Below, one piece after another: positions 1-64,000 of a DNA stretch of 64,000 nucleotides (its first letter is position 1; the number at the start of each line of letters is the position of its first letter). This DNA is from Guillardia theta CCMP2712. Taxonomy: Eukaryota; Protista; Cryptophyta. The stretch covers positions 113,238-177,237 of the forward strand of contig NW_005434559.1 of assembly GCF_000315625.1 (NCBI RefSeq), written 5' to 3'. The translations under genes were made by a program, and so were the position numbers. The notes below the pieces were generated by a model that was not told where the DNA came from, searched no databases, and saw nothing but the letters and a program-made list of their open reading frames with translations.

Positions 1-4919
<4,919 letters not shown>

Positions 4920-5549
4920 CTGGCTGTCCGATCCTCCCGATTGAAGTGTCGTCGTTGCTAGCGCGGACTCAGAGCTGCAGCGATCGCGTGCCAAGACGTA
5001 CCTGACGAGTGTAACGAGGCGTCCTCGGGGCTCGTTTTGAGCACCCACGGCCTTCCAGAGAAGCGATCCTCTTGAACAAGGACGTCTATTCGAGACTTCT
5101 TCGTTGATTCATCTGCTGACATCTGTTCGGAGTCATTAGAAGATCAAAACCACCGTGCACATCACTTTCCGCCCTTCCTGTCTGGTCATGCAGTAGCTCA
5201 CATCGACCGCTAATCAACGACTCGAGCAAACAAGGACTAGGATCCCAGCGTCATGATGCATACTCTGCACAATATCTGACTGACTTTAGCCTGCATCTGA
5301 GCTCTCAACTCCCTCTTCCGCCGCCATTAGATGCCAGGCAGACTAGGTCAACAAAAATCTAGCCTTGCCAAACACAGCGCTCTCCTTGGTATTCCATAAC
5401 ATGATGTAACCATTGCAAGCACATCAGATGAGATGTTTCATCACATCATCATCATCTTCCCATCTCTCCCTCTCTCCTCCCGCCTCCCCCACCCCCGTAC
5501 TGTCTGCCATTTCCCTTCGTATCCCTGCCATGGCGGTGCCTAGAGGTTC

Positions 5550-7080
5550 GACCCTCATTTAAAAAAAGGTGATTTCCGTGGATCGAAAAGACGTTTTTCT
5601 ATTCATTAAAACATTTTAATAATCGAAAAACACTCATTTCGATTTTTGATATCCTTATTTTGACCCCACCCCTAGTTACCAAAAGGATGGACCACCGTGA
5701 TTGTGATGACCCCAGCCTGACATGACCCCACCACCTCATAAATCACATCAAATAACACTAAGTAACCGGTACATCAAAACACCCCCACCCAGAAGGACAC
5801 TTAGACCTGTGTATCCGACTACCCCTACTACCCCCCTTTTAGTCTATCCCGTCAGTTTGCTCCTTCAGGTTCCAATGTGGGGAGGATTTACAAGGTGGGG
5901 AATAGGGGTGGGGGGGTGGGGTGCGGCAGGAGGCAGCAGGGCTCTAATTGAGGTGAGAATGATGGGTGGGGTGTATAAGTCAAAACCTGAAGATGGGGTA
6001 GGGTGATTCAAGACCAAAGCGTAGGGTAGGTGGTGTATGGAGATAACACGAAAATGACCCTGCGAACAACATCAAAAGAGAGGGTACTCACAACGATACA
6101 CGGGGGTGGCGGTAGTTATACCTGTCACTCAATGGGGTGGGGGGTGGACCAAAAGAGAAGGGACAGGTGAAGGTGGGGTGGTCACTTTTACTAGGATGGT
6201 GCCGCAAACTAGAGGCACGACCTTGCAACCCCTTGAGAGGACCCCCACCCCCCTCCCTCCGTTTCGGGTGATCCTGTAAAGAGTAGGGTCCCCCTCAGGA
6301 AAGAATACACGGCAGCAACTAAACCCCAATAGACTCTCATTGGAAAATCTTCACTGCTTCCCAATTCAGCACTGCGGCGGGCCCACAGGGGTAATTGGCA
6401 TCTGGGGTCGAGCAGATTCAGTACTACTTGTAAGGCCTCGGGGCCTGGTGGGCCTGACTCTCAGGAGGAGGCACCGATCGCTCTACGTACTTCGCTGTAT
6501 CCGGCGGGGGTGTACTAAAACCAGTGAGGGGTGTATTGGGAGATAGGGGTACGTGGGGCGCAACTTTCAGTGGCCCCCGGTCTCAGAGGGGGGGCCTAGG
6601 GGGTGGTCAGTCTCTGCCTATCATCGTACCGGTCATGATCCAGGGGCTCAGCGGGTACCGTACCGCACGGTGACGGTGGGTTTGACCCGCCGGTGACGGC
6701 GGCGGGCTCCGTTTGACGGCTCCGAGTCCGAATGAAGCATACTCAGTGATCATAACGGTTTCCTTTCAAGTGGTCAGTACGGTCAACGGTTCAACGGTTA
6801 GTGTTGTGTTTCAGGGCCTGGATCACTGCCGCCGGATACCGTTAGATCACTCATCTCGGCTGAGTGATTTCTTGAACCGACGATTTTAACTTTTGGACTG
6901 CGAATCGGACGGCCGCCGTTGCCGGCAGTGTGGCAAGACCAAACTTGTGTCTGTCTCTTCAGTCTACTCCGGCTCTCAGTCCTGCCATTGTCCTCGTCCC
7001 GGCCCGCCGGGCTCACGGTACGCCGCCGGGCGGCGGCCGGGCGGCGCCGCGCGGCCCGGGTCATACTATAGACTGAGAGT
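5550..7080. promoter_or_regulatory. Divergent intergenic island (AT-rich block, ACCCC/GGGGT tracts, GC-rich arm)
   Basis: Composition differs sharply from the genic GAG/CTC-rich DNA; lies between the channel gene (-) and an ATG at 7131 (+). Confidence 0.5.
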
Positions 7081-7130
7081 TGCTTCTCTTGAAGTTTTAG
7101 TCAAATACCCCCTTCTTGCCGGGGCAAAAC

Positions 7131-7716
7131 ATGGCAGTGAGGTACGGTATGTGGACCTTCCGTTGGATATGGATGGATGGTGGTGGCGGTGGTGGAGGAG
7201 GAGGGGGATGATGATGTTGATGATGATGATGAGGAGGAGGAGGAGGAGGAGGAGGAGGAGGAGGATGGCAATATTTGAACCAAGAGATGATGGCTAATGG
7301 TGATCAGGTATTTGCAGACTGACCCCGGATGTAATACTTTCGGTCTTCAGTCTATCGACTGCAGCAATGTCCTCGTCCTAACAGGCTTCCCGCGCATTCA
7401 TCCTCTTCTACAAGTTTGAAGGCATCCCGCATCATGCCTCTGAGCGGCCATCCCCCCAAGTCGAGAATGCGGAAAACTTTCGTCCCACAGAACTCGCAGG
7501 CTCCCTACCTGCTTTTGCGGACAAGACGGAAGACAATCCACAGATGAGCGAAGAGGCAGGAAACATATGATTGACGCGAATCAATTGAATCACTTGTTGA
7601 GACTTCCATATGAATGAGTATCATCATGAAAGAAACTGAGAAAAATAAATTCCCGTCTTTTTCGACAATCCTCAAATTCATGGATTTGTTGAGTGTGTGG
7701 ACGACAAAGTTTCCGG
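7131..7716 (+). CDS. Small multi-exon hypothetical protein; 3' end unresolved
   Basis: aaaacATGgcagtgag|gt at 7131, a microsatellite intron, acceptor tttgcag at 7317, spliced MAVRLTPDVILS|ASRAFILFYKFE...; no family recognised. Confidence 0.35.
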
Positions 7717-7730
7717 GTTGTTCGACTCAA

Positions 7731-7837
7731 GGGGCAGCAGGGTCAGGAGGAGGAGGAGGAGCAGCAGCAGCAGCAGCCGCAGGGGCAGGAAAGGAGCAGG
7801 GGAAAACGCAAGAGCAGCAGTGGCAGCGGCGGCGGCA

Positions 7838-7876
<39 letters not shown>

Positions 7877-8257
7877 GCAGCAGCAGCAGGGGCGGCAGCA
7901 GGAGGAGCAGCTGCTGTAGAGGCAGTAGCAGGGGCAGGGGCACGGGCACGGGCAGAAGCAGGGGCAGGGGCAGCAGGGGCAGAAGCAGCAAGGTCAGGAG
8001 CAGCTGCAGCTGCAGCAGGGGCAGGAGTAGGGGCAGGAGCAGCAGCAGCAGCAGCAGCAGCAGGGGCAGGAGGAGGAGGAGGGGCAGGGGCAGGGGCAGG
8101 AGAAGGAGGAGGAGGTGGAGGAGGAGGAGGAGCAGCAGCAGCAGCAGGGGCAGGAGGAGGAGGAGGGGCAGGGGCAGGGGCAGGAGCGGGAGCAGGAGCA
8201 GGGGTAGGAAAGGAGTAGGTGAAGACGCAAGAGCAAGAGCAAGAGCAAGAGCAAGAG

Positions 8258-8309
<52 letters not shown>

Positions 8310-8400
8310 GTCAGGAGCAGCAGGGTCAGGAGCACCAGCACCAGCACCAGCACCAGCACCAGCACCAGCACCAGCACCAGCACCAGCAACAGCAACAGGG
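7731..8400. repeat. Compound GC-rich microsatellite (GCA, GGC, GCAGGG, GCAAGA, CCAGCA units)
   Basis: Direct read; source of poly-A/poly-Q/poly-L pseudo-ORFs. Confidence 0.9.
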
Positions 8401-9261
8401 GCAGAGACAAGAACTGCAGGACGAGGAGCCGTGTCTGCGTCTGACTCGACATGAGGTACAAGAGGATGGCAGGGCGAGAAGCTCAAGCGAAAGCGAGAAA
8501 GGAAAGATGAGGGGGAAAGAAGGGAATCGAAGTCAGGAAGAAGCTGAGGTTGATACGGACGATGGGCGAGGACGATCAGGAGGAAGAGAGGAGGAGGAGA
8601 ACAAAAGCATCGGCAAGTTAGACTGAGAAAGCCTCGAACAAGATGAATGATAAACAAATGGTGGGGAGAATCTGCTTGCCCTCGTGGACGAGACCTGCCT
8701 AAGAGATCGGAGCTCCTCCTTTGTTCCTCTTGCTTCCTACTTCTCCTCCCTTCCCCTTCTTGCTCCCTCCCTCTCTCCTCCTTCCTGCTTGTCCCTCGCC
8801 CTTCCTTGCTCCCCTCCTCCCCTCCTCCCCTGCTTCCTTCCCCTCGTCCCCTCCTCCTCTTCTTGCTTCTTCTCTTCCTCCTTTTTCTCGATCTTGCTTC
8901 TACTTCTTCCTCCCTTCTTCCTCCCTTCTTGCTTTGCTTTCTCTCCCTCTCTCCCTTCTCCCTCCCTTTCTCGTCAGCTCGTCTTGTGCTGGCCGCTGGA
9001 TCACATTGAGTGGAGGAAGTAAGAGGGAGGAGAGCGAGAATCTGCAGAGGTGAGAAGAGGAGGGAGCAGAGAGGGAGGAGGGAGGGGAGCAGGAGGGGAG
9101 GAGGGAGGGGAGCAGGAAGGGAGGAGGGAGGAGGGGGAGGGAAGACCAGATTGTGAAACGAGCGCGCACGGTTGAAGATGGTTGAGGGTCATTGGAATTT
9201 TTAGGTCGGTGAGGAGCAGGAAAGAGAGGGAGGGCCAGGAATGACGGTGAATAGTGGTTAC

Positions 9262-9358
9262 AGGAGAGGAGAGGAGAGAGGAGAGGAGAGGAGAGGAGAG
9301 GAGAGGAGAGGAGAGGAGAGGAGAGGAGAGGAGAGGAGAGGAGAGGAGAGGAGAGGAG
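9262..9358. repeat. (GAGAG)n microsatellite
   Basis: Direct read. Confidence 0.95.
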
Positions 9359-9510
9359 TGACAGATGTTGAAGCGAGGAGGAGCGAGGAGTGCAGAGCTT
9401 TAGAGTAAGCAAGCAGCAAGAGTAGGAGCGTGCAGAGAACAAGACAAGAAATGTGTGAACCAAGTCTTTACTTGAGCAACATCGCTACTCTAGCAAGACA
9501 GGCAAGCAAT

Positions 9511-12500
9511 TTAGTCCTCCTCGGAGTCGGAGGGGAGGCCGGCGGCCCTGCGCTGAGCCTTCTTCTTCTCGAGCTTCTTCTGATCGCGGGCAGACAGCTT
9601 CTTCTCCTTCTTGACCTTGATCACGTTGCCGAGCGAGTCCATCACCTCATCAGGAGCCTCGTTGGCGCTCGCGTCGATCTTCTCGTCCGCAGCGACCTCT
9701 CCCTCGCGCCGCAGCTCTCCGTTCTCAACCACCCAGCGCTCGGGGCAGAGAGCCTCGGTGAACTCGCGGTTGTGGGAGATGAGAACAACTCCTCCTCCGT
9801 ACTTGCGGATGGCTCCAGCCAAGGCGCCGAGGGAGTCGCGGTCGAGGTAGTTGGTGGGCTCGTCCATGACCAGGATATGAGGATTGTTCCACATAGCACC
9901 AGCGATCACCACCTTGACCTTCTGTCCTCCGGACAAGCCGCGGATGCGAGAGTGAGTAGCAAACTCAGCCTCCAGGCCCATGTCGCCGAGCTGCTTCTCC
10001 ACGAACTTGGTGGTCAGCGGGCGGCTGGCCAGACCAGCCCTGAGCGCCTCCTGCTGGTCGAGGCGCTGGACCATCTTGCCCCATCCCATCTCCTCGAGCT
10101 TCTCGCGCTCGATCCAGGTGTTGTTCTCCTCCGACTTGTTGAGCCACTTCACCTCGTACTCGTAGGAGCGCTTCGTCTTGCGGCGAGACCTCAGAGCCTC
10201 GATGATGCGCTTCTCGACGGTGCCGTCATCGTTGCGGATGACGTGGACCTTCTCGAGGTTGTCCTCCTCCTCCTTGGTCATCTTCCTCGCCTCCTGCTCG
10301 TTAGCCTCCCTGTCCTCGCCCGAGCTGTACCTCCACTGGATGTACTCGTTGGGCGTCTGGTCAAGGTGGTTCTCCAAGTGATGGAAAGCGTGCTGGGCAA
10401 CGTAGGCGACGCGCATGTTCTGGTGGCGCCACACGGTACCCTCAGTCGGCTTCGTCTCTCCGCAGAACATCTTGATGATGGTCGACTTGCCAGCTCCGTT
10501 GGGTCCGACGACGGCAACCCTGGAAGACAACGACGCCTGCAGAGTGATGTTGCGGACCGTGGGCTTGTCGCGTCCAGGGTAGGTGTAGGTGCAGCGGTCC
10601 ATCTTGATGATCGCCTTGCCCTTGGACTTGATGCCGTCGAGGAGGCCGGGCTCAGGGAAGGTGAAGCTGATGTTCTCATCGCTGAGCTCGTAGTAGGTCT
10701 TGGCCCTGGGCACGCGCTTGACGAAGGCGGACAAGTTGCCCTTGTAGTTCTTGAGCTTGCGGTTCTCCTCGTAGTGGATGATGTGAGTAACCACACGGTC
10801 AAGGAAGCCAGAGTCGTGAGTGATGATGAGGGAGGTAACCTTGTCCTGGCTGGTCAAGAAGTTCTCGAGCCATGCAACGTTCTTGACGTCCAAGTGGTTG
10901 GTGGGCTCGTCGAGGAGGAGGATGTCGGCGTTCATCAGGATGGCGCGGCAGAGCGCGAGCTTCATCTTCCATCCTCCGGAAAGGCCGGAGATGCAGGCGT
11001 TAATGTTGGCAGGGGAGGAGTCGTCAGCCTTGAAGCCGAACTCGTCCAACTTGGCGATGATGTCATCCCTGGACCTGTCGGGGACGAGCTTGCACACGTA
11101 GTCGACGATGTTGAGGTCCGAGAGGTCGCCCTGGATGTCGTGCTCCACGTACACGGTCTTGAGCACGTCGGGAGGAGGGAAGTTCTCAACCTGCCCGTTG
11201 GCGATGGCCTTCATCAGAGTAGACTTGCCGCATCCGTTGTGGCCGCACACGCCATAGCGCTTGCCGCGCTTCAAGTGAAGGCGGGTGTTGTTGAGAAGGA
11301 TCTTGGCTCCGTAACCCAGCGAGAACTCGCAGTTGCAGAGATCCTCTCCCTCGTCGTCCTCGTCCTCAGCGGCGTCCTTGGGCACGCAAGACTTGTAGCA
11401 CTGGGCGTACGCGGCCTTGCACACGGCCTCGGCGTCAGCCTGGGGCATGAAGGGAGCGAGGTAGGGGCAGACTCCCTCGAACTTCCACTGCTCCTCCTCG
11501 AACAACATGCCGTCGATCATGCCGGAAAGGAGGCAGGCGACATACTCCAGCGAAACACGGAAGGTCTTGTCGTCGAGCTTGGTTCCCGGGACGTTGGCGG
11601 TGATGGCCTCCTCGAGGACCTTGAGCACATCCTCGGGCTCCATCTTCTTGGACGCCTCGAAGGCCTCGGCGCTCTCCTTGATGTTCTTGAGAGTCTTGAG
11701 GGCACGAGTAGCCACGGAGCGGGCCTCGGGGTCGGACATCTCAGTGGAGAGACGCTCGATGGCGGGTAGGAGCTCGGGAAGGAAGGTGGTGGCCTCGTGC
11801 GCATAGTCGATGAGCTTACACATGTTGTCGGCGATGACGCAGACACGGCGCTTCGACTCGATCTTCTTCTCGTTGCAGCCACGCATGAGGATGGGGACGG
11901 TGATGGAGAGCGCGGGGTTGTCGACAGACTGCACGAAGACGGTGGAAGAGAGCTTGTGGAGGGTCTCGGGGATCTCCTCGGGGTTCTTGATGGACTGGAT
12001 CACAGCAGGGATGAAGGGACGGATATCCCTGTTCTGGCAAGTCTCCATGGCCTTGAGGGTTGCGTACTCGGCAGCCTCCTTCACGTCCTTCTTGCTGTCC
12101 CACATGGCGGCGGAGACAACAGGCATGACCTGGTAGAGGGAGCGGGAGAAGGGAACCTGCGACTTCTCGGCGAGCTGTCCAAGGAGGCGGAGGGACCACA
12201 TCTTGGTCTGCCAGTTGGTCTCGGCGATTCCCGCGAAGAGCATGCCCTGCACGTTCTTGATCGCCTGAGGGCAGACGATCTCGATGATGGCAGGGCCGGC
12301 AGCCTCAGCGGCAGCGCGGACCTCAGCCTTCTTCTTGTCCGCCACGCACGAGAGGACCGGGGCGAGGAAGGGCACGAGGAAGGGCTCGGCCTTGGCTCCG
12401 ACAGCCTCGGCGCATCCCTTGATGGCATAGAGCGCGGGCTCGGCGGTGCTGCGGTCCTCAATGAGCTTGTGAAGGTGCTCGACCACTCCGCACTCCACAA

Positions 12501-12744
12501 ACGCTTTGACACCCGCAGCCTTGACCAGCTCGCCGAGCTCAGCTCCAGCCTTGATGGCGTCGTTGCCAGCCTTGGCACCAAGGCCCGTGAGGGCCTCGGA
12601 GATCGAGGCAGCTGCCTTGGGATCGACGGAGGAGCCGGTCATGTTGGCGGACATGAACTCCACGTTGTCGAAACTGAGAGTCTTGGGGAGAGTCTTAGCG
12701 TCGACGGGAGCATCCGCGGCAGGAGCAGCAGCAAGCGACGCCAT
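9511..12744 (-). CDS. eEF3: Translation elongation factor 3 (eEF3/YEF3-like ABC-F ATPase), intronless
   Basis: N-terminal HEAT region (IETNWQTK-like; VMPVVSAAMWDSKKDVK), LCNCEFSLGYGAKILLNNT, Walker A GHNGCGKST and GPNGAGKST, two LSGG signatures, DEPTN, chromodomain-like insert RRKTKRSYEYEVKW, K-rich tail. ATG at 12744 (MASLAAAP). Confidence 0.97.
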   Translation of the reverse strand: MASLAAAPAADAPVDAKTLPKTLSFDNVEFMSANMTGSSVDPKAAASISEALTGLGAKAGNDAIKAGAELGELVKAAGVKAFVECGVVEHLHKLIEDRSTAEPALYAIKGCAEAVGAKAEPFLVPFLAPVLSCVADKKKAEVRAAAEAAGPAIIEIVCPQAIKNVQGMLFAGIAETNWQTKMWSLRLLGQLAEKSQVPFSRSLYQVMPVVSAAMWDSKKDVKEAAEYATLKAMETCQNRDIRPFIPAVIQSIKNPEEIPETLHKLSSTVFVQSVDNPALSITVPILMRGCNEKKIESKRRVCVIADNMCKLIDYAHEATTFLPELLPAIERLSTEMSDPEARSVATRALKTLKNIKESAEAFEASKKMEPEDVLKVLEEAITANVPGTKLDDKTFRVSLEYVACLLSGMIDGMLFEEEQWKFEGVCPYLAPFMPQADAEAVCKAAYAQCYKSCVPKDAAEDEDDEGEDLCNCEFSLGYGAKILLNNTRLHLKRGKRYGVCGHNGCGKSTLMKAIANGQVENFPPPDVLKTVYVEHDIQGDLSDLNIVDYVCKLVPDRSRDDIIAKLDEFGFKADDSSPANINACISGLSGGWKMKLALCRAILMNADILLLDEPTNHLDVKNVAWLENFLTSQDKVTSLIITHDSGFLDRVVTHIIHYEENRKLKNYKGNLSAFVKRVPRAKTYYELSDENISFTFPEPGLLDGIKSKGKAIIKMDRCTYTYPGRDKPTVRNITLQASLSSRVAVVGPNGAGKSTIIKMFCGETKPTEGTVWRHQNMRVAYVAQHAFHHLENHLDQTPNEYIQWRYSSGEDREANEQEARKMTKEEEDNLEKVHVIRNDDGTVEKRIIEALRSRRKTKRSYEYEVKWLNKSEENNTWIEREKLEEMGWGKMVQRLDQQEALRAGLASRPLTTKFVEKQLGDMGLEAEFATHSRIRGLSGGQKVKVVIAGAMWNNPHILVMDEPTNYLDRDSLGALAGAIRKYGGGVVLISHNREFTEALCPERWVVENGELRREGEVAADEKIDASANEAPDEVMDSLGNVIKVKKEKKLSARDQKKLEKKKAQRRAAGLPSDSEED

Positions 12745-12779
12745 GGGAGCGAGCGAGTGACGGAAAGGCGGGAGGGTGG

Positions 12780-14150
12780 AGATTTTATGGAGGGCTCCCT
12801 TGAATGTGCGACTACCCAAGGTAAGCCATAGATTGTAAGGGGTGGGGTATGTGTAGAAGGGGTGATCAAGCAAGAAATTGAAGGTAAAAGAGGGGGTAGG
12901 GTGGTGGATCCTTTTCTGTAGTTTTGAGACTCGTGAGGGGCATGCTTGAATAGTAGGGGTACAAAAGAGGGGTAGGGGTACTGGTTCTAACAGATCTTGT
13001 GCCATAGAGGAGTTTTTTTTATACGCACGAGGGCAAATTGTATCCGAGAGTTTTGAAATAAAATTTTAAACTTTTCCTGTTTATTTGAAATTAAAGAAAT
13101 CAAATTCGTGGTGGATGAAGCGTGCCAATTGAATATAGTTGAACCACATCTGCGAAAACTTCAAATGTTTTAGAAAATGTTCATATTTTACCCTTTAATT
13201 TCGTGGGAGCACACGAAAGGCACGTGACGCCCCTTCCTGACTTCAGGGAGATTTAAATCTTCGAAAACAAGTGTTTTCAAAATTTACTTCACAGGCTTGC
13301 AAGTGCACTGACCCTACCCTCCCTGCCCCTCAAATCTCGTAACTGGCATGACCCCACCCCTGTCTTTATATCATATTTGGTACTGAAACATACCCCTATG
13401 AACAGCATCTACGAATGACCACCCCATGAAGGTGCAACGCCTGATGTTTAGTCACACGGGGTGCAAGCAAGGGCCACGTGGGGTATTGCAAGGAGGAAGG
13501 AGGGGTTGATATACCCGCGGTGTTGCGCTAATAACCACCGGTGCCTGGGCCTCTTTTTATGGATCCTGTGGATCACCTGAGGGTGGGTGGTCCTACCACA
13601 AGGTAAAACTCACTTTTTAAAATCTCGTGGGAAGACCCTCTGCTCTATTTCCGTCAACTTTTTCCCGACTCGGCCGCTAGTCTGACCGTTCGACGGTCCG
13701 TCTGACCGGCGTCGGACCGGAGGCGGCAGCCCGGCCCCCGGCTCACTGGCCGGGCCTGAGTCAGCCGCCCGCCGGCGGCCGGCCCGGCCCGCGGCACTCG
13801 GCGGCCGGCCCTGTTGACTCGAAAGCAACGCGGGGGTCACCGTGGCACGGCGGCACCCGCCGCCGGGCCCCCGGGCCCGGGTGCGACTCCGGAGTCCGCG
13901 ACTTGAAGTTGAACTCAGCCACCGTCACGGGGGCCTCAGCGCAGGGGCGGAGTCCCACAGTGGCCAGCGGATTCGACGGACGGTCACGGGCCCGGGGCGC
14001 CGCGGGGCGGCCGGCCGCGCACTGGGGCAACTGAACTGCCACTATGCCGCGGCCGCGCCCCGCCGGTCCATATAGTATCACGGCGGGCGGGCCGGGCCGC
14101 TCGACGCCGAGGCGGGCCGGGAGCCGTTTGATCCCACAAAGCTGCCGGCA
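12780..14150. promoter_or_regulatory. Divergent intergenic island between eEF3 and the GT23 fusion gene
   Basis: GGGGT tract, AT block 13010-13290, ACCCC tract, very GC-rich arm 13660-14150. Confidence 0.5.
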
Positions 14151-14290
14151 TGGGAGGGGAGGGGAGAGGGAGAGGTGGTGGAGAGGAGAGGGAGAGCTGC
14201 TGAGGGGAAGGAGAGCTGCTGAAAGGGGAGCAAGGGAGCTATTAGCAGTCATCCAAGAGATCTAGAGGGGAGGGGAGGGAGCAAGAAGCC

Positions 14291-17200
14291 ATGGCGACCA
14301 GCCGTGTGAGGTTGCATGGGATTGTCGAGGTTTCAACACTGACTTGCTAACAGTGATCCCCTCTGGACCTGACACCAAGACGACGAACTTCTGATGAAGG
14401 ATCTAGCGCGCGCAAGCGCTTCTTCCTAACAGGGGATACATCAGAAACAATACACGTTCTCCCCATCACCTCGATGCCTTGGAGGACGCATCGGAAGAGT
14501 GACACTCTGCAATGCTGCAACAGTGCCGTCCTGGTCTTTCTCGCTCTCTCTCCTCTCCTCATCAGTGCAGCTGGAGATCCGCGCAAAGGAGCTACCTCCA
14601 GTGCGACGTCCAAGAAGCGCTTCATGGCTGGAAGCCGGGCATGCCAAGGGCAACTCCCTGGTCTGTCTTCAGGGATCAAGTCACTGAGCCGAGTGGAGTG
14701 CGAGATCCTAGAAGCTCTGTGGAGGATGAACCACCCCGACGACTGCTCCAGGTACTCGCAACTCAATCCCTGGGAGGGGCTCTGAACTACCTGCCACCAG
14801 CGCTAGGGTCCTCGTCCTGGACTTCGACGGTTTTCAAGGTGACGGGTTCGCCAGCATCGTTCACCGCACCGCGTCCTCCATCGCCGAAGCCTTCTACGAG
14901 AACCGGACGGTCGTGCTGGGCCCTACCGCCCTGGCGTACAAACCTGGTCCATGGAACTGTGCTGGGCATGACCTGTTCTGGTTCAGATGACTTGCAGAGG
15001 AGGAGGAGAGTGACGAGTTTTGACAGCTACTTCCTCCCCTTCACTGCGTGTGGCCTCGAGGACACAACGGCGCAGGAGAGGGTAAGGCAACTTTCAGCTA
15101 CACTGCCGCGTGATCCTCCTCCTTCTCGTCCTTGCAGGCGCTCCTGTACCAGGATGGCTTCGACGACGCCAGCCGACTGAAGCTTGCGGACGAGGTCCTT
15201 GGCCGACCTTCCTACCTTATGCTGCTGACGAAGAGCAGATGCGGGGAAACGTAGCTGCCCTCGTCTGTCCAGTCGAGTTCAGAGACGAACTCAGGAGGGC
15301 CTTGGGCGATGACTCTCCTGATTCCCTCGTGCATCAAACGTGGACTTCTCTTGTGTACAACTTCGTGTTCAGGCCGAGAAAGGAGGCAGGGAAGGCGGTG
15401 TGAAGTTTGTCCTCCTTAACCTGCCCCAGGTTCTCGAGTTTCTGTGGAAGGAAGCTGTGTGGATGGGATGGACGGGTAGCGTGAAAGACGATCTGAAGAT
15501 GGTCGGAGTGCATGTCCGGAGAGGAGACACGCAGGCAAACCTTGTCGTACATGAATCGTGTCTGCAAGTGTTGTTAATATTTCGTATCTTATCACATCGA
15601 ACTTGCCATGCAACTGTCTCGTTCGACGATTGAACTTGTTGTGATGTCTTTTCACTCTGGTCTCAACACAAACTTCGATGTGTTCATCGTTCTTCTCTTC
15701 TACCACACGATGAGTTCCCTCTGACTTGCACGAGCAGCATGCAACATGGAAGAAGCAGACTTACGAGCTCTCTGCTTACCTCGATGCTGGTCTCGAGCAG
15801 GCAGCGCTCGCGGGATCGCGCCACCTGTACATCGCGACTGACTCTCCGAGGGTTGCGAGCGAGCTTCAAGACGTGCCCTCCGACAGCAGAGACGTGTTCA
15901 GCCTCGTTCGCCTCATCGTTCCCAAGAGACAAAGACTTCCGGAACGGTGGATACGAGACCAGGTATGGTCTGAAGTCTGAAGCTCCTCCTGCCATCTGCT
16001 CTTCGCCCATGACTCGTCTCGTGACTTGGAGCTGTAGGCCGACTCAGTCGCGAGCTTCGCACAAGCGCGAGGGGGGAAGGAAGCGCAAACTCTTGCGATT
16101 GTGAGACGGGAGGAGGGGAGACGAGGCTCTGACCTGCTCGCGTCCTCCAGGAGTCTTTGTCGGACATCTTCTTCCTCTCCGAGTGCGACGGCCTGGTTGG
16201 AACTGGCTCCTCCCACTTCGTTGCTGTTGCCAACGCTCTGAGGCCGATCAAGGGCAAGACCCTTCCGCCCTGTGACTCTGCTTGCTACGTCACCATCGCA
16301 AACTGACGTCATTCCCCCCGCAGTCTATCTGGACGCCAACAACCTCCAACGAGGCCTCAACAGCGTCGGCCTCTTCCACATCGCCAACCTCCCGCAGCAG
16401 CAGGAGGAACTCAAGGCTCTTCGCTGGCAACTTGTACGCCAGCGATTCGTCGCCAACAGCCTCGCACCTCTAGAGTCAGGTCCAAGCCTCCGCTGCCCAA
16501 CTGGATGGTCCCTTACAGCTGCTGCTGGGCAGGCGCTGAGTTCTACTTCGACGTCCAGCTGGGAATGCCTCGGGTCCCCGTCAGGCTGTTCGACAAGGAG
16601 GTGCTCAAGTGGAACGTGACCGCTCCTCTGCTGGACGTGTGCCCAACCCAGCACCTCCCCAGCAGGACCTGGGGTGCAGCTGAAGTTGTCAATCTTGGCG
16701 CAAAGCTGCACGGCCTGATGAAGTTCAGGGCTGCCTTGTCATGCTTCTTGACAGCCGCGCAGCTGGGAAACAACCCCGAACACAAGGAGGTGGGGAATCA
16801 ATCAAACTCAACCTGCATGGAGTCGCCTATGATGATGATGATGGTGATGATAGTGATGATGATGATGACGACGATGGAGATGGAGATGGAGATGGAGATG
16901 GAGATGGAGATGGGGATGGAGATTGAGGTGGAGATGGAGATGACGAGGACGATGATGATAATGATGAGAACGAGGGCGAGGACGAGGACGAGGACGAGGG
17001 CGAGGGGGGAGGACGAGGACGAGGAAGTGGGCGAGGACGAGGAAGAGGACGAAGAGTGAGATGGAGACGATGATGATTTGCAAGCAGATTGCTCGACAGA
17101 ATGCTGAAGTCTTGCGTCGGGACGTAGCTGGTTTTCTGTCTCGCACGACACTATCTCCAAGGGAGAACAGGAGCGGAGCTGGACGACCAGCCAGGGAAGA

Positions 17201-19026
17201 AGCCGAGAGGGAGGCTGTGAGATCAGAGAAGCGATCATGGAGTGAAGATGCTCCCCTGACTACAGCAGGTAGCCTGTAGCCTCTCCTACGTGGCTGTGTT
17301 CATGCCTGACACTGACACGACTGTGTTGGACATTTCGACATTTGCCCATGTCAGAACGATATCAGGCCATCATCGGAAAGCACTTTACTCCCGTGAACTG
17401 CTCGCTCGCCAGCCGGGACCCTGTCGAGCTCGCCAACTTTGCGGCAGACGTCTTGTATCCTTCGGGGAGGTTGTCCGAGGCTCTCTTCTGCTTGGACGCT
17501 GCTGCCCTCTTGCTCAAGAGTCTTCAGCCCGCCGCCGCTCCGTCCCTGGCAGCCATCAGCAAGAACCTGGACACCATGGTTCAAGTGAGACAGTCCAGCT
17601 GAAGACTAGCAAAGCTCCAGAACGCTGACGGCTTATCCAGGTGCTGCGGCCGGGCGAGCGGAACCGAGTCTATCACAACGTGGGGAAGAAGGGAGCAACC
17701 TTTCCGGACCACATGAGCAGAGAGCATGTAGCTGGGACTGAGGTGGAGGCTGATGTCGCCTGTCCTGTGCTGATCGTACTGGTCAGGATCAAACGATTCA
17801 GGTGTGGGATGGAGCTTTGAGCAGCCATCAGGTTGTGCGTTGCCTCCGTCTTGTTGACAAGATGGATATGATGATGATGAGGAGGATGAGGATGAGGATG
17901 ATGATGAGGAGGAGGAGAAGGATGATGATGATGATGATGATGATGAGGATGAGGATGAGGATGATGATGATGGTGGTGGTGGAGGAGGAGGAGGAGGAGG
18001 AGGTGGTGGTGGTGGTGGTGGTGGTGGTGGAGGAGGAGGAGGAGGAGATGACGACGGCAGTGACGGTAATGATTCAGTGCGAGAAGATCATCGAGATGTT
18101 TGAGAGATCGGATCATTACGAGGTGTGTCACCCTCCCACGTAACGCCATCGCATGCGCTAACGTCACGGCGCTCTAGGGGAACCTGATCAGCGAGGGAAA
18201 GATCATCGTAGACCACAAGGTCAAGAAAGCGAGCGAGTACGAGGTCAGAGTCACTTGCCCTCTGTTGCTACCGCCTGAACTGCCAGTCAAGGTATCAGAA
18301 GGGGCCCGCAAGAGTTCGGAGTGGGCGGAGATAGAGCAGATGCTGCTGTCAGTCTTTGTCAACCACACCATCTTGTATCTCACAACCTCCCCCTGACCTC
18401 ATCTGACATGACGGTCCAGGTACGAAGAGAAGAATCCTATCCTCCGGCAACTCAAGAATCCCTTCGGCGATGAAGGGTTCCGCATGAAGAGGTAGCTGCA
18501 TCCTTCCTCTCCTCCCTCCCGTTTTCCTCCTCCTCCTCCTCCCCGTCCTCCTCCCTCCGTCCTCCTCCCTCCGTCCTCCTCCCCGTCCTCCTCCCCGTCC
18601 TCTCCCCGTCCTCCTCCCCGTCCTCCTCCCCGTCCTCCTCCCCGTCCTCCTCCCCGTCCTCCTCCCCGTCCTCCTCTCTTCATCTCGTCACCTTGCCTTC
18701 TCCTCATCGCAGGTATTTGGATGACGGGACTGAGCACCACGCGTACCATGCGGACTCAGGGCAGGAGGCTCCCTGTGCGCCTCGTCGGGTGGTGGCTTTT
18801 CTGGTCTACTTCAACGGGGTGGAAGGAGGAGAGACGGTCTTCCTGCAGCAGGGGAGGATCGTCAGCCCCAAGTGCGGGCGGGTCCTCATGTTCCCTACCT
18901 CTTTCTCTCACGTCTGTCCTTGGGCTGGATCAATCTCCACGCTGAACGAAGGCTCAGGTACATGCTGGGAGACCGCCAACCAAGGGATGGAAGTACAACG
19001 CCATCAACTTTCTGACCATACAATGA
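14291..19026 (+). CDS. Multi-exon alpha-1,6-fucosyltransferase-like (GT23, FUT8/NodZ) protein fused to TPR-like repeats and a C-terminal 2OG-Fe(II) oxygenase
   Basis: Hydrophobic leader, then NHPDDCS, GDGFASIVH..AFYENRTVVL, NFVFRP, VGVHVRRGD, HLYIATDSP, DIFFLSECDGLVGTGSSHF (GT23 motifs); two helical repeats; YHADS..VVAFLVYFNGVEGGETVF..PKCGRVLMFPTSFSHV|HAGRPPTKGWKY..TGA at 19024-26. Start uncertain (14291 or 14474). Confidence 0.8.
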
Positions 19027-19341
19027 ACCTGTGTGCTGATATGAAAACTGTAGAGTATGCATGCCTTGTATAGCTTTTGTCTTATCTTATCTTATCTTGT
19101 CTTGTCTTGTCTTGTCTTGTCTTGTCTTGTTTCTTTGTCAATTTATTGCAAATAAGAATGAATTATAGAACAAGTGTAAGTTCAGTGACAGCATCGTTCA
19201 CATTGACTTCAGTAATGCAATAGAAGTAGCAAGGGGAAACATGGCAGAACTGAAAGCAGGAGGATGCAAGTGAATGCCCGAGACTTGGAGATTTTGTACA
19301 GTTGGTGTCGTGTAATCGTTTTCCACACAAGGAGAGCAACT

Positions 19342-22162
19342 CTAGGAGATGTAGTCAGGGACAATTAGCTTGATATTAGGGATTTTGACGTCAAACGGAG
19401 GGCCCTGGAAACACAGTTCAGCATCGAGGCAACAAGACAAATGACAGGATGGCATTGCTTTGAAACAGGAGAGCAGAAGAGACAGCAGAAGCGTGGCAGC
19501 ACCAGCAGCACCAGCAGCACCAGCAACAACAGGAATGAAGAGATGACAAGATGATCAGGTAAGCAAGAAGTCGATCGACAAGTCTGATAAGGTAAGCAAG
19601 AAGTCGATCGACAGGTCGATGGCTGTTCAGACCTTGGGCGCCTTGATAGTTCCGGGGACGAATCTGGAGGGAAAAGTCACTGGGAAGATAGTGAACCTCT
19701 GATTCACCTGAAGGACCCTGACACTTCTCCGAGGTCGCTGTCAACGCCTGTACAGCTGGATAGCATCCAAGTTAGGAGGAGCAGGAGCATGAGGTGAAGA
19801 GCAGGAGCAGGAGCAGAAGCAGAAGCAGAAGCAGAAGAAGGAGCAAAAAGTGCAGCAGCAGGAGGAGCAGGAGGAGCTAAGCACGAGCACGAGCACGAGC
19901 AGGGGAATCAGGAGAAGCAGAAAACCTGGCGTACTCGTACTCTCCTTCTTGCTCTGGTTGGCCAGTAGATCGCTGGTGCCGTCCAAACTGTAGGAAAAGG
20001 TCAGATCAATCAACTCAAGCTGCCGGAAAGGAGGGCAGTTGAGCGATGCTGCATGTCCACGAGGATCGGAGCAGGAAGGGCACAGGAATACTGAGAGGAA
20101 GAGGAGGAGAAACCTTGAGGATAGGAAAGTCGCCGATCACGCCCTCGCCATCCACTATGTTGGGAGATTCGCTGATGCTATCACTGAACACAAGATGCCT
20201 GAAGTGAGGAAGAAGGAGTCAGGTCAAGGCAGTTCAGGACAGTCTGCAGTTTGACCTCGTTACGAGTTGGCATGTTCCTCCCCACTCAGCCGGAAGAGCA
20301 GCAACGGCCGACATCCTGAAGCAGTAGGTGAACCAGTAGTTGATTCTAGTCTTCTCGGGCACAAAGATCTGTCCACGTGCCCATCAGAAAGGTCGTACAG
20401 TACAGTCTATTATCCGTACCGAAGAACCCCGGATCCTGATGCTCTGCGTCGTTGCTTCTCCACCAGTAGGAGGGCAACGGGGATAGAGGCTGAGGCCCAG
20501 CAATGGAGCTGCGGGGACGATTGGCTTGAACTCAAAGTTCTGAGCAGCCACACGAGCAGCAAAGTCTTCGAACCACTTCAGCACGCCTGAGGATGAGGAG
20601 AAAAACACAATCAGCACACGGAACAACTCTGGGCTCAGCTGAACCATCAGAAACATCCGTGTTCTTGCAGGCTCTCATCAATCTTGAATCATGTCCACGG
20701 AGCCAAATCTTTGCTGTCTTGTTGTTCACAACCTTTGCGAAGATATGCGTCACGGTCCCGAGAGTAGATGGAACAAATGAGAAAGAACGCACCAGCATCT
20801 TGGGGATCCGACTTTGTCCTGAGGTATCCGGCATTCTCAGAGAACCTGGAGAGTCGTATTTACAAGATGGGACTTATTTGAAGACAAGCCAACAAGCTAT
20901 CACGAAAGGTCTATCGGGAACAGTCTCCTCCCACCTACACCACTGGTCAAGGGTGATAATTGAAACACTTTTCAACTCACGAGAAGGACGCTGCTTGCTG
21001 TTCTGCAAGATTCAACCCCACTTCAAGCTGTAGAGAAGTGAGGAGATAGCACAGAGATGTTTCTCCAACAAGAACCTACCGACAACATGCGCAAGTTGAT
21101 AACATGGTCATAAAAATTGTAGCCTCCAAACAAGCCAAAAAAGGTGGAATCGCTGCAACAAGAATCAGCACTCTCAGTGTATCACCCAACACCCAAAGGT
21201 CGTTTTCACTCACTCTCTTGCTATGTCTATGGCTGCTCTTCTCGGATCTTGCCCGTTGTGGATCCGGTATCTGCAGCACAAACGTAAGGTCGACCCCCAC
21301 CTATCCATCGAAGAGAACATCGCTTTCAGTGCTGAAGGAAGTGTGCCTCCACCCTCAAATTTCTCCATCTCTTCCTGCGCACAAAACTCATCGGCACTGG
21401 TGCATCACCTCGAAAGCAGGAAGAAAATCACCCGTTTCACCCCGGGCATCAGCGTTGCATGCATCGGAGGGGCGTTCTTTTTCAGCCAATCTGTCGAAGC
21501 AAAGCATGCTCTTTCAAGAGAACAGCTGGCAAGATCCAGGAGAATCACCAGAGATTGCAACCCAACTATGGGCCGCGCGCCTCAAATAGGAAAGGTCTTC
21601 CTTGCTCCTGCCAGCAAGATCACAAACATGTCGGCGGCTCCCACTATCAATCAGCAGACCCAAAGAAGTCAGAATACTCCTTGCTCCAAGCTAGCCATGC
21701 CTCTCTGGAACATCAATCAGCGCTCTGATGATGAAAGAAGGGAGGAACCGAGGCACCTGTGTGTAGCAGCATTCCCCATACTCTCCAAAGGCAGCCGCTT
21801 GTCGGTGAAAGCGTAATCGCACAAACACGCGTTCATCCATTGATTCTCCGATTCATCACTCTGTCGATAAAGGCAAGATCATCACCAACACATGAACATT
21901 TCAAGTGATATCATGTAGACGCGGTCTGTCATGCGCCTACATATCGCCATGGCGGTGAAATCAAAGTTGTAGCTGAGTGGCGCAGCGGGGTAGGTTTCGA
22001 GAACATCTTGACCAGAGGTGCAAGAATGAAGAGCAGGGCACATGCGCACAAGCAGCTCACCATGATCCAGGAGCGCATGGACCTGCATGTCTGCATGCAC
22101 TTCATCAACGTGTTCCCGTCGACATGCGCCAGGCTCATCTCCATCGCCTGCATCGCCTGCAT
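19342..22162 (-). CDS. F-box / SMI1-KNR4-like / ApaG protein (SKIP16/FBXO3-like), multi-exon
   Basis: F-box-like start (SLAHVDGNTLMKCMQTCRSMR), GVLKWFEDFAARV..LSLYP, TQSIRIRGSSV, ApaG motif RHLVFSD..VDGEGVIGDFPIL, FVPGTIKAPK|GPPFDVKIPNIKLIVPDYIS* with stop at 19342-44. Confidence 0.85.
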
Positions 22163-22239
22163 GGTTTGTGGCTGGCAGCGGTCTGCCGGGGGAAGAGGGG
22201 ATCACAAGCTAAGAATTGTGGCTGAACACAACCCGGTGG

Positions 22240-23700
22240 TGCCGCCGCGGTAGCACCACCGGGCACCGGGCCCGGGCCCGGGCCCGGCAACCACCTGAGG
22301 CGAGCTTGTCGAAAGTGTCCTGGTTTACACCGCCAGATCCTTTTGGAGGGTCAGGGTGGGTTCTCTCGCCCCGGGGGTAGGGGATGAGGGTACTTCTCAC
22401 CCCCTATGTGCACTCTGTTGCTGTGGCATATGATGGGGTAGGTAGGTCATACCACCCTTAGCACTACGTGAAATCCTTTGGTTTCGGTGCTCCCTGCAGG
22501 TCAGGCGATCCCTGCACGGCTTCCGTTTTAAAATTGAGGTGTTTTAGAGCTTCAGTAAAAACATTAGTAAGATTCATTAACAATAGAGAATAAGTTCACT
22601 CTACTATGAATCAGCACCGTCACTGTTGGTACCCAAGCTCAATACAAACTTATAATAATATTGTGGTGTAGTAAACATCCAGGCCGGCCGTGCTGGTTGA
22701 GGTCCCTACGGGGACAAACGCCGGGGGGCCTCAGTGAGTATGCGGACGACCACAAGATTTATAACATTGTTGGTGTTACAAACTCAGATACAAATCATAA
22801 AAATCGTCATTGGTCACTTTTGTATGGGAAATCAACACCAAACTTGTACCGCAATCTCGAGATGTATGAAGTTGGCCTACGTACAAATTCCTACCCGCCA
22901 AACAGCAGGGGATCTGTCAGGTTTTGGAGGAACTGGAGGGTCGATCATGGCCACTTGGGGGGTGGGGGTGGTGTAAAGAGTGTGGCAGGGTAGGGGTTAG
23001 GGTTGTTGTTCTGAAAACAAGGTGGGTGGGTGGACACAAGGAAAGGACAGGGGTGATGCATTAGTTAGGCAAAATGGATATTAAGGTGGGTGGTACCAGG
23101 GACTGATGCTGGTGTATGGGGGGTCGATAGGGTAGGGTACACCATGAGGATTGCTGACAATGTTCGTATTTATGGTGCAAACGTAGGGTGGTGAAGGGAC
23201 CTGGTAGGTCGCAGATTGAATTAGAAGGGGTGGGGTATAAAATTGACGGGTGCGGGAAGCAGTGTGGGGGTAGGGCTGTTACAAAGTCCTTCTATACCCA
23301 CCACATATCTTCTGGATACCCTGTCTGTATGCTCTATCTTGTGACATGTGGGGTACAGAGGGGGGTGATGAAACAAGCTAGGGGGTAGGGGGTGATCGGT
23401 CAAGGCCAGGAGTTGCAATTTTGTAGCTTGCAGGGGTGGACCTGGTCGGACCCGAGCTGTAGAAGATAGACGGTGGTGCGTAGAGGGAGTTGGTACCGTG
23501 GGGTACTCACCTTTGGCAGAATCCAGGGGTCATTGATAGTTGCAGATGAGGGGTAGGTACATATTGAGAATGTGCAAGGGTAGGGTAGACTTTTTGTGCT
23601 GAGGAGGGTAGGGTAGTATCAATTGGGACATGGTGGGGTGCCTGGTGTTTGGATGTGAGAGTAGAGAAGGGGTAGAGGTATAAGAAAGATGCAATGGCAA
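22240..23700. promoter_or_regulatory. Divergent intergenic island
   Basis: GC-rich CCCGGG repeats at 22240-22290, AT block, long GGGGT-rich tract; between the F-box gene (-) and the aminotransferase (+). Confidence 0.45.
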
Positions 23701-24408
23701 GGAAAATGTTCATGAGAGGCGATGAGGCGATGGAGAGAAGAAGGAGGGAGAGAAGCTGCGGATCGATGATTGTGATGTTACAATTGTTCCATAAGGAAGC
23801 ATGTTATCGCTAGGTAGTGTGACATATCAGACTTGAGGTAGGAGATCCTTGGGAAGAGGCAAATCGTTGGAGGTGCAAGAGGGGATTCATAAGATCGTGT
23901 GAACAAAATTTCTGTGTGAAGACTCGTGACTATCTGCTAAATCCATAGAGTGTTTGTTTGTGAGAAAAGGTAGACAAACTCTGTTGTTGTGCCCTGGTAT
24001 GATAGGAATGTTTGCTGACTGTTGTCGGTGTCGACGAGCTGTAAAAATACACCCTGACGCTAGTGTGATGTCCGATTTCATGCAAGACAGGGGAATTTGT
24101 CGTTCATTTCGACTTCGAAATCTTCGTGCTAGATGTCTCAACTGATCTGCTCCTCGTCCCATGCTCTAAAGTCTTCTGCTTTTTGTTTCCGAAGCTGTAA
24201 AATTCCGATGGCCTCCCTTAAATCTCGATGTTACCCTCACCTTCCCTTTGCTTGCAGACGGAGTGTGTTGTGGCAGTGTATGATGTTTGACTTGTCACAT
24301 CACATGGCATTCACAGTTGTTTTGATCTTTGAAAGCGAGTTCTGAGAGATTGTCCAAGGATCCAAAGGATAGCATGTGACTCACGAAACCCTGCAGTTGC
24401 AGGAAACC

Positions 24409-26709
24409 ATGAAGCTGCTCTGCTTGTGTGCCACTGTATGCTTGTTCAATCAAGCGGTTGCTTTCCAATCCATCAACGGGGTGAAGCTGCAGTCAGCCAC
24501 TCCACCATACAACAAGGTGAGGACAGTGCAGGCAAGCTTGTTGCAAGCAAACCGCTAATTCCTTTCGTACAATAGCCTTCCCCTACTTGTAGGACTCGTC
24601 CCTCAAGGCTAGGATGGAAGATGGTGTACACCCCTGAACGAGAAGCTGTCAAGCAAGGTACAAGGACCGTATGCCTCTTCTGTACTCCTCATTGCCTCAT
24701 CTATTGTATCCACGCAAGTTCCTTGTTGCTTACTTGCATTTTGCAGCCAAGCTCACGAAGAGCATTAAAACTCCTGATCCCATCCCGTAAACTTCATTAC
24801 TAAGCGTCGGATCTGCGTTGCTGATCGTCCTATGACAGTGAGGAAGGAATTCGCCTCGCAACGGAGTTGATGAAGGTACAACAATCCTGACAGGGTTAGA
24901 ATAATACTGAGATTTGAAATCAGACTGGGCGCCTTTACCGTTACAACTCTGATTCGGCTGACACATGCATGGTAAGAACAAATTTACAGCATTTGCTCAC
25001 TCTACTCCCTCTCTCTTCCACATCGTCATCATGCAATAGGTGTCTCGATGTGAGAAAGCGCTGGCGGAATACACTGGGCACAAGTAAGCATGCGAAAGTC
25101 TGCATCAATCGTTTGAGTAACACATGTACTGGCAGGTATTGTGTCGCACTCAACTCGTGTGGAAGCGCCATCTTCATGTCCTTGAAGTGCGTGGGAGCGC
25201 AGGTGATATTCGTGAGCATGAAAAGATAGATTCTAGATTTTCCTTCTATCATCTCTGATATGGAAGCTTCTGACGACAAGGCAGCCTGGCGACAAAGTCC
25301 TCAGCAATGCATTTACCTTCACTGCTGTTCCATCTGCTATTGTGCATGCTGGATGCGAACCTGTATATGTCGAGGTTCGCACAGATTGTTGATCTTGTGT
25401 GCGAGAAAAGAATCTGACGGTGAACTCAGTGCACTGAGAATTATTTGATGGACCCTGAACATCTGGTGAGTTGTGAATTCTCTCTTAGTCTTGGAGTAAA
25501 CGTGCTTGTGGCGGATTTCTGACATGGGTGCCATTTAGGCCAAGATGGCGGATGAGACTGGTGCCAAGTATTGCATGATTTCGCACATGCGTGGGAAAGT
25601 AGCGGACATGGACAAGATTGAGCAAGTCTGCAAAGATCGTGGCATTGTGCTTCTAGGTGAGGTTCTTTCCTCGACAAAGACGCCCCGTGAACGTCTGTAC
25701 GCAGAGGACTGTGCTCACAGTTTGGGGGTGTATTGGAGGGGAGAGCACACCGGGCACAAGGGCGTGATGTCATGTTTCTCGAGCCAGTCTTACAAGATGC
25801 TCAACTCTGGTCAGTTTGAACTTGCATGACAGCCGGTAGGTGACTTTGAGGCAGGGGAAGGAGGTTTCCTCCTTACGGACGACGACGAGCTTGCGGCAAA
25901 GGTGAGGGCGCTCGAGGGAGGATGCGGAAGTGCTGATCTCGACCTCAGATGATCCTCTATGCTGGAGCTTACGAGAAGTTGTATCACAAGCATTCGCTGA
26001 GACCCGCGGACGAGGTCAAGTACGCTTGCTTCACCATTTCCCACTGATTCTCTTCCCAGATCTTTGAGGAGATCAAACACGAGATCCCTAACTACTCCAT
26101 GAGGATGCACGGAGTGACCGCTGCGATGATCTACCCTCAGGTATTTCTGTGTGTGGAGGAGGAGGAGAAAGTTTGTAACGCCGGACCAGATCTCAACTCT
26201 TGACGAGAGGATTGAGAAGTACAACCGTCGCTACCTCGACATCGTAGAGCCCAGGCTGAACGCCGTTCGGAACATCAAAGTCCCGAAGCAGCTCAAGGAG
26301 GTGACAGCAGTCACAAGTTCCATGTTTCCTAATCTCACCCCCCTCACTCCAGGTGTCTCCTGTCTACGACTCTGTGCAGTTCAACGTGCACGGAATGTCG
26401 GAGGAGCAGCTCCAGAAGTTCATACAGGCAGCAGGAGCCAACGGGGTTCCTATCGAAGTCTTCGGGGCCAAGAGCAACGCGCGCTACTTCCGCAACTGGA
26501 GGTAGGGAGCTCAAACCCCCTCAGCTCGTGGCTGATTCTTCACCACCAGGTACACTGCGGATTCCATCCCTCAGTTCGATCACCTCCCTAAGACGGAGGA
26601 AGTGATCAAGTGGGCGTGCGATGTACGCCTTCCCCTCATGTTCCAGGATGAAGACTTTCATACTATCTGTGACGTGATCGAGGACGCCATGGACAAGGCC
26701 ATGGCCTGA
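24409..26709 (+). CDS. DegT/DnrJ/EryC1/StrS-family PLP-dependent aminotransferase with bipartite plastid-targeting leader, many short exons
   Basis: MKLLCLCATVCLFNQAVA-F leader; spliced TGRLYRYN, YCVALNSCGSAI, PGDKVLSNAFTFTAVP, SHMRG, EDCAHSLG, FSSQSYKMLNSGEGG (PLP lysine), NYSMRM; TGA at 26707-09. Confidence 0.9.
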
Positions 26710-27087
26710 GAAAAAGATTCGCCCAACCTCGCCGGGGCGGCTGGAAAGAGCAGCGTTGAATGTATATTCGTACACAATGTGGATGTGAATATGTGTGACT
26801 GGGGAGGAGGAAGGGAAGGGGGGATCAGGACCCTCCCTCCGAGCTGAGGTGGTGACGGCAGTGAGACCTTGAAAGCATCGTGAGATAAACCAAATCGATA
26901 TCCAATGTGTCCTGCTTCTTGTCTATTGGTTATCACTCGATTTATTGCAACACAAACTGCTCTGCATTCTCTCTTCATCCGTGTCTTTTCTCTCGATTGG
27001 TAGCACGCTTCTTCAACAACGACAATGCCACCATGCTCTTTCCTCTCTCCTCATCTATCTTCTCCCTCCTCATCTCTGCTCTCCCTC

Positions 27088-27550
27088 TGCTCATTCTCTC
27101 ATTCTCTCTCGCTCTCATTCTCTCATTCTCTCATTCTCTCATTCTCTCTCGCTCTCATTCTCTCTCGCTCTCATTCTCTCTCGCTCTCATTCTCTCTCGC
27201 TCTCATTTTCTCTCGCTCTCATTCTCTCTCGCTCTCATTCTCTCATTCTCTCATTCTCTCATTTTCTCTCGCTCTCATTCTCTCTCGCTCTCATTCTCTC
27301 TCGCTCTCATTCTCTCATTCTCTCATTCTCTCATTCTCTCTCGCTCTCATTCTCTCATTCTCTCATTCTCTCTCGCTCTCATTCTCTCTCGCTCTCATTC
27401 TCTCATTCTCTCATTCTCTCATTCTCTCTCGCTCTCATTCTCTCACTCTCTCTCGCTCTCATTCTCTCACTCTCTCTCGCTCTCATTCTCTCATTCTCTC
27501 ACGCTCTCATTCTCTCATTCTCTCTCGCTCTCATTCTCTCATTCTCTCTC
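27088..27550. repeat. Compound CTCTCATT / CTCTCG pyrimidine-rich minisatellite
   Basis: Direct read. Confidence 0.95.
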
Positions 27551-27979
27551 GGGAGCTCTCCTTCAGACTTTGCGGTGAGGCGGGCTGGAATATTGCTATG
27601 ATCCCTGTACGAACTCTGGTCATATACAGGTCATAGGAGATGATCATATATGCCTAGTATGACTTTAACTAAGACACAGAGGTCATAAGACAGTTGCCTA
27701 TGACATATCATATCCTCAGGTCATATCATGGTGCTACAATCCTAAGAAACTGTTTGGGTCTTATTGTGGTTATACACATACTAGGACCCCCTAAGACAAA
27801 ACTGAGGGTTGACATGGCGCCACTCGGAATCGGAGGAGCAACAATGCGAAGCGTTGCGATTGAACGACTAATGGATATGGTAACCGAGCAACCGTCATGG
27901 AAACGACTTGTAACCGTCATATCCCAACTTCCGACCGGAACCCGGCGTTGAACCCCGGGCGCGGCCGTCACTGGTGACC

Positions 27980-28040
27980 GTCGGGCGGGCCCCGCAAGTT
28001 CGGGCCCCACCGTCGGGCGGGCCCCGCAAGTTCGGGCCCC
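27980..28040. repeat. Tandem duplication of cgtcgggcgggccccgcaagttcgggcccc in a GC-rich island
   Basis: Two 30-nt copies read directly. Confidence 0.85.
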
Positions 28041-28252
28041 GGCAAGAGGCCGGGGCCGGGCCCGGCCGCAACAGCGTCCTGCGCCGCCGGGCCGGCTACC
28101 GCACTTCGCGGCAGTCATGGCGCGGCCGGATCCGATCACGGCGCCGGGACCTTACGTGATACAAAAGTTTCGACGCCGCTAAGCCTCGGCCCGGAGTCAC
28201 GAACTGAGAGCCTCAGCAGAGTCACAGGCTGTAGGTCAGAGATGTTCAAGTA

Positions 28253-33931
<5,679 letters not shown>

Positions 33932-34590
33932 CACATCGTGACAGTCATGCTGAACTCTGATCCATCCCCCGACATGGTCTGCCCGCCCAGGATTGGAGAA
34001 GGGACAGGATGTGTGGAGGAGGGGGGAGGAGGAGAGTAGGAGGAGGAGGAGGAGGAGGAGGAGGAGGAGGAGGAGGAGGAGGAGGAGGAGGAGGAGGAGC
34101 GGGGAGGGGGAGTCCTGATGTAGGAGAGAGCGAGCTAGATAGCGAGAGTGTCAGGAATGAAGGGGACGTGGGGAGGATCGTGACATCAGCCCGAAACGCG
34201 CGAATAGAAAAAAAGTAGGACAGGGGCAGAGAATCGGATGCGTCCGTCGGGGAGCGGCAGGAGACTGGAGGCAGACGAGAGGAGAGGAGATGGAGGAGAT
34301 GAGTGGAGTGAAGGTAGGGAAGAAGGTGGAAGAGTGAGTCGAGGCAGGGAGGAAGGGAGGGGAGGGGAGGGAAGGGAGTAGGGAAGGGAGTAGGGTAGGA
34401 GGAAAGGAGGGAGGGAAGAAGGGAAGGATTGAGCGGAGGGGGGCGAGGAGGAGGAAAAGCAACAAGAAGGAGGAAGGAGGGATCCTACCGTATTTCTGAG
34501 CGTCGCAGCATGGTAAAAACATCCGTATCATCTTGTCGTTCTTTATCGCCTCTGCAGGAGGTGTAGGGAACATCGAACGAGAGCAAGACG

Positions 34591-35616
34591 ATGGGAGCAT
34601 GTGGACTAAGAAAGCTACCTCTCCGCATCCTCTGCATCCTCTTCCTCCTCGCTGATCTCTCGGGTGAGCTCTACCTGTCCGTGCACCTCCTTGACGAGAA
34701 GCCCCGACCTTCGCTCGTCAGGTGTTGTGGACGCGTACCCCTGTGGTACTCTCAACCTGGAGCACCCGTCCGCAAAGCACTGCTTCCCTCCGGGAGTGCA
34801 GAGGCACCATGTTTGCTGCGTCGACATCAGGCTGTCCAACAACAGCACAGGCAACAACTCCTCCTGCAAGGCCTGCGGCTGACGGTAGGGCTTGCAGCCT
34901 CCCTCCACCTCAACCTGCTGGAGAAGCGGATCAAGGAGGCGTCCAGCCCTCAGAGCTACTCCTGGTGAGCTGCGATGGGTCAGTGAGGTCGGCGACGCCT
35001 GACGTGTGTGGGAAAGGTGCACCTGCTCTGTTGACATCTGCGAGGGACAACTGGGTGGGAAGGTGCTGTGGATGCTGCAGGTGTTGCCGCCTGCTCGCAT
35101 GCGGACCTGAACTTGAAGGATGACAGCCTGATGGTGCAATGCACATGAACAATGGAGAACTGTTCAAGATGGATGAAGACAAGCTGCCAGGTAGTCGGAA
35201 GAGGAGTGGGGACGATAGCAGAGCAGAAATTTGATATGTTGGATTCAGGGAAAGAGAGCAACGTGTTGTTCCCTGGATTTCTGATGAGCAACCGGAGTGT
35301 GGATGAATTGATCAGGGCCAAGCATGGAGAGATAAAGCAGTTGAAGTTTCAGATCAAGAAGATGAAAGAGCCCAAGAAGATAGAGAAGAAGAAGAGAAAG
35401 GACAATGCCAAGATGAAGGACATGTCTGAATCCGATATAGACGAGCAGCAAGAGATTGAGGTGATGTCTCCAGTGTTCTTTCCCTTTCTACTCCACCATC
35501 AAGAGAGTCAATAACATCATCATAATCATCATCATCATCTTCTTCTTCTTCTTCTTCTTCTTCTCCGTCATCTGCATCATCATCATCATCATCTTCTTCT
35601 CCTTCTTCTTCTTCTT

Positions 35617-35665
<49 letters not shown>

Positions 35666-36989
35666 GTCATCATCATCATCATCTCCACCATCATCATTAT
35701 CATCATTATCATCATCATCATCATCATCACATTAAAGTTGATACTCTCCTCAGAGTGAAGAGAAGATCGATCTTGGGGTAAAGCTCGCACCCCTCGGGAG
35801 GACTGACCTGGAAGAGCTCGTACGATGTCTCCCTCTCATCCTCTTTCTGCTGAACTTGATTCCTTCACAGGTTGTGCAGCTGGTGTACAAGTACGACGGG
35901 AAAACAGGTGACCAAGAAACTTTTGCTTTTGCAACTCAACTCACTGGATCATCAGACATCGGAGACGAGGTTTTAGAATTTGCACGCAGGTGCTTGCTTA
36001 CACCGTTGTGACATGTCCGCATGCTCTGTACTGATCGAGATCATCCGAACAGGCCCTTCGAAGTCGAAACTCTGCAGCAAGAGGTACAACGGAACGACCG
36101 TCCCCTGCTCTCCTCCCCCACCTCGTCAAGCTCGAACGTCTCCCCTCCCCTCCTGCCCATCTCCTCCACCTCTGAACCATCTCAGCGAGTCTTGTCGTCT
36201 GATTGTCTCTTCTTGTACGCTTCAACTCACTGCTCTCACCATCAGATCCAAGGTCTTACCATGGCGAAATGTTTGCCGAGAGTGTACAAGCAAGAGATGT
36301 CCAAGTTTGCAGATAAAGTCAGTCTGCAGAGCAACTCGACGTTTCTCACTCTTCCTCGAAGGCTCTCAAGTACGCGGAGGCTGGAGACAAGACCAATGCA
36401 CTCAAGATCGCCGATGTCCTCACCAAGTCAACCGCGGTCTTGGCAGCATGCGCGCGTTGTTGAGTATCTGACTTAGAGCAGTCGCTGTACCCTGATGAGC
36501 CCGGAGAGCACATTCCCTCGCTGGTGAGAGCCGAGTACTTGCAACGATGATGATGATGATCATGATGATGGACATGATGATGATAAGCTGATTATGAGTT
36601 TTCGATGATATGAGGACGGTGACGGTGTTGGGCAGTGGGTGCTGATTGAGAGAGTGTGGGAGGAGGTGGTTCTACTTACAGAGAGCTCAACGGAGAGGAA
36701 GAAGGTGAGCAAGTGAGAGCGAGGGAGAGATTGAGGTGCTTGCAGATCGAGAGCTTCTTGCAGCAGCAGCAGCAGCAGCTCTCAGCTTCATACGGTCTTA
36801 TTCTTGCTTCTCTTCTCAGAGACTGACAGGGTCCCAGGCCCTCTGTTCAGTGACGCCTTGCGACGTCTGCAACGTCTGGAACGAAGCTCGGAAAAAGACG
36901 TTATGAGCGATCACAACTCGTTCTTCAAGAGATCCAAGATAGGCAAGTCACAGTCCAAGGCAAACAAGTCCAAGAAGAAGAAATCCTAG
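34591..36989 (+). CDS. Multi-exon hypothetical protein with signal peptide and Cys-rich N-terminal domain
   Basis: LRILCILFLLADLS leader; YPCGTL..HCFPP..HHVCCVDI; SYSW|CTCSVDICEGQLGGK; later charged helical exons. No confident family; 3' end uncertain. Confidence 0.5.
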
Positions 36990-37164
36990 TGACTTCAACG
37001 TGATTTGATGCAGAAGTAGAACCAAAACCACTTCGCCTTCTCTTCTTATCCTTCCTTTACTCTCATACAACGACGGTCGCTCTAGTTCTATCATCTCATC
37101 GCAGAACAGCAGTCCTGTACGCAACCCCCGGCCTCGCTGTGCTCCCATCACTGTACTGGTTGAT

Positions 37165-37280
37165 CGTTGCTCCTGCTCATCGTCCACAAGTCCTCGTTGC
37201 TCCTGCTCATCGTCCACAAGTCCTCGTTGCTCCTGCTCATCGTCCACAAGTCCTCGTTGCTCCTGCTCATCGTCCACAAG
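37165..37280. repeat. 30-bp minisatellite, ~4 copies (cgttgctcctgctcatcgtccacaagtcct)
   Basis: Direct read. Confidence 0.9.
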
Positions 37281-37618
37281 TCCTCGTTGCCCCTGTTCAT
37301 CGCCCTTCCCTCTCCCCCCCGCCCCCCGCTGCCTCCTCCGACCGACCACGTAAAAATCTTTTCCCTCCCCGGTAGTTTGTGACTACCAGCAGGTGGAGGG
37401 TCAAGGGCAATAGGAATAGTCGCAGGACAAGGCCGAGGGAGGGCAAGGGAGGAGGGGGAGGCAGTGAAGGCGCGGGGAAGGGGAAGAGGAGAGTTGGTGA
37501 GGAGACCGAAGGGAGAAGGGAGGAGGAGATGGGGAGGAGGAGGGCAAGAGAGGAGGTTTGTTGAAGTGTAGGATGCGAGCAGGACTAGGTCCCTCGAGAC
37601 TGATTCTTTGCTCCAGAT

Positions 37619-40600
37619 ATGTCCGAAGCTCTTCGCTCCCGCGCGAGCTCTGCTTCCCATCGTGTTGCTGATGGAGGGTCGGAGGACGGGGCAGGGGTGT
37701 GGAACGGAGAGGAACCGCAGGAGGGCGAAAAGAAGATACAAGATGGGTTCGACGTGAAGCGATTCCGAAATGGAAAATACTCCGGAGAATTCAAAGATGG
37801 AAAGATGCACGGGCTTGGAAGGTCAGTGAATGTCTTCTTGCTGAGACTGAGGAGTATGAGAATGAGGAGGAAAGAAGTTGTTGGTCTTTGAGATAACGAA
37901 GATGATAGTGATAGTGATGCTTCTGAGGATGGAGATGGAGATGGAGATAAGGAAATGAGATTGTTTTCAGATTTATCTTCAACAATGGAGATGTGTACGA
38001 CGGGTACTGGGAGTGCAATGTCATGCAAGGAAGGTCAGCCTCCTGATTGTCTCAGTTTCTCTCGTGAACTCGATGAAAGAGGAAAGTACAAGTACGCTGA
38101 TGGGGGTGTGCTGGAAACAACGTTTGTCTTCGGTTGTCATCCATTCTAACTGAGAATGTCCTGACGCTGAAGCAGGAAGACGACATGGAGATGGAGTCTA
38201 CTATTCAAGAACAGGAGATTCTTACCTCGTGAAGTATCAGAATGGTTGTCATGAAAGATTGCAAGTGATGTTGAGCATCTGAATGTCGTGGTAGATGAAG
38301 AAGAGAATCCAATCCAAATCCCCGACGATACAACACAAGAACCCAAGACAATGGCGTCAGCGACACAAGTCATTTTCATCTTCTTTGTGTGGATCGGCTC
38401 TAACAATCGTCAAGGATGCTATCGCCCATCTCCCACATCAACAAGCGGACAAACAGACAAGTCAAAGAGAACGCAGTAGATCGTCTACAAATGTGTTGAA
38501 ATTTCTCCTTCTCGTCTGCAAACTAAAAGATGTTCAGGTCTCCTTTGCCCCAACTCTCAGTCGAGCACAAGAAAATTCATCTCTGAGCGGACAAGAGAAG
38601 GTGAGCGTTGCTCATGCATATGAAACCGATGTCTTTATGTGCTTTTATAGGAGCCAATACAGCCAACACACAAGTATCAACTACAACAACAACAAGTGCA
38701 GGACCATCAACAAGAAGAAGCACCACAAATACAACAAATACAAAATCTACAACAAAATCTACAACAAAATCTACCACAAGAACAAATGCAAGAACAAGAA
38801 GACGAAGAACCAAAACCACACCTCAGAGAAGAATATGGACATGATGAAGAAGCGGGGCACAAAGCGAAATTGTTAATTTGCGATTTTGACTACCTGCCTT
38901 CGACTCCTCCGAGCACAGCTTTCTTCTGCATATTCAGTATCCCCCAACTGGCAGGCAAGAAACGTTGAGGAGAGAGCAGGGGTGAAGGTTTGGTGCAGAC
39001 ATGTACGCTGATGCTGATCGTCAAGCGAGCATTGAAGACAAACTCGTAAGAGGTGACGTCACCAGCGGGAGCACCGGAGGGTCTGACAGACATGCAGAGC
39101 TGTCGCACGTGATGGGCTGCAACTTCGAGGAGCTGAGAATCCTCGAAATGGGTAACACCTGACGTGACTCCTGGCCTCGCTGACGAGTTGACGTCCAGCT
39201 GACGTCCAATACGACGAATACTTGAGGAATCCTGGAAACCCTTTCCCAGCTGACGTTGAGCTGTCTCCCAAAGGTGAGAAGAGATTGTATCTCACGTGGA
39301 GGGAATGTTTGACTCGATGGCTCAGATTCCGTCGTTCACCTGGAGATCAGGTTGGTTGCGATGAGCGTGAAGATGCTTTCTTGTACAGCCCTTGACATTG
39401 TTTTGCCAGCATTGTCCGACTTTTCTGCTCGAACCAGCAGATCAAGTCGATGCAAGAATCTCACCTCCGGAAGCTGATTCACTTCCTCGACAACAAGAGA
39501 AGTTTCTCGTTGGACACCAGCACCCGATACCTTCGACACCTCAAGTTTGTCGCCGTGGAGCAACAGGTGGTGCAGGCCAAGGAGGAGGGTGAGGCCAAGG
39601 AGATCAGATCGCTGCAGCTGCAGCAGCAAGCTCACATGAAGCTCCTCTGGTCTCAGGCCTCCTTGAGAACTCACGGCCGACCCTCCGTGAAACATCCGTC
39701 GTCTCGTCTCGCTCAAGAGGCGGTGCAGCCACAGAACGCGGAGGAGATGAAGTGGGTGGTGGCGAAGCGTGCGGGGCTGAGCTTCTACCTCAAGACTCTC
39801 TTGGTCAGCAAGTACGACCGTTGCATCCTGCTGGAAAACCTGCGAGCTGACGAGCGAGAGGTGGAGGTCCAAGTCCCGAAGAGCGCTATCCTCTCTCAGA
39901 GAGTGATCTGCCTGAGATCGGAGCAAGCAGGGCTGCAGAGAAAGTCCATCCCCTTCACGAGCCTCAAGGAACTGAAAGAGGATGAAGAGAAGCTGACCAA
40001 GCTGACGATCAGGCTGGCGGGATGGAAGAAAGACAAGGAGATCTACTTCGAGAATACTTCCAGCAAGAAAGAGTTTGTGGATGCCGTGATGACCTCATGG
40101 AAACCTGAGAGGAACGACCTGGACAGCATGATCCTGACAGACTCTGATCCCAACGGATCTTTCATCACTGCCGTCTCCTTCCACCCTCCCACCCAGACCT
40201 CCATGCAGCACATCATGGCGCACGTTCAGAAGACGGGGAAACCACCTTGGGAGTTCGACGGGTGAGCTGAGAATCGAGCTGGAGGGGTTGTGACGGGGCG
40301 AGCTTAACAGGAAAGGGCATCCGAAACCATTCGACAAGAAGATGTTTGTAGGAGCTGTTCCCATCAAGATGAGGTCTGCAGAAACCAGAAGCAACTCGGC
40401 AATCCCAGAGAACGCGAGGAGTCCTTCCCTGGGTAACTATCAACTGACGTACATGAAGAACGAGCCCAAGCTGCTCAAGAGCTTCTACGGGGTGACGGAG
40501 CAAGACCTGGTGGAGGATGACGATGTGACCGTCCACGACGGGACCATGTCGATCGCTCGATCTGCCACCATCGCGAGCTCGAGGAAGCACGACGCTTCAA

Positions 40601-42135
40601 GAACCATCCTTCCTCACTCACCAACGTGACTGCAGCTGCTCTTGTTCTGCTGCCTGCTGCTGTGACGCGTGCATGCTCAGGTTGGCCTCCCGTGAGCTTG
40701 AGCAGGGCGGCGACGCCTCCTTGAACAAGAGCTACTCTTTCGCCCCATGGGAGCACATCGTGGCTTATCGGATGATGAAGAAGATCGAAGCAGACCGGCA
40801 GCTCAAGACGGACGAGGTCAACAAGGCTGTGGAAGGAAAGTTTGCAGAGAGGCTGTTGCTGCAGTCGGTGAACAAGAAGCTGGCTGACGAAAGGGTGAGG
40901 ACGACTCTCAAGGGAGAGGGAGAGCAGGCGGGGGGTAGCTCATACTTCACTACAGGAGAAGAAGGAGAAGAGATCTAGGTTCTACCACCAGAAGGTGATC
41001 AAACACGGGGTTATCCCGACCAAGGCTGTTCTGGCCGAAATCGCTCAAGAGATGAAGTACTACGACGAGAAGGAGCGATACGACAGGCTGATGGTCATCC
41101 AGGGGTACGAGTCAGACGTGCAGGTGACAACCAGCGCTCCTTCTCGACCTCGGGCCCTCACGAGCTTGTAGATTGCCTTCCCCGTTGGTATGCCCCTGTC
41201 CTTCGACGAGGTCAAGGGTGAGACCTCAATCGTAGCTGAGCAGCTGCTGGGATCGACAGGCTCACTTGCGGTCCTTGGCAGATTTCGTCGCTATGAACAA
41301 GACTGCTAAGATCAAGAACTACTTCTCGCTCGCTGGGGCTCAAGAGGAGGAGCATCACGTCCCCGTCAAGCAGGCAACTGCCAGGACAGCCTCGATGCAA
41401 GACAAGCAGCACGTGCTGGAGCTGCTGGAAGATGGAAACAAAGTCCTCCTGGTGATCTCCTGGTGATCGTTGTAGCGGCTGACTGGTTCCTGTCAGATGT
41501 TCAACGCCGAGCGCGAGTTTTTCACTGGCCGTCTTGTCAAATTTTGGTATCTTGACATGATAGGTAAGAGAGTGGGGACAGGAGGCAAGTTCGACCAAGC
41601 ACACGTAAGAGCTCAAACTTTTGTTCGGCGATTTGAACTTGGCGCAGAGGTGGAAGTTCATTTACAACGAGGAAGTCATTTACATGCAGCAGAAGGGTCC
41701 AGGAATGACCATCCAGGTACCTGCCGTTGATGCTGCATTGTACAATCTGGTTGCATCGTATCCAAACTTCCATCTACCCTGGAACTCTCCTACACTCTGC
41801 TCTCATCCCTGCTCTCCTCTCACCCTGAACCTCTCTGCCCCCTTCTTCTCTGTCCTCTTCTTCCTGCTCCCCCATCTCCCACTCTCCTCTCTTTGAACTT
41901 GAAGATGCAGTTCCACGGACTCTCCTCCCGTCTCAGCTTTCACGTGGAGCAAACTCTGTCAAGCATGTACTTCATGCAGGACGGCAAGCACGTGGCGTCA
42001 GCATCGCACGAAGGTCCTAAATGGGTCATCTCAAGGGTAGAAGAGCTTGAGGTGTCTGCTGTGTTCTTCCACGCTGCCGCTGTTGTTGCTCTTGATTTCG
42101 CAAGCTCGAAGAAAAAGATGATTCCGTTCCTGTAG
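37619..42135 (+). CDS. MORN-repeat protein with a long uncharacterised C-terminal region (may be two genes)
   Basis: KYSGEFKDGKMHGLG|RFIFNNGDVYDGYWECNVMQG|RGKYKYADGG..GRRHGDGVY MORN repeats; coding-like exons at 39450-40265, 40342-40600, 40680-41150 and 41280-42135. Confidence 0.6.
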
Positions 42136-42260
42136 ATCGAGCTCTCCCTTGCTCCCCTCCCCCCCTCCTCCCTTTCCTACCCTCTCTCTCTCTCGCTGTT
42201 GTACAATAAACTCTACTAGTAAACGAACAATCGGATGCGAGCTGGAGCAAGGAGGAAAGG

Positions 42261-43118
42261 TCACACATGGCGTGTATAGAACCCCCAGTTGATGGTGAAA
42301 CTTCTTCCCGCTGTGCTCACACGATGAATCCATCCCGCAGGAAGGTACAGGATATCTCCTGGTTCTAACAGCACACGCCTCGCTTCCTCCGTAGCAATCT
42401 GCGCTGGATCGATCCAACCTGACATGCCCCCTGAGAGATCAGGGCGAGGAGGGAGCAGGTCGAACTGCTTGAGAGAATTCTTCTCGTCCCCTCCAAACAC
42501 GTTGAGAACCACTTGATCGAACCCGTCCGAGTGCCACTCAGCTACGTTCCGGTGGGGCGCCTGCATCAATGACATGTAGCAACGAGTCTTGAAGTAATCC
42601 TCCTCTCGCATGCAGGGTAAGGGGCAATGGCTCATGGCCCCGTCTTGGCAGAAGTCAACAAGATGGTCGCCTCTTCCGTTGCTGCGGTCCGTAGAGCTAG
42701 TCTCAAGGTACCCAAACTCCCCCTGTCCACATCGCTGGCTGAAGTCACTGAACCCCATCCGCAGAACAGACGTGTCAGACGTGAAGACACGAAACTGGGG
42801 CCGGCAGGATGGGCTGAGCTGCTTCTCCTTCTCCTCGAGGGATCGTATGTACTCTGAGACCTTGTCCCCTGTCATGCTGCGATCAGGACAGATTCTTCTC
42901 AAGTGAATGGGTTGGTCCCCATGGAGAGAAATTTCTTGCTCAGCCATTTCCATGGACAATCCCTTGAGGACCTTAATCCTGGGAGTGGTATCTTCTCCCT
43001 TTCGTCCATCGTCTCGTACGTGATCAAGTTTCCTCTGCTTCTTACAGGATGTGGGAACATTCTCGGATGAATCTTCCCTTGTCCCCTGACATTTTCGGCT
43101 TTCCTGTGCGGTTTCCAT
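42261..43118 (-). CDS. JmjC/cupin-8-like 2OG-Fe(II) oxygenase
   Basis: EWHSDGFDQVVLNVFGG..KQFDLLPP..LEPGDILYLPAGWIHRVST (HxD...H triad); start uncertain. Confidence 0.85.
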   Translation of the reverse strand: METAQESRKCQGTREDSSENVPTSCKKQRKLDHVRDDGRKGEDTTPRIKVLKGLSMEMAEQEISLHGDQPIHLRRICPDRSMTGDKVSEYIRSLEEKEKQLSPSCRPQFRVFTSDTSVLRMGFSDFSQRCGQGEFGYLETSSTDRSNGRGDHLVDFCQDGAMSHCPLPCMREEDYFKTRCYMSLMQAPHRNVAEWHSDGFDQVVLNVFGGDEKNSLKQFDLLPPRPDLSGGMSGWIDPAQIATEEARRVLLEPGDILYLPAGWIHRVSTAGRSFTINWGFYTRHV

Positions 43119-43349
43119 ATTTTCTCCTGTTACTTGTCCCACGTGAAAGTTATGCTCATGATCTTTCCAACTCGTTCCTCAGATCACAAGTACACCGAGA
43201 GTCACGGAGTTGTTCATCAACTGCTTTCCAACGATGGACAGGACGGGAACATCACTTCATCCAAGTAGATTCGCCGCAAGATTCCATCTCCTCTCTACCT
43301 CCTCGTCCCTCCCTCCTCCCGCTCGTCGTTGAATTCCAACATGGAAAGG

Positions 43350-43970
43350 ACTCCCCGACGATTTTAAAACATAGTACAGGTCCAAAATTACTCAAATATT
43401 AGGAACACCGTACAATATGTGAACAGTGGGGGTAATTTTGAAATCTTATAAACATATTAAAGTTTTACTGGTACAAAGTAGTTAAATTTCAAATTATATA
43501 CAACTACTTGTTAAAAAGGGCGGGAGAGCTTCCGGCCATTCGACCACCCCACCTCATTCCCGTAAATTGGACGGACCCCAGGAATTTACCATCAAGACAG
43601 CACATGGTCCAAAAGTACCGGTCCTTTTAAATTGATTTCAAGGAATTCAAGGGGGGTGAGGGTCAGTACCCCACTGCCAGAAAGCCACATTCCTCTATAC
43701 CTCGAGCTTACATCCCCGAAAACAAGTACCCCCCTATTTCCCTGGTAAAAGTACCCCTGTGTAAAAACTTATCCACCCTACCCCCTCAAAACTCCACGGA
43801 CAATCACAGACCAATGCTGACATGGACCCCTTCGCCCAAATTACAGTACCCTACCCGGCTATCTTACCATGGAAACACCGAATGTACCCCTATCCCTTAC
43901 CATCACTACCGGTCATTACAGTACCCACCGACACTCTGACTACCCCCGCCCGAATCGTCGCACCCCACCT
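43350..43970. promoter_or_regulatory. Divergent intergenic island with GTAC(CC) cluster
   Basis: AT block then ACCCC tract; 10 GTAC counted in 43374-43924. Confidence 0.5.
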
Positions 43971-44652
43971 CTCCTGCTCTGGATCGTTCTATCGGCGCCC
44001 TCTATGCACAAGTAGCCCCTATCCTCCGTTCCTTCCATCCGCCTCCTCCGCTGACTCTTGCCCTTCCTTCTCCCTGTCTCTCCCCCTGCCTCCCTCTTCC
44101 TGCCTCGTCCTCCTACTCCTTCTCGTCCACCTGATCCCTCCCATCTCTCACCCTTGTCTCTCCCTTCTCTGAATGTGTGTCAACTCCTCTCCTCGGAACT
44201 CCCTTCTCTCCCTCCCTCCTCTCTCTCTCCCCCTCCTCCCCCAGCTCTCCCTCTACATCGATACCTCAATGCCTCTTCAGATCTCCCTTTCTCGTGTAAT
44301 TCCTCGTCCTCCTCCCCACCCGCCCGGCTCCGCCTATCGCTCCTCCTATCTTGTTTTCTCGCTTCCAATATCTTCCTCTCAGCACGAGTTGTATTCCAAG
44401 TGATGCCCGTGTCTTGCATTGCATATGGATCTCAGCCATCATCGTGATGAACGCTCTCCCATTTCGACGCTGGTGGTCAGGAGAATGAAGCTGATTGGTT
44501 TCTTCACAGTTGAACCATTAACATTCTCAAGTTCGGGAGAGGGCTCGTAAACAGGAGGCGCTGTCATACTGTGATCATCCGGTTTTTTTCGGGGTGAGCC
44601 CTTTCCTGCTACTGCACGTGCGGCTCCTCACTCACGTCACGCCAGCAAGGCG

Positions 44653-46534
44653 ATGCAGTACGACTACGACTTGCTCGTCATCGGTGGAGGATCGGGTAGG
44701 GGAACCGGCCGGTCATGTTAAGAACGACTCACCTCCTGTGGCAGGAGGTCTAGCCGCTTCCAAAGAAGCTGCTGCTCTCGGTGCCAAGGTCGCGGTTTGC
44801 GATTATGTCACACCGAGTCCCAAGGGTACAGATCTAGCTGCTCCCCTCTTGTTGCCTTGGCCTTCGTGACTTCGCCCTCCCCCTTTCGCCGTCCCCTGTG
44901 AAGTTTCGCTGTGGTTGACTCATGTGCAGGAACAACTTGGGGGCTTGGAGGAACATGCGTGAATGTAGGATGCATTCCGAAGAAGTTGATGCATCAGGCT
45001 TGCCTACTGGGTCTAGCGGTTGAAGACGCGAAATCGTTCGGTTGGAAGCTGCCGGACGAGAAGACTCACGACTGGGAGACGATGGTGAACAATGTGCAAG
45101 ACTACATCAGCGGCCTGAACTTCCGCTACCGAACGGAGTTGCGCACGAAGAAAGTTGACTACCTGAATGCCTTGGCGGTTTTTGTCGACGAGCACACCGT
45201 TGAGCTGACAGACAGGAAGGGAAACGTCTCGAGGAAAACAGCTGAAAACTTCATTGTGGCTACAGGCGGAAGGCCCAAGTACCTTGGCATCCCAAATGAG
45301 ATGGAGCTCTGCATAACATCCGACGACCTGTTCTCCCTGTCTTCGCCACCAGGGAAGACTCTGGTTGTGGGAGCTTCCTATGTTGCCTTGGAATGTGCCG
45401 GTTTCTTGAGAGGCCTCAACTACGACACCACCGTAATGATGCGCTCGATTCCTCTTCGTGGGTTCGATCAGCAGTGTGCCGAGATGATCTGCTCCTACAT
45501 GGAGGAGGAAGGGACCAAGTTCATCCGTGGGTGCATTCCAGCCAAGATAGAAAAAGCCGAATCTGGGAAGATCAAGGTTTTCTGGAAGCCAACCAACGGC
45601 GGTGATACCATGGAATCTGACGAGTACGACACCGTCATGCTTGCGATCGGGAGGTATGCGCTCACCGAGCAGTGCGGAGTGCAGAACGCAGGAATCAAGA
45701 CGGACCCGTCATCCAAGAAGATCATCGGGACAGGCACGGGCGTCGGTTTGACCGAGCAGAGCAACGTTGACCATATCTATGCTATCGGCGACGTTCTTCA
45801 TGGATACCCTGAGCTCACACCCGTGGCAATCCAAGCTGGTATCCTTCTTGCACGCAGAATTTTCGGAGCGAGCAGCAAGGCGATGGACTACGAGAAGGTT
45901 CCGACAGCCGTCTTCACCCCTGTCGAGTACGGATGCGTCGGTCTGAGCGAGGAGGACGCGATCGCCCGACATGGTGAGGAGAACATCGAAGTTTATCATC
46001 AGAGCTTCAAGGTCAAATCTCAATGTCTCGCTCCCCTGCCCTGAGATTCTCTCGCAGCCGCTTGAGCTGACTGTCCCGGGACGAGGAGACAACGCAGGAT
46101 ACCTCAAGGTCACTGCTCCTTTCCCTCTCAATGGGGAGCTGCTGATGCGCCTGTGTTGGTCAGGTGATTGTGGATAAGAAGGACAACGAGAGGGTCCTGG
46201 GGATGCACTACCTCGGGTGGGGTGCAGGAGAGATCATGCAAGGATTCGCCATCGCTCTGAAGCTAAGAGCCACCAAGGTGACGCTGTTGCCCAGCACTTG
46301 CCCCAGCTGAGTCGGACATGCAGGAGGACCTGGATGAACTCGTTGGCATCCATCCGACAAGGTCAGTCAGCACTCGTGGGCTGGGCCGAGCCTAGCTGAC
46401 TCTCTGGCAGTGCGGAGCTGTTCACGACACTCAAAGTGACTAAGAGCTCCGGTCTTGACTTTCGTCAGGTTCAGTTTGTGACAGTCGCGATGGTTTCGCC
46501 TTGACCCCTGACGCAGGCCGGTTGCTGAGGTTAA
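44653..46534 (+). CDS. TXNRD: High-Mr (animal-type) thioredoxin reductase, selenoprotein with C-terminal Gly-Cys-Sec-Gly
   Basis: YDYDLLVIGGGSG|GLA, GGTCVNVGCIPKK, GASYVALECAG, ELTPVAIQAG, GIHPT; the last intron (46469-46516) joins TKSSGLDFRQ to GCC GGT TGC TGA GGT TAA (A-G-C-U-G-stop; UGA at 46526-28). Confidence 0.95.
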
Positions 46535-46535
46535 G

Positions 46536-46611
46536 CTGCTGCCAGACTCGATCTCTTAGGAGACGCTGCTGGAGATAAGCAAGGCGTCTCCTGGGAGAGG
46601 TTTGGCAGCAG
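46536..46611 (+). promoter_or_regulatory. Long RNA hairpin 7 nt downstream of the Sec UGA (SRE-like)
   Basis: 13 bp + 15 bp + 4 bp stems, 7-nt loop, four G-U pairs on the + strand. Confidence 0.7.
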
Positions 46612-46708
46612 GACGAGGAGGCAGAGGCCCACCTGCTGTGCGCGATTCTTGTCGCATTCCGGCGGGTTTGATCACCTCCCCGAAGCCCAAGGGTTTGCAT
46701 GCAGAGCA

Positions 46709-46767
46709 GCATGCAGCTATGAAGGACAAGCTTCAAACGCTACGCGCAAGCTTGACCCGAGACATGC
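46709..46767 (+). promoter_or_regulatory. Type II SECIS element
   Basis: gcatg..ATGA(46719) + 12 nt + AAA(46735) + mini-stem cgc-tac-gcg + helix ggacaagctt/aagcttgacc + GA(46759) ..catgc. Confidence 0.9.
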
Positions 46768-46824
46768 CCATCACTTTGACTACGTTTTTATAATGTAACG
46801 GTTCATTGCCCACACCCCCAGCCC

Positions 46825-48878
46825 CTAGAAGATGAACTTGTCTCCGTTAGCACCCTCCCATTCTTCACTGTCGTCGTACGCTCGGGCCGTGAAACCGGTC
46901 TGCCTCTCGAGATAGCTTGAGAGGAGCGACGGTCGCGATGAGGCGGGTGGTGGGCCATGCCCGTTCACCCCCGCACCGTTGACCCTCAAACCATTCATGC
47001 CGTACCCGCCGGTCCCGCTGCCAATCAAGCCAACGCGTTGCGTGCCCACGTCATTGTCGCCAAGTCCTTTCAACCGCTTGAGCTCACTCAACGCTGCGTC
47101 TCTTTCTGCCGTCACACGCTTGAGCTTGTCCACCAGTGAGAGCTTTTCATCGTCGTCCCCGTACCACTCAGGGTTTCCCTGTATCAGCGCAAGCTTCATT
47201 GCTAAACTGACCGGTGACTCTCCGTCGCGCGACCATTTTTGCGCCTCTGCGAGTTTACGGGCAGAGTAGAGTTCAAACTCCTCTTGGAAGATTTCCACGA
47301 ATTGTTCTCTCGTGATTCTCCTGTCCTGTCCGAGCTCCACATTCCGAGTGATGTACTGGAAGTCATCGAAGCCCAACAAGATCATCGGGTCTGTGTGAAA
47401 TGCTTTGAGGCCAGTCTGCAGCTCTGAGAAGGACAAGGAGTTCGAGCCAAGGAGGTCAAGCCTGTCAAATACTGAGTCAACCATCTGCTCAAAGTGATCT
47501 GCATTGTCAAAGACAATCAGCTTGCTGAGAATTGGATCGAGCACACGGATAGATTTGTCTATTCCCTGCCGATTGTTTTCAGCTTGCTTCTTTCTTATAC
47601 CCTGCTCTTCCTCGTTCACGCATCGAATGAAGTTGTCGAGCATCACGGCAACGACTACGTTGAGCAGAATCATGGAAGAGATGATCATGTAAACCACAAA
47701 GAATATCATTACAGTCTTGTCAGATGAAGAAAAGAGAGGCCTGGCAACTGAAGATGCCCACGCATCTCCAGTAGCACACTGGTACATGGTAAAGATGGCG
47801 AGTTCAAAATTCCCAAAAAGATCAGGTCTCCTTGTACCGTAGAGATCCACTGAGATGATCGCGAACATGGAGGTGACGATGACAAGAATCAACACTGAGT
47901 TGAGAACTGGCAGCAAACTGCCAAGAATCGCATTGAAGATGACGCGAAGATGTCTCATCCTTTTGAAAAGCTGAGCTGCCCTGAAAACTCTCAGCATTCG
48001 CAGGGTGGTGAAGGCAGGCACTTTAGGTAGTGCCAGAGACAGCAGAGAAACGATCACGATTACAGTGTCAAAAATGTTCCACCCATTGAGCCAAAATTTC
48101 ATCCCATACTTCCCTTTCCAATTGACAAAAATGTTGAGTGCAAGCTGATAACAAAGTCAGCGAGGGGAGCCAGGAGAAAGAGCAACGAATCACGGGCACG
48201 TACCTCGAAGGTGAAGATAGCTGTGAAGATGATGTCGGTCACATTGAAGACTGTGCTTGCTACTGAGTCGCTGGAAGGAGTCAACTCTGCCTGAACGCAG
48301 TTGAGGAAGAAGATCGCCCCAATAGAGAAGCCAAAGAGCAGCTGGAAGGCTTCCGACTGGTACATCCTTCTCATGAAGAGCCGAAACTTGGTGAAGCTCG
48401 AGAAGAGCGTGTCGTGCAATTTCATCTCATTCATCTGGTTCGACACCTTTTGATAGCACTCGAGCAGCTGTGCTTCCGTATGAAACCGAAGAGGAAAGCT
48501 CCTCCCCTGGTTCAACCCCTCATTGTCGGTGAATATGATCAGGGCAGGGAAGTTGGAGAAGTTTCCTTTCTCAGCATCCGCCTGCCTTCTCTTCAGCAGA
48601 GCAATCGAAGAAGTCGAGTGGCTCTTTAAATCCTCCATCTGCGTGATTTCTTGCAGAGAAATTTTGGTCACATTTCCGTCAGGTTCATCGTCGTCTACAA
48701 AGGCAAGGTACGAGCGAGTCAGCACTAAACTCTTGGTTTCCCATGGATCTTTTGTGACATCATGCGAAAGGAACAAAACTTTGCTATGGTACAGGACAGG
48801 CTCACCAAACCTGTCAGCCAGAGACTGAGACCCACTCCGTGTCCGCTCTTGAGAGCGATTCTGAACCTCAAAGCTCAT
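46825..48878 (-). CDS. Single-domain voltage-gated cation channel (BacNav/EukCat-like) with N-terminal PH-like domain and C-terminal EF-hand-like motifs
   Basis: One intron 48145-48203; IFTFE|LALN..NGWNIFD, S4 LRMLRVFRAAQLFKR, pore LFGNF..TMYQCATGDAWAS, S6 LLNVVVAVMLDNF, FDRLDLLGSNSLSFSEL. Confidence 0.88.
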
Positions 48879-49609
48879 TGTTACAACCTGCTGGTGACTT
48901 GCAGCGAGGATCAATGAGTTCCTTTCCTTCTACTTGCTACACATCTTGGAGATGAGAGGAGACAATCCTGTTTGAAAGTCCTCGTCCTTCAAAGACTTCG
49001 AATGTCTTGGGCACTTCGGGGGGAAAGCTCAAGCATTCAATTCAAACCTTGAAAAATTGCTCTATGGTCAGTCAGCCTGCAATGAATAAGTCACAAAAAC
49101 CAATGAGAGATCATCATTCAGGGAATAGCAATCCTCTTAGCACAACACCATTACAAACATCTCAGCCCTTGCAGATGCACCTCAATGCGCCCGAACTGTT
49201 CTCCAGGGGACACTTCACCTCTGGTTTGGACTCATCCTAGTTCTGGACGTGATATTTCCACTATCTTCATCTGTTTGACCTCACTGTATCATCAGACCTT
49301 CATTCCTTTGATTCTCGTCGGTCTCATTCCAAACCTCCTACCTTATCCTTTCAACCTACACAAGGACATGGCGTTCTCGCCTGCGAGCACTTGTCCGCAT
49401 TTGTTGATGGCGAGTCAGACTCTACATAACATCCTCAGTTCTTCCTTCCTTCAAGAATCATTCCCCACGTCCCTATCCCTTGCTGTTCCCCCCATGACCG
49501 CGCGCTATCTTCATCCCATGCTCTGTTCCTACCTCGCGCCCTCTCATTCTCTCATTTCCCCCACTGGACCTCGTCTCTGCTACCCCTGCTTTTCCCCATC
49601 CTAAGCAGG

Positions 49610-51370
49610 AGAAGGAGGGGGTAGGTTATTGATTATAGGAAGCAGGGGTGGGTCGCAAGGGGTAGCCAAGGGTCCTCAGATGGGGGGTAGTCAAATGACA
49701 GGCCTTGAAGGTACTGAAAGAGGCGAGGTAGCTCATCTGAATTCGTGGTGGGTGGTAACAGATTGGTTGAGGAGGGTGGGTGGTCCGCGATATTAGTGAG
49801 GCGACCCGACCTTGAAGGTACCTCGTGATGGGGTGGGTATCGGACATAAGGGATTATGGGGGGTGGGGTGATACACGATTTGGGTGGTAAGGGGTAATCG
49901 AAGCCCAAATGACCCAGGTTTTACCCATGAATTGCACTCTTCAGTACCGGTGTGTTTGTTAAAGGGGGGGTCCAGTCAATCTTCCAGGGGGTGACAAAAG
50001 CAATCTGGTCGCCGTCAAGATACTAAGGGGGGGGGGGGGGTAGGGGTAGTACAACTCTAGGGGCTCCAAGGCTCCCAGAGGTGCAGAATTTTCAACCCAG
50101 GTGACATACGACCATCAGATTCGACAGTGAGGCTTTCATATGTACAAATTATTGCTTCAAATTTCAAATACTAAATGAAATATTTCAAACATGCCCACGG
50201 AAATCTGATTCGGCGAAGGGGATCTGATTGGGGAATGAAAGTTAAATTTTTGGGTACTCCATCGAAATGTAGCTACCGTTATTTATCGGAAAATGGTAAT
50301 AATTCAGTACTGTGGGTTTAAAATGTACCCCCTAGAAATCATTACGGACCAGTACAGAACTATTACTACCAGTGAACTTGTCGGTACTGCCAGTACCTGA
50401 CTCCCGCATTCTGGTAGTACCTGAGGTACATTATTCCTTGTACCATACGTTAGTATGGTGATTCTACTGCAGATATCTCCGACCGGACTTGTGAGGTCTA
50501 AAAGTTCCGAAAGTCATGCGACCGCCGGGCTACCACGGTACCGTGACACTGAGTCAGCTCAGAGGCTTTACTCAAAGTTAAGTCAGAGGTGTAGTACGGT
50601 ACTGACTCTGTGAGTTGAGTACTCATCAGTGACGCCAGCCTTACGGTCACCCGCGGCGCGGCCGGTCGGACGCCGAGCGGCGGCACAGGCTGCCCGGCGC
50701 TGCCGGACTGGCACCGTCACCGGGTAAGGCTCCGACTCGCCCGGGCCGCCGGCCGCCGGCCTGGCACTGCGGACTGCTGGCCACTTTGAGGCTTCAATAC
50801 TCAAGTTATGTTTTAAGCTAAAATCATAAGATCAAAATCCGAGTACTACGGCGAGGAACTGTCAGTGAACTACTACTCAAAACTCCCGAGTCCGACGGTC
50901 GTACAGCCCGGCCTGGCCCAGCGGCACCGTCGGCTCGGGTGATGGAACGTATGCCAGCCGTGCCAGTCAGATAGCTAAACCAAGACGACTTACATGGCGA
51001 GGCGGCATGTCACCGTGCTGTGTAGTACGTGGGACCGTGACGAAGCCTTGAAGAGGGGGCTTTCCTAGCCGTCCGCCTTGCTAAGGTCCTCTCATGTCTG
51101 GGTGCTTGGGTTTCACATCCTAGCATACAGTCTATCTCTCATGTGCTCCTCAATTCTGGTTTGTGTGCATTAAACTCGGTCTTGAGCAAAAACTGTCTTG
51201 TTACAACTAAGGTCGATGCCACGGTGATATCTGCGTGACTTTGGACTAGTACAAGTCTAACAAACTTCAATGTATTCCGTCGGGCCAGCGTGACTCGCGG
51301 CGGCCTACTGCCCGCCGGGCCCGCACTGCACGCGGCACTGCACGACGGCGAGAACCGTTGAACCGTTCGG
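49610..51370. promoter_or_regulatory. Divergent intergenic island with dense GTAC cluster and GC-rich arm
   Basis: GGGT tract, AT block, 9 GTAC in 50254-50443, GC-rich arm 50520-51050. Confidence 0.5.
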
Positions 51371-51823
51371 AAGAAAAAGACAGCGAGAACCAACACCCTG
51401 TTGCCAACTGCTGTCCCCCAAACTTAACTGATACCTTCACTTAACTGCGCGCAGGATTTCCCCATGCCAGCGATGTCGCTGTGGCCGCCGCCGAAGGAAT
51501 GAGACGCATACCGGAACGCACCCGCGATAATGGCAGCGAAGGACAGGGATGCCTTGAGCTGACGAAAGATCCTGGACCGGATGCGTTTGCAAGACTAGTG
51601 ACTCTCCAGCACCCCCGACGGTTCAGTGACAGCAGTGTCTTCGGGAGCCGCTGATGATCCGAGCCTCGGCGAGCGAGAGGGTTTTGCTCACAATACGGCA
51701 GATCAACGATGAGCTTGCCGGGTAGCCGCAAAGGAGGCGGAAGAGCAATGGTAGACGAGAGGAAGTTGAGAAGGAAGGTCAGACACGAGAAAGCTTGATG
51801 TTCCTCCCTTGTCCTTGTCATCG

Positions 51824-53695
51824 ATGACGATCAGGATCGGCTACTACTGCTTGCTCGGCCTCTTGGTCCCTCTGGTGATTGACATCTCTGTATGCGCTGG
51901 CGCCTTCCAGGCTCCAGCTTCCCCTCTCGGTGCAAGAGCTAGAAGTTCACTGCCATCATCCTGCTGCAGTGCCAAGAGGCTGGAGGAAGGTCGGGAGGAT
52001 CCCCACAGGATCTTCGTGGGGGGGACCTCGTACCAGGATAGGGCGTCGCTCCTCCGTGCATACTTCGAGCGAGCAGGAAGCATTCGTCAGGTCGAGCAAT
52101 CTTCACGAGGATATGCCATCATCTCCTTCGAGGACGAGGCCTCTTGGTCTCGTGCTCTGTCCCTTCCCTGTGACGAGAGTCTGTTCAAGGAGATCCGGCC
52201 AGCAAGACCTCTCAGTCGAAAGCACACTGACGACAGGAAGGCGGAGACTGCAGAAGTAGAGGAGGGTTACGATGTTGCGTTGCTCGTGCCGTACACTCAT
52301 TCTCATCGGGTTAGGGAAATGGTCTCTGAACTTCTTGGCTCCTCCCTCGACCACGCAAGCATCGTCCCAGCCTATGAAGAGCGGGTGAAGAGAGTCAACT
52401 TCGTCCTCCTCAGGCTCCATTTCCCAGCTTCAGCATCCTCTTGGAGCTTGCAGCACCGAACGGAGCAGAGTCGAAGGGCAGCAGATGTCATAGTTGAGAA
52501 CGCAGCGATGCAGTCCGTGATTCATCGCGTCTTCATCCTGGACAGGGAGGTGGGGAAGGCTGTGGGAAGCCTGGAGGAAGGGCTCTTGTGTCTTAGCAGG
52601 CAGATCGCCTACTGGAACTGCTCTCGTCCTGAAGCAGGAGGAGAGGCTTCTTGCCAGAGCCTTGGAGGGTGTCACCGGCGATGCTGGTGGAGGGACCTGG
52701 CTCCTGTGTCAGTCCGAGTCTCGTCATCCCCTACCATCTCCACACAGCTCTGCGTAGAGTTCCTGGAGAGGAGGGGTGTGGCATGCTCTCCTCAGCACTA
52801 CAACCTCATCGCATCCATCGTGCAGCTGCCGGGCAACAAGTTCTATACAGGAGTTGCCGAGAAGACAAGAGCAGTGGACCAGGTTCAGGTACCTCAGCTG
52901 TCTCCAGTCTCTCGCGCCTTCCTCAAGCTCGAGGAGGTGTTTGTTCGCTGGAATCAGCCTCTCCCTGCGAGCATCATGGCTCTCGATGCAGGAAGTGCCC
53001 CTGGAGGATGGAGCAAGTGGCTCGTGGAGCATAGAGCTAGGACGGTGATTGCGGTGGACCCAGCAGAAATGCTCTACAGGCCGGAGAACGAGCGAGGGGA
53101 GGGCGAAGACGGCGGAGAGAGCGTCTCTTTTAGGCATATGAAGATGACCTTGCAGGAGAGTATCCCAGTGCTGCAGCGGGAGGGATTCAGATTCAACTTG
53201 TTCGTGTCTGATATGTACTTGAGCCCGAAGATGTCCGCCGTCGATGTTTTCAACGAGGTGAATGACGATGATGATTGGGAGGAGGAAGATGAGGAGGACG
53301 TGAAGGAGATGCGTCAGACTGAGGTTGTCGTCTTGTAGGTCGCTGACTCTGGCCTTCTCCATGACGGTGCTGTTGTGGTTTTGTCGCTGAAGGGGAACGA
53401 AGTAAGTCAAACATGACCTTCGATTCATCTCCTCGTCCTCCCCTCGCCTCACATCTCCTGCTACACTCGATTTCTTCTCTCAGCCCATTTGACCTGCTCT
53501 GCAGGCCAAGGGACATTCATCAGCTCGCTTCGATGCTCTCATCTCAAAGCAGGTGGAAAAGTTCTCTGCAAGATGCTCCCACGTTAAGGTGATTTACCAT
53601 CAATGAACGAGCTCAGCTGAGGCCCAGCTCAGGTTTACCATCTGCTCTCAAACAGGGTACGGGAGAGGACCATTGTAGGGTACTGGGTACATTGA
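51824..53695 (+). CDS. RRM + FtsJ/RlmM-like 2'-O-ribose RNA methyltransferase with bipartite plastid leader
   Basis: Leader ..VCAGA-FQAP; RRM (RIFVGG, RGYAIISF); SRAFLKLEE, ALDAGSAPGGWS, VIAVDP, FVSDM, LSLKG, HLLSNRVRERT (K-D-K-E tetrad); TGA at 53693-95. Confidence 0.88.
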
Positions 53696-53704
53696 AGGAA
53701 GTGC

Positions 53705-55014
53705 TCAAGACATACATTGCTGGAGAATGCGGGCAGCTAGTCTCTTACCCTCCGGTGATGCAAAGGAAGGAACTTTGATAGAAGAGACGTTGTGCTGGAG
53801 TTGAAGGGGTGCCATGTCAGGGCCATGAAGGGGAATCAAAACACATGAACACTGAGAACAAGGAAACGAGGAGCGAGAGATAGGAGAAAGCAGCATGCAT
53901 GTTGAGAAGACATAAACATTGCAGAAATCAAATGAAAAGAAAGGCGTGCAGGATCGTAAGTGAGGAAAGACCAGGGGAAAGGAGATCAGGAAGGGAGAGG
54001 GCGGAGGGAGGTGGAGGGAGAGGAGGGAGGAGAGGAGGATCACATCAATCCTCGAGCTCGACGGGGTCAACGGTTCTTGGGCTTCAGTCTCCACAATCAC
54101 AACTGGCTGTTGGGTCGTCACCGGAGGCTCGAGAGCATCGGAAGCTTCTTCTCACCTTGTCAAACACCAGCTGGGCAAACCAAACGCCTGCCTTGATGTC
54201 CACAGCCAGAGCTGGCCCTCCCTTCCCCAGCAGGACGCAGTTGGAGACTGTCCCGTCAGGCCTGAAGGTCACGTGCGCCAGCACACCCTGCAGAGGCTCG
54301 TCAGCTCCCGCGGTCGTGAGATTGTCGCTTCCTCTAGGACGAAGGAAGTGAGAGGCCGGGCGGTGAGGGAAGGGCCCTTGAAGCTTCCTCGCTTGAGTGA
54401 GACGATCTTGCGGGAGTACACGTCTCCGGGCCCGGTGAGGTTGAGAATGGAGTGTCCTGTCGGGCTGAAGGCAGCTGAAGAGATGAGCCCCTGGATCATC
54501 CTCCTACAGGAGCAAGGGCGATGAGAGGAGGGCAAGAGGAAGGCAAGCGAAGATGTGAGAGGACGAATCGAAGGAGGGTGAACAGGACTTACTTGCTGAT
54601 GAACCTTGTGTCACTTGCCGGATTGATAGAGCTGAAGTCAGGCGATTCAAGATGGAGCTTTTCCATGCTCGCATCCTCCCTGTATGAGCCGCCAAAGTAG
54701 TAGGAGTAGGCTGAAGGCAACCAGACCTGGTGGGCGTTCAGCTGAGTTCAAGCTGCATGATGGCGATGCTACCATGACGATGTAGACCGCAATGAAGATC
54801 ATCGCCGCCCTTCTGAGCTTCGGGTACCAGTTCGAGTAGCCGTCGTCCATGCCCAACATGAGCTGATACAGCAGCGTTACCAGGAAGACGGTTAATGCAG
54901 AGGATTTACCCTGTGATAGTTTGGCAGTGGTCTTCGCATATACCTTATTTGATCTCTGACTGCGGCTTCAAACCCAGCACTTGCATCTGCTCCTTCCAAA
55001 GACTTGAATGTCAT
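53705..55014 (-). CDS. Membrane-anchored WbuC-like cupin-fold protein, multi-exon
   Basis: TM AAMIFIAVYIVM|VWLP; RFISKRMIQGLISSAAFSP..LNL..RKIVSLKRGSF, HVTFRPDGTV..LAVDIKAGVW, VIVE, PSFASPEG follow the WbuC pattern (recalled consensus, not searched). Confidence 0.6.
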
Positions 55015-55230
55015 TTCAATACTTTGCTACGCTTTCTTGTCATCGCTCTGTCCTTAGCAGGACCTCTCTCTGGCATTCTTCAATCATATTATCCTTCTAA
55101 CAAGCACATGTGCCGGGACGATAAGACAAAGAATGATGTTGAGATCTTTGTTTGTTTTAATCCTCTCTGATCTTGGAAGTGTGATCTTCTCTACCTTGGT
55201 GTCTCCTCCTTCTCTCTTCTCCGCCCTGAC

Positions 55231-55593
55231 CTCTCGTCCTCCTCCCTCCTTCAACTCGTCCTCCTCTCGTCCTCCTCCCTCCTTCAACTCGTCCTCCTCT
55301 CGTCCTCCTCCCTCCTTCAACTCGTCCTCCTCTCGTCCTCCTCCCTCCTTCAACTCGTCCTCCTCTCGTCCTCCTCCCTCCTTCAACTCGTCCTCCTCTC
55401 GTCCTCCTCCCTCCTTCAACTCGTCCTCCTCTCGTCCTCCTCCCTCCTTCAACTCGTCCTCCTCTCGTCCTCCTCCCTCCTTCAACTCGTCCTCCTCTCG
55501 TCCTCCTCCCTCCTTCAACTCGTCCTCCTCTCGTCCTCCTCCCTCCTTCAACTCGTCCTCCTCTCGTCCTCCTCCCTCCTTCAACTCGTCCTC
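55231..55593. repeat. 33-bp minisatellite, 11 perfect copies
   Basis: Unit ctctcgtcctcctccctccttcaactcgtcctc, no spacers. Confidence 0.97.
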
Positions 55594-56076
55594 CTCTCTT
55601 CTCCCCCCCCCTTCTCCCTCCTCAGCTTCTCCCTTCCCTCTCCCCTCGCATAGGCCCCTCAGGCAACCACATCCCCGTCATTTCCCGGGCCCCGGCGATT
55701 CCGGCTCCCGGGAATTTCAGTGATGTCAGCACAAATCTATCAGTCCTCGGGTTTGTTTGTCGGCAGCTACAATGCAGGCAGGGATTGGAGGAGGGAGGGA
55801 GAGAGGGAGGAGGGGGAGGAGGAGACAACAGGGATGTTGAGAAGGAGATGGTTGGTTCAGCCCTAAGAGGAAATGAGATGTAGCAGGAGAGTCAGGAGGA
55901 GAGGATGCGGGTATGGAGATGACAGGATAGCAGTCGGCGTGAAATGGGTAATGCAATGAAGCTGAATTGCTTCCAATGGCCGCATGAGCTTCTTGTGAAT
56001 CTTGTTTGTCTGCAGGATATCTTGGAGAGTCTGATGTGAGACTGCAAGCCATCAGTGGAATCCAGCACCTTCCCTA

Positions 56077-57720
56077 ATGGAGGCAGAGCACAGCTCTGCT
56101 CGCCAAGGTCTGACGAGGCTGTGGAATGTTGTCTGCCGAGTTTTGAGGGAGGGGAACCTTCTCGACAACATCTTCGGCTCATGTACACGATGTCTTCCTG
56201 TCAGAGGCGATCGACAGTTGAGCACAGTCAGCTCGGAGTCGAACTATTCAGCCATCCCAAGTCAAACAGAGAGAAATTTGTTGGCGGCGGAGGCTGCGCA
56301 ACAAGGTGGAGATATCTCAGTCCCTCCTCAGCTGCACAAGTACTTTGAGGGGGAGCGCGAGGGTTCGAACAATGATCAAGATCCCTTCGAAGAAGCAGGG
56401 CAGCAGTGCAACATTTGTGCAGGAGAAACGAAGTTCAACACTCACTTTTCTGTTTCCTGCCGGTGAAGTAGTTAGAATTATGCGAGGAGGCCGCGCTGAC
56501 AAGCGATGCAGCCATTCAGCATGCCGAGATTGCTGGGAAACGTGGCTGAAAGAACACACCACGTGCATGGTCTGCTGTGAGAAAGTGCAAAAGATTCAAA
56601 GGTTGGTTGTGTTGTTTCGCTATATTGGTTCTGAAGCCATCAAACAAGATTTTCTAATGATTTAGTCCCTTCTGAGAAAGACCACAGCAATGAGCACATT
56701 CAAGGCGACAACGGATGTTCAGATGACATAAACTACAGGCTGGAACAAGTCAGCAATGCCTTCATGCGATCGCTGGTTGATGTGAAATCAAGATTCAATG
56801 ATGTGACAAGAGATATTGGAGTTTCATTTCAGTCGTGACCGTCGTGCTCGCAGGTCCGGGAGCGTTTGGACGAAATCAAGGCACACCTCAACAGGAAGAA
56901 CATGTCTTTCATGCACGGCGATGCCCGTCTGTCAGTCACGTCTGTTGAGGCTTCGTCTTTGTTAGAGCAGCTCCATGTTAGTTCCTCTAGCTTGACAAAC
57001 CTCCTCCTTGTGATTCGACTCAGGTTCTAGAAGCGATCATGCAAGCCCCTCCCGGCAGCCGACCTCAAACTGCGTCTCCCGTCTGCCTGCTGGACGAAAC
57101 TGCTCGACTTGGTAACTCCATAGCCACTTCAGAAGACTGCACTTAGTTTCAACAGGCGACATGGTGAAGGATTTCAATGTTTACTTGGACAGATGCGTGC
57201 AAGAGCAAGAAAACCAGGAGCAGCTTTCCGTCGACTCGAAGCAGAAGCCACAGATTGCAATGAAACTTCTCTCTTCCTGCTCGCCCCCTGTTGTTTTGAG
57301 CCAATGGAGGTTCGAGGTTTGGTTGTGGGCGTGTTTGATAATCTCCTCCCCAGAGCGATACTGCGGGTCCTGGACGAAATTTTCGAAGAAACCCTCCCTC
57401 AGATCTTGGAGGATCTTAACTTGTTAGGCGTGATAATGGCCTTGTATCTCCATCGCTGAAAGCCACGTCAGGTATGGACACCGTGAGGCAGGAATGTGGA
57501 TGTTCGCTCAACGAATGGAACAAAAATCGAATGAGTTCAGGATGGATGTCGAAGAAGACTTTCAGGTAACAATGGGCATTGTGCCGATGCAGCTCATGTC
57601 ATCCTCTTTCAGGTGATCCTCCCAGAGATCGAGTTTGTCATCGTCCGGATTCAATCATGCTTCGATTATGCCGATCCTTCGCACAAAGATTCATCTGCTC
57701 GTAAACCTGACGAATCCTAG
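56077..57720 (+). CDS. RING-finger protein, multi-exon
   Basis: CNIC ...|.. CSHSACRDCW..W...TTCMVC (C3HC4 spacing); later helical exons; TAG at 57718-20. Confidence 0.7.
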
Positions 57721-57880
57721 CAACTAGCAGATGTACCTAGTGCACTCTCTGATCCCGATTAGAAGTGATTCCTGTTATTTACTGTGTAAAGATGCTTGAT
57801 CACTGTACTTGTGCCATCACTCCCCTGCAACAAGTTCGAATGAATGAGCTTCGACCTTCTCCTTCAAACAGGAGTTGACG

Positions 57881-59566
57881 TTATCTTGACATAATGCTGT
57901 CGGACCTACGGGTGAATGAAGAGCCCCCTGCTTGGTTCCTCCCCGGTTGACTTGTCTGCTTGCCCTGGCTTGGAGAAGGCTTGGATGGCTGCATGACTTT
58001 CCCGCTCTTAGACTGCGACGTCTCCTTGTCGATCTCTCGGTCTACCAGCAGGTCCCAACGGTCCTGCCTTCTGAACTCTCGCCATGCCCACAAGCAGCCG
58101 AAGCAGATGAAGCCTGCTACCGTGCATGCAAGGATGGTCAGCAGGATGGCAAGGGCCACGAGAAGCCACTGGCCGAAGATGTCGAGGTCAGAGAGGTTAC
58201 AGTCGCTTCCCTTGCATGCATTGCTGTCTCCCGGTAGGTTGGGAACGAACGACCTCGCGGCCAGCCTTGAACTGCTGCTCTTCAAGAGGTTTCCACCTCT
58301 GCTCGCGAGCTGAGAGCCTTTAGCTGAGACCATTCGTCTTCCCACAAGTTTCTCTCGAGGCGCGCGAGCTCTTGTCTGGTTGTTTCGGATGACAATGCTA
58401 ATGGTGCCTGCGGGGGCCTCCTTGAAAATGTTCATGACGCGGTGCTGCGCGTCGAGCACGGCCTGAGACCTTGTGTTCTGCTCGTTGAAGTGAACAGTCT
58501 GATTGATGATCTCCGCCATCCTCCCATCCTCAGACTCAGCAGTCGCGGGAGCAATCTCAGTCTCTCTTCGCCACGGCCTGCCGAACAACCAGCTGAAAGT
58601 GTCAGGGTTCACAATCGCCGCCCTCCCACTGCTGTCAGACATGTTGGCGGTTGCCTTCACGGCATGCGTCAGACTAGATCTCTGGACCTTATTCTCCGTC
58701 TCATTGATCCAAGAACCACGTTCGAACAACAAGTGCACAATGTTCTTGCCATAGGGTCGTGGGATGCCGCCAGGATGGGAGGAAGTGTGATTATGACGAG
58801 CTGCCAGTCTCTGCTGGGGCGAGAGCTTGTTCCACTCCTGCTGGAGGATTCGAACATCCAGCGAGTTGAGCTGCTGATACAAGTGCTCAATGGATCTCTT
58901 CGCTGCCGCTATGGCCCTTGCACTCTCCCCGTTCTCCACCAGGCTAGCGAACTTCTTTGAAAGCTCCGTCCTCCCAGGTGCTGAGGAGACAGGCGTCTTG
59001 CTGCTGCTACGTCGTTGAGCAAGGGTCAATGTTTCACTCGGTCTTGCCCTGCTAGTGATCTCGGAGCTCGCCCGGACCCCGTTAGCAGCAAGGGACTCTT
59101 TGCCGCCTTGAGCCTCATCTCCATCCCCAAGAATGTAAGTGAGCAGCCTTTGAGACAGGTGCGGGTCTTTCAGCGGCTTGCTCCTCCCCCTTCGTGCTCG
59201 ACGATTAGGATCCAGCAACAACCAGGATAAGACATGAACTTGGGAAGCAGACCGGAGGCGCTTTGAAGGAAAGTTGGCAAGAGAACGCGCAGAGTTGGGC
59301 GATTGAGGGAACGAGGAACGTCGAGAAGAAAGCAGGTAATCGATCGGAGACTGCAACAGTGTTTCCTCTCGCCTCTCCTCTGCTCTTGCTCCTCCTTCCT
59401 GTCCTATCAGACCCACCGCAGCGCTGCAGGCAAGCAGGAAAGCTGCTAGAACTGGCAAAATCCATCGACGACACGCAAGATGACGAGGACCTCCACTTCT
59501 CTCTCCCTCCTCTTGACCTCTCATATATTCCCGTCCTCCTCCTCCTCCTCTTCCTCCTCCCTCCAT
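57881..59566 (-). CDS. Hypothetical membrane protein, apparently single exon (N- and C-terminal hydrophobic segments)
   Basis: 561-aa ORF; WILPVLAAFLLACSAAVGLI and WLLVALAILLTILACTVAGFICFGCLW. Confidence 0.7.
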   Translation of the reverse strand: MEGGGRGGGGGREYMRGQEEGERSGGPRHLACRRWILPVLAAFLLACSAAVGLIGQEGGARAEERREETLLQSPIDYLLSSRRSSFPQSPNSARSLANFPSKRLRSASQVHVLSWLLLDPNRRARRGRSKPLKDPHLSQRLLTYILGDGDEAQGGKESLAANGVRASSEITSRARPSETLTLAQRRSSSKTPVSSAPGRTELSKKFASLVENGESARAIAAAKRSIEHLYQQLNSLDVRILQQEWNKLSPQQRLAARHNHTSSHPGGIPRPYGKNIVHLLFERGSWINETENKVQRSSLTHAVKATANMSDSSGRAAIVNPDTFSWLFGRPWRRETEIAPATAESEDGRMAEIINQTVHFNEQNTRSQAVLDAQHRVMNIFKEAPAGTISIVIRNNQTRARAPREKLVGRRMVSAKGSQLASRGGNLLKSSSSRLAARSFVPNLPGDSNACKGSDCNLSDLDIFGQWLLVALAILLTILACTVAGFICFGCLWAWREFRRQDRWDLLVDREIDKETSQSKSGKVMQPSKPSPSQGKQTSQPGRNQAGGSSFTRRSDSIMSR

Positions 59567-59674
59567 GCCTTCACACCCCCCTGCTCATGAAGACTCCGCC
59601 ATGGCGCACCTGGCCCTATTTCCGGTGCGCAGAATGGCTACCTATGCTGTCAGGTGTCGCCTCGTGGACAGATT

Positions 59675-59712
59675 TTAAAAATGGCATTTTAATATAAAAA
59701 TGCCATTTTTAA
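59675..59712. promoter_or_regulatory. Perfect 16-bp inverted repeat in a compact bidirectional promoter
   Basis: ttaaaaatggcatttt-aatata-aaaatgccatttttaa. Confidence 0.75.
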
Positions 59713-59734
59713 TTCGCTGCCTTGCCAACATCTC

Positions 59735-60913
59735 ATGCTCGCTATGATCCGGCATGGAGGGGTCGGGGCGATGAAGTCGGCGGGGATGAAGATGATGGGG
59801 AACATGGCGATGAGACGTTCTCTTCACTCTTGCCCTCGTCTTCTCGCTCCTTCTCTCTCCTCCTCTTCTTCGCCCTTGCTTCTCAAACGTCTCGAGCTCA
59901 GTCCTCCAGCACCCTGGCGAAGGGATGCCGTGAGGCGCTTCTCTCGCAGCTCTGTTGACATCGTTCAATCATCTCGACGGGCTCTCAATGACATTGTCAA
60001 GCTTGACATGATGATGGTGCGCCTTGCTCATTGTCGCTAGAACGCTGAAACCGTTCCACCTAGCAAGAGAACTCTGGGCGGATCATCGAAGTTTGGATGC
60101 AATATCACTCGACAAAGAAGGATGCAGCAGCCTCAGTATTGAGCCGGTGTTTCTCTTTTCTCAAAACCTGTCATGCTCCTCGCTTCTTCCGCCCCCTTCT
60201 CTGCCCTCTCTTCAACATCGTGCCCCCCTTGGATTTCGATCGACGCATCAAGCTTCGTGCTGAACTATGACTGAAACAGCCCGGAATACGACACTTTGAC
60301 GTTCCGCATCAAGAAATGGTCAGGGAACAAACAATCTGACAGGGACTGACATTTCTGACTCCCAGCCCGATTGTCATCCTGCCCGTCCACAGGCCCGAGG
60401 GGTACCAGGCCTTCCTCGTCAAGTTCGACGAGCTGAGGTCTGCCAGCAGGGGAGGAGAGGAAATGAAGTGAAGCATGCTCCAGGGCCTTCGTGACAACTC
60501 TTGAGGAGTACAAGGAGAAGGGAGAGAATGCTGAGCCTGTGCTGGCATGGAGCCTCCACCCAGACATGCTTGAGGTCTGATTTCATACTGAGAGGAGCGG
60601 ACTGAGGAGGGATGTAGGAGAAGGGCATGGCATTGGCCAGAGCTGATTTTGTGGCGTCATGTCTGACCAAGGATGAAGCGAACAAACTGATAGCTGACTT
60701 GACTTACTGCTATGTTGACAGCAAGATGTTCAAAGTAGGTGGGTTGCTACGGGCTGGCAATTGCTGACATATGATGTGCAGGAAGTCATGAAACTAAATC
60801 AGAATCCGACAGAATTTGACTGGTAAGCTCTGGCGTGCGAAGTTGCGGTAGATGACATGAGATTCATCAGGAATGATTTTGTGCAAAAACTAGGCCAGAG
60901 GCACACGCCATAG
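59735..60913 (+). CDS. ATP11: Mitochondrial F1-ATPase assembly factor ATP11/ATPAF1, multi-exon
   Basis: R/S-rich presequence; LNDIVKLD..|..IIEVWMQYH, ILPVHRPEGYQAFLVKF, FVTTLEEYKEKGENAEP, EKGMALARA..LTKDEA, NQNPTEFDW. Confidence 0.88.
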
Positions 60914-61000
60914 ATCGCTATACCTTGATCAACCAACAAAAAATCGCATCTACAGTTTCGTGCCTGCGGGGCCCTAGACTTGAAGAGCTCAAAGGCTTCA

Positions 61001-61144
61001 CTAGTCCTCATCACGGTACTGATCTTCCTTGGAGCACGTGAACCACATGGCCAGCACGTAGCGTGTTCCTCGGGTGACTTCACGCACCTGGTGGCTGTTG
61101 CATGTGTCAAACGATGGGGAGGGGCAAGTGGGACATAAGGGGAG

Positions 61145-61213
<69 letters not shown>

Positions 61214-62540
61214 CTTGGGGCAAGGGCAGGGAGGAGCAGGAACAGCAGGAGCGGAAGAGGGAACAGTAATTACAGGTTTTCTGGTCCGGAAGTGAAGATA
61301 AGAAGTCTTCCCGCTGCAGGCGAGTCAGCATTCGTTAGTTTGGTTCAAGATTACCTCGAGGCTGTACGATCCGATCAGCGTCATCGTCGATGAAGGAGAA
61401 CCTGTCAAGGCGTTACCGCAACAACGTCAGGAGAGGGCACCACGCACTCTCCGCCATGGAAGTCCTTGCCATGCGTGTTCAGGTAGAGTCTGTGAGATAG
61501 GTCAGCACCGGGAAGAGGAGGAGGCAATAAGAAGGGAGGATGGCAAAGAGAGGGGGAACGTGAGAAGATGGGAGAGAAAGAGGGAGAGAGGGAGAGAGCA
61601 TAAGTGGAGGAGCGCTGAACAGAGCAAGGGGGGAATACAAAGCAGAGTAGTCGTAGGTGGGTATGTTGGCTTTGTCCACGTGCGGGTTCCAGTAGACATG
61701 GCCGGGCTCGACATCCCACTCGTCCCGCGGAGGATCGCCCTTGAGCCTGGTGAGCAGGGCACCGCTGTCGTAGATCACCTCCAGCCCGAACTCGCGCATG
61801 ATCCGCAGCTTCACCTTCGCAAGGAAGTACTGAACCAGCAGTCCTCCCTTCACCCCCAGCCGCTCCAGGGAAGACACAGGAGCCAGGCTTGTCGATCCTC
61901 CCTGATGGAACAGGTTCACCATGGCTGCCTCTGTTGCTATCGCGAGGTCCCTCATCTCGTCCGGCTCCCCGAACTCATCCACCACGATCCGGCTGCAGAC
62001 GCCCTGCCGGGCAGTGGAGGGGGTGCACCCTTGTACTATCCCATAGGCGTCTTGATAGAATTTCAGCGCACAGGGGACGTCCCAGGAGATGCTGCTGGAT
62101 GTGACTATGTCTGTGGCGCTGAGCAGCCGAACCTGCGCCTTCCCGTCTCTGTATGCTGTTCGTATCCTGTCAGCCTGAACACGCTGGTACTTGTCCCTGG
62201 TCCGGAGGCTCTCGGGATCCGACGAGTCTTTCCTGAACCTGCTGCTCTTTTGCTGCTGCGAGCTCTTCTGCGAGAGCTCTGTCGCTGCCTTCTCCTTCCC
62301 TCCTCTCCTCGCCCCTTCCCTCGCTGTCGTCCTCCTCCCGTGCGCCTGCAGCAGGTCGCTCCACGCGCCCCACGAGCTCTCTCTCCGGACCTGCGGCTGG
62401 CCGCGGGTTCTTCGGAGCACATCCAGGAGCAGCTCAAGGTCCACGTCCTCATCATCTTCCATGCCTTGAGCCGCTGCGCTCAGGAGGAAGCAGGACAGGG
62501 CCAGTGCGGCCAATACCAACGATACACCCCTAGCCGCCAT
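61001..62540 (-). CDS. Secretory 2OG-Fe(II) oxygenase, OGFOD3-like
   Basis: Signal peptide; CSRIVVD, HVYWNPHVDK..YDYSA|LYLNTHGKDFHGGE, VREVTRGTRYVLAMWFTC. Confidence 0.85.
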
Positions 62541-63674
62541 GTTGTCGCACTGCTGTTTGAAGCACGTACAGACTCAGCCTCTTCCTCTGCTTTTCTTCTT
62601 GGTGCTGCTGATTCGATGAGAACTACCGAGCTAGATCAGCTCTCCTCCTCTCTGCTCCTCCTCGCTCCTCCTCCTCCCCCCCTGCCGCGCCTTCAGCATG
62701 GTACACGTCCGCCCTGTTATTATATGCTTAGATTTTTTATACGGGATAAGAGGCCGTGGTCTCTACCACCCCCTATTTTCATAGTCAACTACCCCCATCT
62801 ATACACCACCCTACCACATAGTTCAAGGAGCGCAGCGGATCATGAAGGCGGCCAAGGTCAGCGACTATGCACACTGCATCAGTCTTCTTCTTCTTCTTCT
62901 CCTCCTCCTCCTCCTCCTCCTCCTCCTCCTCCTCGCTCTTGCCCTCATCTTCCTTCTTGCATGCTCTTCCGACGTTCTCCCCTCGCTTCTTCCTCCACTT
63001 CACCCCTTCTATCCCAACAGTCCATTTGTCCTCCTACGTCCATACATTCGCCGTCGTACTCCCGTCTTGCTGCTTCCTGTCGTCCGTCACTCGACCTTAT
63101 CACCGTTACTCCTGTATGCAGCCAAGACGTCTTTCTCAGTCATCCTCCTCCTACTCTACATTCTACGTGGCACTTGCCAGGCTGACATGATGATGTTGTG
63201 GTCATGTAGAAATTCTTCTTCCTACTTTCCCTCGTGGGATCGGCATCTGCCTTCATGCCGACCTTTGTGCATGGACTGACATCAGAGAGGTGAAGTCTCC
63301 TCTTCCTCTCTCCTCTAGACATTGTCATGACCGCTGCTCTCCTTTGCTCAGAATCTCGTGTGCTTCGAGGTTTGCTCCATCTGTGCAGAAGGTTGGAGAA
63401 GCGATCATTGTTCCGTCTCATGCGTCATTGTGATGAAGAGACGAGAGAGACTAATACATCTCATCACAGCTCAGAGGAGGTTGCAAGGGCAACGTGATGC
63501 CGCAAAGGCTGAGGTGGAGGAGGAACATTGATGTAACGCTATGGCGATGACAGTCCTTGGTATGGCAGGGCACAGATGAAGGATGGCATGCCGCCGGAGG
63601 ACAACTCAAGGTGCTGTTCTCAGCTATGATGCAGCCTTGCGGCGACGCTGACGGTTGGTTGATGAAGAAACTCC

Positions 63675-64000
63675 TTGACTAGGGAGAACGATCAGTTCCA
63701 GATGTTCAAGAGGTTCAAGACCATGGTGAAAGCTGGGGGGAAGGAGGGGTGGAGAGCTCAAGTACCGCAGGCTCTCCTCGCCGTCGTCTCTCTCCTGATC
63801 GCCAACTCTCCAGTGCCCTCAATGGCAGCGGAAGCGGTGCGTCCGGGGAGAAGGAGGGGAGGGAGGCTGTCTGACGTGTCTGCTCCAGCTCTCGCCAGCT
63901 GGGGTGTCAGCTTTGCAGGGGAAGCTGTTGGGGTGAGGAGGAGGAGAGGGAGAGGAAGGAGCTGATGCAGGTAGCAGCGTCCTGCCGAGTGGGTTTGCCG
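63675..64000 (+). CDS. Partial hypothetical gene running off the window
   Basis: Coding-like exon ending ALLAVVSLLIANSPVPSMAAEA|gt and acceptor at ~63970. Confidence 0.35.

Follow-up and report, generated by a model that had tools for sequence, protein, structure and literature searches.

The 64,000-nucleotide stretch analysed here (the window) lies on contig NW_005434559.1, one of the 669 contigs of the 87-Mb Guillardia theta CCMP2712 assembly that was analysed. A plus-strand gene of the window encodes a large thioredoxin reductase (TrxR) with Pyr_redox_2 and Pyr_redox_dim domains (Pfam). When the large exon of this gene was used in a protein search, the best match was GUITHDRAFT_90077 of G. 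theta CCMP2712 (99% identity). A convergent gene ends close by on the opposite strand. The features at the junction of the two genes are as follows.

46517–46534, + strand: terminal coding exon of TrxR, GCC GGT TGC TGA GGT TAA, that is Ala-Gly-Cys-Sec-Gly-stop (sequence, RNA)
~46814, + strand: poly(A) addition site of the TrxR mRNA (14 reads with a non-templated A-tail after 46814)
46825–48102, − strand: last exon of the convergent ion-channel gene (Ion_trans; ORF, Pfam)

In the sequence the Sec codon UGA occupies positions 46526–46528 and the true stop UAA positions 46532–46534; by sequence and RNA, Sec is the penultimate residue of G. theta TrxR. The last TrxR coding exon is 18 nt long, a length created by the last intron, and the corresponding splice joint (46465/46514, GT..AG, cut +3) was present in two RNA contigs and in four reads. 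Four TrxR introns, the last one included, were backed by RNA-type contigs (X1 and X3) and by RNA-seq reads. The public G. theta TrxR protein (P0001) has the C-terminus ...RQAGC, and its model is therefore truncated at the UGA.

In a stranded, 3′-biased RNA-seq run (X23), plus-strand depth was 58–133 over positions 46528–46791 and fell to zero past 46835. With the poly(A) addition site above, the TrxR 3′UTR spans 46535–46814 (about 280 nt). The ion-channel gene has its stop at 46825–46827 on the minus strand, and minus-strand reads covered 46792–47143, with mere traces farther left. The 3′ end of the ion-channel transcript overlaps the last tens of nucleotides of the TrxR 3′UTR and stops short of hairpin 1, the first structure after the stop codon. 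The hairpins considered below are therefore all part of the TrxR mRNA, and essentially of it alone. For G. theta, 14 selenoproteins were listed by Jiang et al. (2020; PMC7539508). A search of G. theta for SelK with the Pfam model PF10961 gave matches that were all sub-threshold and of low complexity.

Structures in the TrxR 3′UTR of G. theta

The preliminary description of this locus, made from the sequence, had presented the 3′UTR as a candidate three-hairpin recoding cassette for the penultimate UGA, made up of hairpin 1, a middle hairpin and the SECIS. The elements now recognised in the 3′UTR are these.

46536–46548, + strand: 5′ arm of the conserved basal helix of hairpin 1, CUGCUGCCAGACU (fold; pair tables of 16 TrxR mRNAs; RNAalifold)
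46549–46598, + strand: species-specific insert closed by the basal helix (inverted-repeat search, fold, orthologue comparison)
46599–46611, + strand: 3′ arm of the conserved basal helix, GGUUUGGCAGCAG, with the core GCAGC at 46605–46609 (fold, pair tables, RNAalifold)
46617–46679, + strand: hairpin 2, predicted (present in the MFE fold)
46696–46715, + strand: perfect 7-bp hairpin UGCAUGC/GCAUGCA (sequence, fold)
46710–46766, + strand: SECIS (sub-threshold Rfam SECIS_1 match; own scan; orthologue alignment)

Hairpin 1 (46536–46611) folded as first described: a 13-bp outer stem leads across a bulge of 3 nt into a 15-bp inner stem, which is topped by a small apical stem. Its MFE was −53.2 kcal/mol (z −8.38), and none of 200 dinucleotide shuffles was as stable. 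The stem begins 1 nt past the UAA and 7 nt past the UGA, so that the coordinates agree with the recoding-type distance from the Sec codon that had been pointed out. The 5′ arm carries the core GCUGC at 46538–46542, with a second, overlapping copy at 46535–46539. The insert consists of the 3-nt bulge, the 15-bp stem (46552–46566 paired with 46584–46598) and the apical part (46567–46583). The G·U pairs of the hairpin had been said to work on the TrxR strand only, and the fold of the opposite strand, at −40.8 kcal/mol and so 12 kcal/mol weaker, is consistent with this.

When the window was scanned with a sliding 80-nt MFE, hairpin 1 was among the few most stable loci; the other most stable 80-mers were GC-rich simple repeats at about 13.7, 22.2 and 28.0 kb. 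Raw MFE alone is indecisive, because such repeats also rank high, and the argument rests on the z-score and the comparative evidence. No second copy of 46530–46700 was found in the 87-Mb assembly at E ≤ 10 besides its own locus. The hairpin 1 region is thus single-copy, and therefore no MITE or dispersed repeat, which answers a question raised by the preliminary description. The region matched no miRNA family (Rfam), and RNA-seq coverage was unbroken over hairpin 1 as part of the mRNA. Rfam miRNA and snoRNA candidates from the window and the orthologues scored far under the gathering scores, lay on low-complexity stems and were rejected.

Hairpin 2 did form in the MFE fold, as had been described, but its stability was not significant (z −1.95, with 10 of 200 shuffles equally stable). 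Comparison of the stretch between helix and SECIS revealed no recognisable counterpart in the orthologues; this spacer, the site of hairpin 2, varies among species in length and in sequence. Hairpin 2 was rejected as a conserved element on account of its non-significant stability and of sequences that could not be aligned.

The small hairpin at 46696–46715 exists, and positions 46709–46715 are common to it and to the 5′ strand of SECIS helix I. The region that contains this hairpin and the SECIS is not unusually stable (z −1.5). Folds around the SECIS of ten orthologues and paralogues contained no recurring competitor to helix I; the ten SECIS regions formed normal SECIS hairpins, with helix I formed by the immediate flanks. 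The proposed switch of SECIS availability is without comparative support, because none of these ten keeps a competing hairpin, and it was abandoned. Hairpin 2 and the small pre-SECIS hairpin are best explained as lineage-specific filler outside any device. The three-hairpin cassette was not upheld as a unit, since conservation is limited to the basal ~11 bp of hairpin 1.

The SECIS had been recognised correctly. Its motifs are an AUGA (46719–46722), helix II (46724–46757), an apical AAA (46735–46737) and a 3′ GA (46759–46760) within (C)GA(G) at 46758–46761, the AUGA and the GA giving the non-Watson-Crick quartet on either side of helix II. The Rfam SECIS_1 score (24.4 bits, E 0.19) lies under the gathering score of 35, and the orthologous elements of L002 and L003 scored similarly (25.1 and 21.3 bits). 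The SECIS_1 model is built mostly from animal sequences. When the G. theta SECIS was aligned with those of nine orthologues, 10 consensus pairs were predicted, 6 of them with compensatory changes (RNAalifold). The apical AAA/AAC and helix II were kept in the orthologues. All nine have the same UGA..GA core, with a varying preceding base (AUGA, GUGA or UUGA), and take the form [A/G/U]UGA(C/A)GG...AAA(C)...CC(N)GA(G), always downstream of the post-stop helix. The call is taken as correct despite the sub-threshold score because the element is conserved and covaries in the orthologues.

A basal helix shared by orthologues and paralogues

The protein search recovered 13 relatives with 71–78% amino acid identity, and their transcript contigs were examined. 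Extra TrxR loci were collected by scanning metagenome contigs for GCN GGN TGC TGA GGY TAR, and a pattern search of the G. theta assembly gave two further TrxR genes ending GC-UGA-G-stop, both about 45–60% identical in protein to the TrxR of the window. The relatives all end in GC-UGA-GGY-UAA/UAG. L006 is Chroomonas sp. CCMP1168, L008 clusters at ≥90% with Teleaulax amphioxeia, and L009 clusters with Hemiselmis tepida. Positions are numbered with the U of the UGA as +1.

A helix of the same kind was found in the mRNAs of 11 cryptophyte orthologues, the three G. theta TrxR paralogues, a glaucophyte, Acanthamoeba and one unplaced lineage. This basal helix is ~11 bp long with the core GCUGC/GCAGC, and its 5′ arm begins 7–10 nt past the UGA. 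The first G of the core was at +13 or +14 in 15 of 16 helix-bearing mRNAs and at +17 in L039. In most species it lies at +14, that is 5 nt after the UAA; in G. theta (with the overlapping copy at +10) and in Acanthamoeba it lies at +13. All cryptophyte 3′UTRs long enough to judge had GCUGC at +14 (GCUAC in L009, GCUGU in L003). The downstream complement was GCAGC or GUAGC, and it was met at widely differing distances, the 3′ arm ending at +59 to +428 across the helix-bearing mRNAs and at +95 to +428 in cryptophytes other than G. theta. The ends of the 3′ core were:

G. theta: +84
L012 and L101: +95
L011: +111
L003: +155
L009: +183
L002: +219
L008: +283
L100: +315
L007: +335
L124: +428

The inserts inside the helix, the 15-bp inner stem of G. 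theta included, could not be aligned and ranged from tens of nucleotides to about 400 nt. In all orthologues the SECIS lay 3′ of the helix and was never enclosed by it. The post-stop helix was considered as the base of a SECIS in some species (in L008, 'UGAUUGCAGC'), and this was discarded, as the true SECIS was farther downstream everywhere. The UAA itself is base-paired in some species (L008 and Acanthamoeba).

Both G. theta paralogues have the core at +14 with differing flanking pairs and the SECIS behind the helix. The one on contig C33 (L141, 48% identical) reads UAA AGUC GCUGCUAUCG ... CGAUAGCAGC, and the one on contig C9 (L137) reads UAA AGAA GCUGCCACCC ... GGGUGGCAGC. In the glaucophyte Gloeochaete wittrockiana (UAA GCCU GCUGCCGGCA ... 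UGCCAGGCAGCAGGC) the core is likewise at +14. Acanthamoeba castellanii is identical to G. theta over the first 18 nt from the UGA (UGAGGUUAAGCUGCUGCC), and this segment pairs with GCAGCAGG, about 120 nt downstream. The unplaced metagenomic lineage L039 forms a duplex of −50 kcal/mol with the same core at +17. In the haptophytes Scyphosphaera and Diacronema and in L036, a stem-loop starts at +9/+10 and lacks the core, and no significant helix was found in the TGR-like TrxR L047.

Pairing was measured with RNAduplex between the post-stop 28-mer and the remaining UTR, against dinucleotide shuffles. The duplex was significant in 10 of 11 species, in which 0–21 of 300 or 2 of 200 shuffles matched the observed energy; with L100 it was not significant (74/200). 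With the core as anchor, columns −1 to +9 were paired in 12–16 of the 16 sequences, and columns beyond the helix were paired at chance level; these counts are somewhat inflated because the 3′ arms were chosen partly by complementarity. Within the core, G-C was replaced by A-U in the Hemiselmis-like L009, by G·U in L012/L101 and by U·G in L003, and the flanking columns had 4–5 pair types each. The variable columns were 73.6% paired, against 45.1 ± 4.6% with the 3′ arms swapped among species, and 0 of 5000 swaps reached the observed value; the arm-swap control was also run on the cryptophytes alone. Sliding the partner by 1–3 nt lowered pairing of the variable columns to 40–54%.

With nine short-insert sequences as input, RNAalifold predicted this basal helix alone, with compensatory changes in 6 of its 10 pairs; four 3′ arms had been misplaced by MAFFT, and the helix was recovered nonetheless. 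A crude count of complementarity with a fixed 12-mer, G·U allowed, often gave individual p values >0.2 and a Fisher-combined p of 4e-5; it has low power, and the energy-based and arm-swap tests are the better ones. Within hairpin 1, conservation was limited to the basal ~11 bp; the inner 15-bp stem proved species-specific.

These comparisons indicate that (i) the basal helix of hairpin 1 is, by the pattern of its substitutions, a conserved, selected RNA helix, in keeping with the RNA-level selection proposed earlier, because it is kept with compensatory changes in orthologues and paralogues; and (ii) along with the SECIS it probably constitutes a second signal in TrxR mRNAs, a reading that derives from its retention in many protists, with compensating changes and with an almost constant spacing from the UGA.

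Likeness to known post-UGA structures

Stem-loops at this place have been noticed before. Of eight human mRNAs with C-terminal Sec, six, TR1 included, have the potential for a proximal stem-loop (PSL) directly behind the stop, the function of which was stated as unknown (Cockman et al., 2019; PMC6844570). The PSL of SelS spans nt 3–36 of the UTR and has a conserved structure. Its deletion raised recoding via a spacing effect, and deletion of the TR1 and SelK PSLs had no effect, human TR1 showing no increase in Sec insertion (PMC6844570). The G. theta structure resembles the PSLs in that its stem starts 1 nt after the UAA, Sec is penultimate and the structure is conserved across species (in its base, not its upper part); for human TR1 this likeness is drawn from the literature description alone. 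In contrast to the TrxR helix, human PSLs are short, and no shared core or fixed register was reported for them (PMC6844570). The TrxR helix is a long-range closing helix with a GCUGC/GCAGC core, a variable insert and covariation over protist supergroups and paralogues.

In Euplotes crassus TR1, a long stable structure lies right after the Sec UGA (Turanov et al., 2013; PMC3737529). Deletion of this structure left position-dependent Sec insertion unchanged in human cells (PMC3737529). It resembles the TrxR helix in gene family, in position and in the proposal that a ribosome delay promotes Sec insertion; it differs in being known from one species only, and the comparison is by description, not sequence. 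The G. theta hairpin is of an already-noticed kind and no new kind of device, because both these reports precede it, and the word 'undescribed' used for it earlier was too strong (PMC6844570, PMC3737529). In the literature searched, no description was found of the conserved core GCUGC/GCAGC, of its near-fixed register, of a helix that closes a variable insert at long range, or of its covariation among paralogues and supergroups.

The Sec redefinition element (SRE) of SELENON and other selenoprotein mRNAs is a stem-loop a few nucleotides 3′ of the UGA, and that of SELENON stimulates UGA recoding and readthrough (Howard et al., 2005, 2007, cited in PMC6844570). Hairpin 1 is like it in this placement. 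SREs, however, lie within coding sequence and are for that reason shaped jointly by the protein, whereas the TrxR helix is wholly in the 3′UTR, past the UAA at 46532–46534. The TrxR element is also much longer and has a conserved core.

The closest anatomy is that of the extended 3′ stem-loops of alphaviruses and tobra-, peclu- and furoviruses, with which readthrough of the UGA increases as much as 10-fold (Firth et al., 2011; PMC3159437). These have a spacer of 7–9 nt, a stem of 11–12 bp or more and a ~100-nt, poorly conserved 'loop', with compensatory substitutions, and act at the mRNA entrance of the ribosome (PMC3159437). The TrxR helix matches this anatomy: its stem has 11–13 bp, and the spacer, 7 nt long in G. 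theta, measures about 9 nt in most relatives, in which the first widely kept pair lies at +13. In the viral ORFs, a near-cognate tRNA inserts a standard amino acid. In the TrxR case, the competitor of termination would be the SECIS-dependent Sec-tRNA, on a cellular mRNA with the real stop two codons on.

Possible roles of the helix

By analogy with these viral elements, hairpin 1 may represent in G. theta a conserved post-stop helix that stimulates Sec decoding from the mRNA entry channel of the ribosome, a reading that we favour tentatively and rate slightly below an even chance. With the UGA in the A site, the intact helix would be positioned at the entry channel. Stimulators of frameshifting and stop-codon readthrough occupy the same place, meeting the unwinding site at the time when the A site holds the recoded codon. 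The helix would disfavour or delay termination at the UGA, and in the time gained the penultimate codon could be decoded by the SECIS/SBP2/eEFSec/Sec-tRNA complex; the Gly and stop codons would then be read as the helix unwinds.

The comparative results above and the build of the viral elements speak for this reading. The register is fixed within about 1 nt (except in L039) and the rest of the element drifts, which argues for an interaction with the ribosome at the end of the ORF. The spacer is that of known readthrough and frameshift stimulators, and a role in the decision at the UGA is therefore favoured.

Several observations weigh against this reading. The near-invariant core suggests sequence-specific recognition by a protein or rRNA, for which a pure roadblock has no need. 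A core at +14 would suit the entry channel of a ribosome on the Gly codon or the UAA at least equally well. The helix was not significant in L047, and the stem-loops of two haptophytes and L036 are without the core. Deletions in Euplotes TR1, human TR1 and SelS gave negative or opposite results (PMC3737529, PMC6844570). Our confidence in entry-channel stimulation stays below even because the analogues tested negative, the core is invariant and the +14 register fits a ribosome on Gly/UAA too.

A different role for the helix would be architectural: without acting at the entry channel, it would loop out part of the 3′UTR and keep the SECIS and its complex in place, or offer a platform for a bridging protein. 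The helix is always between the UGA and the SECIS, the SECIS is always excluded from it, and an insert can be as long as about 400 nt provided that the helix closes it; the invariant core would suit a sequence-specific binding site, and in the SPUR model of SelS a proximal element similarly recruits the SECIS (PMC6844570). Such a clamp would not, however, need a register fixed within about 1 nt of the stop codons. The raw UGA-to-SECIS distance is 159–588 nt, against about 73–279 nt after subtraction of the insert, and the relative spread is similar. We consider a clamp unlikely. The helix was also considered as a normaliser of the UGA-to-SECIS distance, and the distances gave no support for it.

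Equally, the helix might serve something other than Sec decoding, be it efficient termination or recycling at the UAA, the protection of SECIS-bound SBP2 from displacement by post-termination or read-through ribosomes, or the stability, localisation or 3′-end processing of the mRNA. A core at +14, 5 nt after the UAA, means that a ribosome on Gly/UAA must open the helix, the UAA is itself paired in L008 and Acanthamoeba, and deletions of the analogous stem-loops left Sec insertion unreduced (PMC6844570, PMC3737529). We nevertheless give a role of this kind a low probability: across three paralogues and very distant lineages, the conserved helix goes together with a TrxR mRNA that ends GC-UGA-G-stop, which points to their common special decoding problem, and the poly(A) site is about 200 nt off.

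That the hairpin has no function, being a neutral palindrome, a foldback/MITE remnant or a small-RNA precursor in the UTR, is highly improbable and for the basal helix largely refuted, for although the species-specific, nearly perfect inner 15-bp stem resembles a young inverted duplication and orthologous UTR hairpins gave weak generic miRNA-family matches (Rfam), the locus is single-copy in the genome, its basal helix is conserved with compensatory changes over paralogues and supergroups, those miRNA matches are far below gathering scores on low-complexity stems, and RNA coverage runs unbroken over the hairpin as part of the mRNA.

How Sec insertion prevails over termination at a UGA two codons before the stop is poorly understood, and the SECIS alone is usually credited. 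Post-stop stem-loops, noticed in a few mRNAs, kept the label 'function unknown' since deleting them singly had no effect. In TrxR, the fixed register, the near-invariant core and the compensatory changes argue that selection maintains the helix, and the helix lends itself to precise, inexpensive mutagenesis, in which the arms are disrupted and repaired or the register is shifted. It also has a use in annotation: gene callers cut Sec-type TrxR genes at the UGA, the public G. theta model included, and the signature UGA-GGN-UAR-N4-GCUGC helps to annotate them. On a bolder view, which we regard as possible yet rather doubtful, the helix, conserved in sequence and register with its core about 10 nt past the Sec codon, would be an ancient second cis-element of Sec-type TrxR mRNAs that pre-dates the split of Amoebozoa, Archaeplastida and Cryptista and is required with the SECIS for decoding of the penultimate UGA. 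If that were true, the human PSLs dismissed after negative deletions would be a genuine recoding signal.

The 5′ arm as a repeat of the Sec codon context

In the conserved post-stop helix, the 5′ arm (GCUGCUG) directly repeats the context of the Gly-Cys-Sec codons that lie 15–19 nt further upstream (window 46521–46542); this context reads G GCU GCU GA, with GUUGCUGA as the G. theta version. The same direct repeat of the Gly-Cys-Sec codons by the conserved 5′ arm was observed in Acanthamoeba TrxR (L146:3893–3916). The Cys-Sec codons themselves could therefore serve as an alternative pairing partner for the 3′ arm. Such pairing is not clearly under selection, because the third position of the Gly codon varies (GGC, GGU or GGA).

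Transcript reads and stable folds

In a 3′-biased RNA-seq run, read starts clustered just 3′ of hairpin 1, at window 46608, 46620 and 46651 (11–14 reads per group), and these reads were preceded by ∼9 non-matching letters of low agreement. Depth over hairpin 1 was about half (58–71) that over the remaining UTR (99–133). Either reverse transcriptase halting at the stable stem or no more than the 3′ bias of the run could account for the read-start groups and the reduced depth. The lowest folding energies of the entire window, on both strands, were found in three GC-rich simple-repeat stretches.

GGGCCC/GCCGGG-type stretches with the lowest folding energies
about 13700–14070, both strands
about 22210–22310, both strands
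about 27980–28130, both strands

At window 46792–46835 the TrxR mRNA shares tens of nt at its 3′ end with the mRNA of the convergent Ion_trans channel gene, in a tail-to-tail overlap, and unstranded transcript assemblies joined both genes in single 4.6–5.0 kb contigs.

Ends of the convergent genes
about 46814, + strand, TrxR poly(A) site
46825–46827, − strand, Ion_trans channel stop; minus-strand reads down to about 46748

SECIS variants and TrxR paralogues

In four relatives the SECIS 5′ core is UUGA, not canonical AUGA, and in L124 and L011 it is GUGA; outside the 5′ core the SECIS is conserved in both forms.

TrxR SECIS with a UUGA core
L009:2085–2156, Hemiselmis-like
L012:1849–1920, Hemiselmis-like
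L101:787–858, − strand, Hemiselmis-like
L003:1898–1970

The public model of the window TrxR (GUITHDRAFT_90077, 492 aa; window 44594–46534) ends in ...RQAGC; its truncation at the Sec codon leaves out the last two residues, Sec-Gly. Two further TrxR genes encode C-terminal Gly-Cys-UGA-Gly-stop.

Additional Sec-type TrxR genes
G000:C33 about 94372 (L141:1507–1620), + strand
G000:C9 about 798116 (L137:1445–1509), − strand

Each has its own GCUGC post-stop helix, with a SECIS-like AUGA...GA hairpin downstream. Together with the window TrxR, the G. theta genome thus carries three Sec-type TrxR paralogues.
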